From positions 3,114 through 67,113 of the forward strand of contig JAFZZS010000002.1 in the NCBI GenBank assembly GCA_017615655.1: a stretch of DNA of 64,000 nt. Reading direction: 5' to 3'. The stretch's first letter is position 1. The number at the start of each line of letters is the position of its first letter. The notes beneath the pieces were generated by a model. It saw nothing but the letters and a program-made list of their open reading frames with translations. It had not been told where the DNA came from and did no database searches. The position numbers were made by a program, and so were the translations under genes. Positions 1 through 64,000 of this stretch are shown here, piece by piece. Source of the stretch: Alphaproteobacteria bacterium (GTDB lineage: Bacteria; Pseudomonadota; Alphaproteobacteria; Rs-D84).

Positions 1-1
1 T

Positions 2-2734
2 GAATTTAATTTGGGGGTGGATGTTAATGACAAGGCCAGTGAAGTAAAGTCAAAAATAGACGCTTTGGCATCAGAATTTCCAACAGATTTAAAGCAACCA
101 GTTATTGAAAAATTGAACCCATTACAGACGTCTGTGGTTGATATCGCGCTAAGCGGCCCATCTTTGAGAGATTTACAAGAATATGCTGATAACACACTCT
201 CTAATAAACTTACATCTATAAATGGTGTTGCAAGTGTATCAATTTTTGGCGGTGAAAAACGTGCTATTCGTGTTGCACTAAATCCACAAACTATGGCGGC
301 ACATGGTGTTACAATAATGGATGTAATATCGGCAATGGGTACAAATAATCTTAACGTTCCGGGGGGAAAAATAGAAGTTGGTTCCGATTCTGCGAATGTT
401 CGATTTATCGGGGAATTCGATTCGGTTGATGCAATTAAAAATTTACATATAACAACCGCTGAGGGTCAAAAATTTAAATTGAGTGATATAGCGTCTGTCA
501 CCGATGCTGCCCGGGATTTAGATACAGGGGCACGTTTTAATGGAAACCCGGTTGTTATCGCATCAGTGGTCAAAGCGTCTGATGGTAATGCAGTTAAAAT
601 ATCGCGTGATTTAAAAAAGAATTTACCAGTCTTTCAGGCGGATTTACAGGCACATGTTCCAGATGCTACGATGGAAATTATTTCTGATTCGTCTATAGTA
701 GTTTCAAATGAGACATCAAGTACCATAAAAGGTATTTTACTTGGTGTTGTTTTCACAATTATTGTGTTATTGGCATTTACTAAAAATTGGCGATCAACAA
801 TTATCGCAGGGGTTGTGATACCTGCATCGTTGGTTGCAGGTTTGTTCTTTGTTAATGCTAGTGGGTTTACCATTAACGCGATGACCTTGCTTGCTTATTC
901 ATCGGCGCTGGGGACCTTGGTGTCAAACGCTATTATTCTTATAGAAGCAGCGTTGCAAGAGATGAATACAGGAAAATCCGCTGAAAATGCCGCAATAGAT
1001 GGGACAAAGCGGGTCGCAGTGTCTGTGTTTGCGGGTGTCGGAACGAATGTTGTTGTGTTCTTGCCATTAGCGTTTATGGGGGGGATTGTTGGTAAATTTA
1101 TGATGCAGTTTGGAATGACTGTTGTTTATCTTACTGTGTTATCGTTAATCTTTTCGTTTACATTAACGCCGATGATGATAGCAAAAATTTTGCGTATCGT
1201 TAAACCAACACAAAAGGTCGTAAAGCAAAAAAAACGTTCATGGTTAGAAAAATGGTTCGCATTTCAATATAAGCATTCTGGACGTGTGATATTAATAGCG
1301 TTTGGAGTTTTGGTTGCATCTGCAATTTTAACCAAATTTACCGGGAACGAATTTAGTCCAGCGACAGATGCAAATGAAATAAATATTACTGCACGTGCGC
1401 CGATGGGCGCAACGTATGAGAAATCACAATCTATCGCAGAAAAAATAGAAAAAGTTTTATCTGGTGTACCCGAGATTAAATCTACATCGGTAAAAATTGG
1501 GGACAGAGGATTGCAAAATATTGCGGTAAAAATCAAATTGGTTGATAGGGCGCATAGAAGAAAAAGTGATAAAAAAATCGCACGTGAAGTTTTACCTGAA
1601 TTATCAAAGATACCTGACGCAGAAATTCAAATTCGCGCAGGCGAGGGGGTTTCTTCGGTGATTTCTGCGGATATAGTTTTGAATATATATGGTGATGATG
1701 ATGCTCTGCGTCAGCAATACGCCACAATGGCATTAGATACAATAAATAGTATCCCAGAGGTTCAAACTGCGGTTTTCGCACAACAAAAACCTGGTGACGA
1801 GATACAATTTATCCCTGATGCAGATAAGATGGATTTTTGGGGTATAAAAAATTCGTATGCAGGAACAGTTTTGCGTTCCGCACTTTACGGAAACGATACA
1901 TATAAGTATAAAGAGGCCGGGGAAGAATACCCGATTGTTTTAGAATTTGCGCGTCCATTCAAAGGATTATCAATGTTTGATGATGTATTGGTTAATTCAC
2001 AAAAAGGTATGGTTGCATTGTCACAACTTGGTACAATCAAAACAGTCACTTCAACCCCAGATATTCGCCGATTGGATAAAAGTCGTGTAACAGAAATAGA
2101 TATAAACCTTGGGAAATCTACCAGTGGACCAGTGCAAACGAAAATAGTCAATGCATTGAATAAGATGGATTGGCGTCCTGGATATGGGTATGAATTTGGT
2201 GGTATGGCAGAAATACAATCTGAAACTACGTCAGAAATAGGAATGGCGTTTTTATTGGCGACTATATTAACATTTATGTTGTTGGCGGCAATTTTAAATT
2301 CATTGATTCATCCACTTACGATTGCTACATCTATTTTAACAAGTTTTGCAGGTGTATTTACATTATTATTCTTGTCAGGTGCCTCAATGAATGTAGGGGC
2401 GATGCTTGCATTTGTTATGTTGGTTGGTTTGGTTGTTAATAATAATATTTTGGTGTTAGAACCAACAATAAAGCGGATACAAAGTGGTGAAAATATCAAA
2501 GTCGCAATGTGGAACGAATTGAATGATAAAAAGAATATGGTGTTAATGACATCTATTGCGGTTATGGCTGGTATGTTACCACAGTTATGGAGTGCGGATG
2601 GTATGAAGTCTGCAATGGCATCAGTTATGATTGGTGGTATGGGCGCAAGTTTATTATGGACATTTATGCTGACGCCGGCACTGTTTTTTGCGATGGAACG
2701 TATACGGCAGAAATTAAAGAATTTAAAAAAATAA
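2..2734 (+). CDS. RND (AcrB/AcrD/AcrF-family) multidrug efflux permease, 5'-truncated by window edge (about 110 N-terminal residues missing)
   Basis: 907-aa ORF aligns from about residue 115 of AcrB-type pumps (periplasmic porter domains plus 12-TM pattern). The reading frame is open to the window edge. Terminator hairpin follows at 2736-2760. Confidence 0.85.
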   Translation, partial: EFNLGVDVNDKASEVKSKIDALASEFPTDLKQPVIEKLNPLQTSVVDIALSGPSLRDLQEYADNTLSNKLTSINGVASVSIFGGEKRAIRVALNPQTMAAHGVTIMDVISAMGTNNLNVPGGKIEVGSDSANVRFIGEFDSVDAIKNLHITTAEGQKFKLSDIASVTDAARDLDTGARFNGNPVVIASVVKASDGNAVKISRDLKKNLPVFQADLQAHVPDATMEIISDSSIVVSNETSSTIKGILLGVVFTIIVLLAFTKNWRSTIIAGVVIPASLVAGLFFVNASGFTINAMTLLAYSSALGTLVSNAIILIEAALQEMNTGKSAENAAIDGTKRVAVSVFAGVGTNVVVFLPLAFMGGIVGKFMMQFGMTVVYLTVLSLIFSFTLTPMMIAKILRIVKPTQKVVKQKKRSWLEKWFAFQYKHSGRVILIAFGVLVASAILTKFTGNEFSPATDANEINITARAPMGATYEKSQSIAEKIEKVLSGVPEIKSTSVKIGDRGLQNIAVKIKLVDRAHRRKSDKKIAREVLPELSKIPDAEIQIRAGEGVSSVISADIVLNIYGDDDALRQQYATMALDTINSIPEVQTAVFAQQKPGDEIQFIPDADKMDFWGIKNSYAGTVLRSALYGNDTYKYKEAGEEYPIVLEFARPFKGLSMFDDVLVNSQKGMVALSQLGTIKTVTSTPDIRRLDKSRVTEIDINLGKSTSGPVQTKIVNALNKMDWRPGYGYEFGGMAEIQSETTSEIGMAFLLATILTFMLLAAILNSLIHPLTIATSILTSFAGVFTLLFLSGASMNVGAMLAFVMLVGLVVNNNILVLEPTIKRIQSGENIKVAMWNELNDKKNMVLMTSIAVMAGMLPQLWSADGMKSAMASVMIGGMGASLLWTFMLTPALFFAMERIRQKLKNLKK

Positions 2735-2735
2735 A

Positions 2736-2760
2736 AACGGGACATTTTGTCCCGTTTTTA
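2736..2760. terminator. Bidirectional rho-independent terminator between RND pump (+) and thyA (-)
   Basis: Perfect 8-bp stem aacgggac/gtcccgtt with 5-nt loop, flanked by an A-tract upstream and a T-tract downstream. Confidence 0.75.
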
Positions 2761-2761
2761 T

Positions 2762-3733
2762 CTAGCGTGCAACATCGCCACGTAATTTTTCATGACATTT
2801 ATAATTTTGTAATTTAAATCCGTTTGCTGCCTCCCATGCCAACATACCACGCCAGTTTTCATCAGGAATTTCAACAGTTGGTAATTGATACGGAATACGT
2901 TTTATTTGTTCTTGCATTTGTGGAATGTGATTTTCGTAAATGTGTGCATCATGCAGTTCGCCTTTTAGTATACCAGGTTTTAAACCAACCTCTTTGGCAT
3001 AGAGCATAAGAAGTAATGCGTATGACGCAATATTGTACGGCACCCCAAGAAACATATCACATGAACGCTGTGTCCAAATTAAATTTAACCTGTCACCATC
3101 AACCAGTAAATTATGCATAATATGGCATGGTGGTAGCGCCATTTTATCCATTTCAACAGGATTCCACGCACTGATAATAATGCGGCGATTCGTAGGATCG
3201 TTTTTTAATGTGTTGATTGCGGATTTTACCTGGTCATATCCAGGATTTTGCGGATCAAAGTTATCCATCGGGTTTTTATCAATACGCTCAGGGTCGAATT
3301 CATATTTTCCACCAAAGTGACGCCATTGAAAACCATAAACAGGTCCCAAGTCACGTTCCATAGACATTGCGCGATTACGAAGAGTTGTTTTTTCTTCTTC
3401 GGTTGGACGACGACCAAAATATTCCGGAAATTCGCGAACACTTGTTTCATAGACAGGTTTCCATTTTGGTGCACTGGACCATTCATCCCAAATTGTACAT
3501 TTGCGATCTTGCAGCCATTTTTTATCGGTGATACCTTTGATAAAAAATTCCAGTTCGGTAGCAATATTTTTAAGCCCCATTTTTTTTGTTGTGATTAATG
3601 GAAAACCCATGTCCATATCATGAACAAAAACCGCACCTGCGGGATTACGTAGTGTTTTTATACCGGTACGATTGTTGGTCAGGTCTGTTTTTGTGTCCAA
3701 AATTTCTTGGCAAATATCTAAGTATGCTTTCAT
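2762..3733 (-). CDS. thyA: Thymidylate synthase ThyA (folate-dependent, long ~324-aa form)
   Basis: Typical ThyA motifs: FHDMDMGFPL, WNP, the active-site region, and the C-terminal PCH/DAHIY region. Start chosen at MKAYLDICQEILD (ATG at 3731-3733) rather than the upstream in-frame Met. Confidence 0.9.
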   Translation of the reverse strand: MKAYLDICQEILDTKTDLTNNRTGIKTLRNPAGAVFVHDMDMGFPLITTKKMGLKNIATELEFFIKGITDKKWLQDRKCTIWDEWSSAPKWKPVYETSVREFPEYFGRRPTEEEKTTLRNRAMSMERDLGPVYGFQWRHFGGKYEFDPERIDKNPMDNFDPQNPGYDQVKSAINTLKNDPTNRRIIISAWNPVEMDKMALPPCHIMHNLLVDGDRLNLIWTQRSCDMFLGVPYNIASYALLLMLYAKEVGLKPGILKGELHDAHIYENHIPQMQEQIKRIPYQLPTVEIPDENWRGMLAWEAANGFKLQNYKCHEKLRGDVAR

Positions 3734-3808
3734 ATTTTTTCCTTTCTTAAATGTTGACAATCTGAATATACAGTGTTTTATTGTGTTATGCAAGGTATAT
3801 TTGTAGGC

Positions 3809-3836
3809 TTGCAAATATGTTAATGGATGTTATAAT
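3809..3836 (+). promoter_or_regulatory. Putative sigma70-type promoter for the HAD hydrolase gene (-35 TTGCAA, 16-nt spacer, -10 TATAAT)
   Basis: TTGCAA at 3809-3814 and TATAAT at 3831-3836, about 28 nt upstream of ATG 3864, in the divergent thyA/HAD intergenic region. Confidence 0.35.
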
Positions 3837-3863
3837 GAACTTGTTCTTATCAGGGAAAATTAC

Positions 3864-4463
3864 ATGTTTAAACGGGTAAATGTGGTACTGTTTGATTTTG
3901 ACGGGACGTTATCTTGGCCCGATTCAAATACGGCATTTTTGCATTATTGTATGCGGCATTCAATAAAGCCTTGGTTGTTTTTGCCGTTAATTGTTTTTTG
4001 TGCATGCGTGGGTATTCTTAGACCCGGGGGAATATGGTGGCGTCAAAATATGCGCAGGTTTATTACTAAAGACATGGTTCGCAAATTTGCACCGGATTTC
4101 ATTAAACAACATATTCGCAACAGATTTGGTTGGGCTGCAGAAAAAGTTGCCGATGAACAGGCGGCGGGGAACAAGGTGTTGCTGATTTCTGCGTCACCAG
4201 ATTATCTTATTCCAAAATTAGTTCATGATATGAAGTTTGACGCGGTTATTTGTTCCAAAATGTATACAAAAAAACCGTGGAAATACAGATTTCTGTGTCG
4301 CGGTTATAATAAAGTATATGCAATGGATGAATGGGCAAAAGAAAATAATTTCATTCCGCATGTCGTACGCGCATATTCAGACAGTAAAACTGATATGCCA
4401 ATGATGGAGATTGCAGAACAGCAAATATGGATAAATCCAAAAACAGGATTGCCTGTATATTAA
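3864..4463 (+). CDS. HAD-superfamily hydrolase (HAD-IB/phosphoserine-phosphatase-like)
   Basis: N-terminal DxDGT motif (LFDFDGTL), Lys and DD-like motifs downstream, 199 aa. Confidence 0.6.
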   Translation: MFKRVNVVLFDFDGTLSWPDSNTAFLHYCMRHSIKPWLFLPLIVFCACVGILRPGGIWWRQNMRRFITKDMVRKFAPDFIKQHIRNRFGWAAEKVADEQAAGNKVLLISASPDYLIPKLVHDMKFDAVICSKMYTKKPWKYRFLCRGYNKVYAMDEWAKENNFIPHVVRAYSDSKTDMPMMEIAEQQIWINPKTGLPVY

Positions 4464-4491
4464 TAAACGTGCTATATAGGCGTGTTTTGTA

Positions 4492-5370
4492 TTATTTATC
4501 AAAATCTAATTCTTTTAATTTCTCGGCACGTGGCGCAATTTTTTCAATTGATGTTTGTATTTGTTCTATATCTGATTGTGCCTGGGTAAAATGTTTTCGT
4601 ACATTGTCAGTGCGTTCTGCAAGTCGTGATAAATCAGCCAGTAACAAATCCAGTTCGCGTTTAATCTGGCCAGCCACGCGTTTAATTTTTATGTCAGATA
4701 ATACAGACCGAATAGTGTTTAATGTCGCCCACAATGTAGATGGGGATACAATAAATACCTTTTTGCGTGCTGCATAATTGATTATTCCGGAAAACTCACG
4801 ATGTAATGTTTCAAATATAGATTCCGATGCAATAAACATCATTGCACTTTCTGCGGTCTTTCCTGGGATAATATATTTTTCAGCAATTGCATCTATGTGT
4901 TTTCTGACATCTAATTCAAATTGTTTGCGGTATAATTCAGGATTTTCATTATTTGTCATACGTGAAAAAGATTCCAGTGGAAATTTGCTGTCTATGATCA
5001 TATCGCCTGGTGGATACGGCAAGCGTATAATACAATCAGGACGAACACCCGTATCCATTACGTGTTGAAATGCATATGTTTCAGGGGGCATGATATCAGC
5101 CACTAAATCTTCCAATTGTCTTTCACCAAATGTTCCACGGGCTTGTTTATTGCCCATAAGTATATTTTTAAAGTTAGCAATATCAGAACTGATATTTTTC
5201 AATTCTGTTGCATTTTGTGCCAGAACCCCAAGTCTCTCGGATAAACGTTCACGCAGGCGTGCATTATCTTCGCGCAAAGCAGATGTATCTATGCCGTTTG
5301 GCCGCATTAGCAGCACACCAAGCATTATGATTATAAGTGCGCTCATTACTATTAAAATATAAGTTGTCAT
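4492..5370 (-). CDS. rmuC: DNA recombination protein RmuC (short form)
   Basis: N-terminal TM helix, coiled-coil region, conserved RmuC C-terminal domain (IMFIASESIFE, VSPSTLWATL). Start set at MTTYIL (ATG at 5368-5370); the upstream extension of the ORF is probably not translated. Confidence 0.7.
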   Translation of the reverse strand: MTTYILIVMSALIIIMLGVLLMRPNGIDTSALREDNARLRERLSERLGVLAQNATELKNISSDIANFKNILMGNKQARGTFGERQLEDLVADIMPPETYAFQHVMDTGVRPDCIIRLPYPPGDMIIDSKFPLESFSRMTNNENPELYRKQFELDVRKHIDAIAEKYIIPGKTAESAMMFIASESIFETLHREFSGIINYAARKKVFIVSPSTLWATLNTIRSVLSDIKIKRVAGQIKRELDLLLADLSRLAERTDNVRKHFTQAQSDIEQIQTSIEKIAPRAEKLKELDFDK

Positions 5371-5413
5371 TTGGATTTCCTTTGCTATCATCTTATTATA
5401 AAAGGATTTATGT

Positions 5414-5914
5414 ATGTTGCAAATGAAACTTTGTGGTGATTTAATATTGCGCGAAAAGTGTTCGCCTGTAGAGGTTATTACGTCTGAAATAAAGAATAAT
5501 ATGGACGAGATGGTAAAAATGATGCGCGAACAAAATGGTGTAGGACTTGCCGCGCCACAGGTTGGTATTACAAAACGGTTTCTTGTCATGATGAATCCTA
5601 AATCTGGTGAAATTTTTAAAATGATAAATCCTGTGATAACTTCGCGTAGTGAAGAGTTGGCGGTTATAGAAGAGGGGTGTTTATCGGTTTTGGGTCCTGA
5701 CAATTTGCCTGTATACGCAAATGTTACTCGTCCTGCGGTTGTGACAATTGAATGGATGGGGGATGATGGCAAGAAATATGCGGCGGAAATGTCTGGTATA
5801 ATGGCGCGTATTGCCCAGCATGAAACGGATCATTTGGATGGAATTTTATTTATTGATTATCTTGCGCCGGTAAAACGTGAAATGGTAATGCGTAAAGTGA
5901 GGCAACATAAATGA
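5414..5914 (+). CDS. def: Peptide deformylase
   Basis: GLAAPQVG, EGCLSV and HETDHLDG motifs; 166 aa. Confidence 0.92.
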   Translation: MLQMKLCGDLILREKCSPVEVITSEIKNNMDEMVKMMREQNGVGLAAPQVGITKRFLVMMNPKSGEIFKMINPVITSRSEELAVIEEGCLSVLGPDNLPVYANVTRPAVVTIEWMGDDGKKYAAEMSGIMARIAQHETDHLDGILFIDYLAPVKREMVMRKVRQHK

Positions 5915-6714
5915 AAGTCATTTTAATGGGAACCCCAGATTTTGTTGTACCTATGTTTGATGCGATTTCCGAAAGTCATGATGTTATCGCGGTATTTACG
6001 CGTGGCCCGAAACCTGTTGGTCGGAAACATGTGATTACAAAATCACCTGTGCACATCTGGGCGGAATCTAAAAATATTCCTGTATACCATAAACCAGGTG
6101 AGTATAATTTTAAACCTGATATGGTATTTGTTGCTGCATATGGTGCCATTTTACATAAAAATGTATTAAATTCTGCACCTTGCATAAATTTGCATCCAAG
6201 TTTATTACCACTTTATCGTGGACCGTCGCCAATTAAAACAGCAATTCTAAATGGTGATACAGAAAGCGGTGTCTGTCTTATGAGAATGACCGAAGAATTG
6301 GATGCGGGTGATATTTTAATGTGTCAGAAGTTTAACATTGAAATTGATGATACAAATGAAGTCATAGAAAAACATGTATCCGAAATCGGTTCAAAAATGA
6401 TTTTAGAATATATGAAGAATCCAAATAAATATCCCCCAATTAAACAAAGTGGAAAAATCGTCTATACGGCTAAAATCGGTGTATACGATGAAATAATAGA
6501 TTGGGAAAAGTCGCCAATTGAAATTCATAATTTGGTGCGTGCACTTGGGGCGGGGCGCACAAAAATAAACGGCATAGATGTAAAAATTCTTAAAACAAAA
6601 ATGAATGGTGATACATTGGAAATTGTAAAAATTCAACCGGCGGGCAAAAAGCCGATGGATTGGAAAAGTTTTGTAAATGGTCTGCGCGGTGCAGAGATAA
6701 AGTATGGTGAATAA
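5911..6714 (+). CDS. fmt: Methionyl-tRNA formyltransferase (compact, 267 aa)
   Basis: Formyl-transferase N-terminal fold (ILMGTPDF, HPSLLPLYRGPSPI). 4-nt overlap with the def stop, the classic def-fmt operon. Confidence 0.85.
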   Translation: MKVILMGTPDFVVPMFDAISESHDVIAVFTRGPKPVGRKHVITKSPVHIWAESKNIPVYHKPGEYNFKPDMVFVAAYGAILHKNVLNSAPCINLHPSLLPLYRGPSPIKTAILNGDTESGVCLMRMTEELDAGDILMCQKFNIEIDDTNEVIEKHVSEIGSKMILEYMKNPNKYPPIKQSGKIVYTAKIGVYDEIIDWEKSPIEIHNLVRALGAGRTKINGIDVKILKTKMNGDTLEIVKIQPAGKKPMDWKSFVNGLRGAEIKYGE

Positions 6715-6717
6715 AAT

Positions 6718-7053
6718 ATGGGCAATGAATTAGAACGAGATGTTTTTTGCTTGTATCGTGGCACGTTTGTTGCGCGGTCTGAATTTAATTCAAATGCACC
6801 CGCTTATCACGAATCCGAACATGGTGATTCGTATATGGCATCGCCGTATGGTGAATGTAAGTGTATATCTTGTTGTGCCACCAATAGATTAAATTGTGTA
6901 AATTGTGATATGCCGAAAATATTGAATGCAGAATTTCGCACAGAAATGTTAAAGAAATTCGATTTGGATGGCAATTATCTTGGTGCTGGTATGCCACAAC
7001 ATAGATGCGATATGTGCATGGCACAATATAAACAAAATGGACATTTAAGATAA
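6718..7053 (+). CDS. Cysteine-rich hypothetical protein (111 aa, 11 Cys)
   Basis: ORF packed between the fmt stop (6714) and truA start (7055) with 3-nt and 1-nt gaps. CxC, CC and CxxC spacing suggests metal binding. No recognisable family. Confidence 0.45.
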   Translation: MGNELERDVFCLYRGTFVARSEFNSNAPAYHESEHGDSYMASPYGECKCISCCATNRLNCVNCDMPKILNAEFRTEMLKKFDLDGNYLGAGMPQHRCDMCMAQYKQNGHLR

Positions 7054-7054
7054 A

Positions 7055-7798
7055 ATGACGCGGTATAAAGTTATTCTTGAATACGATGGAACAGATTTAA
7101 TTGGGTGGCAGGAAAACACCCAGGGTCCGTCAGTACAATCTTTATTAAAAGACGCTATTGAAAAATTTTGTGGTGTACGTCCCGATGTTATTGGGGCGGG
7201 GCGGACTGATGCAGGGGTTCATGCAATCGGTATGGTTGCACACTTTGATTTGAATAAAGAATTTGATGCAAATACAGTTATGCGTGCGGTGAATTTCTAT
7301 TTAAATAATGCGCCCGTATCAGTATTGGATTGTAAAATTGTTGCGGATGATTTCAATGCACGTTTTTCGTGTAAAATGCGGCATTATAAATATATAGTGT
7401 TGAATCGCCCGTCAAAACCAGTATTAGATAAAAATCGTGTTTGGTGGGTACCAAGAAAATTAAATATCAAGAAAATGCGTATGGCGGCAGATAAATTGGT
7501 TGGTAAACATGATTTTACGTCTTTTCGCGCATCAGAATGTCAAGCCAAAAGTCCAATAAAAACTCTTGATTCTTGCTGTATAGAACAAGATGATGATATG
7601 ATAATTTTTGATTTTTTTGCACGTTCTTTCCTGCATCATCAAGTTCGAAATATGGTTGGAACGTTGGTGGAAATTGGCTTGGGCAAGCCGTATGATATTG
7701 ACAAGATTTTTAAGGCCCAAGATCGTTCTGCAGCGGGGGCAACAGCCCCGGCGTCCGGACTGTACTTTATTCGTGCCGATTATGCCAAAAACGATTAG
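7055..7798 (+). CDS. truA: tRNA pseudouridine(38-40) synthase TruA
   Basis: GRTDAGVHA catalytic motif; 247 aa. Confidence 0.9.
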   Translation: MTRYKVILEYDGTDLIGWQENTQGPSVQSLLKDAIEKFCGVRPDVIGAGRTDAGVHAIGMVAHFDLNKEFDANTVMRAVNFYLNNAPVSVLDCKIVADDFNARFSCKMRHYKYIVLNRPSKPVLDKNRVWWVPRKLNIKKMRMAADKLVGKHDFTSFRASECQAKSPIKTLDSCCIEQDDDMIIFDFFARSFLHHQVRNMVGTLVEIGLGKPYDIDKIFKAQDRSAAGATAPASGLYFIRADYAKND

Positions 7799-9701
7799 AA
7801 TTTATTTTTGTAAAATGTCCAGATTTATAAATAATACCACCACCATGAATTATTTTTCTAGCGCATTTTGAATCTGTATTTACGTTAAAATAAGACACAA
7901 TGTATTTAATACCATCATCGTTACACATTGATAAAATGTTTTTACTTAGTGTGGTAAAGTTTTGAATATGTACAATTGACCAATGTGGAAAATTGACTTT
8001 ATATACACCGTATTCTTTGTGCAATTGTAAATTATCGGTACCTTGGGTTTCGCAATTAGATTGTTTCCATGTATCAAAGGCAAAATAATTACTGCTGTCA
8101 TGTGTTTTATTAAAGTGCAATTTTCCATCTATTACGGCACCTATTAGTTTATGATTATTACTTATGTAAAATACAGGCAATGGCGAAAATAAGAATATTA
8201 TAGTTCCAATTGATATTAATGTTCCTCCTAATAAAAGGTTAAAATGTCGTAAAATAGCGTATTTGAATTTATCAGAATTGCGTATGAATATTATACAGCA
8301 AAATCCAAGTGTTATGAATATAATTGGTATATTTGTAATATAACCAACATTCAGATTTGCTAGGGGCAGACTAGTAATATCAGATGCAATTGTAAGCATT
8401 ATATTGTAAACATTGTGTGCCAAGACTAATGGGCCCAGCAGTCCAAAAATAGAAAGTATTGTTCCAATAATAACAAGAGGCATAATAATAAATGAAAATA
8501 CTGGTAAAAATATCAAATTCCCCAAAATTCCGTAAAGTGATAATGTTCCAAAATGCATTATAGCGAATGGGCAAGTAAATAATGTGGCAATCAAAGCGGT
8601 TAGAAAAGCACCATAGATGTATTTTAGAAATTTATTATTTGGCAGTGTGGGATTTACAACAGTCCACAACCATAAAATCCCAAAAATTGCGGCAAAAGAT
8701 AATTGAAACCCCGCTTGCATTACAAAATGCGGATTTATCATTATAAGTATAATAAAAGCGATACTTGCTATGCGTAATGATATAATGTTTCGGCGTAATA
8801 TAAAAGCTAACATAATAAGCGTTGCCATCAGAAATGCGCGTAATGTTGCAACTCCGCATCCAGATAATAATACATATCCAATCAGTCCGCACCATGCACA
8901 AAGTATTGCGGGAATTCGTGCGGGGGTACGCTTTACAAGTTTTGGAAACAACCTAAACAAAAAATAAAATAGAATAAACAACCATCCCATCACAAGTGTT
9001 GTGTGGTACCCACTTATTGACCAAATATGTGACATCCCATTTGTCGCCCATATACCGCGATGACTATCAGGTAAAGTATGTTTATACCCTAGAATTAATG
9101 AATCTGCCAAGAAAGAATTTGCATGTTTTTTTATGGTGTTTCTAATGTTGTATACAGCAGATTTTGTCGTATATATCGTTTTTATATCTTGTATATATCC
9201 TGTGGCAGAAATGTTATCAAAATATGCCCAACGTGCAAAATCAAAACCGTTTGGAATATCTGCAGGTCCAGGTTTAAATAAACCCCCATTTCCAGATATT
9301 ACATCACCAATTTTATAAGATTCATTGGTTGTCGTTGATACGCGAACAGTTCCATACTTTTCTGTATCTAAATATATGCGCATTTTTTCGTTTGCAAAAT
9401 CGACATCTGTTATTTTACCAGTAATTTCAATACCATGAACATCGTGTTCAATGTATTTAACGTTTTTTGTGTGGGTGTAGATTCCTGAATATCCAAACCC
9501 AGTAAAAAAACACGCAAATAAACATAAAATTGGCCACTTTTTGACACCAAAAAACATGGATATCCCCAAAATGAGTGCCAATAGTAAAATCCATAAACTT
9601 GGCTCTGTACCCAATGAAAAATAGAGCCCCATACCAAAAGCAGCAAAAATTGGTGTCCAAAGAAACAGATTTTTATACTGATTATCAAGGAATTCTTTCA
9701 T
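7767..9701 (-). CDS. comEC: ComEC/Rec2-family competence membrane protein (no recognisable C-terminal metallo-beta-lactamase domain)
   Basis: Multi-TM competence domain. Start at MKEFLDNQYKNLFLWTPIFAAF (ATG at 9699-9701). C-terminal ~150 aa lack the HxHxDH MBL signature. Convergent 32-nt overlap with the truA 3' end. Confidence 0.7.
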   Translation of the reverse strand: MKEFLDNQYKNLFLWTPIFAAFGMGLYFSLGTEPSLWILLLALILGISMFFGVKKWPILCLFACFFTGFGYSGIYTHTKNVKYIEHDVHGIEITGKITDVDFANEKMRIYLDTEKYGTVRVSTTTNESYKIGDVISGNGGLFKPGPADIPNGFDFARWAYFDNISATGYIQDIKTIYTTKSAVYNIRNTIKKHANSFLADSLILGYKHTLPDSHRGIWATNGMSHIWSISGYHTTLVMGWLFILFYFLFRLFPKLVKRTPARIPAILCAWCGLIGYVLLSGCGVATLRAFLMATLIMLAFILRRNIISLRIASIAFIILIMINPHFVMQAGFQLSFAAIFGILWLWTVVNPTLPNNKFLKYIYGAFLTALIATLFTCPFAIMHFGTLSLYGILGNLIFLPVFSFIIMPLVIIGTILSIFGLLGPLVLAHNVYNIMLTIASDITSLPLANLNVGYITNIPIIFITLGFCCIIFIRNSDKFKYAILRHFNLLLGGTLISIGTIIFLFSPLPVFYISNNHKLIGAVIDGKLHFNKTHDSSNYFAFDTWKQSNCETQGTDNLQLHKEYGVYKVNFPHWSIVHIQNFTTLSKNILSMCNDDGIKYIVSYFNVNTDSKCARKIIHGGGIIYKSGHFTKINSNRFWHNRHE

Positions 9702-9780
9702 AACGGTGATTATAATTTTATTTTGTTGATTGGCAACAAGGATTTTCTTTATAATATTTACACATAAGGAGAAAAAACTT

Positions 9781-11349
9781 ATGTCGAAATATATTTTTGT
9801 TACAGGTGGTGTTGTTTCAAGTTTAGGCAAGGGCGTTTCCGCGGCATCGTTGGGCGCCCTTCTTCAATCCCGTGGGTACAGTGTGCATGTACGTAAATTT
9901 GACCCATATTTAAATGTAGATCCAGGAACTATGTCGCCACTACAGCATGGTGAAGTCTATGTTACAAATGATGGATTTGAAACGGATTTAGATTTGGGCT
10001 ATTATGAGCGATTTTTAGGAATAAAGTTAAGCAAGCACGATTCGGTTTCTGGGGGGCGTATCTATTGGGATGTATTAAATGCGGAACGTCGCGGTGATTA
10101 CCTTGGGGCGACTGTTCAAATGATTCCGCATGTTACCAACAAAATTAAAGAATACATTGCAGAACCCACAAATACAGATTTTGTTATTTGTGAAATAGGT
10201 GGAACAGTTGGGGATATAGAAGGAAAAGTCTTTTTGGAATCTATACGTCAGTTTGCAAATGATGTCGGACGTAGAAATGTGATGTTTGCGCACTTAACTT
10301 TGGCTCCTTATTTGGAACAAAGTGGCGAGTTAAAAACCAAACCTACGCAAATGTCTGTGCGTAGATTACTAGAAAATGGTATTCAGGCAGATATTTTATT
10401 TGTTCGTTCACCAAGGATGCTTACATCAGATGAAAAAGCGAAAATAGGTATGTTCTGTAACTTGCCGGCAAAGAATGTTATTACCAGTTTAGATGTTGAT
10501 AATATCTATAAAGTGCCATTAGTTTACAATTCGCAGGATGTATTCAACATAATGGCTGGACATTTCGGATTGCCTGATGCCGCAGGTGATATGTCAAAAA
10601 TAAAAAAAATAGAACATCATCTAAATGCAGATCTACCAGTTTGCACAATCGGTATTGTTGGCAAGTATTTTGATGTAGCAGATGCGTATAAATCTTTGAA
10701 CGAGGCGCTCTTTCATGCAAGTATTCAAAATCATGTGCGTCTAAAAATAAAAAAGATAGATGCGGAAAATTTCAAACCAGAAGATTGTAGCGATATTGAT
10801 GGTATATTGGTTCCTGGGGGCTTTGGTTCGCGTGGTGTCGAGGGGAAAATTGCAGCGGCAAGGTATGCCCGTGAAAATAATATTCCTTTTATGGGAATTT
10901 GTCTTGGAATGCAGGTCGCTGTAATAGATTTTATGCGAAATGTTGTCGGTGAACAGAATGCGAATTCAACCGAATTTTCAAAAAATTGTACGCCTGTTAT
11001 CGATATAATGCACGATTGTGATAAAGAAAATATGGGCGGAACATTACGTCTTGGGGCCTATCCTTGTGTTATCAAACCTGGGACACTTGCAGAAAGGGTT
11101 TATGGTTCAAACAATATTTCTGAACGGCATCGTCATAGGTACGAAGTCAATATTAAATACAAAGATGCTCTTGAGAAAAATGGTATGGTAATTTCAGGCA
11201 TGTCGCCTGATGGGAAATTACCTGAAATGATAGAAATTCCGACGCATAAATTTTTTATTGCTGGTCAATTTCACCCAGAATTTCAAAGTAACCCATTTAC
11301 TGGGCACCCGTTATTTAATGCTTTTATAGCCGCTGCAAAAGACAAGTAA
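9781..11349 (+). CDS. pyrG: CTP synthase
   Basis: MSKYIFVTGGVVSSLGKG N-terminus, glutamine amidotransferase domain (GICLGMQ, HRHRYE). Start set at the internal Met 9781. Confidence 0.93.
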   Translation: MSKYIFVTGGVVSSLGKGVSAASLGALLQSRGYSVHVRKFDPYLNVDPGTMSPLQHGEVYVTNDGFETDLDLGYYERFLGIKLSKHDSVSGGRIYWDVLNAERRGDYLGATVQMIPHVTNKIKEYIAEPTNTDFVICEIGGTVGDIEGKVFLESIRQFANDVGRRNVMFAHLTLAPYLEQSGELKTKPTQMSVRRLLENGIQADILFVRSPRMLTSDEKAKIGMFCNLPAKNVITSLDVDNIYKVPLVYNSQDVFNIMAGHFGLPDAAGDMSKIKKIEHHLNADLPVCTIGIVGKYFDVADAYKSLNEALFHASIQNHVRLKIKKIDAENFKPEDCSDIDGILVPGGFGSRGVEGKIAAARYARENNIPFMGICLGMQVAVIDFMRNVVGEQNANSTEFSKNCTPVIDIMHDCDKENMGGTLRLGAYPCVIKPGTLAERVYGSNNISERHRHRYEVNIKYKDALEKNGMVISGMSPDGKLPEMIEIPTHKFFIAGQFHPEFQSNPFTGHPLFNAFIAAAKDK

Positions 11350-11679
11350 TTATTTGCCAAAAATAAAATCTGGATTTGATGATATTGCTATGATTGTATC
11401 AATATCATCGTTTTCAGATGTGTGTTGCCGAATCGTTTTTCCGCATTTTTCACACTTGTGCGTGATAATATAACCATCTTTGGATGGAGTTACGGAAATT
11501 GGTTTCATCATACCACCACATGTTGCTTTTCGATCACCTGGGGTTTCATCTACGTGACGGGACCACAAGCATTTTGGGCAATGATTTGTATAACCATTAC
11601 CCAAAACAGATGTCCCGCAATTCTCACAAATAAAATTCTCAATGCGTTTTATAAATTTTTTCATACTATCACAGACCAA
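11350..11679 (-). CDS. RNHCP-domain zinc-ribbon protein
   Basis: CENCG...NHCPKC...C..C pattern typical of RNHCP domain; 109 aa. Overlaps the upstream gapR-like gene by 11 nt. Confidence 0.6.
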   Translation of the reverse strand: MVCDSMKKFIKRIENFICENCGTSVLGNGYTNHCPKCLWSRHVDETPGDRKATCGGMMKPISVTPSKDGYIITHKCEKCGKTIRQHTSENDDIDTIIAISSNPDFIFGK

Positions 11680-11917
11680 GCGCGGTTCGGTACATTTGTG
11701 TCAATTCGTCGGTTTCATCTAATTCATCTGGGTCCATTTTACGCAGGCGTATCATCTGGCGAATATATTTTGGATCATATCCAGCAGATTTTGCCTCGCT
11801 GTAAATTTCTTTGATATCGGCAGCTATTGCGGCACTATCTTCGTTTAATTTTTCGATTCGTTCGATGATACTAAGTAATTGTTGATTATCAAAGTTACCA
11901 TGATTTTCGTTTTTCAT
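11669..11917 (-). CDS. gapR: GapR-like nucleoid-associated protein (DUF2312/UPF0335)
   Basis: LLSIIERIEKLNEDSAAIAADIKEIYSEAKSAGYD...LGL closely matches the alphaproteobacterial GapR consensus; 82 aa. Confidence 0.75.
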   Translation of the reverse strand: MKNENHGNFDNQQLLSIIERIEKLNEDSAAIAADIKEIYSEAKSAGYDPKYIRQMIRLRKMDPDELDETDELTQMYRTALGL

Positions 11918-12000
11918 AGATGTTTTCCCCTTGTTAAGTTCAGCTTTTTATGATATACAATAAAACATAAAAATCAATAAAAACACGAGAGATTGTAAAA

Positions 12001-13374
12001 ATGACAAGATTCACCAAGATTACCGCATCTGTGGGCCCAAGTTGCGAAACAGAACGCGTGTTAAGACAGATGATTTCTATGGGTGTTAACGTTTGTCGAA
12101 TAAATTTCAGTCATGATACTGGCGAAGTTCAAGGTCATAAAATAGACTTAATTCGTAAAATATCTGATGAACTTGGGATGCCTGTTGGAATAATGGTTGA
12201 TTTGCAGGGACCAAAGCATCGTATTGGTAATTTTGCAACCGAAGAAAAATATCAAATTAAACCAGGACAAACATTTAGATTTGATTCTGATATGACCCCA
12301 GGAAATGCGAATCGGGTTCAGTTGCCAGATACTGATGTGATGAAATCTTTGCGGGTAGGGGACAGAATATTATTAAATGATGGTAAAATCGAAATGCAAG
12401 TATCGGAAATTATGCCAGACGCGGTTCGTGCCAAGGTTGTTCGTGGAACAGAGATTTGGTCGCGGCGCGGATTTAATTTGCCGGATACCGATATAAAAAC
12501 ATCCGTGCTAACAGACAAGGATAGGGCAGATTTAGAATATGCTTTGACCAAGAATCCAGATTGGGTCGCTGTATCGTTTGTTCAACGACCAGAAGATATT
12601 GCCGAGGTTCGTGATTTTATAACACAACGTACATCCAGACCAATCAAAATTATGGCAAAAATAGAACGTAAAAATGCAGTGGAAAAAATTGCAGATATTG
12701 CATCTATTGCAGATGGTATTATGATTGCGCGTGGTGATTTAGCCATAGAATTGCCGTATGAACAGGTACCGGCTATTTCACGTCATATTATACGCGAATG
12801 TCGTCGATTAAATCGCCCGGTAATTATGGCAACGCAAATGTTGGGGTCGATGGTTGAAAATGAATTTCCAACACGTGCAGAGATAAGCGATGTCGCTAAT
12901 GCAGCATATTTACATGTTGATTCAACAATGACATCCGAAGAAACAACGATTGGTTCTAATCCAGTCAAAGTAATTGAAACCATGGATAAAATTTTATCTT
13001 ATTCTGATATGGATGCCATAGCTAATCCAGATGATAGAAAAAATATAGAAAATGTTGCAGAAAATGATTGGTCACGGTCCGTGTCTTCTATGGCGTTTTT
13101 GAATCATGCGGTAGCAATAGTCGTTTTTGCACGTGATACAATTTCCGCCACAGAAATTTCGTCTAGGCGTCCAGATGTTCCAATTATAGCAGTATGCGAA
13201 GACAAATTGATTGCAAACCAGTTGTGTGTTTTACGTGGAGTACAACCCGTGTATACACCGGATTTATTTGCACAGCGCGATGCATATGCAGTTGCACATT
13301 TACTAAATCTTAAACCAGATAAGATAGTTATTGTTGATCAGGATAAAGTAAGTTTACGCAGTATAGATGAATAA
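12001..13374 (+). CDS. pyk: Pyruvate kinase
   Basis: KITASVGPS, RINFSHD and MVDLQGPKHRIG motifs, C-terminal regulatory domain; 457 aa. Confidence 0.9.
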   Translation: MTRFTKITASVGPSCETERVLRQMISMGVNVCRINFSHDTGEVQGHKIDLIRKISDELGMPVGIMVDLQGPKHRIGNFATEEKYQIKPGQTFRFDSDMTPGNANRVQLPDTDVMKSLRVGDRILLNDGKIEMQVSEIMPDAVRAKVVRGTEIWSRRGFNLPDTDIKTSVLTDKDRADLEYALTKNPDWVAVSFVQRPEDIAEVRDFITQRTSRPIKIMAKIERKNAVEKIADIASIADGIMIARGDLAIELPYEQVPAISRHIIRECRRLNRPVIMATQMLGSMVENEFPTRAEISDVANAAYLHVDSTMTSEETTIGSNPVKVIETMDKILSYSDMDAIANPDDRKNIENVAENDWSRSVSSMAFLNHAVAIVVFARDTISATEISSRRPDVPIIAVCEDKLIANQLCVLRGVQPVYTPDLFAQRDAYAVAHLLNLKPDKIVIVDQDKVSLRSIDE

Positions 13375-13620
13375 TTACTTTGTAATGGGTGGCATACATT
13401 CGCTGCCATCTAGTGGACAACAAACGAACCCGATTCCGTCAATATCTTTTAATTCTTCACCAGGGCAACATCCATTGATATCCGGACTAGCGTTGTCTTT
13501 GCAGGCAAATTCTGGAATATCAAGATTTGTGTAATACACACTTGTAATATATGCGGTTACAGTTGCTGTTACAACCGCGGTAATAACACATGCAATTATA
13601 ATTTTATATATGGTTTTCAT
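13375..13620 (-). CDS. Small membrane-anchored Cys-rich protein (81 aa, 6 Cys)
   Basis: N-terminal hydrophobic helix IIIACVITAVVTATVTAYI followed by a CC/CC-containing tail. Lies 27 nt downstream of the lpoA-like gene on the same strand. Confidence 0.4.
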   Translation of the reverse strand: MKTIYKIIIACVITAVVTATVTAYITSVYYTNLDIPEFACKDNASPDINGCCPGEELKDIDGIGFVCCPLDGSECMPPITK

Positions 13621-13647
13621 GGTTTTTTCCCTTTACTATTTTGTGTT

Positions 13648-15237
13648 TTATTCTGATATCTCGATTGAATCTATGTATGTACGACTAACATTTTCTAATG
13701 GTACGGGTTGATAATTTTCTGCGGTTATAGAAAATTCGTCGTTGTTTGCTGGCAGAATAGTTGCTGGTTGAAATGCGGAACTTGATGCACTTGATCTACT
13801 TACTCCGTAGGTTTTTGAACGATACTTGCCACGAAACCGATCCGGAATATTTATATAATCCATTGGGTTAACCCCTGGGGACCGCAATGACATTTCATCA
13901 GCAGGTGATATGTATGTATCATTTATTTTGTATACAGGAATTGTAAACGCGGATACCGGTGTTTTTGCAGTGGTCATAGTTCCATCTCCGTTTAACCTAA
14001 CGATACGCAATGCGCGTTCATTAAGTCCATTTGGACGTAATCTAAATAAACCATTGTTTCCGATATACCCGCTGGCATTCATAAGGTATGATGCCGCACC
14101 AGATTGTGAATATATTGCACCAATGGCTAAGATTGTTGCATCATACCCAAGTGCCGCCATTCTTGGTGCGGGCTTGGTTGTTGCGGATTCATAAATGTTA
14201 TTAAATTCAGATGGCAATTCTGGTAATGTGGCAAAAACCGCCCCTGTCATGGTTAAGTCTGAGGCGATATCACCTTCTTCCCACATAGGTGTACCATAAA
14301 ATTGCGCGTCACGAACCCCCAACCCATAGTACCGCAAGAACGATGCCAGTGATTTTGTATCTTCGCCATTGCCAAGGAATAACACCGAATCGTATGGCAA
14401 TGTCCCAAGTGTATCCGTGCGATTAATTTTTTCCAATTGTCGTACAAGTGATGATTTTTCAACTTGGGATATATTTTCATGGTTAATTATTGCGGATAAT
14501 ATTTCTTTGGCACGTGTGTTCGCTGCATTTCTAGCCGTATACATTGATGCATCCATTGCGGCATTTTTAATAGATTCTGTATCATGCTCGTTATAATAGA
14601 ATACACCAATATTATTTATGTCATATAATCTGGTTATTGATTGTGCGGCACCGGCCATCAAGCGTCCCGAAGAATTATTCGGCGCAATTATTATAAAGTT
14701 TCGTCCACCCATAGCATTCATTTCTTGCAATATGGCTTCAATTGTATTTGTTGGCATTACCGCCATACTAAATACCCCATCACCGACAGCAGATGTGTCA
14801 GATGTGAAAGAAAGTGCCGGTATACCAGATGGCTTCATATCACGCAAAATTTTTGCGTTTTCCGAAAATACAGGTCCGATTATAATTTCTGGATCAGATG
14901 CGATAGCGGCCTGAATAGTTTGGGTAACATTATCAACGCCAGTGTCATAAAATTCCATTTTCAATCCTGATGGTGCGAATCGTATATATGCGGCCTCGAT
15001 TGCGGGTAATAATGTCATGCCAATACTTGCCTTTGGACCAGTGGTTGGTAACAGAACCGCGATTTTATGATTGTCAGATGTTCCATAAAGTCCCGCACTA
15101 AATGTCCCATATTGTAATTCTGCGGGTGTTGATGTGGTCGTTTTATCGTATTCTGAATACCATCGATTTCCACCGCCACACCCTGCTAATAATGGCAGTA
15201 ACACTAAGAAAGAAAGTAATCTTGTTATAATATGCAT
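13648..15237 (-). CDS. LpoA-like lipoprotein (penicillin-binding protein activator / type-I periplasmic binding fold)
   Basis: Lipobox LLAGC after the signal peptide, PBP1-type binding fold. Divergent from rsmI exactly as in the yraL/yraM (rsmI/lpoA) pair. Start set at MHIITRLL (ATG at 15235-15237). Confidence 0.6.
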   Translation of the reverse strand: MHIITRLLSFLVLLPLLAGCGGGNRWYSEYDKTTTSTPAELQYGTFSAGLYGTSDNHKIAVLLPTTGPKASIGMTLLPAIEAAYIRFAPSGLKMEFYDTGVDNVTQTIQAAIASDPEIIIGPVFSENAKILRDMKPSGIPALSFTSDTSAVGDGVFSMAVMPTNTIEAILQEMNAMGGRNFIIIAPNNSSGRLMAGAAQSITRLYDINNIGVFYYNEHDTESIKNAAMDASMYTARNAANTRAKEILSAIINHENISQVEKSSLVRQLEKINRTDTLGTLPYDSVLFLGNGEDTKSLASFLRYYGLGVRDAQFYGTPMWEEGDIASDLTMTGAVFATLPELPSEFNNIYESATTKPAPRMAALGYDATILAIGAIYSQSGAASYLMNASGYIGNNGLFRLRPNGLNERALRIVRLNGDGTMTTAKTPVSAFTIPVYKINDTYISPADEMSLRSPGVNPMDYINIPDRFRGKYRSKTYGVSRSSASSSAFQPATILPANNDEFSITAENYQPVPLENVSRTYIDSIEISE

Positions 15238-15285
15238 TGAAAAATCCATTTTATTCTGTATTATTCTACTACAAAGGATTAATAA

Positions 15286-16083
15286 ATGCAAACGGGGCTT
15301 TATATTGTTGGTACGCCAATCGGAAATTTATCTGATATGTCGCCACGTGCCATAGATATTTTAAAAAATGTTGATTTAATTGCCGCCGAAGATACACGTG
15401 TTTTTGGTAAGATTGCGTCACATTTTGATATAAAAACACCACGCGTATCATGTCACGAATATAATGAGCGTAGGGTAATAAATGAAATTTTGGATAAAGT
15501 AAAAAATGGTGCATCAATTGCGGTTGTGTCAGATGCCGGTATGCCAGGCATAAGTGATCCTGGGTTCAGAATTGTTCGGGCGGCGCGCGATATGGGTGTG
15601 CCGGTGTTTATGGTACCTGGACCAACAGCGGTTATTTCGGGATTGGTACTAAGTGGTTTTCCAACTGATAGGTTTACGTTTTGTGGGTTTTTTGATGAAA
15701 AAAAGTTACGTGATGATAACAAGATTCGCCATACAATTGTTTACTATGAAAGTCCAAATCGCATAAAAGCTACGATAGCTGCAATTGTAAAGGTTATGCC
15801 GGAACGACAAATTGCAATTGTTCGTGAAATAACAAAAATGCATGAACAGACTATTGTTGGGTATCCTGCTGACCTGATGAATATTGATGCGCCACGTGGC
15901 GAAATAGTTATTGTCGTTGCACCCGCACCAGAGCATAAAATGTCCGATAATGAGATAGCAGAAATTGTTAACCAAGTCGCCGCAGATTCTACCAAGGGGG
16001 CTGCTGCAGATTTAGCGATGCGTACGGGTATATCAAAGAAAGAAGCGTATAATAGGTTACTAAAACGGGGCGAGAAGGAATGA
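15286..16083 (+). CDS. rsmI: 16S rRNA (cytidine1402-2'-O)-methyltransferase RsmI
   Basis: LYIVGTPIGNLSDMSPRA...AAEDTR tetrapyrrole-methylase-fold motifs; 265 aa. Confidence 0.88.
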   Translation: MQTGLYIVGTPIGNLSDMSPRAIDILKNVDLIAAEDTRVFGKIASHFDIKTPRVSCHEYNERRVINEILDKVKNGASIAVVSDAGMPGISDPGFRIVRAARDMGVPVFMVPGPTAVISGLVLSGFPTDRFTFCGFFDEKKLRDDNKIRHTIVYYESPNRIKATIAAIVKVMPERQIAIVREITKMHEQTIVGYPADLMNIDAPRGEIVIVVAPAPEHKMSDNEIAEIVNQVAADSTKGAAADLAMRTGISKKEAYNRLLKRGEKE

Positions 16084-16634
16084 TAAAATTCATAGGCGCT
16101 TTTGAAAGGGTTTGTGATTTGCCAAAAACTCAGTTTGCCGAATATGCTTTCGCAGGGCGCAGTAATGTAGGTAAATCATCGTTGATAAACGCGGTTGTTG
16201 GAATGCAAATTGCGCGTACATCTAATACCCCGGGGCGTACACAAACACTTAATGTATTTAATATTAATGATAAAGTAACGATTGTTGATTTGCCTGGTTA
16301 TGGCTATGCAAAAGTATCAAAGAAAGAAGCAGAAAATTGGATGTTACGCTTTCAAGAGTATATAATGACACGGCGACAACTTAAGAGATTGTTCATTTTA
16401 ATTGATTCACGAATCGGACCACGAAATTCGGATATGGATTTAATGGAATTCTGTGATAAAAATGGAATTTCTTATCAAATCATTTATACCAAGAAAGATA
16501 AAAAAATACGAGAACATAATCAGGTAGAAATATCCGCGGACGTGCATCCGGCAATGATTGCAAACATTTTGGAAACGTCGGCAGAAAAAAGACATGGGAT
16601 TGATAAATTAAGGGTCATAATTGGTATCAAATAA
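16080..16634 (+). CDS. engB: Ribosome biogenesis GTPase YihA/EngB
   Basis: G1 motif GRSNVGKSSLINA, DLPGYG. 4-nt overlap with the rsmI stop. Confidence 0.88.
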   Translation: MIKFIGAFERVCDLPKTQFAEYAFAGRSNVGKSSLINAVVGMQIARTSNTPGRTQTLNVFNINDKVTIVDLPGYGYAKVSKKEAENWMLRFQEYIMTRRQLKRLFILIDSRIGPRNSDMDLMEFCDKNGISYQIIYTKKDKKIREHNQVEISADVHPAMIANILETSAEKRHGIDKLRVIIGIK

Positions 16635-19149
16635 TAATATTTTTTGTGTTTCTAATCCGGCAAAGATGCTGGATGGGTTGTGGCATGTTATTTGTGAATC
16701 TGGAATAGATTTATCCAATATTCTTGTTTTTGTACCAAGTCGCCGTTCTGCGCGTAGCGTAGAAAAGATGATTGTTGATAAAGTTGGGCATGCAGTCATT
16801 TTACCAAAAATAATTCCATTAGGTGTGGGTGTTGATGGCGAAGATATCGAAGAATATAATAATTCTAAAACTGTATCTGAACTGGAACGTATAATTACGA
16901 TGTCATATTTGCTTGCCAAAATTCCAAGTATACAAAATATTACATCTGCGATTCCTGTTGCGCGTACCTTGGTTACGATGCAGGATTATTTGGAAAATAG
17001 TGGCATAGATATAGCGGATATAAACTGGGCAGAATTGGTTGATGAAAAGTATGCACAGCATTTTCAGGAAAAAGCTAAAATCTTATCTGTTTTGGGAAAT
17101 GTCGAAAAAAATATTTTTAATGGACGAGATACCGAAACGAAAGCCAGAAATTCCGCTGTATACAAATGGTGCGATTATGTAAAAAAATTACCAGATGATA
17201 ATTCTTTAATTATTGTATGTGGGTCTACGGCAAGTGTGCCTGTTACGAAAAAATTGATGAGCGTTATCGCAAGTTTGAAAAATGGAAGAATAATTTTATC
17301 TGGAAAAATTTCAGGTAACGTAGATGACTTTAAATTAGATACAAACCCATATAATGCAGAGTATAAATTTTTATCTGATATTGGTTTAAGTCCAAAAGAC
17401 GTTCAAGAAATATATGTTGGCGATTCTCACATAGATTTTATGAATTTAGCATTTGGAAACACATTCACTAATGATGCGGGGTACGATTTATCTAATTGTC
17501 ATATTATCGAGGCAAATCGTGAATCTGAAGAAGCGGCTATTGCCGCAGAAATTGCGGCACGTGCAGTAAAGGCGAATAAATCTGTTTTAATAATAACACC
17601 TGATGCCGCCGGAAATCAGCGGTTGTTGACAGAATTTAATCGTCGTGGCATTGTCGCAGATTTTTCCGGTGGTGTATCTGGTATAGCAACGCCAGCGGGC
17701 AGGGCAATTCTAAATCTGTTTGATGACTGGATAGAAACAGGTAACAGTAATTTTGAAAATATTTATTCTTTATTTAATTTTGATTTATTCAATACGGTGG
17801 CCGAAATAATTAACCGATTTGAAGATGATTTATTACCAGTTGTTGTATTAGATGATTCCGCATCAGTTCAAGTTTGGATGGAAATTAAAAAATTATCTGA
17901 TTGCTTAAATTCGCAGAACATTAGGCTTTCAATAAAAGATGCACGTGCATTTATAGCAGATACACTATCAAAAATGCGTGTTCGCGCCCCTATGAATGAT
18001 ATGGCTCGCGTTGTTGTACTTGGAACAATAGAATCACGTATGCAGACCGCAGATGTTGTAATTTTAACTGGGTTAAATGAAGGTATGTTTCCATCTATGG
18101 GATATGCTAATCCATGGCTACCACGGGGGGTGTCCGATAAAATTGGTTTGCCGTCACCTAATCACAAAGTATCATTAATGGCACTTGATTTTATGACTTT
18201 GTCTTGTGGTCCCGATGTTTATTGGTTGCGCAGCAGGGTTTCTGGGGGTGTTCAAACCCAAGAATCACGATTTTTATCGCGTGTTATGGCCGCGCATGGA
18301 ATTTTTGATAAAAGTGCCGCAGGTGAAATGTTAAGAGCAGTGCGATTACGTGATATTGTTCCAGCCAAGTCATTGTCTTATCTTGATCCGACACCACCAG
18401 CCGATAGGTCTGATGTGTACGTTACGTCATTAGAAGTGTTGATACATAATCCATATGCATTTTATGTAAAGCATATATTACATTTGTCACCGCTAAAAGA
18501 TTTTTGGGTTGGTAGTGATGCGCGTGATTTTGGCATTTTGGTTCATGATGTTTTAGAGCACGCCCCACAAAATGCGACATCAGAATATTTGGTCAGTAAA
18601 ATGGATGAGGCGGCGCATGAACTAATCGGGCAAAATAATTTAATTTTCTATATATGGCATAAACGTTTTCAGGAAATTGCGCCAGTTGCCGCACAAATGT
18701 TGGCAGATACATCAGGCGCCAGTGTAGAAATTAGTGGCAGTGTAAATATAAATGGACGAACCATTCGTGCACGTGCAGACCGGGTTTGGAATGATGGGGT
18801 TTTGGACATAAAAACTGGGTTAGCACCAACACGTGCCCAGATTATGAAGGGTAATATGCCCCAGTTACCATTAGAGGCATTAATGTTAAAAAATGGCGGA
18901 TTCAAACCGTATACGTCAAGTTTATCAAAGACCCCAGTTATGAAATTTTTACAATTAAAATCCCATGATGTTCGTTTGATAGAGTATAATTCAGAAGAAA
19001 CTGATAATGCCATAAATGCGACATATAATAAAGTTGTTGAAGTGTTTAATATGTATTCACGCGATGGCTCCGCTTATAAGTATTTACCAACCAATGATCC
19101 GAAATACAGGGATATAGATGATTTTGCACGTGTTAGTGAACGTGATTAA
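16621..19149 (+). CDS. PD-(D/E)XK nuclease superfamily protein, AddB-like (double-strand break repair)
   Basis: 842 aa. C-terminal RADRVWNDGVLDIKTG matches the GRIDRxD...DYKTG nuclease motif of AddB/RecB-family nucleases. No AddA-like helicase gene adjacent. Confidence 0.5.
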   Translation: MVSNNNIFCVSNPAKMLDGLWHVICESGIDLSNILVFVPSRRSARSVEKMIVDKVGHAVILPKIIPLGVGVDGEDIEEYNNSKTVSELERIITMSYLLAKIPSIQNITSAIPVARTLVTMQDYLENSGIDIADINWAELVDEKYAQHFQEKAKILSVLGNVEKNIFNGRDTETKARNSAVYKWCDYVKKLPDDNSLIIVCGSTASVPVTKKLMSVIASLKNGRIILSGKISGNVDDFKLDTNPYNAEYKFLSDIGLSPKDVQEIYVGDSHIDFMNLAFGNTFTNDAGYDLSNCHIIEANRESEEAAIAAEIAARAVKANKSVLIITPDAAGNQRLLTEFNRRGIVADFSGGVSGIATPAGRAILNLFDDWIETGNSNFENIYSLFNFDLFNTVAEIINRFEDDLLPVVVLDDSASVQVWMEIKKLSDCLNSQNIRLSIKDARAFIADTLSKMRVRAPMNDMARVVVLGTIESRMQTADVVILTGLNEGMFPSMGYANPWLPRGVSDKIGLPSPNHKVSLMALDFMTLSCGPDVYWLRSRVSGGVQTQESRFLSRVMAAHGIFDKSAAGEMLRAVRLRDIVPAKSLSYLDPTPPADRSDVYVTSLEVLIHNPYAFYVKHILHLSPLKDFWVGSDARDFGILVHDVLEHAPQNATSEYLVSKMDEAAHELIGQNNLIFYIWHKRFQEIAPVAAQMLADTSGASVEISGSVNINGRTIRARADRVWNDGVLDIKTGLAPTRAQIMKGNMPQLPLEALMLKNGGFKPYTSSLSKTPVMKFLQLKSHDVRLIEYNSEETDNAINATYNKVVEVFNMYSRDGSAYKYLPTNDPKYRDIDDFARVSERD

Positions 19150-19913
19150 TTTATTTTTAACATCAACCCGCAATGATCTGTAGATTTTTCTGCGGAACGT
19201 GGGCAACGGTCAATTTCGCATGCAGATATAAATTTTTGTGCGGATTTGTTTGCCAAAAAGTAGTCTAACCGCAGACCATTGTTGTGTTCAAGGCTTTTCT
19301 GTCGATAACTAAACCATGTGTATCCAATTTCTTTTGGATGCATATAACGCCAGGCATCCACCCATCCAGCATTTAACCATTTTTGCATAATTTCACGTGC
19401 CGCAGGTGCCGAAATACTTGACCCCAGATAATTTTTAGGGTTCCATATATCACGATCTTCAATTGCAACGTTAAAATCACCACCAATTATAACCGCTTCT
19501 TCGGAATCAAGGTACCGGGCAATATAGTCTGTAAATGCCCGCATCCATTCCAGTTTATATTTGAATTTTGGTGATTCTTCGGATTCGCCGTTTGGCATAT
19601 AAACATTAATTATGCGCAACCGCCCATCAATGACAGTTTCCAAAAAACGCGCATTGGGATCCGGATAATTTGGCATACCACGAATCGTGTCTTCAATAGA
19701 ATATTTTGAAAAAGTTGCGACCCCATTCCAACTTTTTTGTCCAAAAACCTTGATATTATATCCATATTCATCAAACAAGTTGTGTGGAAACGTAGAGGAT
19801 TCAACCTTTAATTCCTGGACCAAAATAGTATCATATTCTCCAGATTTTAATATATCCAAGAAAGATTCGGCATGAGCCCGTATTGAATTTATATTCAGCG
19901 TTAATATTTTCAT
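19146..19913 (-). CDS. xth: Exodeoxyribonuclease III
   Basis: MKILTLNINSIRA N-terminus, EEP-fold motifs (GGDFN, DHC); 255 aa. Confidence 0.9.
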   Translation of the reverse strand: MKILTLNINSIRAHAESFLDILKSGEYDTILVQELKVESSTFPHNLFDEYGYNIKVFGQKSWNGVATFSKYSIEDTIRGMPNYPDPNARFLETVIDGRLRIINVYMPNGESEESPKFKYKLEWMRAFTDYIARYLDSEEAVIIGGDFNVAIEDRDIWNPKNYLGSSISAPAAREIMQKWLNAGWVDAWRYMHPKEIGYTWFSYRQKSLEHNNGLRLDYFLANKSAQKFISACEIDRCPRSAEKSTDHCGLMLKIN

Positions 19914-19981
19914 ATTTGCAATATTTCCTTTTATATATATAATAGTCGTAGGATTTTATAAAAACAACAAGGATTTTTATT

Positions 19982-21562
19982 ATGAATATGTATCAGTTTT
20001 TAGAGACCACTGTTCAGCGGTATCCAGATGTGTTGTACCTGGTTCGTGAAAATGTGACGTATGCGGGCTTTCTTGAATTAGTAAAGCGTCGTGCGGCGAC
20101 ATTGCATGATTTAGGTGTTAAATCAGGTGATGTTGTTGGTATTTTGTCGCATAATTTACCCGCATTTCCAATAACATTATTTGCAATTTGGTTTCTAGGT
20201 GGCAAAGTTTTGTTGCTTGATACAAATTTGACACCATTTGAATACGATAATATGACGCAAATCACGAAGTGTAATTTTGTTTGCGCAGAAAAGTCATTCT
20301 TTTATAAAACAGATAAATTTACATTCATAGATATCACAACAACTGATGGCGATGTAAATCCGAAACTTAAACCAGCAGATATCAAAGATTCCGAAATTGC
20401 AACACTTTCGTTTACATCTGGATCGACCGGGACCCCAAAGGTTGTGCCATTGACTCATTATAATTTGGTTGAATGTGCGCATTCTTTATATGACATGAAA
20501 CAATGGATTGCAGAAGGTGATATTTTGTACGGTTTCTTGCCGATGTATCACGTATTCGGATTCGCGGTGGAAGTCTTGGCGACATTACAATACGGCGCCG
20601 GGGTATTATTACAGCCGACCATTAATCCCAAGGAATTGATGTCAGATTTCCAAAAATATCGTCCACAGGTTATTCCTGCGGTGCCCAGATTGTTCGAGGT
20701 TTTCCGTAACAAGATAATTGACGGAATCAAGGCAAAGCATAAATGGTTATTGTTCTCGTTCGTGCTAAGAAATGCTGCCTTTTTGCGCAAAATCGGACTT
20801 GGTAGATTGGTAAATGCAATTTTCAAACCGGTTCTTAATGTGTTCGGTGGACGTGCAAAATTACTTGTTGCAGGTGGCGCAGCTACAAAACCAGAAATTG
20901 AAGATTTCTTTGTGGGACTGGGGCTTGGTTTTATTCAAGGCTATGGTATGACAGAAACTGTTGGACCAATCTGTATTTCGAAACCATGCAAGGGGCGCGT
21001 TCCATTTGCATTTGGTGGCCCAACAACGAATAATGTAGTTGAAATTCGTGATAAAAATGCGGATGGGGTCGGTATTTTGTGGCTAAAAGGTAAACAGGTA
21101 TTCGGTGGATACATGAATAACGAAGATGCCAACAAAGATGCATTCGATGAACGTGGATTCTTTAATACTGGTGATATGGTATCGATGGATAAGAATGGCG
21201 AATTGCATTTTGCTGGTCGTAAAAAACAAGTTATTGTTTTGGACAGTGGTAAAAATGTTTATCCTGATGAATTGGAAGGTTTATTCATAACCATCCCAGG
21301 TGTTAAAAATGTTGCGGTGTTTGAACACAAAATCAAAGATAAGACCGTTTCATACGGCGTGTTCAGTGTTGAACCAGGTGTGACATTGGAAAAATTGGCG
21401 GCGGAAATTGCGGAAAAGAATAAAAAGGTCGCTTCTTATAAATGGGTGACCCATTTTGCAATGACTACTGAAGATTTGCCAATGACCAGTACGCAAAAGG
21501 TCAAACACCATATTGTCCGCAAGAACCTTATCGAAGGCAAATATCCAGATAGAAGGGAATAA
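19982..21562 (+). CDS. AMP-dependent synthetase/ligase (acyl-CoA synthetase-like)
   Basis: AMP-binding box SFTSGSTGTPKVV, GYGMTETVG, and a C-terminal hinge with Lys; 526 aa. Confidence 0.75.
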   Translation: MNMYQFLETTVQRYPDVLYLVRENVTYAGFLELVKRRAATLHDLGVKSGDVVGILSHNLPAFPITLFAIWFLGGKVLLLDTNLTPFEYDNMTQITKCNFVCAEKSFFYKTDKFTFIDITTTDGDVNPKLKPADIKDSEIATLSFTSGSTGTPKVVPLTHYNLVECAHSLYDMKQWIAEGDILYGFLPMYHVFGFAVEVLATLQYGAGVLLQPTINPKELMSDFQKYRPQVIPAVPRLFEVFRNKIIDGIKAKHKWLLFSFVLRNAAFLRKIGLGRLVNAIFKPVLNVFGGRAKLLVAGGAATKPEIEDFFVGLGLGFIQGYGMTETVGPICISKPCKGRVPFAFGGPTTNNVVEIRDKNADGVGILWLKGKQVFGGYMNNEDANKDAFDERGFFNTGDMVSMDKNGELHFAGRKKQVIVLDSGKNVYPDELEGLFITIPGVKNVAVFEHKIKDKTVSYGVFSVEPGVTLEKLAAEIAEKNKKVASYKWVTHFAMTTEDLPMTSTQKVKHHIVRKNLIEGKYPDRRE

Positions 21563-21652
21563 TTATGCCGGTTGAGAATCTCGCAGAAATCTATATACAC
21601 ACAAGTAGTGTATTGCTGGGCAAAAATACATTAAATTTATTGTCGATACAAT

Positions 21653-21691
21653 CGACCGGATGTGTAGCGCGTCTGGTCGTTTTTATTTTTT
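21653..21691 (+). terminator. Probable rho-independent terminator after the AMP-ligase gene
   Basis: cgaccgga(11-nt loop)tctggtcg stem with one G-U wobble, followed by tttttatttttt. Confidence 0.45.
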
Positions 21692-21714
21692 AATCAAAAC
21701 AAAAGGAGTAAACA

Positions 21715-22548
21715 ATGGCAAAACAAAGAATCGGATATGATGAATATCAGGAAAAATTGGAACTGCAAAGACGGGCGGATGAACTAAAGCAAAAAAAAGA
21801 AGAACAAGAGAAAAAAAAGAAAGAGGCAGAAAAAGAAAAATTGCGCGTAGCCAAGGCACAGGAAAAACTGGAAAAAAAGAAAGAACGTATAGTTGCAAGT
21901 GGTATTCAACCTTTACGATATTCTTTTTTAAAGGGGGCATTGATCGGTCAAATGGTGGCTTTTGGACTTGGAAATTTGATGTTCGGAGTGGATCATGTGT
22001 TTAATGAGGACAATGGTCAGTATTACCCGCCAAGATATCATACTTACGGCGAAGCAATTAGAAATGCTTATGGTGCTGGTGATTGGAAAGAAGACCCCTA
22101 TAATGTCGCAATTGATACTTTTTTGAATTTGCTAATCACTTCTATAGTAATGTCGATTGTTGTGTCAGAAAATGCGAAAAGAACCAAAAAGGAGGCTAAG
22201 CAACTTCTCGGAAAAATAGAAGGTGTGCAATATCGTAGTACTTCGATTTGGGATCTTGAGCAGAAACTAGCGGATTTGAATGTAGATGGGAATAAGATAT
22301 TAGAGTCTCTTTCAGAAGTAGATAGAAGCTATTTTGAGAAGTTGGCGAAAGGCAATTGGAACGAGGCTGGTTATGAAAAATGTATAGCGATTATCCGGGG
22401 ATATTTGAAATCGCATAAAAAAGAGTATGAAGAAATCATTAAAGTTATTGATGAGGCGGTGTTGCCAGAAGACATTAAAAAGAAATATGGTAAAGGAAAA
22501 GTTATTTCTTTTGGTGCCGCCCAGGCGTTATCTGAACTTAAAAGGTAA
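21715..22548 (+). CDS. Hypothetical Lys/Glu-rich coiled-coil protein with two predicted TM helices (277 aa)
   Basis: N-terminal ~60 aa are K/E-rich (KQKKEEQEKKKKEAEKEKL...), followed by the hydrophobic segments ALIGQMVAFGLGNLMFGV and FLNLLITSIVMSIVV. RBS AAAGGAG lies upstream. Bracketed by terminators on both sides. Confidence 0.5.
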   Translation: MAKQRIGYDEYQEKLELQRRADELKQKKEEQEKKKKEAEKEKLRVAKAQEKLEKKKERIVASGIQPLRYSFLKGALIGQMVAFGLGNLMFGVDHVFNEDNGQYYPPRYHTYGEAIRNAYGAGDWKEDPYNVAIDTFLNLLITSIVMSIVVSENAKRTKKEAKQLLGKIEGVQYRSTSIWDLEQKLADLNVDGNKILESLSEVDRSYFEKLAKGNWNEAGYEKCIAIIRGYLKSHKKEYEEIIKVIDEAVLPEDIKKKYGKGKVISFGAAQALSELKR

Positions 22549-22552
22549 AAAA

Positions 22553-22580
22553 CACCGCCCATTTGGGCGGTTGTTTTTTT
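22553..22580. terminator. Bidirectional rho-independent terminator between the K-rich hypothetical (+) and mnmE (-)
   Basis: accgccc-attt-gggcggt stem flanked by aaaa and tgttttttt. Confidence 0.8.
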
Positions 22581-22589
22581 GCTTGATAT

Positions 22590-23888
22590 TTATTTCCCAA
22601 GGCATAGTTGTGAAAATGTCATGTCCAGAACTTCGTCCGTGCTGATTACACCGAGTATCTTGCCAATTGCATCTGCGGCATAACGAATGTGTTCGGACAA
22701 TATATCATAATCGCCATTTGATTTATCCATTGCGTTTTTTAATTCATCGGCGGCGGTTTTAACCAAATCGTATGTCCGGGCATTTATCATCAATACCGAT
22801 TCGCCACCACCGGCGATTTTGTTTATATGCTTGCCCAATATTGACATCAATTCTGTAATTCCATCACCAGTTTTTGCCGATGTATATATGGCGCCCGAAA
22901 TCGTATGATTAGTAATTGTATCAGATTTATTTACAACCAAAATTTCGCCCGGTTTTATCTGAATTTGCGAATCGTTTGGGGTTATTACATGTATAACAAT
23001 GTCTGCATTATCAATTTCACTGTTTGTGCGTTCAATACCGATTCGTTCCACCGTATCCATTGTATCACGTATCCCCGCCGTATCTGACACGTTTACCAAA
23101 TACCCATTAATATCCATTGTCGCAGATACAACATCGCGCGTTGTCCCCGGAATATCAGACACTATGGCGCGTGCACTGCCCACAATACGATTAAACAAAG
23201 ATGATTTGCCAACATTGGTTTCACCAACAATCGCAACATTGATTCCACATGTAATCGCACGTGATGTACTGTATCTTTTCAATGCCGCAGAAACCGCCGT
23301 ATACAACTGTTTTATATTTTCATAAATTGTTGTATCAATATTTCCCGGTAAATCATCCGCATCATAATCTGTCATTGCAGCGGCATATGCCGAAATTTTT
23401 AGCATCTGGTTGCGCCATTCGGCATAAATATCACTATCGCCACCCATCATAGATTTTAATGCCGCAATGCGTTGTTTTTCGGTTTGCGCATCAAGTAACG
23501 CAACCAGACCATCAACATCTGATAAATCCATTTTACCGTTATAAAATGCGCGTTTTGAAAATTCGCCAGGCATCGCGATTCGCATCTTGCTTTCATGCAA
23601 GAAACGAAATATCTTACTAACAACAGCCATTGCGCCATGTGACTGAATTTCAATAATATCGGTACCAGTAAAACTGTGTGGCGCGGCAAAGTATATAACA
23701 ACACATTGATCAATGATTTCGCCGTCTTTATCGCGCAGATTTGTAAAATATGCGTGGCGTGGAACCGGTGGACGTCCAATAATTTTTTTCGCGAATTCAT
23801 CTAGGTCATTCCCAGATATACGAATCACCGCAACCCCGGATTTTCCGTGTCCAGATGAAAGAGCAAAAATCGTGTCGTCATTACCCAT
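22590..23888 (-). CDS. mnmE: tRNA modification GTPase MnmE
   Basis: N-terminal IFALSSGHGKSGVAVIRISG, G-domain GETNVGKSSLFN, C-terminal CxGK; 432 aa. Confidence 0.92.
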   Translation of the reverse strand: MGNDDTIFALSSGHGKSGVAVIRISGNDLDEFAKKIIGRPPVPRHAYFTNLRDKDGEIIDQCVVIYFAAPHSFTGTDIIEIQSHGAMAVVSKIFRFLHESKMRIAMPGEFSKRAFYNGKMDLSDVDGLVALLDAQTEKQRIAALKSMMGGDSDIYAEWRNQMLKISAYAAAMTDYDADDLPGNIDTTIYENIKQLYTAVSAALKRYSTSRAITCGINVAIVGETNVGKSSLFNRIVGSARAIVSDIPGTTRDVVSATMDINGYLVNVSDTAGIRDTMDTVERIGIERTNSEIDNADIVIHVITPNDSQIQIKPGEILVVNKSDTITNHTISGAIYTSAKTGDGITELMSILGKHINKIAGGGESVLMINARTYDLVKTAADELKNAMDKSNGDYDILSEHIRYAADAIGKILGVISTDEVLDMTFSQLCLGK

Positions 23889-24463
23889 TATTTATTGCCG
23901 CTTATTTCTTTTAAAGCCATTGGAACCAGTTTCGATATATCAAGTGTTGGATTTTGGGTAACAAGTTTTTGCGCCATTTCAACAACATCCATACGGCGAT
24001 AACCCAACGATTCAAGTGCTGATAGTAAATCAGGTAATACGCCACCCGAATCGGATGAAGAAAAATCAAACGAAGTGCCACCTACCTTGGATTTTAATTC
24101 GACAATGATTTTCTCGCCCATTTTTTTGCCTACGCCCGGCGCCATAGATATTGTTTTTGCATCACCCGTTGCGATTGCGGTCATCAAAGTGTCTGTCTTT
24201 ATTGTGCTCATTATGGCAAGTGCAACCTTGGGTCCAACCCCGGATACAGTGGTTAACATGTTAAAAATGTTTTGTCCAGAAATAGAAGAAAAACCAAATA
24301 AACGAATCGAATCTTCGCGGACAAGTGTCTCAATCCACAAGGTCACAGGTGACTTTAATGTAAATATTTCTGGGGTGTAAACACGGTAACCAACAGACCC
24401 CGCCATCAAAATAATGAATCCATCACCGATATAATCAACAATGCCTTGCAATTTTCCAATCAT
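23888..24463 (-). CDS. ruvA: Holliday junction branch-migration complex subunit RuvA
   Basis: MIGKLQGIVDYIGDGFIILMAGSVGYRV, HhH motifs; 191 aa. 1-nt overlap with the mnmE start. Confidence 0.9.
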   Translation of the reverse strand: MIGKLQGIVDYIGDGFIILMAGSVGYRVYTPEIFTLKSPVTLWIETLVREDSIRLFGFSSISGQNIFNMLTTVSGVGPKVALAIMSTIKTDTLMTAIATGDAKTISMAPGVGKKMGEKIIVELKSKVGGTSFDFSSSDSGGVLPDLLSALESLGYRRMDVVEMAQKLVTQNPTLDISKLVPMALKEISGNK

Positions 24464-24515
24464 TTGTTATCCTTATGCCAGTTATTTTAATCTAATTGAA
24501 TCAAAAGGTCAAATT

Positions 24516-25232
24516 ATGAGTGGACACAGCAAATGGCACAATATTCAACATAAAAAGGGCTTGGCGGATGCTGCGCGTAGTGGTTTGTTTACAAAACTAG
24601 CACGTGAAATTACCATGGCAGCCAAACTTGGTGATAAAAATCCGGACAATAATCCACGTTTGCGTCTTGCAATATTACAAGCACGCAAGAACTCTATGCC
24701 AAATGATAATATTAAACGTGCAATCGAAAAAGCATCAGGTTCAAATACTGAAAGTTATGTTGCTGTACGTTACGAAGGTTATGGCCCAGGTGCTGTGCCG
24801 ATTATTGTTGAAGCATTGACAGATAATCCACGGCGCACCGTACCCGAAGTTCGAAACATATTTTCTAAACATGGTGGCAATATGGGCGAAGAAGGCAGCG
24901 TTGCATTCTTGTTTACTCGCGTTGGTCAGATTTTGTATCCGGCATCGGTTGGTAAAACCGAAGATGAAATGATGGAAATTATTATGGATGCAGATGCGGA
25001 CAATTTAGAAACCAGCGAAGAGGGTTTTATTATCACAACAAAGCCAGATGATTTTATGAATGTGCAGAAGAAAATCGCGGATGTGCTGGGTGAACCAGAA
25101 AGTGCTGAACTGACCTGGGTTCCAAATATGCCGATGGATTTGGATGAAGAAACTTGGGGCAAGGTCGAAAGGTTGGTTGATGCCTTGGATGCGAATGACG
25201 ATGTTCAGAAAGTCTTTACTGCCGCGGCATAA
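24516..25232 (+). CDS. yebC: YebC/PmpR-family transcriptional regulator
   Basis: MSGHSKWHNIQHKKGLADAARSGLFTKLAREI; start set at the internal Met 24516. Confidence 0.9.
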   Translation: MSGHSKWHNIQHKKGLADAARSGLFTKLAREITMAAKLGDKNPDNNPRLRLAILQARKNSMPNDNIKRAIEKASGSNTESYVAVRYEGYGPGAVPIIVEALTDNPRRTVPEVRNIFSKHGGNMGEEGSVAFLFTRVGQILYPASVGKTEDEMMEIIMDADADNLETSEEGFIITTKPDDFMNVQKKIADVLGEPESAELTWVPNMPMDLDEETWGKVERLVDALDANDDVQKVFTAAA

Positions 25233-25265
25233 TTTAGTGGTTAGTGTAAGTTGTTAGTAATTAGT

Positions 25266-25289
25266 AAAACCGCCATTGTGGCGGTTTTT
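25266..25289. terminator. Bidirectional rho-independent terminator between yebC (+) and ruvC (-)
   Basis: aaaaccgcca-ttg-tggcggtttt hairpin. Confidence 0.75.
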
Positions 25290-25291
25290 AC

Positions 25292-25783
25292 TTATTTTAT
25301 AAATTTGTTAAAATTAGTTGTGTTTGCGTGGGCCAGGGCGATTGCGATGGCATCACTTTCGTCTGATGTTTTTGGATTGGCAACAGGTAATAGTATTCGC
25401 ACCATTTTATCAACTGCCGTTTTATCGGCGTGCCCGCCACCAGTTAAAATTTTCTTTATCCGATTCGGTTCGTATTCAAATATTGGGATGTCTTTAACCG
25501 CAATAGCGACCATTGCAGAGGCACGTGCATGCCCTAATATCAGTGTTGTTGTTGGATTTTTATTTACAAACGTAATTTCTATACTGCACTCATTCGGTGA
25601 AAATGTATCGCAGAGTTTTGAAACCTCGTTAAAAATAATGGCCAGGCGCTCGGCAAGTGGTCCGGTCTTTTTGGGTAATATAACACCGCTTGCGACATAA
25701 TGACGTGTAGATCCGGTGGTATCTATTACAGCCCAACCAGTATGTAAAAGTCCAGGATCAATCCCCAGTATTCTTGTTGTCAT
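25292..25783 (-). CDS. ruvC: Crossover junction endodeoxyribonuclease RuvC
   Basis: MTTRILGIDPGLLHTGWAVID; RNase-H fold acidic residues; start at ATG 25781-25783. Confidence 0.9.
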   Translation of the reverse strand: MTTRILGIDPGLLHTGWAVIDTTGSTRHYVASGVILPKKTGPLAERLAIIFNEVSKLCDTFSPNECSIEITFVNKNPTTTLILGHARASAMVAIAVKDIPIFEYEPNRIKKILTGGGHADKTAVDKMVRILLPVANPKTSDESDAIAIALAHANTTNFNKFIK

Positions 25784-25785
25784 TA

Positions 25786-26115
25786 TTATTTCCTGAAGGT
25801 TATTTTGCCTACACAATCGGAACCAAAATATTTATTTATTTTCTTTTTTATTTCATCGGTCATATAGGATAATTTTAGTGTATACGCCGGATTGCGTGGA
25901 CGCAATACAATATTGTATTCACCGGAACGGGTCTTTTTTACCGCACAAATATCGGCCAAGCCAGCGATTTCCTTGCCGATGATATTGGGCCATTGTGCAA
26001 CCAAATCAGAATCCGATGCGCGAACCCCAAACAATTTCATAAGTCCCCCCAAGGCCCCTGCAATAGTTTGTGGGCGTGCGGTACGTTTTTTAAATTTATC
26101 TTCTTGGTTTGACAT
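25786..26115 (-). CDS. DUF721 (DciA-like) domain protein
   Basis: 109 aa with a DUF721-like pattern (LVAQWPNIIG...IAGLADICAVKK...LVLRPRNPAYTLKL). 2-nt gap to ruvC, overlaps the mltA 3' end by 20 nt. Confidence 0.5.
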   Translation of the reverse strand: MSNQEDKFKKRTARPQTIAGALGGLMKLFGVRASDSDLVAQWPNIIGKEIAGLADICAVKKTRSGEYNIVLRPRNPAYTLKLSYMTDEIKKKINKYFGSDCVGKITFRK

Positions 26116-27220
26116 AGCTGTATTCTTTTGGCATTAAAATGTACATCTCGCCTTGGGCATGTTGACCATGTGCATAACTATATGCCTCGTCACCTTTGCC
26201 AAAGAATATATCTGCACGCACCCAACCACGAATTGCGCTGCCTGTATCCTGAGCAATCATAAGGCGTCTAAATTTTTGACCATTCGATAGGTTGGTATCA
26301 ATGTATACGGGCAATCCCAATGTATACAATGAATCATCCATGGCTACACTGCGTATCTTTGAAAGTGGGGTTCCAAGTTTTCCGATAACATCTGGTGGAA
26401 CGGATTCATAAAAATAAACATACCTTGGATTATTATATATAACTTCTTTGGCAAGTTTTGGGTTCTTTTTTAGATGTTGCCATACCGCATCTGCGGAATA
26501 TCCACCATCTGGACGGATACCTTTATTACGTAGTTGTTCACCGATAGACTTAAATGGCATATCATTCACCGCCGCGAAGTTTAACTTCACCATTGTGCCG
26601 TCTGAAAGTTTTAGCATGCCACTTCCTTGGATTTGGATATTTTGGACATCAACAATGTTTGCCCAATATAATACACGTCCAATCTTATTTTCGACAATTT
26701 TCTTTTTGGGGACACCTTTGAAGTTTTGTCCATTCGTTGGAATACCCATAAGTGGTTCATTACATTCTGCGGTTTTGGTGCGACATCCTGGAATAACCGG
26801 GGAATAGTACCCTGTATACGTTCCTTTGGTTGAACCATTGTCATTATAAATTTTATATGGTTGAAAGTTTGATTCAAACCATGCGCGCACAGTCTCGTTA
26901 TCGGCGCTAGCACTGGGCAACATATTGCATTTTTCTTCAAAAAGGGCGCGATCTGGAACCACACGTCCAGTATATTGTATCTTGGCCTTGCACGAATTTC
27001 TGAATGCTTGTAAAGCGTATCTTACATCATCTTTGTTCCAGTCTGGCAGTTCAGAATAAGATACGGCCTTTAAGTTTTTGGATGGATATACCGAATCATT
27101 GCCAGTATGTGTCGGGGTTGAAAGGTCGCATGATGTTAGTAAAAAACCGAAAAATACAGCCACAATACCCCCGAAAAAGCGTCTTGAAAAATCGCATTTC
27201 ATTTTATTTTTTCCCCCCAC
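26096..27220 (-). CDS. mltA: Membrane-bound lytic murein transglycosylase A (lipoprotein)
   Basis: Lipobox LLTSC, MltA domain, C-terminal 3D domain (IAQDTGSAIRG...DIFFG). Alternative start MKCDF at 27202. Confidence 0.85.
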   Translation of the reverse strand: MGGKNKMKCDFSRRFFGGIVAVFFGFLLTSCDLSTPTHTGNDSVYPSKNLKAVSYSELPDWNKDDVRYALQAFRNSCKAKIQYTGRVVPDRALFEEKCNMLPSASADNETVRAWFESNFQPYKIYNDNGSTKGTYTGYYSPVIPGCRTKTAECNEPLMGIPTNGQNFKGVPKKKIVENKIGRVLYWANIVDVQNIQIQGSGMLKLSDGTMVKLNFAAVNDMPFKSIGEQLRNKGIRPDGGYSADAVWQHLKKNPKLAKEVIYNNPRYVYFYESVPPDVIGKLGTPLSKIRSVAMDDSLYTLGLPVYIDTNLSNGQKFRRLMIAQDTGSAIRGWVRADIFFGKGDEAYSYAHGQHAQGEMYILMPKEYSYVKPRR

Positions 27221-27284
27221 TTGTAAAATTTCTCTTTAGTGTTATATTATCATAAAACGGGTCATAAAAAAAGGAGCAATCGTA

Positions 27285-27722
27285 ATGGCAAAGTTTAATA
27301 TTATATCTCAGTTTTTGAAAGATATCTCTTTCGAGAGCCCAAATGTTCCAGATTTATTCTTTAAACAGGATAATGGTCAGGCAGAATTAGAAATAAATAT
27401 AGATATGCAGGTAAAAGGTTCAGAAAAAAATCTGTTTATGGTTGATTTGATTACGAAAATCCATTCGAAATTAAAGGCTGATTCTAAATCTATCTTCTTA
27501 ATTGAAGCAACATATTCAGGTTTGGTTCAAATGGAAGAAGAAAAAGATGAAGATGTTAAAAAGCGCACTTTGCTGATAGATGTTCCTGCATTGTTGTTCC
27601 CATCTGTTCGTGCATTGGTAACTCGCCTTACCGCAGAATCTGGTTTTCCACCGTTTGCAATGCAACAAGTTGATTTTGCGGAGTTATATGAAAAAAGAAA
27701 CCAAAAACAAGAAGCCAAATAA
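27285..27722 (+). CDS. secB: Protein-export chaperone SecB
   Basis: FNIISQFLKDISFESPN N-terminus, acidic C-terminal tail; 145 aa. Confidence 0.88.
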   Translation: MAKFNIISQFLKDISFESPNVPDLFFKQDNGQAELEINIDMQVKGSEKNLFMVDLITKIHSKLKADSKSIFLIEATYSGLVQMEEEKDEDVKKRTLLIDVPALLFPSVRALVTRLTAESGFPPFAMQQVDFAELYEKRNQKQEAK

Positions 27723-27727
27723 TTTTC

Positions 27728-27751
27728 AAACGCACCTTCGGGTGCGTTTTT
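27728..27751 (+). terminator. Rho-independent terminator after secB
   Basis: aaacgcacc-ttcg-ggtgcgttt hairpin followed by a T-run. Confidence 0.75.
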
Positions 27752-27821
27752 CACTGCCTTTGCGATTTCATAAAAATTGTGATATCATATAGTGTGCCAA
27801 ACGTTGTGGTAGGGGGATTGT

Positions 27822-29006
27822 ATGGGCAAAGATAGATATATTTCTGTACGCAGTTCAGTAAGTGGTTTTTCCTTTGCGAATCTTGGTTTATTTACGGGAT
27901 TTGCAGATGGTATTTATAATGCTGTTTATTCACTTGTTATACTAGAAATATTTAAAAGTTCAGCAATTGTTGGTGTTTATGTCGCAATATATTCTATTTT
28001 TTGCATGATAGTCGCCCTGTTTGCTAATGAAATATTTCGGCAATTTTCCAAGACCAAGGTTTTTTATTTTGCATTATTGATGTTGGTGGTTTGCTATGCC
28101 ATGATGGGATTTTCGGTGATGCCTCGTACATTCATCGTTTTGGATTATACCAGTGGTTTTGCAATAACGTTAACGGCGCTTTTGATACCATTGTTTATGT
28201 CTGATTTTTCGGGTGTCGCCGGAATGGCACGTCTTAATTCACGTTATCATTTATGGACGAATATTGGGGCATTATTTGCACCAATGTTGGCGGTTGTTGT
28301 TGCAACAAGGTATGGTAACAGATCGGCTTTCTTTCTATCTTCGGCTATTTATTTGGCGGCCTGGACCTTTTTTAAATATTTTCGTCTTATCCAAGAAGAT
28401 AAACAAATCAAACCAATGAATCCGCGACGAACAGTTCGTGCGTTGATTCGTAATGCGATAGCTTTTTTTAGAACACCTGGAATGCTGCGCGCATACCTTA
28501 TAAATTTTGGTTTTTATTCATTACGTGCTATGCGGTATCTTTATGTTCCTATTGTTGTCATAGAAAATGGTTTTACCAAGGACACATTAGGGCTGGTTTT
28601 GACAATCGGTATTATACCATATTTGTTGCTGTCCGAGGCAATGGGGCACCTGGTTAGGCGATTCGGTAAGAAAATATGGCTGGTACTTGGCTTTGGGACT
28701 TTTGCGGCATTTTCAATGTGGGCTACGTTTGCAAGTGGGTTTCCTTTGCTTTCTATATTTGTTTTGTGGCAGATTTCTGGCGCATTTATGGAACCAGTGC
28801 ATGATTTGTTGTTCTTTGATAACACAAAGAAATCTCAGCAGACCAGGTTTTACGGTGTTTTTCGTACCAGTGCCAACTTGCCCAGTGTAATTGCCCCAAT
28901 AGTCGGTGCGGCGTGTATCACATTGTTTGGTGTAACATCGGCGGTATGGTTCGTAACAGCCGCCATAGGTGTCATATCTGTCTTGATTTTAATTGCTAAA
29001 AAGTAA
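27822..29006 (+). CDS. MFS transporter
   Basis: 12 predicted TM helices in a 6+6 arrangement; 394 aa. Confidence 0.65.
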   Translation: MGKDRYISVRSSVSGFSFANLGLFTGFADGIYNAVYSLVILEIFKSSAIVGVYVAIYSIFCMIVALFANEIFRQFSKTKVFYFALLMLVVCYAMMGFSVMPRTFIVLDYTSGFAITLTALLIPLFMSDFSGVAGMARLNSRYHLWTNIGALFAPMLAVVVATRYGNRSAFFLSSAIYLAAWTFFKYFRLIQEDKQIKPMNPRRTVRALIRNAIAFFRTPGMLRAYLINFGFYSLRAMRYLYVPIVVIENGFTKDTLGLVLTIGIIPYLLLSEAMGHLVRRFGKKIWLVLGFGTFAAFSMWATFASGFPLLSIFVLWQISGAFMEPVHDLLFFDNTKKSQQTRFYGVFRTSANLPSVIAPIVGAACITLFGVTSAVWFVTAAIGVISVLILIAKK

Positions 29007-29060
29007 TTGCAAGGTGCCTTTTTTCTTTGTATTATTTCGATATAAGAAAAGGGGTTATTT

Positions 29061-30131
29061 ATGGCTAAGAAAGAAGCAGTTGCCACGAGTGCAAAAAATC
29101 CTGCACTGGAATCAGCGTTGGCACAAATTCAAAAACAATTTGGTAAAGAAGCCATCATGAAAATGGGTGATGGGTCGCAACAGAATATCGAAGCAATATC
29201 TTCTGGCTCTTTGGGGTTAGATATTGCGCTTGGGATTGGTGGATATCCGCGCGGGCGAATTGTTGAGATATATGGTCCGGAAAGTTCTGGAAAAACCACA
29301 CTAGCATTACATGCAGTTGCCGAGGCACAAAAGAAAGGTGGCACGTGTGCGTACATAGATGCAGAAAATGCGTTGGATCCAAGTTATGCAAAAAAGTTAG
29401 GTGTCGATGTCGCAAACCTTATTATATCGCAACCCGATTCGGGTGAACAGGCACTTGAGATTGCTGATACTCTGATTAAATCTGGTGCAGTCGATGTCGT
29501 TGTAATCGATTCGGTTGCGGCTCTTGTTCCCAAGGCGGAATTAGAAGGTAATATTGGTGATAGTTTTGTCGGTACAACCGCCCGATTGATGAGCCAATCA
29601 CTTAAAAAATTAGCGGGCAGTGTATCACGCAGTAACACATTGCTTATATTTATCAATCAGATTCGTATGAAGATAGGTGTTATGTTTGGAAATCCTGAAA
29701 CGACATCTGGTGGAAATGCGTTAAAGTTTTATGCTTCGGTACGTTTAGATATCCGCAGGACAGGTGCAATCAAGGACAAGGAAAACGTTATCGGAAATGA
29801 AACACGTGTAAAAATTGTAAAGAATAAAGTTGCCCCACCTTTCCGTACGGTTGATTTTAAAATTATGTATGGCGAAGGAATTTCTCGTATAAGCGAAATC
29901 TTGGATATGGGTGTCAAATATGATTTCATCGACAAAGCAGGCAGTTTTTATTCGTATAATAACGAGCGCATCGGCCAGGGTGAAGCGAATGCACGTCAAT
30001 GGCTAAAAGATCATCCAGAAGCCCAAGCCGAGTTATTGGATAAGATAATGGCACGCGCGAATGGTATCGCCGAGGAAATGACAATTGGTTCACCAGATGA
30101 TGATGCGGGTGGGTCTGTTCAGGATGAATAA
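29061..30131 (+). CDS. recA: Recombinase RecA
   Basis: [33 protein letters not shown]alker A, L1/L2 loops; 356 aa. Confidence 0.95.
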
Positions 30132-30153
30132 ATATTAAACAAAAGGGGATGGC

Positions 30154-31059
30154 ATGAATCTGTCCAGAATATTTACTTTATCAAAAATAATTTTACGTGG
30201 ACATGTGTTTAACTGGTTTTGGCGGCCGCGTGGGGTCAGACGAAAGATTAGAAGTAATATTTTAGCGGACTTGTTGCCCAAATATTTCAAAAGATATTTA
30301 CCCGCAGCGGCAAGTATCCCGGAACGCAAAGTTATAAATGATGATGAAAACGAAAAAATCTTTACGCTTTGGCTTCAGGGTGAAGAAAATGCCCCTGATT
30401 TAATCAAAGCATGTTTTCGCAGTGTTCGTCGTCATTGTAAACAAGAATTGGTGGTATTGGATGAAAATACAATTTTTGATTATATAACCCTGCCAAAAGA
30501 AATTGTAGAAAAACGGCGTGCAGGAAAAATCAAACATGCGCATTTTGCAGATATATGTCGTGTGGAGTTACTTTATGAACACGGGGGTTTTTGGTTGGAT
30601 TCAACAGGGTTTGTGACAGCACCAATTCCTGATTGGATTACTAATGAAGACTTTTTTGTGTACATGGCAGGAAATAAAGTTGGCAGCCCATATAGTTTTA
30701 TGCAGAATTGTTTTATTCGTGCGCGTAAGGGGGCGTATTTGCTTGATGCATGGCGTGCGATGATATTAGATTTTTGGATGCACGAAGATCATAATCTTGA
30801 TTATTTTATGCATCAATTAATCTTTAAAACACTGGTTCAAAATGATCCGCGGGCTGAAAAATATTTTGCCAAGATGCCACATGTTGACCAAACACCAACG
30901 CATGCGCTTTGGTGGGCATATGGTGCCAAGCCATTTAATCAGGAAGTATTTGACAAGGTTACATCAGGTTCGTTCTTTCAAAAGACCACATATAACAGTC
31001 CATGGGTGAAAGATATCCAAGAAGGAACCTTTGCGGATGTTATGGTAAATAAAATGTAA
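30154..31059 (+). CDS. Caps_synth / Gly_transf_sug-type (GT32-like) glycosyltransferase
   Basis: IFTLWLQGEENAPDLI...HFADICRVELLYEHGGFWLDSTG matches the capsular-polysaccharide-synthesis (DXD sugar-binding) family consensus. Starts 22 nt after the recA stop with its own RBS. Confidence 0.6.
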   Translation: MNLSRIFTLSKIILRGHVFNWFWRPRGVRRKIRSNILADLLPKYFKRYLPAAASIPERKVINDDENEKIFTLWLQGEENAPDLIKACFRSVRRHCKQELVVLDENTIFDYITLPKEIVEKRRAGKIKHAHFADICRVELLYEHGGFWLDSTGFVTAPIPDWITNEDFFVYMAGNKVGSPYSFMQNCFIRARKGAYLLDAWRAMILDFWMHEDHNLDYFMHQLIFKTLVQNDPRAEKYFAKMPHVDQTPTHALWWAYGAKPFNQEVFDKVTSGSFFQKTTYNSPWVKDIQEGTFADVMVNKM

Positions 31060-31071
31060 AAAGTATATGCT

Positions 31072-31839
31072 ATGCCAAAGATATCAGTTATTGTTCCTGT
31101 GTATAACGCAGAAAAGTACTTGGTTCAATGCCTTGATAGTCTTAGATTACAAGAATTTGGTGATTTTGAAGTAATTTGTATAAATGATGGCAGTTTTGAT
31201 AATAGTGGTAAAATACTGACAGAATTTGCCGAATTAGATAAGCGTTTTATCATCATAAATAAAAAAAATGCAGGTGTATCTGCGGCGCGTAATGATGGAA
31301 TTAAAATTGCACGTGGTGAATATATTCATTTTATGGATGCAGATGATGTTATTGACAGTGAATATTATTCAAAAATGATACACTTTGCCGAAGGTAATGA
31401 TGTTATTTGTTCGGGTTTTATATCGAATAGTAAATATTCATCAAGCCTTACGTACAAAAGGAAGCATGTTCTGGTTGGAATTTTTGGTAAATTGCTTTGG
31501 TCACAAGCATTGGTAAAATCTTTTGTTTGGCGTTATTTATTTAAAACAGAATTTATAAAGAAAAATAAATTATTATTCGATACGTCGCTTGTTTCCCAAG
31601 AAGACGCAATATTTGTTCTGGATTCATTGGTAAAAGCGAATCGATTGGTGATAGTCCCGAACGTTAATTACCACTATATATTTAATGAGAATTCAGCGTT
31701 AAACAGTAAAGGCGAGGCGCACCGTGCCAAATTGAAAAAGCAATATAAATTTGGTAAACAATATAGAAAACAATATGCAAAAAATAATAATGTTATGTTG
31801 TTATGGTGGTTTAGAAAGTTATTAAAATTGTTTTTTTAA
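31072..31839 (+). CDS. Family 2 glycosyltransferase
   Basis: MPKISVIVPVYNAEKYLVQCLDSL...INDGSFDNS...DADD GT-A signature; 255 aa. Confidence 0.8.
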   Translation: MPKISVIVPVYNAEKYLVQCLDSLRLQEFGDFEVICINDGSFDNSGKILTEFAELDKRFIIINKKNAGVSAARNDGIKIARGEYIHFMDADDVIDSEYYSKMIHFAEGNDVICSGFISNSKYSSSLTYKRKHVLVGIFGKLLWSQALVKSFVWRYLFKTEFIKKNKLLFDTSLVSQEDAIFVLDSLVKANRLVIVPNVNYHYIFNENSALNSKGEAHRAKLKKQYKFGKQYRKQYAKNNNVMLLWWFRKLLKLFF

Positions 31840-31853
31840 CAAGGGAATAATAT

Positions 31854-32867
31854 ATGCCAAAGATATCTATGATTATACCAATGTATGGCGTAGAAAAATA
31901 CCTGCGCAGATGTTTAGACAGTGTAAGGAATCAAACGTTCACAGATTTTCAGGTTATATGTGTTGATGATGCATCGCCGGATAAATCTGGTGAAATCGCC
32001 GAAGAATATGCGGCAAAAGATAAACGTTTTATGGTTATACATAAAGAAAATGGCGGTTTGTCTGATGCGCGTAATGCGGGTATGCCATATGCCAAGGGTA
32101 AGTATATAATGTTTTTGGATAGTGATGATTTTATTCATCCGCAAACAATGGAAATCGCATATAATGCAGTCGAAAAAAACAAATCTGATATCGCATCTTT
32201 TGCATATGACAGATTTTACCGTCCACAGCTAATGGTACGACATATTTTGCATATGAATACAGATAATGTTATTCCATATGGAATAAAGAAAAGATACAAT
32301 CTGGATAAGATAAAAACCAGAACATCAAACGATATTTTTGAATATGCAACCGAACAATCCAGTAATTCACGAAATAAAAACAAGCATTGGCTGGTTAAAC
32401 ATTGTCAGGTTTGGAAAAATATTTATCGTCGCGATTTAATTGCCAATATTCCGTTTATCAAAGGTATTGTATTTGAAGATTTTCCATGGTGGTCTGCGGT
32501 GATGTTGAAAAAGCCCCGTATCACAGTTATAAATTTGCCACTTTATTATTATGTGCCAAATTTTGAGGGTATTGTTTTATCTGCAAAACAACTGCGTATA
32601 ATGACAAGTCTGTGTACGGGAATAAAGTACGCATACAAATTATACAGAGATGCCGCTAGTGATTATCAAATGAAAAAATGGCAAGAAAATTTTCTGTGGT
32701 TCTTTATCAGTAAAACATTTGGTAAATTGAAATACTTACAAACAGATGATGAAAAGGCAACGGCAAAAAAAGAATTTGTTGATATGAATAACATCGGTGT
32801 ATTTAATGATGTGCCAGATGAATGGTGGGCTGTACGCGAAAAAATATATGATTTTATAAATAAATAA
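31854..32867 (+). CDS. Family 2 glycosyltransferase (paralog of the upstream gene, longer C-terminus)
   Basis: MPKISMIIPMYGVEKYLRRCLDSV...VDDASPDKS...DSDD; 337 aa. Confidence 0.8.
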   Translation: MPKISMIIPMYGVEKYLRRCLDSVRNQTFTDFQVICVDDASPDKSGEIAEEYAAKDKRFMVIHKENGGLSDARNAGMPYAKGKYIMFLDSDDFIHPQTMEIAYNAVEKNKSDIASFAYDRFYRPQLMVRHILHMNTDNVIPYGIKKRYNLDKIKTRTSNDIFEYATEQSSNSRNKNKHWLVKHCQVWKNIYRRDLIANIPFIKGIVFEDFPWWSAVMLKKPRITVINLPLYYYVPNFEGIVLSAKQLRIMTSLCTGIKYAYKLYRDAASDYQMKKWQENFLWFFISKTFGKLKYLQTDDEKATAKKEFVDMNNIGVFNDVPDEWWAVREKIYDFINK

Positions 32868-32881
32868 TACCAGTATAAAAT

Positions 32882-33718
32882 TTATATCATTGATTTTTTA
32901 AATCGTGATGGGACTTTGACTACCCATTTGATACCCATCATTCCTGGTTTTCCAATAGCATATATTGGTCGAAATATGCGTTGCATTATCCGAGCAATTT
33001 TTATATATCGTTCTGTGTGCGCAGGTTTATTGGTTACTAAATTTATTGTCCCATTTCCCCGACGACGCAGGTGATTTACCCAATCTGCGCCACGAAGTTC
33101 TGCCTTGTGAAGTAACATTTCCATATCAACAGCACCAAAATGTAACAAGTATAAGTTTTCATCTATATGGAAATTATGCCGTTTAACATGATGAAAACCG
33201 CTGCCCCAGGTTGCTGGTTTAAAAAGTACCACTGGTTTTGTATACCGCGTAGAGAGCAAGGCGTAACCACGTTGACTTAACATAGGTTTATTTTTATCCA
33301 ATGCTTTTTCATAGTTCATATTTTGACCAATGTCTAGCCCCAGTCCAGACACTGTCGTTTTGTAATTGAGATTTGATAAATATTCAGCAAGAGTTTTTTT
33401 TATATTTGGATCAACAATTAAAAATTCATCAGAATCACACCCAATGACAATCTTATATTTTTTAAATAGTCTTTGCGCTAATTCTGAGATTTTTCCAATT
33501 CTGTATTTATCACCAGCGGCGCGCGACATATTAACATGTGGCAATTTTATTACATTCGCATTACCGGTATTTTTTGGTGTGTGTTGATCGGTTCCGTCCA
33601 AAATTATGTAAAGATTTTCTTTGCCTAGTTCACGACCATAATATTCAATCCAACGAGATAGAAAGAATTCATCATTTCGTGCCATTGTTATGGCGGCAAT
33701 AGATTTTGTTTTTGTCAT
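32882..33718 (-). CDS. Putative GT-A-fold glycosyltransferase (GT2_4/GT92-like), family uncertain
   Basis: N-terminal IAAITMARNDEFFLSRWIEYYG...LYIILDGTD...GCDSDEF (DxD-like); 278 aa. Confidence 0.45.
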   Translation of the reverse strand: MTKTKSIAAITMARNDEFFLSRWIEYYGRELGKENLYIILDGTDQHTPKNTGNANVIKLPHVNMSRAAGDKYRIGKISELAQRLFKKYKIVIGCDSDEFLIVDPNIKKTLAEYLSNLNYKTTVSGLGLDIGQNMNYEKALDKNKPMLSQRGYALLSTRYTKPVVLFKPATWGSGFHHVKRHNFHIDENLYLLHFGAVDMEMLLHKAELRGADWVNHLRRRGNGTINLVTNKPAHTERYIKIARIMQRIFRPIYAIGKPGMMGIKWVVKVPSRFKKSMI

Positions 33719-34566
33719 AGTTTCCCTGCCAGTAGTTTTTGTATTCCATATTTCATATTATGGTATGTCGCACTTAGCATATTGCGAGAAAGTGTTTTTT
33801 TGACATAATCTGTACCATATGTTTGTGACGCCGATTCAATAATTGCGTTACGCAGTTTGGTTGGGACATGTTCAAGTACATAATTTATTTGTCGACCCAA
33901 TCCACCGTCGTGCCGTGTAAAGGAAATCTTTTTTATAAAGGGGACTTTGGCATGATAGAGTTTTTTTACGTTGTTGTATATGCCACGACCTTTCACAACA
34001 TATATACACTTCCATGTTCCACCATGTGATATAACGTTGCTAGAAAACCCATGTTCATATAGATGGGTTATTATGCCCTTGTCATCTTGGTGTTTCACAT
34101 TGTTTATAAATTTATTAAACCAATCAGACATAAAGATTGTTTTGCGCATGCCAATAAACCATGATTGAATATGCGGATGTGTTTTCTTGGGATTTTCCAC
34201 CAAGCCAAATGCATCAGTATCAAATAATTCCATTTTTTTAAGGTATGGTTTAATATCAAACAGTGGACCGTATACACTATCGTTTACCATATACATAAAA
34301 TCATACTGGGTTAAATCAAGATGTTCTTTTGCCCATTTATATGCGCGTTTGTAAGAGCCAAAATCATATTCGCCATGACGTTCAGCAATCGCATTTAATA
34401 CATAAGGTATAAGTTTATCTAATTCGATTTTCGGAATATCAGAGTCCATACAAACGATTAAATCCCCAATTTTTGCCAAACAAGAAACATAATAAACCAG
34501 GGATGCGTCAACTTTGTTATTCGCATTATACCCAGCAAACAAAAATAACCTTTTATTCCTAGACAT
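33715..34566 (-). CDS. Polysaccharide biosynthesis protein (RgpF/WavE-like, uncertain)
   Basis: 283 aa, no TM segments. Overall similarity to rhamnan/LPS-core synthesis accessory proteins is weak and judged only from motif-level recall. 4-nt overlap with the downstream GT gene. Confidence 0.3.
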   Translation of the reverse strand: MSRNKRLFLFAGYNANNKVDASLVYYVSCLAKIGDLIVCMDSDIPKIELDKLIPYVLNAIAERHGEYDFGSYKRAYKWAKEHLDLTQYDFMYMVNDSVYGPLFDIKPYLKKMELFDTDAFGLVENPKKTHPHIQSWFIGMRKTIFMSDWFNKFINNVKHQDDKGIITHLYEHGFSSNVISHGGTWKCIYVVKGRGIYNNVKKLYHAKVPFIKKISFTRHDGGLGRQINYVLEHVPTKLRNAIIESASQTYGTDYVKKTLSRNMLSATYHNMKYGIQKLLAGKL

Positions 34567-34630
34567 GTATTTAGTCCTACTATATAATGATACTAGCTAA
34601 ATAAACCTTTTTCAATAAAGGATATTAAAT

Positions 34631-35560
34631 ATGTCAATTAATTATGACAATAAGAGAAAAGACATAACTTTTTGTACAATGTTGTTTAGAATGCCGACGC
34701 AGAATTTGGCGGCTATCAAGGGTGGAAACAGAAATTTTGAAGAATTTTATTTAGCGTCATTAAAAAGATTATGTGAAACTTTTAATCATGTATCGTTATG
34801 GTGTGATGCGGAAACAGCAAATTATTTGAATAAAGCTGGCTTCAAAAATAAAATACACATGAAAATTATGAAATTACAAGATTTACCCCATTGGAGTGAA
34901 CGTGAATCTTGCAGAAAAATTATGTACAAGATGAAAAAGTATGTTGGATATTTTTTGCATCATCGTTCACCAGAATTGTGGGTTGATTATTTGCCATTAA
35001 TGTGGGCAAAGCCGGCAATTATTGATTGGGCAGCCAAAAATAATAAATTTAAAAGTGATTATTTTATGTGGATTGATGCAGGAGCATTTAGTCCTAGGTA
35101 CGCAAATTCAAATTTATGGAATAATTGGAATGGTCATATTGTTGCCAGACCTAAACGTGTACGTATGACGATTGCGATAACATTGGGTAAATCGCGTCCT
35201 CATTTTGTCCCGCGTTTCGTGTACGATTTATGTAAATGGTTGTTTGTAAAACCAATTGAACCGGCAAATTCGCATAATTTAGCAAAACAAAATTTAAGGG
35301 ATATTGCAATGACCAATGCAGATTACGATGTTCCAGGTGGATGTTTTATGGTTCCTAAAAACAAAGCCCATGATTTTTATCAGGCATTTGAACGTGTTCG
35401 TAAAATAATGAAAAAGCATGATTTGTGCTGTGTCGATCAGGGAATTTTTCAAGCCATGATGAAATTTGATGTCGATGATTTGTTTGAATTGAAATATATC
35501 AAGGGATATAAGTCTTTGTATGCGTTGGTTGCAGGTAAAGATTATGATACCTTTGCATAA
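34631..35560 (+). CDS. HtrL/YibB-like LPS-biosynthesis-associated protein (uncertain)
   Basis: 309 aa, with a WIDAGAF segment reminiscent of HtrL_YibB-family proteins found in LPS core clusters. Confidence 0.3.
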   Translation: MSINYDNKRKDITFCTMLFRMPTQNLAAIKGGNRNFEEFYLASLKRLCETFNHVSLWCDAETANYLNKAGFKNKIHMKIMKLQDLPHWSERESCRKIMYKMKKYVGYFLHHRSPELWVDYLPLMWAKPAIIDWAAKNNKFKSDYFMWIDAGAFSPRYANSNLWNNWNGHIVARPKRVRMTIAITLGKSRPHFVPRFVYDLCKWLFVKPIEPANSHNLAKQNLRDIAMTNADYDVPGGCFMVPKNKAHDFYQAFERVRKIMKKHDLCCVDQGIFQAMMKFDVDDLFELKYIKGYKSLYALVAGKDYDTFA

Positions 35561-35575
35561 TTCTGATGTATAAGG

Positions 35576-35603
35576 AAAAAACCGCCGTATCGGCGGTTTT
35601 TTT
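35576..35603. terminator. Bidirectional rho-independent terminator between the HtrL-like gene (+) and typA (-)
   Basis: aaaaaccgccg-tat-cggcggttttttt. The typA stop codon lies within the T-tract. Confidence 0.8.
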
Positions 35604-37437
35604 ATAATTCTTCTTTGCCACGAGCAAGTTTTTTACGTTTACCGCTATCTAATTCTTTTTTACGCAGACGAATTGTTGCAGGGGTGACCTCAACTAGTTC
35701 ATCATCCTGAATATACGATAATGCTTCTTCAAGAGAGATTTTGCGCGGTGGTGCCAGAAATAATTTTTCATCTGCGGTAACACTGCGAACATTTGTTAAT
35801 TCTTTACCTTTAATCGGATTTACTTCAAGGTCGTTTTCTTTGCTATGTTCGCCAATAATCATCCCAGAATAAACCTCGGTTTGTGGTCCGACAAATAATA
35901 CGCCACGTGGTTCCAAATTATGTAAAGCATATGTTGCAGTCACACCCTTTTCCATGGATACCAAAACACCTGGACGATATTGGACAATTGGTCCGCGGTA
36001 TACATCGTATTTATCAAAGACGCGGTTCATAATGCCTGTACCACGTGTATCAGTTCTAAATTCAGACAAATACCCTATTAAACCACGTGATGGTGCAGAA
36101 AATACAATACGTGTTTTGCCACCACCAGATGCCTTCATTTCCGTAATTGTTGCCTTGCGTTTAGTCATTTTTTCAATTACAACGCCACTAAATTCATCAT
36201 CTACATCAACGACAACTTCTTCGATTGGTTCCAGTGTTTCACCATTTGGACCTGTTTGCATAACAACACGTGGACGACTGACACTAAGTTCAAATCCTTC
36301 GCGACGCATGGTTTCAATTAAAATACCCAATTGTAATTCGCCACGTCCAGATACCTCAAATGATTCTTTGTTTTCGCTTTGTGTAACCTTTAAGGCGATA
36401 TTCGTTTCGGCTTCTTTGAAGAGACGTTCACCAATCATACGTGATGTTAGTTTCTTGCCACTTTGTCCGGCCAACGGCGATGTGTTAACGAAAAATGTCA
36501 TGGTAAGTGTTGGCGGATCAATTGGCATTGCAGGTATTGGTTCAGTTACCGATGGATCACAAAGAGTGTCAGCAACAGTTGCCTTGGTAAATCCCGCAAC
36601 AACAACAATGTCTCCAGCAGATGCACTTTCGCGTGATATTTTTTCAATTCCGCGGTGTTCAATAATTTTTGTGATTTTGGCATTTTCGACAAACTCACCT
36701 TTCATATTTATTGCCTTGACTGACTGACCAACGCGGACAGTTCCTGATTCTATTTTACCTGTTAGAATTCTGCCAACATATGGGTCTGATTCCAATGTTG
36801 TGGCTAGCATGGTGAAAGGGGCATCCAATTGACAACGAGTGCCATTACAATCAGGTGCCGGGACATGGTCAACAATTAATTGGAATAATGGGGTTAAATC
36901 TTTATGTTCGTCATCCAGATTGCGTACCGCCCAACCGTCACGTCCAACAGCATAAAGATATGGAAAGTCTAGTTGTGCATCGTCTGCACCCAGTTTATCG
37001 AATAAATCAAATGTTTCTGATAAAACTTCATCTGGGCGTGCATCAGATCTGTCGACCTTGTTAATACATACGATGGGGCGTAACCCAAGTTTTAATGCTT
37101 TGGATAGTACAAACTTAGTTTGGGGCAGGGGACCTTCGGCACTGTCTACCAATAATACCACGCCATCAACCATGGATAGAATACGTTCTACCTCGCCACC
37201 AAAATCGGCGTGTCCCGGGGTATCCACAATATTAATTTTGTAATCATGCCACAGAACGGATGTTGGTTTGGCCGAGATGGTAATTCCGCGTTCGCGCTCG
37301 ATATCGCCACTGTCCATGACGCGATCTTCCACGCGTTCATTTTCACGGAAAGTGCCGGCCTGTTTCAACATATTATCAACCAAGGTTGTTTTACCGTGGT
37401 CAACGTGCGCGATAATTGCAATATTACGAATCTTCAT
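35602..37437 (-). CDS. typA: Translational GTPase TypA/BipA
   Basis: [24 protein letters not shown]-like domain order; 611 aa. Confidence 0.93.
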
Positions 37438-37563
37438 GTTTTAGCCCTTTTTTGCCCTAAGGGTATAGATTATACGATATTTTTTAAAATTCAACAAATT
37501 ATGAAACATTTTTATAAAAAATGGGTACTAATAAATGGTGGGTTACGTTTTGTTAAGGTAAAA

Positions 37564-37586
37564 GAAATCGCCCGACGGGCGATTTC
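37564..37586 (-). terminator. Probable rho-independent terminator downstream of serS
   Basis: gaaatcgccc-gac-gggcgatttc hairpin, short T-run on the minus strand. Confidence 0.55.
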
Positions 37587-37589
37587 TAT

Positions 37590-38870
37590 CTAGTGTTTTC
37601 CACCAATTTTCGTTCGACCACCCATCAAGGCCTGTAACTTTTTCGGAATATTTACACTGCCATCTGCATTTTGATGGTTTTCAATTACTGGCACCAATGC
37701 ACGAGGCAGGGCGATTCCAGTATTGTTTAATGTTGCAACAAACCTGACTTCGCCAGTTGCGTTTTCGCGATAGCGTGTGTTTGTGCGACGTGCCTGAAAT
37801 TGACCAATGGATGAGCAGGAACCCAATTCACGATAGGAGTTTTCTGATGGAAACCATGCTTCGACATCATTCATTTTGACTTTATTGAAACCCATATCGC
37901 CAGTAGAATTTGCAATTACGCGGTACGGTAATTCTAAATCTTCGATAACTTCGCACAAATTATTCAGTAGGTGTTCATGCATTTCATCGCTTTGTTCCGG
38001 AGTACAAAATATATACTGTTCAACCTTGTTAAATTGATGAACGCGCACTATACCGCGTGTGTCTCGTCCAGCTGCCCCAGCTTCTTTGCGAAAACATGGC
38101 GAAAATCCTGCATATTTTATCGGCAAATCATTTTCAGATAAAATTTCATCTGCATGCAAAGAATTTAAGACGATTTCTGCGGTACCAGTTAAGCATCTAT
38201 CAGTATCGGTTAACATAAACACATCATTATTCATTACTGATAAATCCGAACCCATAAAGTGCCCTGCATTAAATATCGTTTGTGGTTTAGATATGGATGG
38301 ACATTCAATGTATTTGAATCCTTTGGTAATAAGTTTTTGAATAACATATGTTTGAATTGCCAATGAAAGTTCCGCGGCTTCGCCAGCAAGAGCATAAACA
38401 CGTGTGCCACAAATATTTGCAATTTTTTCCGGCATCCACCATCCATTCATTTCTAATAATTCCCATTGTGGACGGGGGGTAAAATCAAATGTCCGCGGGG
38501 TGCCTATACGACGGATTTCCACGTTTGCAGAATCATCAGCACCAACGGGTGCGTCCGCCGATGGTATTTGTGGAACGCGATGTAACAGGTCATTTAATAC
38601 CGCTTCTTTATCGGCCAATTCCGCCATATCATTTGCAATTTCTTCGCTAATTTCTTTTGATTTCGCAATCAGTGGTGCTTTATCTGTGGCAGTTGGAATT
38701 TCTTTTGATATTTTATTTTTCTCTGCTGTTTTTGTCTGTGTAATTGTTTTTAATTCGCGTACACGCACATCCAAAGATAAAATATCATCAACCACGTTTG
38801 GAAAATTTTTTACCTTGCAAGCATTTTTAACTATATCTGGATTTTCACGAATAAATTTTATATCCAACAT
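37590..38870 (-). CDS. serS: Serine--tRNA ligase
   Basis: N-terminal coiled-coil arm (MLDIKFIRENPD), class II motifs 2 and 3; 426 aa. Confidence 0.93.
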   Translation of the reverse strand: MLDIKFIRENPDIVKNACKVKNFPNVVDDILSLDVRVRELKTITQTKTAEKNKISKEIPTATDKAPLIAKSKEISEEIANDMAELADKEAVLNDLLHRVPQIPSADAPVGADDSANVEIRRIGTPRTFDFTPRPQWELLEMNGWWMPEKIANICGTRVYALAGEAAELSLAIQTYVIQKLITKGFKYIECPSISKPQTIFNAGHFMGSDLSVMNNDVFMLTDTDRCLTGTAEIVLNSLHADEILSENDLPIKYAGFSPCFRKEAGAAGRDTRGIVRVHQFNKVEQYIFCTPEQSDEMHEHLLNNLCEVIEDLELPYRVIANSTGDMGFNKVKMNDVEAWFPSENSYRELGSCSSIGQFQARRTNTRYRENATGEVRFVATLNNTGIALPRALVPVIENHQNADGSVNIPKKLQALMGGRTKIGGKH

Positions 38871-38886
38871 ATCTAATTCCTTTGAT

Positions 38887-39792
38887 TTATTGCGCGTTTG
38901 TATTCAAGTAACTTATTGCGTCCATCGCTGCTGTACAGCCAGTTCCTACTGCTGTCGCAATTTGCATTTTTAGGTTTGAATGAACATCACCTGCAACGAA
39001 TACTCCAGCTGGTAATGCGTCAGGAGCGATACGTCCCAAATCATCGCGTCTGATGTCTTCGGTTAAATAATCTGTGTTTGCTTCGTGACCAATGGCAACG
39101 AATATTCCATCACAGACAATTTGTTGGTCGTCCAAAGTTGTCGCAATCAGTTCGCCTGTGTCCGAATTCGGTTTTGCAGATATTTTCTTTAATTCTGTAT
39201 TGAATATGCACTCTATATTTTTCTTTTCTTTGACACGGTCACGAATAACTGCTTCGGCACGTGTGAATGCAGATTTGCGGTAAACTATTTTCACAGTTTT
39301 TGCGATATCTGATAAATATAATGCGTCATTTAATGCGGTATTACCGCCACCAATCACTAATACCGTTTTCCCGCTATAGAAAAAACCGTCACATGTTGCA
39401 CAATATGATACACCGCGACCAAAAAACTCGCGTGCACCCTCGATTTCCAGTTTTCTTGGGGATGCCCCAGTTGCCAAAATTATTGAACGTGTTTGGTATT
39501 TTTCACCCTGGGTATCGGTTACGATAAAGGTGTTCTTTTCGCCATTTTCAATATGCGCGGCAGTTTTCATTTTGATTTTTGCACCAAATGATTCAGCTTG
39601 TTTTTTTATAAACTCTACAAGTTCAAAACCACTGCCATGCCATCCAGGATAGTTTTCCAGTGTTGGAATACTGGCGGTTTGACCACCAAGTGTGTCACCA
39701 CCCATAACAAGTGTGTTTTTATTTCCGCGACCGCAATAAATTGCAGCCGTCAATCCAGCTGGGCCGGAACCTAATATAATAACGTCATACAT
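38887..39792 (-). CDS. trxB: Thioredoxin-disulfide reductase
   Basis: YDVIILGSGPAGLTAAIY FAD site, CATC redox-active disulfide, GGGNTA NADPH site; 301 aa. Confidence 0.92.
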   Translation of the reverse strand: MYDVIILGSGPAGLTAAIYCGRGNKNTLVMGGDTLGGQTASIPTLENYPGWHGSGFELVEFIKKQAESFGAKIKMKTAAHIENGEKNTFIVTDTQGEKYQTRSIILATGASPRKLEIEGAREFFGRGVSYCATCDGFFYSGKTVLVIGGGNTALNDALYLSDIAKTVKIVYRKSAFTRAEAVIRDRVKEKKNIECIFNTELKKISAKPNSDTGELIATTLDDQQIVCDGIFVAIGHEANTDYLTEDIRRDDLGRIAPDALPAGVFVAGDVHSNLKMQIATAVGTGCTAAMDAISYLNTNAQ

Positions 39793-39853
39793 TCCTATTC
39801 ATCCTTTGGCTAGAACAATAGCATAACAAATTTTTATGTGCCATAAAAAAGTA

Positions 39854-40348
39854 TCACTTGCCAAAATGCTTTTTTAGTGTTTGATATGCAGCGGATATCT
39901 TTGTAAATTCTTGGCCGCTGGATTCTGATGTGTGCGCGGTATCTGGATGGTATTTTTTTGCAAGCGCACGATACTTTGATCCAATTTCACGCCAAGACGC
40001 AGTAATTGGCAAATCTAATGTTTTAAATGCATTAATGATTGTCGAAGATAAGGATTTTTTCACCGGCATTTTGTCAAATGTGCTGCGCCCAGTGATAAAA
40101 TCATTTAAAAATTTTATATAATCTGCAGATTCTTGTTTAGAGCGTTTGTTGATTGGTGAACCAAAAGTTCTGGTTTCCCAATCTTCCTCAATTTCTTCGG
40201 GCGTCATATCGGCATAGAAGTTCCAGTTCTTATTATATTCTGCAGCGTGTTCTTGGCAAAAATACCAATATTCTTTTAATTCGCGTGTCTTAGGCGCCCG
40301 ACATGTACCAGCTTTGGTACATCCTTTTACTTCGCATTTTTTTATCAT
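39854..40348 (-). CDS. Zinc-ribbon protein with C-terminal J (DnaJ) domain
   Basis: N-terminal CEVKGC...C....C..H zinc-finger-like region; C-terminal YRALAKKYHPD J-domain signature; 164 aa. 4-nt overlap with the xerD stop. Confidence 0.6.
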   Translation of the reverse strand: MIKKCEVKGCTKAGTCRAPKTRELKEYWYFCQEHAAEYNKNWNFYADMTPEEIEEDWETRTFGSPINKRSKQESADYIKFLNDFITGRSTFDKMPVKKSLSSTIINAFKTLDLPITASWREIGSKYRALAKKYHPDTAHTSESSGQEFTKISAAYQTLKKHFGK

Positions 40349-41211
40349 TTATCAAATTCCTTGTTATTCGAAAGCGGATGATGTTGTTCGACAACCTGTT
40401 GCAATTTTTCTGGTAATACGTGAGTATATATTTGGGTCGTTGATATATCCTCGTGTCCAAGCATCATTTGGATTGCACGCAAGTTCGCACCATGTGATAA
40501 TAAGTGCGATGCAAATGAATGTCGTAACACGTGCGGTGTTACACGAGATGGGTCTATTCCTGAAAGTACTGCGCATTTTTTTAATAATTTGAAAAAACCG
40601 TCACGTGTTATATGTCCAGATGATGAATTTGATGGAAATACATATTTTGATTCATCATCACCGCGCAGATTAATCCATTTACCTAGTGCATTTACTGCTG
40701 CGTCGTACATTGGAACGATGCGTTCTTTGGCGCCCTTGCCATGAATCAGTAATCGGTCGCCCAGAATAGCGGTCATCGGCAGTTCACAAAGTTCCGATAC
40801 GCGTAATCCTGATGCATAGAGCAATTCTATCATTGCGCGCAGACGGACAGAATTGCGAAAATCACCGGCGGATGAGATTAATAATTCTATTTCGTCGACT
40901 GATAATAATTTTGGTAACGTTTTTGACCTTTTGGGCAGTTCTAAATTTGCTGCTGGGTTTTTGGTTATTATGTGTTCCAACATCAAGAATTTATAAAAAC
41001 TTCTAAGAGCACTTGCCTTACGTGCAATGGACGAGGCCTTGGCATCAAGCGTCGCGAAATAATTTTGAATATCTTGTTCAGTTGCTTTTTCTAAACCGCC
41101 AGAAATTGCAGAATCGGCATGTCGCAAATCATTTTCGTAACTTGCAAGTGTGTTTTTACTGCGTCCCTTCTCGGCGGACATAGCTTCTAAAAATATATCT
41201 ATGTGGTTCAT
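40345..41211 (-). CDS. xerD: Tyrosine recombinase XerD
   Basis: R...HxxR...Y catalytic residues (HVLRHSFASHLL, GHEDISTTQIYTHV). Start set at MNHIDIFLEA (ATG at 41209-41211). Confidence 0.85.
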   Translation of the reverse strand: MNHIDIFLEAMSAEKGRSKNTLASYENDLRHADSAISGGLEKATEQDIQNYFATLDAKASSIARKASALRSFYKFLMLEHIITKNPAANLELPKRSKTLPKLLSVDEIELLISSAGDFRNSVRLRAMIELLYASGLRVSELCELPMTAILGDRLLIHGKGAKERIVPMYDAAVNALGKWINLRGDDESKYVFPSNSSSGHITRDGFFKLLKKCAVLSGIDPSRVTPHVLRHSFASHLLSHGANLRAIQMMLGHEDISTTQIYTHVLPEKLQQVVEQHHPLSNNKEFDK

Positions 41212-41360
41212 TATTGATATAAAATAACTTCGGTTACATTTTGTGTTGGTGGAAAATATATTATCATCAAAACTAGCAAAATAATGATAAAGATCCACAT
41301 AATTATTTTATTTCTTCTAGAATTTCTCTTTTTTAATGGCATATATTTTTCCTTTAAAAA

Positions 41361-42419
41361 TTAAATTGTATCAAAACTTGCGATAAATACACCTGATGCA
41401 GCAATTATAATCAATGGTGGTGCAATTATCGCAAGCAATGTTGGTAATGTTCCATTGGAACCCAGTGCGGTAAATACATTCAACAGAAAGTATAACGCAA
41501 AACATGTTAATATCCCCAAACTAAACTTTGTTCCAAACGAATGATTTCGTCGTTGACGCGTCTGTGAAAATGCGATACCAAGTGTCGCCATCGCTATCAT
41601 AGTTAATGGCAGAAACAGTAAAGTCCAAAATTGAACCAGGTGCCCGCGGACAGAAACCCCTATGTTCGACATTTTCTGTATGAATTCTGGTAAATTCCAG
41701 AAAGATATTTGATCAGGTTGCAGGTATCTATCAAGCACGGTTTGTGGTGTTATAAGTGTTTTACCATTCCATTGTCCTGTTTTGATTTTTCCAGACGTGT
41801 CAGATACAGTTGCATTATTAGTCGCGAGTCCAGATTCTGAAAGGGTTATTTTGTTCGAGTCTATGCGTTGACGAAGCACAAAGTCAGAGTCTTGAATGTA
41901 TATAGTTGTATTATGAAAAATTAAGTTATCAGATTCTTTTGTCATATCTGTTGCAACAATTGTTATATGTCCGTCATTTGAAGATTCGTGTAACCATATT
42001 TTGCCATCAACTAGGTTAAGATGTTCTCGACTAATATTTTCTGATGTCAGGCTAACTGCATAAGGATTTATTACAGTAGTAGCAAATGCACCAATAATAA
42101 ACGCACCAATCAGAAATGGTCGACCAATCTGATATGGCGAAAGCCCAGCACCCGAGATAATAACCCCTTCGCTTGAACGAGTTAGATTATAATATGCGAC
42201 CAATGTTCCCATAAATACAGCAAGCGGTAAGAACAGAGGAACATATTCAATCAATCGTATCCATGCGTCATTAAGTGCGGCGATGACCGTGGGATGACTT
42301 GGCAAACGTTCCACGAAGGTTACTGCATATATAATTCCACATACAATAAGTAATACAAGCCCGACTCCCGAGAAAAATCGCCTGAACAAAAATCTGGATA
42401 AAATTCTACTTGATGCCAT
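41361..42419 (-). CDS. LptF/LptG-family LPS export permease (YjgP/YjgQ)
   Basis: Three N-terminal TM helices, a periplasmic beta-jellyroll region, C-terminal TM helices; 352 aa. Confidence 0.65.
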   Translation of the reverse strand: MASSRILSRFLFRRFFSGVGLVLLIVCGIIYAVTFVERLPSHPTVIAALNDAWIRLIEYVPLFLPLAVFMGTLVAYYNLTRSSEGVIISGAGLSPYQIGRPFLIGAFIIGAFATTVINPYAVSLTSENISREHLNLVDGKIWLHESSNDGHITIVATDMTKESDNLIFHNTTIYIQDSDFVLRQRIDSNKITLSESGLATNNATVSDTSGKIKTGQWNGKTLITPQTVLDRYLQPDQISFWNLPEFIQKMSNIGVSVRGHLVQFWTLLFLPLTMIAMATLGIAFSQTRQRRNHSFGTKFSLGILTCFALYFLLNVFTALGSNGTLPTLLAIIAPPLIIIAASGVFIASFDTI

Positions 42420-42537
42420 TTTATGTCTTTTGTTTCATTTATTTTCACCTAAAAAGTATAACCTGTTTATTTCCCAATTGCAAAATTAAAATGAAGATTT
42501 ATAATGCATCGTTATACGTAGACTAGGAAGTAGTAAA

Positions 42538-43008
42538 ATGGATAAGAAACCAATTTCAAAACAGGGCTTTGAAGCTTTGGTCAAAGAGTTAAAACAGTTA
42601 CAAGAGGTAGATCGCCCGGAAATATTAAAGGTAGTGCAATGGGCGCGGTCTCTTGGGGATTTGTCCGAGAATGCGGACTATAGCGCTGCACGCGAGAAGC
42701 AGCGCGAAATAGACAAGCGAATTCAATACATAGAAAATTTTATAAACAATGCATCTGTTATTGATGTTGACACTTTGTCAGGCGATAGGGTCGTGTTCGG
42801 TGCACGCGTGGTATGTGAAGACGAAGATGGAAATCGTATGCAGTGTCGTATTTTGTCTGATGTTGAATCTGATGGGAAACAGGTTATATCGTGTACATCG
42901 CCAGTGGGACGTGCGTTAATTGGTCGCTGTGTTGGGGATACGTGTGTTGTTCGGTTGCCCTCCGGGGAACGGGAATATGAGATATTGGAAGTAAAATTTA
43001 AAGAGTAG
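42538..43008 (+). CDS. greA: Transcription elongation factor GreA
   Basis: N-terminal coiled-coil with LSENADYSAAREKQ, C-terminal FKBP-like domain; 156 aa. Confidence 0.92.
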   Translation: MDKKPISKQGFEALVKELKQLQEVDRPEILKVVQWARSLGDLSENADYSAAREKQREIDKRIQYIENFINNASVIDVDTLSGDRVVFGARVVCEDEDGNRMQCRILSDVESDGKQVISCTSPVGRALIGRCVGDTCVVRLPSGEREYEILEVKFKE

Positions 43009-43010
43009 GT

Positions 43011-44759
43011 TTGAATGTGTCGATAAGATTGTTGCCCGATTATCTTGTAAATCAGATTGCCGCTGGCGAGGTTGTTGAACATGGCGCAAGTGTTGTTAAA
43101 GAGGTAATAGAGAATGCACTTGATGCGGGTGCGGACCAAATTATCATAGATGTTGTTGATGGGGGGCGCACATCAATAAATATTGTAGATAATGGTTCAG
43201 GAATGGATAAAGAGGATCTTGCACATTGCATAATGCGACATGCAACATCAAAATTACCAGACGATAATTTAATGCGCATAAATTTTATGGGATTTCGTGG
43301 CGAAGCATTGCCATCAATTGCGTCTGTGTCAGATATGACAATTGATACGTGTAATGGAACAGATTCTAATGGTTGGCATCTTGATTGTAATACTGGGGAT
43401 ATAAAACCATCTGATTGGCAAAGTGGAACACGTGTCCGTGTTCAAAATTTGTTTGCGAAAACACCAGCACGATTAAAATTTCTACGAACAGACAGAGCAG
43501 AAATGATGGCGGTGTTAGACGTTGTGAAACGTCTTGCGATGGCGCGTAGTGATGTTGGTTTTGTATTAAATAATAAATGGCATTTTCCGAAAGATCAGCC
43601 ACTTATGGAACGAATCATTGCGGTGATGGGCGAAGATGTTAGAAATCGTATGCATGTGGTTGATGTTACATCTGGGTCACTTAGTGGTATGCGACTTATG
43701 GGGTATATTTCAGATCCAACACTTCGCAGAGCCTCATCTGTTGATCAGTATTTATTTGTTAATGGCAGACCCGTAAAAGATAAAGTATTGGTTGGGGCTT
43801 TACGTGCGGCATATATGGATGTTATGCATGCGCGTGAGTTTCCACTTTGTGCATTATATTTGACTTTGCCCCCAGAAAATGTTGATGTGAATGTATCACC
43901 AACAAAAAATGATGTGCATTTCTTGGAACCGACGCATGTGCGCTCTTTTATTATAAAAGCGTTGCGCGATGTTCTGTCAAAAACCATGGTTGAAACAGAT
44001 GCAAACAATATTACAGATAGTAAGATATCTTTTACAGGGCCGCTTGTTTCTAGACCGCGGTTTTCGTCGTATACAAAATTTGTTCATCAACCAGATAATA
44101 GGCAAAAAAGTTTGTTTGAAACATATGTAAATCAAAAACCTATCATAGAGACTAAAAGTGATGATATTCAAAAACAAGATGATGTTTTTGAGTCACAACC
44201 ACTGGGGCGCGTCATAGGGCAGGTGGCGAATAAATATATAATTGCGGCGACATCTGATTCTTTGGTCATAGTTGATCAACATGCCGCACATGAACGTATA
44301 ACATATGAAAAAATGCGAAAGCATCTTATAAAAGTACAACCATTATTGACACCAATAGTCGTTCATTTGCGTACAGAAGATATTTCTGCGGTCTTGATGA
44401 TAGTTGATGATTTGCGCGATAGCGGTTTGGTAATAGATTCTTTTGGCGATGATACAATCGCGATTTTTGAAAAGCCATCTGATTGGGATATGGATTGGTC
44501 CGCCGTGTTACATGATATCGCGGACGAGGTTCGCGCATATGGACATTCCAGTATACTAAAAGAAAAATTGCATTTAAAACTGGCAAATCATGCGTGTCAT
44601 CATTCGGTTCGTGCGGGACAAAAATTGAACTATGAACAAATGGATGCGTTATTGCGTGATATTGAAAGAACTGAGCATGGGGGCGAATGTAATCATGGGC
44701 GTCCAGTGTACAAATTTATACCATTAAATCAAATCGATGGTTGGTTTGAAAGGGCATAG
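43011..44759 (+). CDS. mutL: DNA mismatch repair protein MutL
   Basis: IAAGEVVEHGASVVKEVIENALDAG GHKL ATPase motif; C-terminal dimerisation domain; TTG start 3 nt after the greA stop. Confidence 0.92.
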   Translation: MNVSIRLLPDYLVNQIAAGEVVEHGASVVKEVIENALDAGADQIIIDVVDGGRTSINIVDNGSGMDKEDLAHCIMRHATSKLPDDNLMRINFMGFRGEALPSIASVSDMTIDTCNGTDSNGWHLDCNTGDIKPSDWQSGTRVRVQNLFAKTPARLKFLRTDRAEMMAVLDVVKRLAMARSDVGFVLNNKWHFPKDQPLMERIIAVMGEDVRNRMHVVDVTSGSLSGMRLMGYISDPTLRRASSVDQYLFVNGRPVKDKVLVGALRAAYMDVMHAREFPLCALYLTLPPENVDVNVSPTKNDVHFLEPTHVRSFIIKALRDVLSKTMVETDANNITDSKISFTGPLVSRPRFSSYTKFVHQPDNRQKSLFETYVNQKPIIETKSDDIQKQDDVFESQPLGRVIGQVANKYIIAATSDSLVIVDQHAAHERITYEKMRKHLIKVQPLLTPIVVHLRTEDISAVLMIVDDLRDSGLVIDSFGDDTIAIFEKPSDWDMDWSAVLHDIADEVRAYGHSSILKEKLHLKLANHACHHSVRAGQKLNYEQMDALLRDIERTEHGGECNHGRPVYKFIPLNQIDGWFERA

Positions 44760-44874
44760 TAATTATTAATTTTATGCATTTGGAATAAGTGCAATTATTA
44801 ACCACTTTTTTCTTTACTTTATGGGCTTTTTTTTCTATTCTTGGGCATAAGAAATAATAAAAAGGAGAAAATAA

Positions 44875-45189
44875 ATGGAAGAAGTCACCGCAGTTGATAC
44901 AGCTACACAAACAACACAACAAGTTGCGCAACAGGGGGGATGGGGCGGTTTGTTTGTTTACTGTTTAGTTATCTTTGCAATCATATATTTCTTTATGGTT
45001 CGCCCAAATAAAAAGCGCATGGCGGAATATCAAAAGATGTTAGATTCTATTAAGGTTGGTGATCGTATCATGGCCGCTGGGATATATGGTACAGTCAAAA
45101 AAGTTGGTGAAAAAACTCTTGAAATGGAAATAGCCAAAGGCGTAGTGATAGAAGTCAGCAAGAATTCTGTTGCTGGTATAGAAAAATAA
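44875..45189 (+). CDS. yajC: Preprotein translocase subunit YajC
   Basis: Single TM, then the characteristic MVRPNKKRMAEYQKMLDSIKVGDRI motif; 104 aa. Confidence 0.9.
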   Translation: MEEVTAVDTATQTTQQVAQQGGWGGLFVYCLVIFAIIYFFMVRPNKKRMAEYQKMLDSIKVGDRIMAAGIYGTVKKVGEKTLEMEIAKGVVIEVSKNSVAGIEK

Positions 45190-45201
45190 GGGGATCGGGT
45201 T

Positions 45202-46758
45202 ATGTTTAAAAAATTAGCAATTATTTTTGTTGCGGTGTTTGGGGTATTGCTTTCAATGCCAACGTTGTTTCCAAAATCGGCAAAGTATTTTCCAACATGG
45301 ATGCATCCTATTTCTTTGGGATTGGATCTTAAAGGTGGTGCCCAACTGTTACTAGAGGTTGATACTGCCACGATGCTTAAGGAAAAATCTGCGCAACTTT
45401 ATGACGAAGTTCGCAGTGCAATGATTGACCGCAATAAGGGGGTTATAAGATTTTCTAATTTGCGTAACAATGACGGTGTGATTTCACTTGTTTTGCGTGA
45501 GGAAGAGGATGTATCCAAAGCCAAGGGGCGTTTGAAAAGTGTTCTTGGAAACACCGTTGATATTTCATCGTCTGGCAAAACACTAACTTTATCTTACACG
45601 GATAAACAAAAAGAAGAGATGTCTGCAGATGCATTGGCACGAAGCATTGAAATCGTTCGTCGTCGTATTGATGCCCTGGGAACAAAAGAGCCTTCTATTC
45701 AAAGTCAGGGTGGAAAATATATTTTGGTACAACTGCCCGGTGTTGATAACCCAGAACATATCAAGGAACTTATCGGTCAAACTGCGAAGATGACATTCCA
45801 TTTGGTTAATGAAAATGTTACCCAAGAACAATTGGCTTCTGGGGTTGCCCCTGCGGGGACAGAGTTTTTGCCGTATATGGATGCACAATGGAACAGTGTT
45901 CCTGTGTATTCACGTATAGAAGTATCCGGTGAAAGTTTAAAAGATTCTCAGGCAGATTTTGATCAAAATAATATGCCTGTTGTGACGACAGTATTTGATG
46001 CTGTGGGGGCACGCAGATTTGCGAAATTAACAACCGAGCATGTTAATGAGCGATTCGCAATTGTCTTGGACGGTAAAGTTTTGTCGGCCCCGACCATTCG
46101 TGAACCAATACCTGGTGGTCGTGGTCAGATTTCTGGCGGATTTACACTTCAGGGTGCCAAAGATTTAGCAGTGTTGTTACGTAGTGGTGCGTTACCAGCA
46201 CCTTTGCAGGTCATAGAAGAACGCACTGTTGGTGCGGGATTGGGGGCGGATACTATCGCCCAGGGAAAAATTGGCTCTGCCATTGGTGTTATATTTGTAT
46301 TGCTGTTCATGTTAATGGTGTATCGTGGTTTTGGTTTGATTGCAGATATTGTTTTAATGGTTAATCTTGCAATGATAATCGGGGTATCTGCGTTAATGGG
46401 TGCAACATTAACATTACCAGGTATTGCCGGTATCGTCCTTACACTTGGTATGGCGGTGGACGCAAATATTTTACCGTTTGAGCGTATTAGGGATGAAATA
46501 CGTTCGGGTGCGACACCGTTGCGTGCCGTAGATTCTGGGTTTAACCGTTCAATGAAAACGGTTCTTGATGGTGAGCTTACGAACTTGATTTGTGCGCTTA
46601 TTTTGTTCCAATTTGGTGCCGGTCCGATTCGCGGATTTGCGGTTACATTGTCACTGGGGGTTATTACCACACTGTTCACATGTATATGGCTGTCGCGTTT
46701 GTTGATAGATTGGTACATGGGTGGCAAAAATAAAAAAATTGGTTATGTGAAAAAGTAA
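45202..46758 (+). CDS. secD: Protein translocase subunit SecD
   Basis: Large periplasmic domain followed by the SecDF TM bundle; 518 aa. Confidence 0.92.
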   Translation: MFKKLAIIFVAVFGVLLSMPTLFPKSAKYFPTWMHPISLGLDLKGGAQLLLEVDTATMLKEKSAQLYDEVRSAMIDRNKGVIRFSNLRNNDGVISLVLREEEDVSKAKGRLKSVLGNTVDISSSGKTLTLSYTDKQKEEMSADALARSIEIVRRRIDALGTKEPSIQSQGGKYILVQLPGVDNPEHIKELIGQTAKMTFHLVNENVTQEQLASGVAPAGTEFLPYMDAQWNSVPVYSRIEVSGESLKDSQADFDQNNMPVVTTVFDAVGARRFAKLTTEHVNERFAIVLDGKVLSAPTIREPIPGGRGQISGGFTLQGAKDLAVLLRSGALPAPLQVIEERTVGAGLGADTIAQGKIGSAIGVIFVLLFMLMVYRGFGLIADIVLMVNLAMIIGVSALMGATLTLPGIAGIVLTLGMAVDANILPFERIRDEIRSGATPLRAVDSGFNRSMKTVLDGELTNLICALILFQFGAGPIRGFAVTLSLGVITTLFTCIWLSRLLIDWYMGGKNKKIGYVKK

Positions 46759-46769
46759 GAGGTTAGAAT

Positions 46770-47633
46770 ATGAAATTGCATTTTATGAAGTATCGCAAGT
46801 TATCGTATTGGATTTCCGGTGCATTGGTTTTGTTATCAATTTTATCACTTGCAATCAAAGGACTTAATTATGGTATTGATTTTGCGGGTGGTATTTCTAT
46901 GGAGGTAAAATCCAATAGTCCAGAATATACTGTCGACAAAATGCGCCACGATTTAGCGGCGTTTAGTCCGGAATTACAATCTGTGGATGGAGATTCTATA
47001 TTGATACGTGTTGGTTTGCCAAAAGGTGCGACAGATGCACAACAAAATGAACGTGTACGTGAAATTAAAAATATTTTGGGTTCACGTGTTGAATATTCCC
47101 AGGTGCAAATTGTTGGACCAAAAATTGGTGGTGAATTAGTGCGTGGTGGTATACTTGCTGTATTGGTATCGTTTATCTTGATGGCTGTATATATTTGGAT
47201 AAGGTATCGTGGAGGTTATGCAGTCGGTTCTTTTGTTTCATTGGTTTTGGACTTTGTTTTGATGTTTGGTTTTTTTTCTGTGGTCGGATTAGAATTTAAT
47301 CAAACAGCTATCGCCGTGGTTCTTATGGGGGTTGGATACTCTATAAATGATAAGGTTGTAAATTATGACCGAATCGACGAGAATATTAAAAAGTACCATA
47401 AAATGCCAATGGACGATATCATAGATTTATCTGTTAACGAGATGTTATCGCGAACCTTGATGACCAGTATAACGACAATATTGGCATTGTTGGGATTGTT
47501 TGTATTTGGCGGACTTGCATTGCGTGATTTTGCAATTGCTATGACTTTCTCGGTTATTATGGGGACTTTGACAAGTATTTATATCTCAAATGTAATTTTG
47601 TATCACTTTAATTTGCGTGAAACAAAATACTAG
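46770..47633 (+). CDS. secF: Protein translocase subunit SecF
   Basis: SecF TM pattern immediately downstream of secD; 287 aa. Confidence 0.9.
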   Translation: MKLHFMKYRKLSYWISGALVLLSILSLAIKGLNYGIDFAGGISMEVKSNSPEYTVDKMRHDLAAFSPELQSVDGDSILIRVGLPKGATDAQQNERVREIKNILGSRVEYSQVQIVGPKIGGELVRGGILAVLVSFILMAVYIWIRYRGGYAVGSFVSLVLDFVLMFGFFSVVGLEFNQTAIAVVLMGVGYSINDKVVNYDRIDENIKKYHKMPMDDIIDLSVNEMLSRTLMTSITTILALLGLFVFGGLALRDFAIAMTFSVIMGTLTSIYISNVILYHFNLRETKY

Positions 47634-47680
47634 GTTGGCTTTGTTACCTGTTATAAAACATATAAGGATAGGGGGGATGC

Positions 47681-49192
47681 ATGATTAAGATTATAAAAGT
47701 TTTTGTCGGAATCTGTCTTTGCGTGTTTACTGCGGGTACTGTTTTTGGTGGAAATTTATTTTTCGATGACGAGCCAATCCAAAACGGAATAAATGTTGTA
47801 GAAATGTCGCGTGGTTTTGCAGATATTTACGAAAAGTTGGATAGCGTCAGTTGGGGCGGAAAAAGTATAAATGTCGCAATTGAAAGTTTGGAAAATTTGC
47901 ATCAAAACGCACATATTGCCGCCACAGATGAACGTGTCGTTTTGGTTTGGGGCGATTCGATTATTGCTAATTATCCGGCGCCATCAGCACATGATTGGAA
48001 TGCATTTGGTGAAATTACGACGGCACTTGTTTTGAAACTTCGTGAGCGGGATCAAAATCTTGCTATGGCAGATGAAAGTGAGATTTATCGTGCCGTTGTC
48101 GATGGTCTGATGCGTGGTATAGATGAACGGGGGCGTTACATTTATTCGCCAGATGCCGAAGTCAGAAGTGATGGTCGAATACTTACCAGTGTTGGTATTG
48201 AAGGCATTCGTGATGAACGTGGAAATTTCAGAATTTCGGGTGTGTATAAAGGGTCCCCAGCCGATAACGCAGGAATTTCTGCGGGGGATTTGATTGGTGA
48301 AATTAATGGTACGTTGGTTTCAGAATTAGCTGATTCGGCATTAGCTGCGATGATGTCTGGATTTAATTCAGGAACGTTAAAAATGACACTGATGACCCCA
48401 AGTGGAACACGTCGTGTTGTGGTGCGTCGTGCAACGGTGGTTCTAGCGGATGCTGATGTGGTCTTTATGGATGATGATAATGGTGGAATACTGCAGATAA
48501 TTGTGAATCAGGTTTCAAGTAATTCCGCGTCTATTGTTAGTGAGGCATTGGCAAAACATAAAGATTTATCAGGTGTAATTCTTGATTTGCGTTCAGCCAA
48601 TGGTGATGATGAACGAGCCGCAGCCAGACTTGCAGGATTATTTATAGGGTCGCGTCCAATTATGCGGGTTGTTGAAACTGCACGTGATGAAGTCGAAGTT
48701 GTCCCTGCGGGTGATGCGGTTACAAATGCACCGGTTGTGGTTGTTGTGTCAAACATGACGCGCGGTACTGCCGAGGCTATTGCAAGCGCATTTTATGAAA
48801 ACGGTCGTGGGGTTTTAATTGGAACGCCAACAGCTGGAATGGCGCGAATTGCATCAAGGGTTAAACTGGACGATGGTGGAATTTTGGAACTGATGAATAA
48901 ATCGGTCAAAACAGGTACTGGAAACATTATAGATAGACGCGGTGTTTTTCCATTGGTTTGTCTATCTAATATAAGGACATCATCACAGCAGAGTGCATTC
49001 TTCCTTAATGTAATAAACAATGATTTTCGTGCACATGATTATAACCGTGACAAGAATGTAGATGCAGAAGCTATACGACGCGGGTGCCCAACAATAACCA
49101 GTGGTGAAGACGAAGATATGGTTGCTCTTTCGGTTGCAGTAAAAATTTTAACCGATAAAAAAGTCTACAGTAGGTTATTAAATTTTGAATAA
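47681..49192 (+). CDS. S41-family (CtpA/tail-specific protease-like) protein with PDZ domain; catalytic dyad appears degenerate
   Basis: Signal peptide and a PDZ segment (GVYKGSPADNAGISAGDLIGEING). The S41-like core reads NMTRGTAEAIASAF where SASASE is expected, and IGTPTAGMARIA where GKG is expected. Confidence 0.45.
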   Translation: MIKIIKVFVGICLCVFTAGTVFGGNLFFDDEPIQNGINVVEMSRGFADIYEKLDSVSWGGKSINVAIESLENLHQNAHIAATDERVVLVWGDSIIANYPAPSAHDWNAFGEITTALVLKLRERDQNLAMADESEIYRAVVDGLMRGIDERGRYIYSPDAEVRSDGRILTSVGIEGIRDERGNFRISGVYKGSPADNAGISAGDLIGEINGTLVSELADSALAAMMSGFNSGTLKMTLMTPSGTRRVVVRRATVVLADADVVFMDDDNGGILQIIVNQVSSNSASIVSEALAKHKDLSGVILDLRSANGDDERAAARLAGLFIGSRPIMRVVETARDEVEVVPAGDAVTNAPVVVVVSNMTRGTAEAIASAFYENGRGVLIGTPTAGMARIASRVKLDDGGILELMNKSVKTGTGNIIDRRGVFPLVCLSNIRTSSQQSAFFLNVINNDFRAHDYNRDKNVDAEAIRRGCPTITSGEDEDMVALSVAVKILTDKKVYSRLLNFE

Positions 49193-49201
49193 GGATATAA
49201 G

Positions 49202-49855
49202 ATGTTTTTGGCTTATGAAAACAAATTGAAATGGAATTGGGTTATCATAGCATGTATCATTACATGTTTTTTGACATTTGCGGGAATATTTGGTTTGGAT
49301 ATTCCGCTGTACAATTTTTTGCACCAATTTAATTGGCGTATTTGGGATGTTATTGGTAATGTGTTTAGTACTAAAAATTGGCTAGCCATATCATTAATAA
49401 TTGTTGTGATATTTTATATTCGTAAACTTATTCAAACAAAATCCAAATTTAATTTATTGGATATGTATTCCAAAATTCGCAGCAGTTATGCTTTTTGGGT
49501 GTTTTGCTCGGTTTTGTCGGCTGCGTTAATTGGGGGTATATTAAAAATTGTTTTAGGACGTATGCGCCCGATTTTCTACGAGGCGTTGAATATCACAGGA
49601 TTCTTTCCTTTTACGATGGATTGGGCGTTTCATTCGATGCCATCAGGTCATACACTTGCATCTTTTGCAGGTTTGATAATGATTGGAATGTTAGCGCCAC
49701 GTGGCAGATGGTATGCATTTACTTTTGCGGTAATCATTGGATTGTCACGTGTTTGTGTTGGTGCTCATTGGCCATCGGATATTGTTGTTGGGGCATTCAT
49801 AGGTATTGTCGCCGCAAATATTGTAAAGTATGTTTTATCTAAACGTGCAAAATAA
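49202..49855 (+). CDS. PAP2-family membrane phosphatase
   Basis: The three PAP2 motifs are present: KIVLGRMRP, PSGH and SRVCVGAHWPSD; 217 aa with multiple TM helices. Confidence 0.8.
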   Translation: MFLAYENKLKWNWVIIACIITCFLTFAGIFGLDIPLYNFLHQFNWRIWDVIGNVFSTKNWLAISLIIVVIFYIRKLIQTKSKFNLLDMYSKIRSSYAFWVFCSVLSAALIGGILKIVLGRMRPIFYEALNITGFFPFTMDWAFHSMPSGHTLASFAGLIMIGMLAPRGRWYAFTFAVIIGLSRVCVGAHWPSDIVVGAFIGIVAANIVKYVLSKRAK

Positions 49856-49905
49856 ATCGGTTTGTGGGCTGTTAATTTGCTTTTTTTTGTGATACAATAC
49901 CCAGT

Positions 49906-52107
49906 ATGAGTGATAAATCAAAATTTTTACCTGAACGTGTTTCTGGGGCGCTGAAGGGGTTTGCAATTAAACTCTGTGGTGTGGCAGTTTCTTTGGTTGC
50001 TGCGTGGTCAGTTTTAGTGTTGTTTTTTCATAATCCATACCTAGATGGAATATCAACAGCCAGCAATTTTGGTAGTCAGTCATTGATGGGAAATTTTGTT
50101 GGGGTATTACGTTATATGGTTGGGTATATTCCAACGCTGTTTTTGTTGTTGTGTCTTGGTAGATATGGAATAAATTTGATACTGGGTGGCGATGACGATG
50201 GAACACCGGAATACAACATATTGCGTGGTTTTGTTGCGGTTTGTTTGGGTGGTGCGGGTTTTGGTATCATTGCGCCACGTGCTACCTTTGGTGGTATGGT
50301 GGGTGCAGTTGCGGCGGCAGATATATCTGGATTGATAGGTGGGTTTGGAATCTTGGTCGGGATTTTATGTTTATGTGGATTTTTTGTATTAGCGGGTGTG
50401 CTGTTGCATATAAGTTTTAGTGATGTAATGCGCATCATTAATATCGTATGGCGTGTATTGCGTTGGATATTAACCGCTTTTCATTTAATGCGAGAAATTC
50501 CAGATGAAGATATAGAAGAAGACGAAGAAACTGAAGAGGAAGAAGAGGAGCCTAAGCCTCGAAAGAAAGCTCGTCGCAAGACAATCGTTAAAAGTTCTGA
50601 TAGTGAGGCTGTTGAATACGAATTGCCAGATCCAGAATTTTTAGCAAGTTCTAGTTTTGGAAAGACTGTCATTACACCAGAATTGAAAAAACAGGCGGCG
50701 TTGCTTGAAACACATTTTGCAGAATACGGTGTTAATGGTCATGTAACTGGAATTCGTCCAGGACCAATTGTAACACTTTATGAATTTATGCCCGATTCTG
50801 GTACGCGTATGGTGGACGTTAGTAAAACTGTCAAGGATATGACGCGTGCGATGGCAACCGAGAATATCCGTATTGCGCATATCCCGGCAACTCAGTTGAT
50901 TGGGGTTGAAATGGTGAATTTAAATCGTCAGATGGTGCGTTTTGGTGGTTTGGTTGGAAACGAGGCATTTATAGAATCTAAATACAAAATACCGCTTGCG
51001 TTAGGTGTGGATATTGGTGGAAATCCTATGTATTACGATTTGGCAAAAATGCCACATATGTTGATTGCGGGACGTACTGGGTCTGGTAAGTCCGTGTTTG
51101 TTCAGTCAATTATAACGTCTATTGTTTATCATTTTACACCTGATAAGTGCAAGTTAATAATAATCGATCCAAAGGGTGTTGATTTTGGATTTTGGGACGA
51201 TATTCCACATTTGATAACCCCGATTGTTAAGTTGGATGCAGCGGCAGCAGTAAACGCGTTAAAATGGGCTGTACGCGAAATGGAGGAACGTTATAAACAA
51301 TTACAAGTGTTAAATGCGCGTAATATAGAAAGTTATAACGAGGCGGCGGCTGAAAAACGCGCTTCTGGTGAAAAGTTAACGCGTCAAGTTGCGGTTGGTA
51401 CCGATGAAGAAACAGGTGAATTGTTGTTTGAGACCCAGGAAGTTGATTTATCGGATATGCCGTACATAGTTATTATTATTGACGAGGTGGCAGATCTTAT
51501 GTCACTGGCACGGAAAGAGGTCGAAGCATGTGTTCAACGTATTGCACAAAAGGCACGTGCAGCCGGTATACATCTTGTTATGGCGACCCAGCGACCAGAT
51601 GCAATGACCATTACTGGTGTTATCAAGGCAAATTTCCCAACGCGTGTTTCTTTCCAAGCACGCAGCGTTATTGATTCTATGACGACACTTGGTGAAAAGG
51701 GTGCAGAACAATTACTGGCTTGTGGTGATATGTTGTTTAGCGAGGCTGGCAAGGTCCCAGTGCGTATACATGGGGCATTCATTGCTGATGAAGAAATGAA
51801 TCGTATTGGCGATTTCTTGCGTGGTCAAGGTGAGCCAGAATATGCATCGGGTGTTACGGATGATGATGGTGATTTTACGGGTTCTGGTGGCGAAGGAATG
51901 GGCAGTGGTGCCTCTGGGGGTGGCAAAGATGCGGATTTATATACGCAAGCCAAAGAATATGTATTACGTGATAAAAAGCCAACAATATCGTATATTCAGC
52001 GTCGTTTGAGTGTCGGATACAACAAAGCCGCTGGTTTTATGGAACGTATGGAACAAGAAGGAATTGTAAGTGCCCCTGATGCAAATGGAAAGCGTCATAT
52101 ATTATAG
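49906..52107 (+). CDS. ftsK: DNA translocase FtsK
   Basis: N-terminal TM domain, acidic/basic low-complexity linker, motor domain with GRTGSGKSVF Walker A, C-terminal gamma winged-helix domain; 733 aa. Confidence 0.93.
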   Translation: MSDKSKFLPERVSGALKGFAIKLCGVAVSLVAAWSVLVLFFHNPYLDGISTASNFGSQSLMGNFVGVLRYMVGYIPTLFLLLCLGRYGINLILGGDDDGTPEYNILRGFVAVCLGGAGFGIIAPRATFGGMVGAVAAADISGLIGGFGILVGILCLCGFFVLAGVLLHISFSDVMRIINIVWRVLRWILTAFHLMREIPDEDIEEDEETEEEEEEPKPRKKARRKTIVKSSDSEAVEYELPDPEFLASSSFGKTVITPELKKQAALLETHFAEYGVNGHVTGIRPGPIVTLYEFMPDSGTRMVDVSKTVKDMTRAMATENIRIAHIPATQLIGVEMVNLNRQMVRFGGLVGNEAFIESKYKIPLALGVDIGGNPMYYDLAKMPHMLIAGRTGSGKSVFVQSIITSIVYHFTPDKCKLIIIDPKGVDFGFWDDIPHLITPIVKLDAAAAVNALKWAVREMEERYKQLQVLNARNIESYNEAAAEKRASGEKLTRQVAVGTDEETGELLFETQEVDLSDMPYIVIIIDEVADLMSLARKEVEACVQRIAQKARAAGIHLVMATQRPDAMTITGVIKANFPTRVSFQARSVIDSMTTLGEKGAEQLLACGDMLFSEAGKVPVRIHGAFIADEEMNRIGDFLRGQGEPEYASGVTDDDGDFTGSGGEGMGSGASGGGKDADLYTQAKEYVLRDKKPTISYIQRRLSVGYNKAAGFMERMEQEGIVSAPDANGKRHIL

Positions 52108-52131
52108 TGTAAATAGACTACTTTTTTGATT

Positions 52132-52159
52132 TTGTTATTGGGACATTTTGTGATATAAT
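52132..52159 (+). promoter_or_regulatory. Putative sigma70-type promoter for the first outer-membrane protein gene (-35 TTGTTA, 16-nt spacer, -10 TATAAT)
   Basis: TTGTTA 52132-52137, TATAAT 52154-52159, RBS AAAGGAG 52170-52176, ATG 52186. Confidence 0.4.
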
Positions 52160-52185
52160 TAGGTTATTAAAAAGGAGTGTATAAA

Positions 52186-53376
52186 ATGAAAATGTATTTA
52201 CCAGGATTTGTTTTTGCAACAATGTTGGTTGCATCCATGCCGGCGATTGGTGCAACTGGTTATGGAATGAGTGGCAATTCAAATAATATGAATTATGCAC
52301 AGTATGAAACACGTTCTACAACGCGTACATATTCGAATACTGGAAATTATGGTGCCTATAACAATAGTAATTACGGGACAAGATATTATAATAATCAAGG
52401 TGCTAATCGTAATCAGATGTATCGTGGATACAATGGTGCATCAAGCACGCGTACTGTTACAACGAACAACCGCCAAACCGTACGCAGAAGTATGAAGCGT
52501 AAATACTATTTGGCGCATCCTTTCTTTCAACCAACCGAAGGTAAATTTGGTTCGATAACAGATTTGGCATATAATACCGCATCGTATAATTTTGATATTA
52601 CGCCGGCGTCGGGTGTTACGATGTCTGATACATCTGCAAAGTGGGATATGAAGCAGTATGCTGTCAAAGAAGATTTCAGTTTTGGAATCACTGACAGATT
52701 TGGTTTGTTGTTGATGGGTCGTTATGATACAACAAAATACAAATTTGATTGGTCTACTGCGCCAGATGACAAGATGGATGATCATGGGTTTAATATTTAT
52801 GGTGCTGGTGCACAGTGGCGTTTTGTTGATAATGAGAAATGGATTGGAACGCTATCTGCTTACTATGAGAGACAGCAAGATATTGCTAATGAATTCGTGT
52901 TGGATTTGAAGGCTGGTTATAAAGTTTCAAAATCGACCATATATGGACTGGCACGGGGTTGGTTGGTGAATTTCGATGAAGAAATGTATGGAAACGGCGT
53001 TGTCGGCTCAAATGAAAGTGGGTACACTGAATCTATATTCTTGGAATATGATGGCGATGCCGAAAGAACGTTTTTCTTTGAAGCTGGACTTGGTGTATTT
53101 AGTGTACTGGATGAAGATTGGACATTGAATGTCGAGGCTCTTGTTGGTAATTATGATTGGCATAATCAGGCATCCATCAAGGGGGCGATTGGTTGGCAAC
53201 CAAACGATTGGTTCGCTTTGAACTTGTATGTCAAAACATCATTCTTTGATAGTGCCGATGGTAAGAATTTAGATTTCTATGGCACCGAATCAGGAATATG
53301 GAAATACATGGGTGAAGCAAAATTAGATAAGTACAGAGAAATGTCTGTTGGTGGTCAGATAATATTCTATTTCTAA
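52186..53376 (+). CDS. Outer-membrane beta-barrel protein with N/Y/G/R-rich low-complexity N-terminal region
   Basis: Signal peptide (FVFATMLVASMPAIGA), about 80 aa of N/Y/G-rich sequence, alternating amphipathic strands, C-terminal aromatic ...IIFYF; 397 aa. Confidence 0.6.
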   Translation: MKMYLPGFVFATMLVASMPAIGATGYGMSGNSNNMNYAQYETRSTTRTYSNTGNYGAYNNSNYGTRYYNNQGANRNQMYRGYNGASSTRTVTTNNRQTVRRSMKRKYYLAHPFFQPTEGKFGSITDLAYNTASYNFDITPASGVTMSDTSAKWDMKQYAVKEDFSFGITDRFGLLLMGRYDTTKYKFDWSTAPDDKMDDHGFNIYGAGAQWRFVDNEKWIGTLSAYYERQQDIANEFVLDLKAGYKVSKSTIYGLARGWLVNFDEEMYGNGVVGSNESGYTESIFLEYDGDAERTFFFEAGLGVFSVLDEDWTLNVEALVGNYDWHNQASIKGAIGWQPNDWFALNLYVKTSFFDSADGKNLDFYGTESGIWKYMGEAKLDKYREMSVGGQIIFYF

Positions 53377-53426
53377 TGTGGATAAGTCCGGTGGCTTTAA
53401 ACGTCACCGGATAGTTTTTATATGAA

Positions 53427-54152
53427 ATGATGAAAATGCGCAAAATTTTATCTCTTTGTATATTGTCTGTGTTATGCGGTGCTCCTGCGTATTCACTTGA
53501 TTTGTCACAAGATACATCTGATCCATTATTCTTGCAGGCACGTGGTGGGTTGTTATCCAAGACTGGACTGGATTATTTTGAAACTGGGTTAAGGGTAGGT
53601 CAGTCATTATCGTATGGCTTGGCAGACAAGTTTGTAATTGGAGGCAGTGTTCATTATCAACGTGATTTTGAACGTTCTGAAAACGGTTTCTCGAGTATAG
53701 ATTTAGGTGGCGTGTATCGTATAGGAACTGCGGCAGAAAATGCGCAACATATTATATATGATTTTCTAATTGGACTTAAATTTGGCGGGTCGCATCGCGT
53801 ACGTACCCCGGATTATGCTGATTCTGCGTATTATGTTGGGTTGCGTTTTGGTCGTCAGTACGAAGGTGTCACTTTTGCTGGTACAATAAAATCTACGTGG
53901 ATATTTGATGATGTGCCATTAGGTATGGCATTCATAGACTTTGTGCCAGAATTTTATTTTCGTGTGAATAATAATTGGCGTGTTGGTGGAAATGTTGCCT
54001 TGCGCAAGGCAACAAATTCGTATTATAACGAGGAATCTATTGGTCTAAATATTGTTCGTGAATATGGACGGACGCAGTACGCTGGGCATATAGACTACGC
54101 ATTCGAGGCCGAAGATATATCGGCTGGTGTTTCAGTTAATATATTATTTTAA
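53427..54152 (+). CDS. Outer-membrane beta-barrel protein (paralog of the upstream gene)
   Basis: Signal peptide (ILSLCILSVLCGAPAYS), C-terminal ...VNILF. The internal FSFGITDRFGLLLMGRYD / LSYGLADKFVIGGSVHYQ correspondence with the upstream OMP suggests paralogy. Confidence 0.55.
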   Translation: MMKMRKILSLCILSVLCGAPAYSLDLSQDTSDPLFLQARGGLLSKTGLDYFETGLRVGQSLSYGLADKFVIGGSVHYQRDFERSENGFSSIDLGGVYRIGTAAENAQHIIYDFLIGLKFGGSHRVRTPDYADSAYYVGLRFGRQYEGVTFAGTIKSTWIFDDVPLGMAFIDFVPEFYFRVNNNWRVGGNVALRKATNSYYNEESIGLNIVREYGRTQYAGHIDYAFEAEDISAGVSVNILF

Positions 54153-54153
54153 T

Positions 54154-55440
54154 CTATTCAAACGATTTTTTAGCATGTTCTCGCAGCGAATTCCAATATT
54201 CCAATCTCTTTTTTATGTCACGTTCAAATCCGCGTTCAATTGGATGATAGAAACTTTGACGTTCCATGCTTTCAGGAAAACAATTTTGACCGCTGCATCC
54301 AGATTCTGTTTCAGGGTCATAGATATAATTTTTACCATACCCAAGATTCTTCATCATTTTCGTTGGCGCATTTAAAATATTTTTTGGTGGCATTAAATTG
54401 GATGTTTGTTTTGCAACCGAATACGATGCCATTTGTGCTTTGTAAGCTGAAATACTTTTGGGTGCAGTTCCAAGATATATTACCAACTCGGTCAGTGCAA
54501 TATCACCTTCGGGACTGCCCATACGTTCATAGACCTGCCATGCTGCGAGTGCCAGTTGCATCGCATTTGGATCAGCAAGTCCAATATCTTCCATTGCAAA
54601 TCGTGTCAGACGACGAAAAATATACATTGGATCTTGTCCTGCAGTCATCATTCTGGCAACCCAATATAATGCGGCATCGGTATCGCTGGCTCGTAATGAT
54701 TTATGAACCGCAGAAATAAGATTATAATGTTCATCACCTGATTTGTCAGATAACGGTGCACGCTTTTGAATTACTGAATCTAAATCGTCCGCAGATAAAT
54801 TCTTTCTAAATTTTGCGGATACAAGATATTCTGTGGTATTTAATAAAAATCTTGCATCACCATCGGATATTTCGGCCAAATGTTTTTTTGCGTCTGGGGT
54901 AAGAGGTATTTTCTTTCCAAGATATTTTTCTGCGCGTTCAATAAGTGTCATTAAATCATCCGTATTTAACGGTTCCAAAACACCAATATGACAACGTGAT
55001 AATAATGCATTATTCAAATTGAAACTTGGGTTTTCGGTTGTAGCGCCAATAAAAACCACTGTTCCATCTTCAAGATATGGTAATAATGTATCTTGCTGTG
55101 TTTTATTGAATCTGTGGATTTCATCAATAAAAAGTAGAGTTCCACGTCCAATTGACGTATTTGTACGTGCAATTTCCATCGTTTTCTTTATATCTGCTGT
55201 GCCAGAAAATACGGCGGACATTGGGACAAAATCCATATCAACTGAATTTGCCAATGCACGTGCAATGGTGGTCTTGCCACATCCTGGGGGACCCCATAAT
55301 AACAAATTAGATAATTTTTTATTATCGACCATACGGCGAATAATACCATTTTCACCAAGTAATGCCCGTTGACCAACAATCTCATCGATTGTGTTTGGTC
55401 GCATAATATCCGCCAAAGGGCGCGTTGTTACATTAGACAT
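54154..55440 (-). CDS. rarA: Replication-associated recombination protein A (RarA/MgsA)
   Basis: AAA+ core LLWGPPGCGKTTIARALAN, sensor motifs, C-terminal MgsA domain; 428 aa. Confidence 0.92.
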   Translation of the reverse strand: MSNVTTRPLADIMRPNTIDEIVGQRALLGENGIIRRMVDNKKLSNLLLWGPPGCGKTTIARALANSVDMDFVPMSAVFSGTADIKKTMEIARTNTSIGRGTLLFIDEIHRFNKTQQDTLLPYLEDGTVVFIGATTENPSFNLNNALLSRCHIGVLEPLNTDDLMTLIERAEKYLGKKIPLTPDAKKHLAEISDGDARFLLNTTEYLVSAKFRKNLSADDLDSVIQKRAPLSDKSGDEHYNLISAVHKSLRASDTDAALYWVARMMTAGQDPMYIFRRLTRFAMEDIGLADPNAMQLALAAWQVYERMGSPEGDIALTELVIYLGTAPKSISAYKAQMASYSVAKQTSNLMPPKNILNAPTKMMKNLGYGKNYIYDPETESGCSGQNCFPESMERQSFYHPIERGFERDIKKRLEYWNSLREHAKKSFE

Positions 55441-55539
55441 TTTATTATTAGCCTTGTTTATGGTATAATCATCTTATTAAATAAATAGGACATTGGCAAA
55501 TGTAAAATTTGCCCAGGTTTTGAACCCCAGGAGGCTATT

Positions 55540-57552
55540 ATGCGTGTTTGTATAAATGTTGAAGATAAGCGTTGGAAAAAATATAAAATTGATTTTTCAA
55601 AAATTGTCAATGCGTCAGTTCCTGCTAAATACAAAAATTCTGAGGTTTCAATTACACTTGTTAATGATGATGAAATACGCAAAATAAATAAGAAGTATCG
55701 CAAGATAAATAAACCAACTAATGTCCTGTCGTTTGAGTTATCAGATGATATTTTGTTGGGTGATATATTTATTTCAATTGATACTGTGATGCGCGAATCC
55801 AAACAGGAACATATTTCAGTCGCAGAACATACCGCACATATGGTTGTCCATGGCATATTACATTTATTGGGATATGACCATATGACCGATAAAGATGCGC
55901 AAAAAATGGAAACAAAGGAAATAAATATATTACGTAAGTTGGGTTACAAAAATCCATATATAAACGATGGTGATATCTGTTCAGATAGAATGTGTTGCCC
56001 CGGTGAAAAAACAATAAGTGCGTTTAGACATTTTTTTGAGGGTGCACTTGGTCGAACGATATTATACGTATTGTTTGGTTTAATATCATCATTAGGTTTT
56101 GCGCCATTCTATATGTGGTGGTTTTCTATAATTGGTATTGGGGGGGCATACTTGTTAAGTATAAAAAGTTTACCTGGACATTCGGGAATAGGTAAATTTA
56201 TACGTATCTTTCCATTTGGCGCATTTTATGCAATTGCGATGTTCTGGTGGGTATTGCATAGTATTTATGTTATTCCAGAACTTGCGGCACAATTCGCAAT
56301 ATGGACGATACCAGGGCTTATAGGTATAGGTTTGGTTGGTGGTATTGTGTTTTCCTTTCCATTTATGGCTATTTCATCTGTACGGGCAAATGCGGCGTGT
56401 AGACCATTTTTATTTGCGGCTGTTTGGACCCTTGTGCTGTGGTGTCGTGAATGGATTTTTACTGGGTTTCCATGGAATCCGATCGCTAATATTGTCATTG
56501 GAAATGTATATTTATCCAATTCTATGTCATTGTATGGGGCATTAGGGTTAACATTTGTGATAATTGGTTTGATTGGTGCACTATCGGAAATTATCAGAAA
56601 TTTCCGTAATACGATGAATTGGTTTGCTATGTTTGTTTTTGTGTGTCTGGGTGCACTTGGTATTATTTATGGCGTTAGAAATATAAATGTTTCTGCCCAA
56701 AATCATGGGATTAATTCACCGCTTATTCGTATTATACAACCCGCGCAAAGTGCTGCACAAAAAGCAACACATTCACGTACGGCTGCGCTACAAAATGCAA
56801 ATTATAATATCAATCTGATGGTGTCGTTGGCATCCATAGATGGCGAATATGATTTGGCGGTATTTCCAGAAACAGCATATCCATTTGTTATGACAGATGG
56901 GGATATAATGTCAATTTCGCGTTTGCTATCAAAACCAATAGTTATTGGTTCCAATTATTACAGTGATGGTAATTTGTATAATTCACTGATTGTATCGGAC
57001 GTAGATGGCGTAATTTCTCATGTATACAGTAAGTCACATTTGGTACCGTTTGGCGAATATCGGCCATTTGGAAATATTATACCAACACCAGGACAATTAA
57101 CGCCTGGTAATGGACCAGAACTTATTAAAATGAATATCAAAGGACAAAGATTTGTATTTGCCCCTGCGGTTTGTTATGAAGTAATATTTTCTGATTCGTT
57201 GATACCAAACGGTCAAACACCAGATGCAATTATCAATATAACAAATGATAATTGGTTTGGTAAGACCCCTGGGACGTATCAGCATCTTGATATGGTGCGC
57301 AGATATGCAATTGAATCAGGCTTGCCGATTATTCGGGCAAATTATTCGGGTGTTAGTGCATTTATTGCCGCAGATGGTAATGTTGTTGCGTATATGCCCG
57401 TAAGCCAAACAGGTCAAATAGATGGCTTTGTATGGGGTGCGCACAAGACAATGTATCGTGTAATTGGTCGTGATATGTGGATGATAATCATTTTGATAAT
57501 TTCGTGCTTGGCGGTGATATGGATTTCAGAAGTTTCACGCAATCGTTCCTGA
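55540..57552 (+). CDS. In-frame fusion: endoribonuclease YbeY (N-terminal ~150 aa) plus apolipoprotein N-acyltransferase Lnt (C-terminal ~520 aa)
   Basis: YbeY metal site HGILHLLGYDH at residues ~104-114. The Lnt multi-TM region and CN-hydrolase domain (VFPETAYPF, CYEVIF) follow with no intervening stop. An internal Met that could start Lnt lies at 55990. Confidence 0.7.
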   Translation: MRVCINVEDKRWKKYKIDFSKIVNASVPAKYKNSEVSITLVNDDEIRKINKKYRKINKPTNVLSFELSDDILLGDIFISIDTVMRESKQEHISVAEHTAHMVVHGILHLLGYDHMTDKDAQKMETKEINILRKLGYKNPYINDGDICSDRMCCPGEKTISAFRHFFEGALGRTILYVLFGLISSLGFAPFYMWWFSIIGIGGAYLLSIKSLPGHSGIGKFIRIFPFGAFYAIAMFWWVLHSIYVIPELAAQFAIWTIPGLIGIGLVGGIVFSFPFMAISSVRANAACRPFLFAAVWTLVLWCREWIFTGFPWNPIANIVIGNVYLSNSMSLYGALGLTFVIIGLIGALSEIIRNFRNTMNWFAMFVFVCLGALGIIYGVRNINVSAQNHGINSPLIRIIQPAQSAAQKATHSRTAALQNANYNINLMVSLASIDGEYDLAVFPETAYPFVMTDGDIMSISRLLSKPIVIGSNYYSDGNLYNSLIVSDVDGVISHVYSKSHLVPFGEYRPFGNIIPTPGQLTPGNGPELIKMNIKGQRFVFAPAVCYEVIFSDSLIPNGQTPDAIINITNDNWFGKTPGTYQHLDMVRRYAIESGLPIIRANYSGVSAFIAADGNVVAYMPVSQTGQIDGFVWGAHKTMYRVIGRDMWMIIILIISCLAVIWISEVSRNRS

Positions 57553-57556
57553 AGAT

Positions 57557-57760
57557 TTATTGGTGAAAATAATTTAATATCCATACACGGATTGCAGATG
57601 ACAGATTTGTCTTTAATTTACGTGCCGAATCGATTTCATTAATAATCTTGGCCACAGATGTTGCACGAATTTCTGCGATTTCATGTAATGCGTCTATAAA
57701 TTCTGACTCAAGTGAAATACTGGTTTGATGCCCTGATAAAGAAACAGATATTTTCTTCAT
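57557..57760 (-). CDS. Ribbon-helix-helix (RHH_4 family) protein
   Basis: KISVSLSGHQTSISLESEFIDALHEIAEIRATSVAKIINEIDSAR...NLSSAIRVWIL matches the conserved alphaproteobacterial RHH_4 pattern; 67 aa. Confidence 0.6.
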   Translation of the reverse strand: MKKISVSLSGHQTSISLESEFIDALHEIAEIRATSVAKIINEIDSARKLKTNLSSAIRVWILNYFHQ

Positions 57761-57761
57761 T

Positions 57762-58196
57762 TTATATTTTACCCCCCATCAAACAGTCCAAAATGGCACG
57801 GTATGGATCATCGTATTGACGTAAAATGCTAAGCCCCAAATTATCTAGCATAAAGCAGGTGCCAAAAGAATCAAATGCAAACCAAAACAAATCATTACGA
57901 CCAAAGATTGTTTTGCCACGAATACTCGGGATGTTGGTTAAATCAGAATTTATTTGAAAAATATTTGGAGTTGGGTATTTGGAAGAACTGGCAAATTCTG
58001 TTGGACCAAATATATACCCAGATCCTAATTTCATGCCGCCATATTTTTGGTAAATACTTATCATATACGATGGTAACATAGCAGCCCGAATTTTTTGTAG
58101 GTTCAGGTTTACTAGGTTTATTTGTCCGGGTGTTGCCGCAAGGGCGCATGTGACATTTCGTTCTTTAATTTTTGTTAAGAAATCCTGCTCTGTCAT
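57762..58196 (-). CDS. SUKH-1 (SMI1/KNR4)-like protein, putative immunity-type domain
   Basis: MLPSYMISIYQKYGGMKLGSGYIFG matches the LPxxYxxFLxxxNGG core. LFWFAFDSFGTCFMLD matches the C-terminal IPFAxDGxGxxxCLD motif of SUKH-1. 144 aa; 1-nt gap to the RHH gene. Confidence 0.5.
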   Translation of the reverse strand: MTEQDFLTKIKERNVTCALAATPGQINLVNLNLQKIRAAMLPSYMISIYQKYGGMKLGSGYIFGPTEFASSSKYPTPNIFQINSDLTNIPSIRGKTIFGRNDLFWFAFDSFGTCFMLDNLGLSILRQYDDPYRAILDCLMGGKI

Positions 58197-58208
58197 ATTT
58201 GTGCCTTT

Positions 58209-58712
58209 TTATTGGCGGCGATTTGATGCGATATTTGCCGCCATTTGACTAAGTCTGTCCGCGACAGCATTACCACCGTTGCCTGCAAGTGTTGAATGTA
58301 TAGGTAAGTATATTTTTTTCTTGGGATTTGGTAACCATATTGTTTCATTCCCAGATTGTTCGATTATGAATCTATCAAGGTTTTGTGATAACGGAAAAGT
58401 GTAGCACATAAACAAATTATCAAGATTTAATTGTCCGCCCCATATCAGCGGTACACGAAATCGTATTGATAGATTATCCGGAATATTTTGCCCTGTTAAT
58501 AACGCCATAAATTCATCGCGATTAAGGTTCATTAATGCCAGTTCTTGGACACAGTCAGATAGCGACTTCATAAAAGTATGACAAAGTTCTTTGTATTGTT
58601 GAAACCAATCTGGTGATACTCGAACATTATGAGGATTTATGGGCATGACCGGCATGTCCGGCATTTTCAGGTCTTTTAGGCGATTTTCAGCGTTTGCTTG
58701 TGTCCATTGCAT
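58209..58712 (-). CDS. Hypothetical protein (167 aa) in toxin-position upstream of SUKH-like gene
   Basis: No recognisable motifs. 12-nt gap to the downstream gene and 1-nt overlap with the upstream gene. Confidence 0.45.
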   Translation of the reverse strand: MQWTQANAENRLKDLKMPDMPVMPINPHNVRVSPDWFQQYKELCHTFMKSLSDCVQELALMNLNRDEFMALLTGQNIPDNLSIRFRVPLIWGGQLNLDNLFMCYTFPLSQNLDRFIIEQSGNETIWLPNPKKKIYLPIHSTLAGNGGNAVADRLSQMAANIASNRRQ

Positions 58713-59626
58713 TAATTTTTACCTATGTAATTAGTAACAGTGCTTATGTACGTAGATATAGCATCAAATAATTCTTTGTCAAAGTCTTTTGGTTGTGTGT
58801 TTTGATTTTCTGACATAAACTTCTTGAATTGTTGTAAATCACTAAATGTAGATATAAGTTCATGTCTAGTTGTACCAGTTGGTGCAATTAAACAGCCACG
58901 TAAATGAATGTCGTCTGCACTATCCCCAAGGGTTTCTTCAAAAAGAGTTACAAGGGTTTGAAATGCATCGACTACATCGGTTACACTTGCACTTGATGCC
59001 CCAATCCACAGTGTCTGATCATAACCAAGCGCAACGATTGGATTGTTCAACTTTCCAATGTGTTTACATGGTTTCATTATATATCCTGCAGATTCAAATA
59101 TTCGGTTCATTTCCATTGCAAATGGACTGTGATTATTATTTGATTTTGTTGGTGCCATCCCAGTAGGTTGTGCAGAAAGTGATGGTTGGGTATTTAATTG
59201 TTGTGTTGGTGGTGAAAATCTTTTCTGTTTAGTTGCAACCCGATTTAGCGCAGGTGATAATGGACGGGCTTGGGCAGATGGGGGGGGCCCATAGCTACTT
59301 AATACAGTCGGCTGTGTTGTAGCAGGCTGTTGTGGTTCAATAACCTGAGGCTGAGGTTTTGGCTGAACAAGAAATGGAATTTTACGAAAACGCGGTCTGA
59401 CAATCAGGTAGAGCCCGGTCAGTGCCAATATAATAGCAACTACAAGTGAAACATAGAATTCTGGTTTTATATTTGTACGCGTGGCTTGAAGTTCTGAAAG
59501 ATATTCCCAATGTGCCGCGGAAAATATATCAAATCCATACCGCATATTCATCCAAAAGGTTGCTGCAAGCGCAACCGTCATCAACCACAATATACCAAGT
59601 AAAATTTTATCGAAATTTCTTTTCAT
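58712..59626 (-). CDS. Hypothetical bitopic membrane protein: 2 TM helices, Pro/Gln-rich linker, C-terminal ~130-aa Cys-containing globular domain
   Basis: TM segments ILLGILWLMTVALAATFWM and FYVSLVVAIILALTGLYLIV. Linker QPKPQPQVIEPQQPATTQPTVL...PPPSAQARPLSP...QPSLSAQPTGMAP. 304 aa, first gene of the cassette. Confidence 0.5.
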   Translation of the reverse strand: MKRNFDKILLGILWLMTVALAATFWMNMRYGFDIFSAAHWEYLSELQATRTNIKPEFYVSLVVAIILALTGLYLIVRPRFRKIPFLVQPKPQPQVIEPQQPATTQPTVLSSYGPPPSAQARPLSPALNRVATKQKRFSPPTQQLNTQPSLSAQPTGMAPTKSNNNHSPFAMEMNRIFESAGYIMKPCKHIGKLNNPIVALGYDQTLWIGASSASVTDVVDAFQTLVTLFEETLGDSADDIHLRGCLIAPTGTTRHELISTFSDLQQFKKFMSENQNTQPKDFDKELFDAISTYISTVTNYIGKN

Positions 59627-59669
59627 TTTACTTAAATTATATCACATTTATGATAAAGTAGAAAGTGTT

Positions 59670-60356
59670 ATGATAAAAACAGATGCCATTTTTGATGTGA
59701 TAGATGAATTTTCGTGCATATGGGTTCCGACTAGTGTCGAAGCCCCCGATCTTGCAAAAATATCAAACATTGTTATTGTGCAGAATAAAGAATTTTTGTC
59801 ATTACCAATTGGGGCAATAGGTCGGGTATGGCCGTGGCTGGAACATAGTAAAGTAAAATTATTAACACGTCTGGAATTTGATTTTAAAAATGATACTACA
59901 CCAGATATGGCGATGTCTGAATTAGCAACGAAGACAACAGAAGCTTTTAGACATGGGGCGTCAGGGGCGCAAATTTTTGTTCACATTAATAATATTCCAG
60001 AATTTGTAAAAATGATTTTACCGTTGCGGGACGATTTGTTTTTTGAACGGTATCTTTCTGTGGCGATAAATATTGATGAAATTAAAAACGGTAATGTAAA
60101 AGACGTCTTGGAATTGCTTGCAAAAATCAAACCCGATTCTGTTTTAGTAATTGCAGATGGCGATTCGTTTGACCCGAAGTCTGATTTTGTAGGGCGAATT
60201 TTCGGTATGCTTGAAAATTGGGGATGGGACTTTGCATTACATATTATGTTCGGTGGCAATATGATGCGTGTAAGTCAGGTTTTACGTCTTGTACAAAGAA
60301 TGCAACCTAAATTAATATCTGATTTGCGGGTCTTTATCATTCCACCCCAAGAATAA
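59670..60356 (+). CDS. Hypothetical protein (228 aa), divergent from the 4-gene cassette
   Basis: ORF with reasonable codon usage and no recognisable family. 20-nt convergent overlap with the trmB 3' end. Confidence 0.4.
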   Translation: MIKTDAIFDVIDEFSCIWVPTSVEAPDLAKISNIVIVQNKEFLSLPIGAIGRVWPWLEHSKVKLLTRLEFDFKNDTTPDMAMSELATKTTEAFRHGASGAQIFVHINNIPEFVKMILPLRDDLFFERYLSVAINIDEIKNGNVKDVLELLAKIKPDSVLVIADGDSFDPKSDFVGRIFGMLENWGWDFALHIMFGGNMMRVSQVLRLVQRMQPKLISDLRVFIIPPQE

Positions 60357-60966
60357 TGTATTTGACCTCTGTGGTATGTGCCATATTTTTTTGTTGGTAA
60401 CGTGTTTTAATTGTGTCGTGCGTTGAATTACAGACTTTAAGTTTTGTCCTTTTTACTTGTTCCAAAATCCAATCGTAATATTCCCAATGGTCTGTGCCAA
60501 TGATAATTCTGCCATCAGGTGCAAGATTTTGTCCTAGTAATGTTAAAAACTTGGCATTAAGTAGTCTGCGTTTTTCATGACGCGCCTTGGGCCATGGGTC
60601 AGGATGCAGTACCCAAATTGTATCAAATTGAAATTTTGCTTTATCAAACAGCAGACGAACATCATCCGGCCAAATACGCAAATTTTTGTATTCTGGCGTT
60701 ATGGTTTCGTTTTCATCACAAATCGCCGAGAGCAGGGCGGCAACCCCATTTACAAATGGTTCGGCACCGACAATAATTTTATCTGAATTAACAATCGCCA
60801 AGTCCCGCATATGTTCACCAGCACCAAAGCCGATTTCTAAAATACTGTTTTTTTCGTCAGCATTTGGCGCAATCTTGGGCAGTACGGTTTCAATCAGCCG
60901 TTCTTTACGGGCGGATAATTTTTTGCCGTGACGGCGACCAAATGTTCTTATTTCTTGTTTTTCCAT
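60337..60966 (-). CDS. trmB: tRNA (guanine46-N7)-methyltransferase
   Basis: SAM-binding EIGFGAGEH motif, TrmB family; 209 aa. Confidence 0.85.
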   Translation of the reverse strand: MEKQEIRTFGRRHGKKLSARKERLIETVLPKIAPNADEKNSILEIGFGAGEHMRDLAIVNSDKIIVGAEPFVNGVAALLSAICDENETITPEYKNLRIWPDDVRLLFDKAKFQFDTIWVLHPDPWPKARHEKRRLLNAKFLTLLGQNLAPDGRIIIGTDHWEYYDWILEQVKRTKLKVCNSTHDTIKTRYQQKNMAHTTEVKYIILGVE

Positions 60967-61005
60967 ATATTTAGTATAAAATGCAAATATTGAAAATACA
61001 AGGAT

Positions 61006-62586
61006 TTGATAATGAGAACAGGTTTAAGTGAAGATTTAATTGCGCGTGTTTTGGGCGGTGCACCAAAGTATACTTTGGCAGAACTTGAGGAAAAATTTCC
61101 ATTGCGTGTATTACCCGATGGGGCTCTGGTAACCCGATTCGCACCAAGTCCAACCGGTTTTATGCATATTGGAAATCTTTATGGGGCGTTGATTGATTAT
61201 AAATTAGCGCGTCAATCGGGTGGTGTGTTTATGTTACGCATCGAAGATACTGATACAAAACGTGAAGTTTCTGGGGCGGTTGAGATAGTCAAAAATGCGA
61301 TGCAAAGTTTCGGCTTAGAGTATAATAATGATGAACAATATGGTCCGTATTATCAATCGCAACGCAGGGAAATATACCATTCTGTGGCGGCGGAATTATT
61401 AAGAACAGGGCATGCATATCCATGCTTTTTAACGGCACAAGATATGGAAAAAATTCGCGCGGAACAATCGTCTGCGGGGTTTGCAACGGGTATCTATGGC
61501 GAATTTGCACGTGATCGTGATATAACCGAAGAAGACATTATAAAGCATCTTGATAATGGCGAGATACCGTCTATTCGGCTGTATTCAACTGGTGACCCAG
61601 CAAAAAGAATTTTCTGTAAAGATGCTGTTCGTGGGTCAATTGGATTTCCAGAAAATAATGAAGACATTGTCTTAGTAAAATCAAATGATGGATTACCAAC
61701 ATACCATTTCGCGCATTTATGTGATGACCACTTTATGCGTACAACACATGTTGTTCGTGGTGAAGAATGGTTACCATCATTGCCATTACACTATCAATTG
61801 TTTCGCATGATGGAATGGACACCACCAATTTATATTCATACGGCAACGTTGGATAAAATAGATGCAGAAACAGGTAAGCAACGTAAAATGTCTAAACGTA
61901 AAGACCCAGAAAGTAATGTCGCATTTTTCTTGCAAGAAGGTTGGCCAACGGATGCGGTAATTGAATATTTAGGAAATATTTTGGCATCTGGGTACGAAGA
62001 AGCAAAATTAAAGGGTGCGGTAAAAAATTTCTGGGAATACGAAATGAAACCAAAAAAGATACCAATGTCGGGTGGTTTGTTCGATATGAAGAAATTAGAG
62101 TGGTGGTCGAAAGAATACATTGGTGCAATGTCTGTTCCTGATTTAGTAAAAAGTGTTATCGATTGGGCAAATGAATACGGTGATGAAAAACAAAAAATGC
62201 AGGTCGCAGATACCGATTATTTGACTGCGGTGCTTTCTATTGAACGCGACAATCCACGCCGTATACGTAAAGATTTTATTACATGGAAACAGACATTGGA
62301 AATAGAAGAATTTTTCTGGGATGAATTGTTTGTGGCGAACAAGGAATATAAATATAATACGGATGTATTGAACGCATTTTTAGAAACGTTTAATATTGCT
62401 GATGATAAAGATGTGTGGTGGAATAAAATAGTTGCGATTGCCGAAAAATTCGGCGTTAAAAATGGTGATGTTGCGATGAATTTGCGAGTCGCACTTTCAG
62501 GGCGCATGAATACGCCGGACCTTTATTCTATTATGCAGGTTATGGGCGAAGGACGGGTTAAGGAGAGAATAAAGAATGCAATTTAA
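61006..62586 (+). CDS. gltX: Glutamate--tRNA ligase (long form with extended C-terminal domain)
   Basis: Class I HIGH motif (PTGFMHIGN) and KMSKS (KMSKR); 526 aa. Alternative start at 61012. Confidence 0.85.
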   Translation: MIMRTGLSEDLIARVLGGAPKYTLAELEEKFPLRVLPDGALVTRFAPSPTGFMHIGNLYGALIDYKLARQSGGVFMLRIEDTDTKREVSGAVEIVKNAMQSFGLEYNNDEQYGPYYQSQRREIYHSVAAELLRTGHAYPCFLTAQDMEKIRAEQSSAGFATGIYGEFARDRDITEEDIIKHLDNGEIPSIRLYSTGDPAKRIFCKDAVRGSIGFPENNEDIVLVKSNDGLPTYHFAHLCDDHFMRTTHVVRGEEWLPSLPLHYQLFRMMEWTPPIYIHTATLDKIDAETGKQRKMSKRKDPESNVAFFLQEGWPTDAVIEYLGNILASGYEEAKLKGAVKNFWEYEMKPKKIPMSGGLFDMKKLEWWSKEYIGAMSVPDLVKSVIDWANEYGDEKQKMQVADTDYLTAVLSIERDNPRRIRKDFITWKQTLEIEEFFWDELFVANKEYKYNTDVLNAFLETFNIADDKDVWWNKIVAIAEKFGVKNGDVAMNLRVALSGRMNTPDLYSIMQVMGEGRVKERIKNAI

Positions 62587-63331
62587 ACCAAATCTTAATT
62601 TATTGAATGAATGGCGCGATGCCGAACATGCGGTAAATTTTGCTAGTAATACCGCATTTATTTCTGTGTTTAAACGTGATAACAAAACACTGGTATATAT
62701 GTGCGACCGACACAAATTAAACATATCTTTTAATATGGTTGATATGTGTTTTGCTGATGATTTCGGTGTAAAGCCAGATGTTTTATTGACCGAAATGGAA
62801 AATGATGGTTTTAAATGGAAATTAAATTGGCATGGGTTGCAGGATAATACGCTTGCCTATGCGGCGGCTGTGGCGGCAAAGAGAAATTTACCGATTGTAT
62901 TCGCAGATTTATCAGATGATCAAATGGTTAAAGTCATAAATCGTGGATTTCTAGATAATAAAATTACAGTTGCAGATTTAGGTAGAGTTCTTGGAAAATC
63001 GGGTGGGCCAGATTCCCATGGAAATCTAGATCAGCAAATGTTGGCGTATTTAGATAGGTTTGGACGCAATCCATTTATGTTACAAAATATTGCCGCAGCA
63101 TTGAATAAATATGATACAGTATTTTGTATATTTGGCATAGGACATTATGAATGCCAACGAAGTGCATTGGAAGATATGTTGGGCAAACCAGAGTATATAA
63201 CACAAATCAAAAATATGCGTGGCGATTTTTCTAATTTAAATATAACACCAATGAAATTGTATGATTTTGAACAGCCAAATACTATGGGGGTAATTATAAA
63301 TGACAAAAACAAGACGTTTGGTTCGCGCTAA
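62576..63331 (+). CDS. Hypothetical protein (251 aa), translationally coupled to gltX
   Basis: 11-nt overlap with the gltX 3' end; no recognisable family. Confidence 0.4.
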   Translation: MQFKPNLNLLNEWRDAEHAVNFASNTAFISVFKRDNKTLVYMCDRHKLNISFNMVDMCFADDFGVKPDVLLTEMENDGFKWKLNWHGLQDNTLAYAAAVAAKRNLPIVFADLSDDQMVKVINRGFLDNKITVADLGRVLGKSGGPDSHGNLDQQMLAYLDRFGRNPFMLQNIAAALNKYDTVFCIFGIGHYECQRSALEDMLGKPEYITQIKNMRGDFSNLNITPMKLYDFEQPNTMGVIINDKNKTFGSR

Positions 63332-63377
63332 ATTAAAAAAAGTACGGCATGATAAGCATGCATCGCGTTTGTTGCGT

Positions 63378-64000
63378 ATGTTGCGGGCAACTGGGCTTTT
63401 TCGATGGGAACGCCCATCGACTCGTGCCGAAGAAGTTATGAATATTTTAACACATGGTATTGGTATTGGGCTTGCTTTGGCTGGGTTGTCAATGCTCGTC
63501 GCGTTTGCAGCAATTTATGGAAATGCATGGTCGATTGTGTCATGTGCTATTTTTGGGGTAACAATGTTCACATTGTATTTTGGTTCAACAATGTGTCATG
63601 CAACAATTGGTCAGAAAAGTGAGTGTTTTTTCGAGGTTTGGGACAGTGTCGCCATCTATGCATTGATTGCCGGTACATACACGCCGTTTTTGTTAGTGAA
63701 TTTACGTGGTGGTTTGGGGTGGACTATCTTTGGCATCTTGTGGGCAATTGTTATTTTTGGTGCCGTTGTTAAAATTCGTAACCCCCATCAGCAACCTAAA
63801 TGGGTGGTTGCGCTTTATTTAATAATGGGATGGACCTTGTTGTTTATACTGCCGGCAATGATACGCCATATTCCGCCGCGTGGGTTGTGGTTTATTTTAG
63901 CGGGTGGTTTGTCATATAGTTTTGGAGTTATATTTTACCTGTGGCGCAGGTTAAAATTTTCGCATGCAATATGGCATTTGTTCGTGATTGGCGGAACTGT
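63378..64000 (+). CDS. Hemolysin-III/PAQR-family membrane protein, 3'-truncated by window edge
   Basis: A frame open to the window edge encodes ...EEVMNILTHGIGIGLALAGL...MCHATIG...HxxxH-type motifs across multiple TM helices. This is a different frame from the 63404-63622 track ORF. An alternative upstream start lies at 63300. Confidence 0.6.
   Translation, partial: MLRATGLFRWERPSTRAEEVMNILTHGIGIGLALAGLSMLVAFAAIYGNAWSIVSCAIFGVTMFTLYFGSTMCHATIGQKSECFFEVWDSVAIYALIAGTYTPFLLVNLRGGLGWTIFGILWAIVIFGAVVKIRNPHQQPKWVVALYLIMGWTLLFILPAMIRHIPPRGLWFILAGGLSYSFGVIFYLWRRLKFSHAIWHLFVIGGT

What the first reader, a model, noticed from the sequence alone, without database searches (positions are those of the whole stretch)
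58712..59626. Bitopic membrane protein with Pro/Gln-rich extended linker and Cys-containing C-terminal domain (TonB/PopZ-like architecture, no sequence match)
Two N-terminal TM helices are followed by a ~100-aa low-complexity Pro/Gln/Ser/Thr-rich spacer, then a compact ~130-aa domain. This architecture is used by envelope-spanning or polar-scaffold proteins. The C-terminal domain has no recognisable family and could be a delivery or anchoring component of the cassette.
Basis: seen in the sequence. Interest (0 to 1): 0.55.

Follow-up and report, generated by a model that had tools for sequence, protein, structure and literature searches.

The report
Membrane-tethered orphan protein, cytoplasmic acidic head
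This is a real, previously undescribed protein found only in a group of tiny-genome gut bacteria: a two-helix membrane anchor holds a long flexible proline-rich tether and an acidic, apparently non-enzymatic head inside the cell. It is always encoded with the same three partner genes, but its function is unknown.

Summary
Window 58712-59626 (-) encodes a 304-aa protein with two hydrophobic helices, an 84-aa Pro/Thr/Gln-rich linker and a confidently folded 139-aa C-terminal domain.

The interpretation needs correcting in four ways:
- With two helices and the charge distribution, both termini face the cytoplasm. The linker and head are therefore intracellular, not envelope-spanning like TonB.
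- The cysteines are not conserved.
- The "cassette" is not mobile. It is a four-gene operon: 304 aa, then 167 aa (TAATG stop/start overlap), a 144-aa SUKH-like protein and a 67-aa RHH_4 protein. It sits at a fixed chromosomal site in every locus examined. 197 species genomes of gut/rumen Alphaproteobacteria encode a relative; those that are named are Candidatus Enterousia (order Rs-D84, genomes under 1 Mb). None was found in phages, plasmids or viral contigs.
- No sequence method links the protein to any known family.

The head is uniformly acidic (pI about 4.3). [quoted passage not shown] No catalytic residues are conserved.

Best reading (confidence about 0.4): a membrane tether that displays a protein-binding head to operon partners, possibly descended from a nuclease-toxin/immunity locus. 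It is a new lineage-specific family and moderately interesting.

The parts
58712..59626 (-). Gene for the 304-aa protein (A304), the first gene of the operon.
   Evidence: ORF. It is 100% identical to MAG protein J5742_00350, with 89 homologues. 229 representatives were found in the exhaustive profile search.
59543..59605 (-). TM helix 1 (residues 8-28).
   Evidence: Hydropathy peak of 2.14. AF2 helix 2-30 at pLDDT 84-96. No charged residue in any of 36 homologues.
59459..59542 (-). Predicted periplasmic loop (residues 29-56) with a short amphipathic helix (37-48). F32, H39, W40 and Q47 are invariant.
   Evidence: Alignment A1. AF2 helix 37-48. The loop is net neutral, with 55% mean identity.
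59396..59458 (-). TM helix 2 (residues 57-77), followed by an R-P-R-x-R-K positive cluster.
   Evidence: Hydropathy peak of 2.55. AF2 helix 55-76. 4.9 Lys+Arg in the next 15 residues.
59132..59395 (-). Cytoplasmic, basic, Pro/Thr/Ala/Gln-rich disordered linker (residues 78-165).
   Evidence: pLDDT 44-65. Length 60-110 aa, 21% Pro, pI about 10.8. 24% mean identity.
59261..59266 (-). The only conserved linker motif, R121-P122. It reads RPxS in the close clade and RPPRLNI in distant clades, and is a candidate short binding motif.
   Evidence: P122 is invariant and R121 is at least 90% conserved. Motif listing. Codons CGT CCA read.
58715..59131 (-). C-terminal acidic alpha/beta domain (residues 166-304). 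[quoted passage not shown] The final helix (284-303) is the most conserved element.
   Evidence: AF2 pLDDT 87-97. pI median 4.3 and net charge -6 to -20 in 33 members. Weak Foldseek neighbours are PD-(D/E)XK-fold proteins (classified in PMC3424549).
58209..58712 (-). Second gene, a 167-aa orphan protein (B167). Its start overlaps the A304 stop (TAATG). It is the most conserved of the orphans.
   Evidence: Sequence. 217 homologues at E<=0.01; the 120 listed are 57-100% identical to the window protein. AF2 pLDDT 84.5. Present in 82 of 83 loci.
57762..58196 (-). Third gene, a 144-aa SUKH (SMI1/KNR4)-like protein (C144).
   Evidence: 9 of 21 family members give sub-threshold SMI1_KNR4 hits and 3 give SUKH_6 hits. 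Weak YrhA-family hit. Present in 81 of 83 loci.
57557..57760 (-). Fourth gene, a 67-aa ribbon-helix-helix protein (RHH_4).
   Evidence: PF13467 at E=1.1e-21. Present in 81 of 83 loci.
59670..60356 (+). Divergently transcribed 228-aa acidic orphan (U228), 43 bp upstream. It is a possible partner, but membership of the system is not established.
   Evidence: Present in 81 of 83 loci. It has the highest residual co-variation with the A304 head (partial r 0.58). No family hit.

Best explanation
A304 is an inner-membrane-anchored protein that faces the cytoplasm and acts as a tether or scaffold. A conserved two-helix hairpin fixes it in the membrane. The short loop between the helices is exposed to the periplasm and carries an invariant His-Trp. 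A basic, proline-rich, disordered linker of 60-110 residues then lets a compact, strongly acidic, non-catalytic alpha/beta head move through the cytoplasm near the membrane.

The head most likely works by binding proteins rather than by catalysis or direct DNA binding. It would hold one or more products of its own operon at the membrane. The candidates are the translationally coupled 167-aa protein, the SUKH-like 144-aa protein, and possibly the neighbouring 228-aa protein. The conserved RP(P)RL motif in the linker would be a second docking site.

The operon probably descends from a nuclease-toxin/SUKH-immunity locus that lost catalysis and became a fixed housekeeping module in this lineage of small-genome gut Alphaproteobacteria.

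Shown: gene reality, architecture, predicted topology, acidity, lack of conserved catalytic residues, strict vertical co-inheritance, translational coupling.

Inferred: the tethering role, the identity of the partners, the evolutionary origin.
For: Topology. The positive-inside counts are consistent over 36 homologues, with two confident TM helices.

Tether. The linker keeps its length range (60-110 aa), its proline content (21%) and its basic charge, although its sequence identity is only 24%. This is what is expected of a spacer selected for physical properties.

Head.
- It is confidently folded and acidic in all 33 members tested, with net charge -6 to -20. That argues against direct DNA binding.
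- The conserved positions are mostly hydrophobic core residues plus the terminal helix. There is no conserved Asp/Glu/Lys triad.
- The informative Foldseek neighbours are 3fov (prob 0.85), EndoMS 5gkj (0.60), 3dnx (0.47), Kpn2I and EcoRV. 3fov and 3dnx are listed as PD-(D/E)XK-fold families in PMC3424549; the classification of EndoMS/NucS, Kpn2I and EcoRV as the same fold rests on general knowledge. The paper also notes members that lost activity and serve as structural units.

Operon.
- TAATG overlap with the next gene, then 12-nt and 1-nt gaps.
- All four genes are present in 81-82 of 83 loci down to 31% identity of A304. The same holds in the divergent long-form subgroup.
- The named genomes are Ca. 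Enterousia of order Rs-D84, whose genomes are 0.75-1.0 Mb. Retention of the operon there implies selection.

Toxin-immunity ancestry.
- The third gene is SUKH-like.
- SUKH genes typically neighbour nuclease toxins, some of which carry a two-TM module (PMC3113570).
- Residual co-variation links B167 with C144 (0.45) and the A304 membrane domain with C144 (0.43) and B167 (0.34).
Against:
- The co-variation between the A304 head and B167 is low (0.10). The strongest signal is to U228, which is outside the operon. Mirror-tree signals are confounded by shared evolutionary rate.
- The fold assignment is weak. All Foldseek E-values are >=0.02 and the TM-score to 3fov is only 0.47. [quoted passage not shown]
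- The HNH-like reading of B167 failed a profile test. It rests on a motif with z of about 1.9 and on Foldseek hits with prob <=0.18.
- The highly conserved periplasmic loop suggests that the membrane domain does more than anchor.
- Topology is inferred from charge bias only.
Confidence: 0.4

Rival explanations
1. Signal-transducing membrane regulator. The conserved periplasmic loop senses an envelope or host cue. The cytoplasmic head then sequesters or releases the RHH_4 DNA-binding protein, or the B167-C144 pair, to control transcription.
For: - The loop is as conserved as the TM helices (55% identity), with invariant F32, H39, W40 and Q47.
- An RHH_4 transcription-factor-like gene ends the operon.
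- An acidic head could bind a DNA-binding protein as a DNA mimic.
Against: - RHH_4 shows no residual co-variation with any A304 region (<=0.16).
- In other Alphaproteobacteria RHH_4 sits with sspB and a DUF4169 gene, without any A304-like gene. It may therefore be an independent passenger.
- A 28-residue loop is a very small sensor.
Confidence: 0.17
2. ZipA-like cytoskeletal tether. The head binds a cytoplasmic polymer such as the FtsZ C-terminal peptide and links it to the membrane through the flexible linker.
For: - The domain plan and sizes parallel ZipA: a membrane anchor, a Pro/Gln-rich linker of about 80-100 aa and a cytoplasmic head of about 140 aa. This comparison is from general knowledge of ZipA.
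- It is a core gene in every genome of the lineage examined.
Against: - No ZipA structure appears among the 50 best Foldseek PDB matches.
- There is no sequence similarity to ZipA.
- There are no division genes in the operon.
- ZipA has one TM with its N-terminus outside.
- Nothing tested links the protein to FtsZ.
Confidence: 0.1
3. Active membrane-anchored nuclease toxin of a polymorphic toxin system, neutralised by the SUKH protein.
For: - A SUKH-like gene lies downstream.
- Two-TM modules precede nuclease toxins in some SUKH-linked systems (PMC3113570).
- The weak structural neighbours have the restriction-endonuclease fold.
Against: - No Asp/Glu/Lys catalytic residues are conserved.
- The head is alignable in essentially all family members instead of being swapped between strains.
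- It is single-copy and sits at a fixed locus in 83 of 83 loci.
- No relatives exist on phages, plasmids or viral contigs, and PADLOC was negative.
- The predicted topology keeps the head inside the producing cell.
Confidence: 0.06
4. TonB/TolA-like periplasm-spanning energy transducer or envelope tether.
For: A proline-rich spacer followed by a compact C-terminal domain.
Against: - The two TM helices and the charge bias put the spacer and head in the cytoplasm.
- There is no TonB_C, TolA or ExbBD-type hit.
- There are no exbB/exbD or tolQR genes in the operon.
Confidence: 0.03

Closest known systems
ZipA (gammaproteobacterial FtsZ membrane tether)
   Same: It has the same design: a membrane anchor, a flexible Pro/Gln-rich cytoplasmic linker of similar length, and a globular cytoplasmic head of about 140 aa that would work by binding a partner.
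   Different: ZipA has one TM with its N-terminus outside, whereas A304 has a two-TM hairpin. There is no sequence similarity and no fold match. The A304 head is strongly acidic, and no link to FtsZ was found.
Catalytically inactive PD-(D/E)XK (restriction-endonuclease-fold) domains such as RecC or RPB5, and the UPF0102/YraN (3fov) and COG5321 (3dnx) groups
   Same: [quoted passage not shown] Its best informative structural neighbours belong to this fold. Loss of the catalytic residues is known in this superfamily.
   Different: The matches are statistically weak (E>=0.02, TM<=0.47). Profile searches show no sequence relationship. The head has two extra C-terminal helices, is membrane-tethered, and is acidic rather than nucleic-acid-binding in character.
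Two-TM nuclease toxins with SUKH immunity genes (polymorphic toxin systems; Zhang, Iyer and Aravind 2011, PMC3113570)
   Same: An N-terminal two-TM module, a nuclease-fold-like C-terminal domain, and a SUKH-family gene downstream in the same operon.
   Different: The head is not polymorphic and has no catalytic residues. The locus is not mobile, is single-copy and is vertically inherited in a reduced genome. The head is predicted to stay in the cytoplasm.
TonB
   Same: A proline-rich spacer lies between a membrane anchor and a C-terminal domain.
   Different: TonB has one TM and a periplasmic spacer, and it needs ExbB and ExbD. The A304 spacer and head are predicted to be cytoplasmic, and there is no TonB_C similarity.

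Membership tests
TonB | A single N-terminal TM helix with the Pro-rich region and C-terminal domain in the periplasm. | tested here: not met
   There are two TM helices. The charge bias places both termini in the cytoplasm in 36 homologues.
TonB | A TonB_C domain (Pfam/NCBIfam) and partnership with ExbB/ExbD. | tested here: not met
   No TonB_C hit at E<=10 in any of 36 members. The operon neighbours are B167, a SUKH-like protein and RHH_4.
PopZ | A soluble protein with no TM, an acidic Pro-rich disordered region and C-terminal oligomerisation helices. | tested here: not met
   Two TM helices are present. The linker is basic, with pI about 10.8.
ZipA | A C-terminal FtsZ-binding domain with the ZipA fold or sequence. 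| tested here: not met
   No ZipA family hit. No ZipA chain was found in the PDB sequence search or among the top 50 Foldseek matches.
ZipA | Binds the FtsZ C-terminal peptide and localises to the division site. | not testable with these tools
   This needs binding or localisation experiments, or multimer modelling.
PD-(D/E)XK phosphodiesterase superfamily | [quoted passage not shown] | tested here: inconclusive
   The element order matches: H168-179, E183-185, E197-200, E205-211, H215-239, E241-247. The Foldseek neighbours 3fov, 5gkj, 3dnx, 6ekr and 1bss have this fold, but E is 0.02-0.5 and TM<=0.47. The core also recurs in unrelated folds.
PD-(D/E)XK phosphodiesterase superfamily | A conserved catalytic Asp ... 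(Asp/Glu)-x-Lys on strands 2 and 3. | tested here: not met
   Strand 2/3 positions read V-A-L-G / L-W-I-G-A. No acidic or Lys position is conserved across the 33-36 aligned members.
Polymorphic toxin system (toxin component) | A variable C-terminal toxin domain exchanged between strains, with a cognate immunity gene immediately downstream and often orphan cassettes. | tested here: not met
   Most of the 150 listed representatives align over the whole profile, head included. The gene immediately downstream is B167, not the SUKH gene. There are no extra cassettes.
SUKH / SMI1-KNR4 superfamily (for the 144-aa partner) | A match to SUKH family profiles. | tested here: inconclusive
   9 of 21 members hit PF09346 and 3 hit PF14568. 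All are below the gathering score, with a best E of 0.0019. There is a YrhA-family hit at E=4e-4. No other family recurs.
HNH / His-Me finger nucleases (for the 167-aa partner) | A beta-beta-alpha core with a catalytic His and metal-binding His/Asn. | tested here: inconclusive
   The model contains a beta(81-85)-beta(100-104)-alpha(105-117) unit. The top Foldseek hits are HNH domains, but E>=0.5. hhalign against the colicin E9 DNase was negative. The P-x3-GG-x5-DN motif alignment scores z of about 1.9. No invariant His is present.

The most novel reading that the evidence does not exclude
A former nuclease-toxin/immunity locus has been domesticated into an indispensable, lineage-defining, membrane-associated complex in the reduced genomes of these gut Alphaproteobacteria. 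It would comprise a two-TM restriction-endonuclease-fold protein, an HNH-like protein and a SUKH protein. A304 would be its membrane tether, for example a functional replacement for a missing cytoskeletal or nucleoid-to-membrane anchor (a ZipA analogue).
Probability: 0.15. Interest if true: 0.65.

Novelty: new variant of a known kind. Interest (0 to 1): 0.4.

Why it matters
The named genomes carrying this operon are Candidatus Enterousia of order Rs-D84. These are widespread in ruminant, chicken, horse and human guts, have genomes under 1 Mb, and have never been cultured (PMC12306168). In such genomes almost every retained gene is under selection. Four (perhaps five) neighbouring genes, three or four of them without any assignable family, are kept at the same chromosomal site in all 83 loci examined, and 197 species genomes encode a relative of A304. 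That marks a lineage-specific function worth identifying.

If the operon is an exapted toxin-immunity module, it would be a clear case of conflict-system parts being recruited for core cell biology. If the protein is a ZipA-type tether, it would fill a gap in how these reduced Alphaproteobacteria organise their membrane-proximal cytoplasm.

On present evidence it is an uncharacterised family with a plausible but untested role, not a demonstrated new mechanism.

Tried and rejected
- Named families. Pfam, NCBIfam and PADLOC scans of the protein and of all 36 aligned members gave only sub-threshold noise from the hydrophobic helices, such as DUF2569 and MHYT.
- PDB sequence and profile searches, with the full-length alignment and with the C-domain alignment, found nothing meaningful.
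- A profile of the C-domain searched against 5.8 billion proteins returned only family members, none with a Pfam domain.
- The exhaustive profile search of 1.84 billion representatives returned only the family itself among the 150 listed hits.
- Alternative C-termini that might reveal function. The 320-370-aa variants are the same domain with a roughly 35-aa insertion, and they have no Pfam hit. P0291 (468 aa) looks like a frameshifted read-through.
- From memory, I suspected that this insertion resembles a NERD domain. No tool supported that. The only computed similarity is a non-significant match to PQQ-type beta-propeller blades (E=0.04). I do not claim NERD membership.
- B167 as HNH. hhalign against the verified colicin E9 DNase sequence was negative. 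The motif-level score is only z of about 1.9.
- B167 or C144 as a divergent SspB. This was suggested by the sspB-DUF4169-RHH_4 arrangement in Sinorhizobium, but hhalign was negative.
- Mobile-element origin. There are no relatives in viral contigs, plasmids or phages.
- Promoter and terminator scans were at chance level.
- There are no paralogues in the window.
- A literature search for RHH_4/PF13467 found nothing relevant.
Full report
**1. The observation**

The minus strand of window 58712-59626 carries an ATG-to-stop ORF of 304 codons. Its product has three parts.
- Membrane part. Hydropathy exceeds the usual membrane threshold only in two segments, residues about 5-28 and 53-80.
- Linker. 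Residues 81-175 are 19% Pro and 13% Gln, with Ser, Thr and Ala also enriched.
- C-terminal domain. The last 130-140 residues have ordinary composition.

An AlphaFold2 model built on 36 homologues has a mean pLDDT of 81.
- It gives helices at 2-30, 37-48 and 55-76 with pLDDT 84-97.
- Residues about 80-165 are unstructured, with pLDDT 44-65.
- Residues 166-304 form a confident alpha/beta domain, with pLDDT 87-97.

The description is therefore correct, with three amendments. The protein has two membrane helices and is a hairpin, not bitopic. Its two cysteines are not conserved. It does have many homologues, but none is named.

**2. Who has it**

The protein is identical to a hypothetical protein of a metagenome-assembled Alphaproteobacterium, J5742_00350.
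- It has 89 homologues at 30-72% identity, none with a name or Pfam domain.
- An exhaustive profile search of 1.84 billion representatives found 229 proteins at E<=1e-3. All 150 that were listed are family members or fragments of them.
- A scan of one genome per prokaryotic species found relatives in 197 genomes. Of the 80 best loci that were listed, almost all are rumen, gut or faecal MAGs labelled Alphaproteobacteria or Candidatus Enterousia.
- Ca. Enterousia belongs to the uncultured order Rs-D84, whose members all have reduced genomes of 0.75-1.0 Mb (PMC12306168).
- No relative exists in viral contigs, plasmids or phage genomes, and there is no paralogue in the window.

**3. Context**

The gene is first in a tight four-gene operon.
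- A304 is followed by a 167-aa protein (B167). The A304 stop and the B167 start overlap as TAATG.
- A 12-nt gap precedes a 144-aa protein (C144).
- A 1-nt gap precedes a 67-aa RHH_4 ribbon-helix-helix protein (PF13467, E=1e-21).
- A 228-aa orphan (U228) is transcribed divergently, 43 bp upstream.

In 83 loci from other genomes the partners are present in 81-82 cases, and the misses fall at contig ends. The flanks are always trmB on one side and a ybeY-lnt fusion gene on the other. A divergent long-form subgroup keeps the same operon. This is a vertically inherited core operon, not a mobile cassette.

Identity to the window proteins:

| Protein | Identity range |
|---|---|
| A304 | 31-60% |
| U228 | 29-62% |
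| C144 | 47-81% |
| B167 | 51-86% |
| RHH_4 | 58-82% |

**4. Topology**

Across 36 homologues the charge distribution is as follows:

| Region | Lys+Arg | Asp+Glu |
|---|---|---|
| N-terminal tail | 2.1 | 0.9 |
| 15 residues after TM2 | 4.9 | 0.6 |
| Inter-helix loop | 2.1 | 2.0 |

By the positive-inside rule, both termini are cytoplasmic. The 28-residue loop, with its short amphipathic helix and invariant F32, H39, W40 and Q47, faces the periplasm. The proline-rich linker and the C-terminal domain are therefore intracellular. This removes the TonB-like, envelope-spanning reading. The PopZ comparison fails because PopZ has no TM and has an acidic disordered region, whereas this linker is basic (pI about 10.8).

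**5. Anatomy and constraints**

Mean pairwise identity differs sharply between regions:

| Region | Mean pairwise identity |
|---|---|
| Membrane hairpin | 57% |
| Linker | 24% |
| C-domain | 42% |
| Last helix (284-303) | 65% |

- The linker keeps its length range (60-110 aa), its proline content (21%) and its positive charge. It has one conserved motif, R121-P122, which reads RPxS in the near clade and RPPRLNI in distant clades.
- The head is acidic in every member, with median pI 4.3 and net charge -6 to -20.
- Its conserved positions are mostly hydrophobic core residues plus the terminal helix F-D-A-x-S-x-Y-I-x-T-V-x-x-Y.

**6. Fold of the head**

No sequence method links the head to anything.

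Foldseek against the PDB gave no significant match; the best E-value was 0.02.
- Apart from clearly spurious crotonase alignments (RMSD 9-13 Å), the most informative neighbours are 3fov (prob 0.85, target-normalised TM-score 0.47), EndoMS/NucS 5gkj (prob 0.60), 3dnx (prob 0.47), Kpn2I and EcoRV.
- Several weak viral hits are annotated as restriction or PD-(D/E)XK nucleases.
- 3fov and 3dnx are catalogued as PD-(D/E)XK-fold families in Steczkiewicz et al. 2012 (PMC3424549). That EndoMS/NucS, Kpn2I and EcoRV share this fold is general knowledge and was not checked here.

However, the canonical Asp/(Asp/Glu)-x-Lys positions are V-A-L-G / L-W-I-G-A, and no acidic or Lys residue is conserved there. 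The same paper warns that this core recurs in unrelated folds.

I therefore call the head restriction-endonuclease-like and catalytically inert, at low-to-moderate confidence.

The long-form subgroup carries a 35-residue beta-hairpin insertion after strand 3. Its only computed similarity is a non-significant match to PQQ-type propeller blades.

**7. The partners**

- C144 is the only partner with a recurring family signal. Nine of 21 members hit SMI1_KNR4 (SUKH-1) and three hit SUKH_6, all below threshold. There is also a weak YrhA-family hit.
- B167 is an orphan.
  - Its model (pLDDT 84.5) contains a beta-beta-alpha unit.
  - The top Foldseek hits are HNH domains, but E>=0.5.
  - By eye, the motif P88-x3-G92-G93-x5-N99 parallels the colicin-type HNH motif, with the catalytic His position occupied by Phe. 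A profile comparison with the verified colicin E9 DNase was negative, and the motif score is only about 1.9 SD above shuffles.
  - No His is invariant. The HNH idea remains a lead only.
- Neither B167 nor C144 is a divergent SspB.
- RHH_4 is widespread in Alphaproteobacteria. In Sinorhizobium it lies next to sspB and a DUF4169 gene. In Paracoccus it lies next to a small basic ORF that I read as DUF4169-like from memory, which was not tested. It may therefore be an older resident of the locus.

**8. Co-variation**

This used 63 genomes that carry all seven proteins. Distances to trmB plus ybeY-lnt were regressed out first. The residual correlations of pairwise distances are as follows:

| Pair | Residual correlation |
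|---|---|
| A304 head and U228 | 0.58 |
| The two conserved parts of A304 | 0.54 |
| B167 and C144 | 0.45 |
| A304 membrane domain and C144 | 0.43 |
| A304 membrane domain and B167 | 0.34 |
| A304 head and B167 | 0.10 |
| RHH_4 and any other protein | <=0.16 |

These values are only suggestive. Shared evolutionary rate class can produce them, and the two fastest-evolving proteins correlate best.

**9. Mechanism**

The evidence fits a cytoplasm-facing membrane tether best.
- A conserved hairpin, possibly with a sensing or docking loop in the periplasm, anchors the protein.
- An entropic spacer carries an acidic, non-enzymatic head that binds protein partners.
- Translational coupling and strict co-inheritance point to the operon products as those partners.

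A SUKH gene, a two-TM module in front of a nuclease-fold-like domain, and a possible dead HNH protein together resemble the SUKH-linked nuclease toxin systems described by Zhang, Iyer and Aravind (PMC3113570). The head is not polymorphic, lacks catalytic residues, is predicted to stay in the cytoplasm, and is fixed in a reduced genome. The operon is therefore more likely a domesticated descendant of such a system than an active one.

I give the tether model 0.4. The rivals are a signalling regulator (0.17), a ZipA-like cytoskeletal tether (0.10), an active toxin (0.06) and a TonB-like protein (0.03). The remainder is something not considered here.

**10. Verdict**

The architecture, the orphan status and the membership of the operon hold. 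The envelope-spanning analogy, the cysteine emphasis and the cassette or delivery notion do not.
- It is a new, lineage-restricted protein family built on a familiar plan (anchor, linker, head). The weak structural hints point to an inactivated nuclease fold.
- Interest is moderate. It is a conserved unknown in very small genomes, but no mechanism has been demonstrated.

Noticed in passing
window 55540-57552 (+): A single 670-aa ORF fuses the YbeY endoribonuclease domain to apolipoprotein N-acyltransferase Lnt (PF02130 + LNT_N + CN_hydrolase). The fusion is conserved across the lineage, and an 809-aa version occurs in the divergent subgroup.
   Followed up: partly
window 59670-60356 (+): A 228-aa acidic orphan is transcribed divergently, 43 bp from the target gene. 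It is present in 81 of 83 loci and matches no family or PDB sequence. It shows the strongest residual co-variation with the target's C-domain (0.58), so it may be a fifth member of the system.
   Followed up: partly
window 58209-58712 (-), residues 141-165 of the 167-aa protein: An invariant glycine-rich motif, G-x-G-G-N-A-x-x-D-R-L-x-Q, lies in a segment that AlphaFold leaves disordered (pLDDT 39-52) and is followed by an amphipathic helix. It looks like a conserved docking peptide.
   Followed up: no
L084 1488-2600; L086 1740-2726; proteins P0286, P0288, P0297, P0302 and others: A long-form subgroup (320-370 aa) has a roughly 35-aa insertion after strand 3 of the head, with the pattern G-x-I-x-A-x-E-G-G-x-x-W ... 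F-x-S-P-V. A second insertion of about 10 aa follows strand 4. The first insertion weakly resembles one PQQ-type beta-propeller blade (E=0.04).
   Followed up: partly
L087 3145-4222 (Sinorhizobium meliloti); L090 2763-3207 (Paracoccus): In Sinorhizobium meliloti the RHH_4 gene follows sspB and an annotated DUF4169 gene. In Paracoccus it follows a 68-aa basic ORF that I read as DUF4169-like from memory, which was not tested. In the lineage carrying the operon, that slot is taken by the three orphan genes.
   Followed up: partly
window 62576-63331 (+): A soluble 251-aa protein with only a weak TraB/PrgY/GumN hit sits downstream of gltX. Three related genomes have a HlyIII-family membrane protein of the same length in that position, so this looks like a local gene replacement.
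   Followed up: no
window 59627-59660 (-): A perfect TATAAT lies about 13 nt upstream of the target's ATG, with no obvious Shine-Dalgarno sequence. This hints at a very short or absent leader. The promoter scan of the region as a whole was at chance level.
   Followed up: no
protein P0341 (233 aa): A lipoprotein-like N-terminus is joined to the C-terminal half of the head domain. This is either an assembly chimera or a rare domain shuffle.
   Followed up: no
window 59261-59266 (-), linker of the target: The conserved linker motif RPPRL(N)I resembles, from memory only, the core of proline-rich antimicrobial peptides such as Bac7 (RPRPPRLP). This is probably coincidence and was not tested.
   Followed up: no

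Follow-up and report, generated by a model that had tools for sequence, protein, structure and literature searches.

The locus studied here raises the question of what kind of protein occupies the toxin position of a putative toxin-immunity cassette in an alphaproteobacterium. A 167-aa ORF lies upstream of a SUKH-like gene, and the original prediction, made from the DNA letters, held that it belongs to no recognisable family, shows no HNH signature and, if the cassette is a toxin-immunity pair, would represent a new toxin fold. Two questions follow: to which family does the protein belong, and does the pair still act as toxin and immunity protein?

A tight four-gene operon

The analysis was carried out on a window of 64 kb, by which we mean the whole stretch of DNA under study (64,000 nucleotides). 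The ORF listing of the window contained the predicted 167-aa ORF (minus strand, 58209..58712), which starts with ATG and comes second in a compact operon of four genes on that strand (304-aa, 167-aa, 144-aa and RHH_4 genes), with the following features.

58712..59626, minus strand: 304-aa gene, first gene of the operon; membrane domain, P/Q-rich linker and what looks like a NERD-like C-terminal domain
58209..58712, minus strand: 167-aa gene; stand-alone, His-less protein, almost certainly a derivative of a YhhZ-type HNH (His-Me finger) toxin domain
58362..58472, minus strand: predicted beta-beta-alpha core of the 167-aa protein, residues 81-117, SIRFRVPLIWGGQLNLDNLFMCYTFPLSQNLDRFIIE (DSSP on the AlphaFold model)
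58212..58283, minus strand: C-terminal tail of the 167-aa protein, residues 144-167, GNGGNAVADRLSQMAANIASNRRQ; invariant GGN..DR motif, low model confidence
57762..58196, minus strand: 144-aa partner in the position of an immunity gene; divergent YrhA-family SUKH protein
57557..57760, minus strand: 67-aa RHH_4 gene, last gene of the operon (Pfam PF13467, E 1.1e-21)

The ATG of the 167-aa gene and the TAA stop codon of the 304-aa gene overlap by one base (TAATG), the 144-aa ORF starts 12 bases past the 167-aa stop codon, and the 67-aa ORF starts one base past the stop codon of the 144-aa gene. Ahead of the 304-aa gene lies a divergent intergenic region of 43 bp (59627-59669). Promoter and terminator scans around the operon remained at background level. 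No RNA family was detected with Rfam in the 64-kb window, and the window contains no second copy of the 167-aa or the 144-aa family. The RHH_4 protein is likely a DNA-binding regulator of the operon. We also considered a type II toxin-antitoxin system with an RHH antitoxin and rejected it, as the RHH_4 gene comes last, behind the SUKH gene, and no known toxin family of such systems was found in the operon with Pfam, NCBIfam and PADLOC.

Conservation of the gene and of its surroundings

The 167-aa protein had 217 homologs, of 166-171 aa and 57-86% identity, all from uncultured Alphaproteobacteria. A scan of one genome per GTDB species was performed with the profile of the window subfamily (A1, see below), the broad family alignment (A2) having no stretch conserved enough, and disclosed relatives of the gene in 220 genomes. 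These were assigned to Candidatus Enterousia or to unclassified Alphaproteobacteria of rumen/gut origin, and included one circular chromosome of 958,618 bp. The host clade is the GTDB order Rs-D84, comprising Candidatus Enterousia and relatives, whose genomes are reduced to about 0.7-1.6 Mb (PMC12306168).

Median pairwise dN/dS (NG86 method, pairs with dS of 0.05-1) was low for the 144-aa gene (0.063) and the 167-aa gene (0.066), higher for the 304-aa gene (0.14) and highest for the RHH gene (0.31). The 217 homologs, the 220 species genomes and the dN/dS of 0.066 indicated that the 167-aa ORF is a real gene and not a chance ORF. The 167-aa protein was also more conserved than its SUKH partner (median pairwise identity of 0.62 vs 0.55).

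All 80 species loci that were fetched showed the same gene order, with a divergently oriented 228-aa gene ahead of the 304-aa, 167-aa, 144-aa and RHH genes. The few gaps in this order fell at contig ends, including both of those at the RHH_4 gene, which was present in 78 loci. The operon is flanked by housekeeping genes (trmB, gltX and a ybeY-lnt fusion), and in loci L004-L009 its order was identical, again among housekeeping genes. GC content was even across the region, with no island detectable by composition. With this constant order and housekeeping context, the even GC content and the low dN/dS, we found neither polymorphism nor lateral mobility nor a variable context. The 167-aa/144-aa pair is vertically inherited, with invariant synteny and under strong purifying selection, a pattern contrary to that of a polymorphic mobile toxin cassette.

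Homology to the C-terminal HNH domain of YhhZ

Direct searches assigned the 167-aa protein to no family in Pfam, NCBIfam, PADLOC or PHROGs, and among PDB sequences we found only a chance match, to CHMP4B (E 0.056). Profile comparisons, however, linked it to a known domain and so did not support the statement that it belongs to no recognisable family. The A1 profile, built from 32 homologs of the 167-aa protein (the window subfamily), retrieved 76 proteins from 1.8 billion cluster representatives. The matches included longer alphaproteobacterial proteins (P0155, P0172, P0179 and others) carrying the domain at their C-terminus (residues 137-336 in P0179), and relatives with conserved histidines were recovered at whole-library E values of 2e-8 to 1e-5. 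The core of the longer relatives reads PENFNVHxKIPxEYGGxxDFSNLxLIQTHPxHxxIHxFIDxQ, in which the pattern H..GG..N..H..H is of the HNH type; at the same place the window protein has SIRFRVPLIWGGQLNLDNLFMCYTFPLSQNLDRFIIEQ.

The partner family led to E. coli YhhZ: its model, NF038335, takes its name from E. coli YrhA, and the gene that directly precedes yrhA in E. coli K-12 is yhhZ, annotated as 'putative endonuclease'. YhhZ, of the Hcp-HNH type of T6SS effectors, consists of an Hcp domain and a C-terminal region with a weak, sub-threshold Pfam HNH match. YhhZ, called hypothetical in the His-Me finger classification, forms group 32 of that classification (PMC5714182). The A2 family profile aligned with residues 254-387 of YhhZ (hhalign probability 98.5%, E 2.9e-15), and P0179 matched YhhZ in BLASTP with an E value of 7e-13 (35% identity over 113 residues). 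The A1 profile aligned over 146 columns with A6, an alignment of the His-bearing subfamily plus the YhhZ C-terminus (hhalign probability 99.1%, E 1.2e-18); against the single YhhZ sequence its alignment was not significant (E 0.13). The assignment of the window subfamily to YhhZ, and with it to group 32, is therefore transitive via the His-bearing subfamily, each step being strong by profile or sequence comparison. Comparison of A2 with PDB sequences gave chance-level matches only and detected no HNH protein, and the matches of all family members to Pfam were at chance level as well (Col-Pyo_DNase, E 0.15, and HNH_3, E 0.28, one member each).

Across the family the motif H/R..P..GG..N..P..H/S..H/D is collinear. 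We consider it almost certain that the evolutionary identity of the 167-aa ORF is that of a YhhZ-type HNH domain. That the resemblance to HNH proteins is spurious and conceals an unrelated new fold has next to no probability in our view. The family motif, the modelled beta-beta-alpha core described below and a conserved partnership with YrhA-family genes that extends from E. coli to the Rs-D84 lineage all argue against it, and the two profile-profile alignments, which extend over about 130-146 columns, effectively exclude it.

Predicted fold and C-terminal tail

The AlphaFold (AF2) model of the 167-aa protein had a pLDDT of 83, with 92-94 in the core blocks. [quoted passage not shown] Foldseek searches with the model in PDB and BFVD gave no individually significant match, and their top lists consisted mostly of HNH domains, among them Cas8-HNH, the HNH domain of ZRANB3, Gme HNH and many phage HNH endonucleases. 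Taken together, the model and the profile alignment show the predicted fold type to be beta-beta-alpha. Structure prediction and remote-homology search had been proposed as checks on the idea of a new toxin fold, and both of them went against it.

The whole length of the 167-aa protein aligned with the toxin domain plus a C-terminal tail; there is no N-terminal extension and no trafficking or secretion module. In the tail (residues 144-167) pLDDT was only 44-58, and G146, G147, N148, D152 and R153 were invariant in 80/80 species. A GG...DR tail is also present in the long His-bearing relatives and is absent from YhhZ and from the short MWEWS forms. The tail with its GGN..DR motif probably folds on a partner.

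A divergent YrhA-family protein in the immunity position

The gene immediately downstream of the one in the toxin position belongs to an immunity family. The 144-aa protein matched NCBIfam NF038335 (YrhA family) with 20.3 bits (E 4e-4), below the 55-bit cut-off. The same model was matched by 27 of the 28 aligned members of the partner family, including the partners of the distant relatives (best E 5e-20). The partners in loci L010, L013 and L015 scored 66-72 bits, above the cut-off, and fragment 1 of E. coli YrhA scored 82 bits. With Pfam, SMI1_KNR4 was found in 8 of the 28 members, SUKH_6 in 5 and SUKH_5 in 2; the only other Pfam match was to DUF2430 in one member, at chance level (E 0.11). 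Alignment A3 matched E. coli YrhA in hhalign with an E value of 1.9e-5. By these matches the 144-aa protein is a divergent member of the YrhA/SUKH family, as the description of the downstream gene as SUKH-like had implied.

The homology of the 167-aa protein to the YhhZ HNH domain and the presence of a YrhA-family neighbour indicated that the cassette descends from a known type of toxin-immunity pair and involves no new fold. Gene for gene, it is homologous to the pair formed by the YhhZ C-terminus and YrhA, and it descended from such a module. The proposal that the 167-aa gene occupies the toxin slot of a cassette thus proved correct, at least with respect to its ancestry.

Loss of the catalytic histidines

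In the His-bearing subfamily, three histidines (H96, H121 and H125 in A6) are invariant or nearly so, as is the asparagine. The corresponding His columns are occupied in the window subfamily by R84 (codon 58461-58463), S109 and D113, and the asparagine (N99) is retained. R84, N99 and D113 were invariant in 80/80 species, and position 109 was Ser in 76 and Ala in 4 of them. Thus, the end of strand 1, where the catalytic His is expected, carries an arginine throughout, and the metal-ligand positions of the core helix are S/A109 and D113, of which the Asp could still bind metal. A conserved histidine, H139, lies just outside the core.

We also counted these residues in 50 family sequences (49 proteins from the A1 search and the YhhZ C-terminus). 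All three histidines were present in 27 and none in 18; the proteins with an N-terminus of the MW[DE]WS type had all three in 15 of 15 cases. This indicated two classes within the family, one nuclease-competent and one His-less. Judged by spacing, the strand His matches the leading residue of the HH dyad of YhhZ and colicin E9. According to the alignments the window protein has no canonical His-Me centre, irrespective of which His serves as general base. By residue identity, the 167-aa protein has most likely lost DNA cleavage by the His-Me mechanism; a metal could still be bound by D113 and N99. The earlier remark that there is no HNH signature is literally true as far as the histidines are concerned, but misleading, since the domain is derived from an HNH domain.

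These substitutions bear on the view that the operon encodes an active toxin-immunity or addiction pair, in which the 167-aa protein would harm cells devoid of the SUKH protein, either via a non-canonical centre (R84, N99, D113 and H139) or through non-catalytic DNA binding, and in which loss would be lethal. The homology to a nuclease toxin domain and the immunity-family gene directly downstream are as this view predicts, and both genes were co-conserved without exception, as an active addiction module would show. Furthermore, PacI is a His-Me finger enzyme with a non-His base, provided by an omega loop (PMC5714182), so that an alternative general base is known, and N99 and D113 are retained in the window protein. 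However, all three conserved His positions were replaced in every one of the 80 species, the protein has no delivery domain, polymorphism and mobility were lacking at a dN/dS of 0.066, synteny was fixed among housekeeping genes and PADLOC gave no match. We consider such present-day toxicity unlikely. The idea of a toxin-immunity pair thus holds for the descent of the cassette, but is doubtful for its current activity.

The membrane protein and the neighbourhoods of the relatives

At its N-terminus the 304-aa protein carries a membrane domain with helices at residues 2-30 and 55-76; a disordered linker rich in P and Q leads from there to a C-terminal alpha/beta domain (residues 165-304). The best PDB fold match of its AF2 model (pLDDT 81) was 3fov (E 0.018, probability 0.92), an alphaproteobacterial protein of unknown function. 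Homologs of the 304-aa protein lie just upstream of virD4-like genes in loci L010, L013 and L015 (A5 HMM, E 1e-12 to 2e-6), and its N-terminal membrane domain aligned with these upstream proteins with an hhalign probability of 93%. The C-terminal domains of the relatives gave sub-threshold NERD matches over the whole profile in 4 of 8 proteins (E 0.0055 to 0.12). The corresponding domain of the 304-aa protein aligned weakly with that of the relatives (hhalign probability 67%, E 5e-5) and is missing about 24 residues, which form an acidic stretch in the relatives; by these alignments it looks like a truncated or degenerate NERD-like domain.

Three independent His-bearing proteins, P0179 (L010), P0197 (L013) and P0200 (L015), are encoded directly downstream of a VirD4/TraG-like gene and directly upstream of a YrhA-type partner. 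No canonical VirB component was found by Pfam near these VirD4-like genes. The His-bearing relatives beside VirD4-like genes look like real secreted toxins. Among the His-less relatives, a Rickettsiales MAG (L012) has 333-aa, 171-aa, 140-aa and RHH_4 genes beside ybeY-lnt, and L097 has a gene for a NERD-like 389-aa membrane protein followed by 196-aa, 148-aa and RHH_4 genes. From these shared layouts, the ancestral unit seems to have consisted of a membrane NERD-like protein, an HNH domain and a SUKH protein, and two branches seem to have arisen: a nuclease-competent one with a link to VirD4 and a His-less one with a link to RHH_4; the window operon falls in the latter.

No link to a secretion system was found for the window operon itself: there is no VirD4 homolog in the 64-kb window, and the five-gene order at the 80 species loci, as read from gene order, leaves no VirD4 in the operon. 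This is pertinent to the speculation that the 167-aa protein is a secreted non-nuclease effector, its tail (GGN..DR...R) having come down from the VirD4-linked relatives as an export signal that serves for delivery to other cells. The tail motif is indeed common to the long His-bearing relatives beside VirD4-like genes, and the lineage, with its reduced genomes, probably depends on other cells. In addition to the missing VirD4 homolog, though, the window protein has no MW[DE]WS N-terminal extension like that of the VirD4-linked forms, and we regard this proposal as very improbable.

A slightly less improbable idea, to which we still give little credit, is that immunity is the main purpose of the module, with the SUKH protein neutralising His-bearing YhhZ-like toxins of neighbouring Alphaproteobacteria and the dead toxin serving as a stabiliser, decoy or regulator. 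Nuclease-competent, VirD4-adjacent relatives do occur in related uncultured Alphaproteobacteria from similar samples. The window SUKH protein is, however, far from the partners of those toxins (21% identity; 20 vs 66-72 bits on NF038335), its gene is under strong purifying rather than diversifying selection, and of the two proteins it is the dead toxin that shows the higher conservation (0.62 vs 0.55).

Proposed role of the pair

The best reading overall, and one that we hold to be reasonably probable, is that the 167-aa protein is a domesticated pseudo-nuclease that forms a complex with its partner. The module would have been domesticated in Rs-D84 through loss of the histidines, without an N-terminal delivery region, and locked into a vertically inherited four-gene operon. 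The 167-aa protein would act as a non-catalytic subunit that binds the SUKH partner through the retained toxin-immunity interface. It would probably bind nucleic acid as well, by analogy with other inactivated His-Me fingers such as Smad MH1, and the 304-aa protein, with which it is translationally coupled, may tether it to the inner membrane. The RHH protein could be the operon regulator. We see the chances of a non-toxic, binding-only function of the 167-aa protein as about evenly balanced. Because the complex would be kept in every genome-reduced species examined, its function is presumably important; genes kept in such small genomes usually are.

A bolder version, which we put forward tentatively and to which we would not give even chances, is that a nuclease module and its membrane NERD-like companion were stripped of both nuclease centres and became an indispensable housekeeping complex, from an ancestral cluster that included a VirD4-like coupling protein. 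Such a complex might be, for example, a membrane-tethered device for binding DNA or a regulator, shared by a whole order of gut Alphaproteobacteria. If true, the operon would clearly exemplify the exaptation of a conflict system into the core genome, and the VirD4-adjacent His-bearing relatives would make up an as yet undescribed type IV-associated family of HNH effectors, with SUKH proteins for immunity.

What was a 'hypothetical protein, possible new toxin fold' can now be identified specifically as a YhhZ-type HNH domain that has a YrhA-type SUKH protein as its partner. The fate of the pair is unusual: its catalytic histidines were lost and it is still fixed in every species examined, in genomes of about 1 Mb. 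If the pseudo-nuclease has gained a cellular role, it would offer a tractable example of the domestication of a conflict system. The VirD4-adjacent, nuclease-competent relatives could represent a new class of secreted HNH toxins in Alphaproteobacteria.

The fold and the type of pair, an HNH domain with a SUKH protein (YhhZ/YrhA), are already known. Three aspects appear, provisionally, to be new: the stand-alone His-less form, more conserved than its partner; its fixation, together with a degenerate NERD-like membrane protein and RHH_4, in the core genome of a genome-reduced order; and the linkage of nuclease-competent relatives to VirD4-like genes. A literature search of limited reach yielded nothing on these three aspects beyond the YhhZ group 32 and general descriptions of Enterousia.

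Comparison with known systems

The motif of the DNases of colicin E9 and pyocin S2, HH.KP...GG......N......P..H...H, is collinear with that of the family, VH.K.P...GG.....N.......HP.H...H. When the family was compared in hhalign with the colicin E9 DNase (query sequence identical to 1bxi_B), the expected motif was aligned, with an E value that was not significant (0.21). Colicin immunity is conferred by four-helix Im proteins and not by SUKH proteins.

Precedents for a His-Me finger without its catalytic His are Smad MH1 and the nuclease-like domain of ENPP, both of which are inactive and have kept the fold and a binding role (PMC5714182). They differ from the window protein in belonging to unrelated eukaryotic lineages and in having no immunity partner, and DNA binding by the window protein is putative.

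Hcp-ET1 of STEC is an Hcp-fused HNH DNase with a downstream immunity gene, the antibacterial activity of which was shown experimentally (Ma et al. 2017, reviewed in PMC6730261). It is of the same architecture class as YhhZ, the two being likened by description and not by sequence. In contrast to Hcp-ET1, the window protein has neither the catalytic histidines nor an Hcp carrier.

P0179, P0197 and P0200 share with the window operon the domain family, the YrhA-type partner and clustered homologs of the window's membrane protein. Unlike the window protein, they have kept all three histidines and have the MW[DE]WS N-terminus, often with a P/Q-rich extension; a VirD4/TraG-like gene lies ahead of them, and an RHH_4 gene is absent.

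The remaining comparison is with the YhhZ C-terminus and YrhA. The window protein differs from YhhZ in having no Hcp or other delivery domain, in the replacement of the first His of the HH dyad and of the helix His by R84 and S109, and in the addition of a conserved C-terminal tail; its gene resides in the core chromosome, in a four-gene operon, and not in an effector island. What the two systems have in common is homology over about 135 residues, from a helical lead-in through the beta-beta-alpha core to the beta segment behind it, and a YrhA-family SUKH gene that lies immediately downstream and is tightly coupled.

The membrane protein and the tail of the HNH relic

The first gene of the operon encodes a membrane protein, family members of which were also located in three loci carrying His-bearing relatives of the 167-aa HNH relic (L010, L013, and L015) and in one locus (L097) with a His-less relative and a window-like layout.

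58712-59626, minus strand: 304-aa membrane protein, first gene of the operon
L010:1149-3453, L013:1145-3271, L015:1855-3730, and L097:3792-4961: family members of this gene

The family shares a conserved N-terminal membrane domain (W.F...HW..W), followed by a linker of low complexity and then by a NERD-like domain at the C-terminus, for which 4/8 relatives gave NERD matches, all below threshold. Because the window copy misses about 24 residues of the NERD-like domain, this second nuclease-like domain of the operon also looks degenerate.

The 167-aa protein ends in a tail with an invariant GGN..DR motif, in a region of low confidence.

58212-58283, minus strand: C-terminal tail, residues 144-167

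The long His-bearing relatives have this motif too (SGGK.KHDRSVYAGF...GR), whereas YhhZ and the short MWEWS forms lack it. Partner binding and an export signal are both possible roles for this tail.

Genes flanking the operon

A 228-aa gene without family match is transcribed divergently from the operon, at a distance of merely 43 bp.

59670-60356, plus strand: 228-aa gene
59627-59669: intergenic gap of 43 bp between the 228-aa gene and the operon

It is kept at the same position in 76 of the 80 species loci (dN/dS 0.25), and it may share common regulation with the operon.

Two further ORFs were noted on the plus strand.

55540-57552, plus strand: 670-aa ORF, YbeY and apolipoprotein N-acyltransferase fusion
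62576-63331, plus strand: 251-aa ORF, between gltX and an HlyIII-family gene

The former joins YbeY (rRNA maturation endoribonuclease) and apolipoprotein N-acyltransferase (LNT_N and CN_hydrolase) in a single frame, and the fusion was likewise called in relatives (596-672 aa). In the window and in these relatives it is convergent with the RHH gene of the operon, the stop codons being only 4 bases apart in the window. No Pfam match was recorded for the 251-aa ORF. A gene of equal length was called at its position on L001, a contig with identical sequence, and no gene lies there between gltX and HlyIII in L004-L009. Rfam gave no family at its gathering score on either strand of the window (1-64000).

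VirD4-linked HNH/SUKH clusters

In L010, L013, and L015, which belong to three divergent uncultured Alphaproteobacteria, a VirD4/TraG-like coupling protein gene is directly followed by that of a His-complete HNH protein and then by a YrhA-family SUKH gene.

L010:3605-7477, L013:3699-7719, and L015:3748-7033: VirD4/TraG-like, HNH, and SUKH gene cluster

The HNH proteins start with MW[DE]WS, often with an added P/Q-rich extension. A Pfam search detected no canonical VirB genes near the VirD4-like genes. The HNH and SUKH proteins of these loci look like an undescribed type IV-associated nuclease effector/immunity pair.
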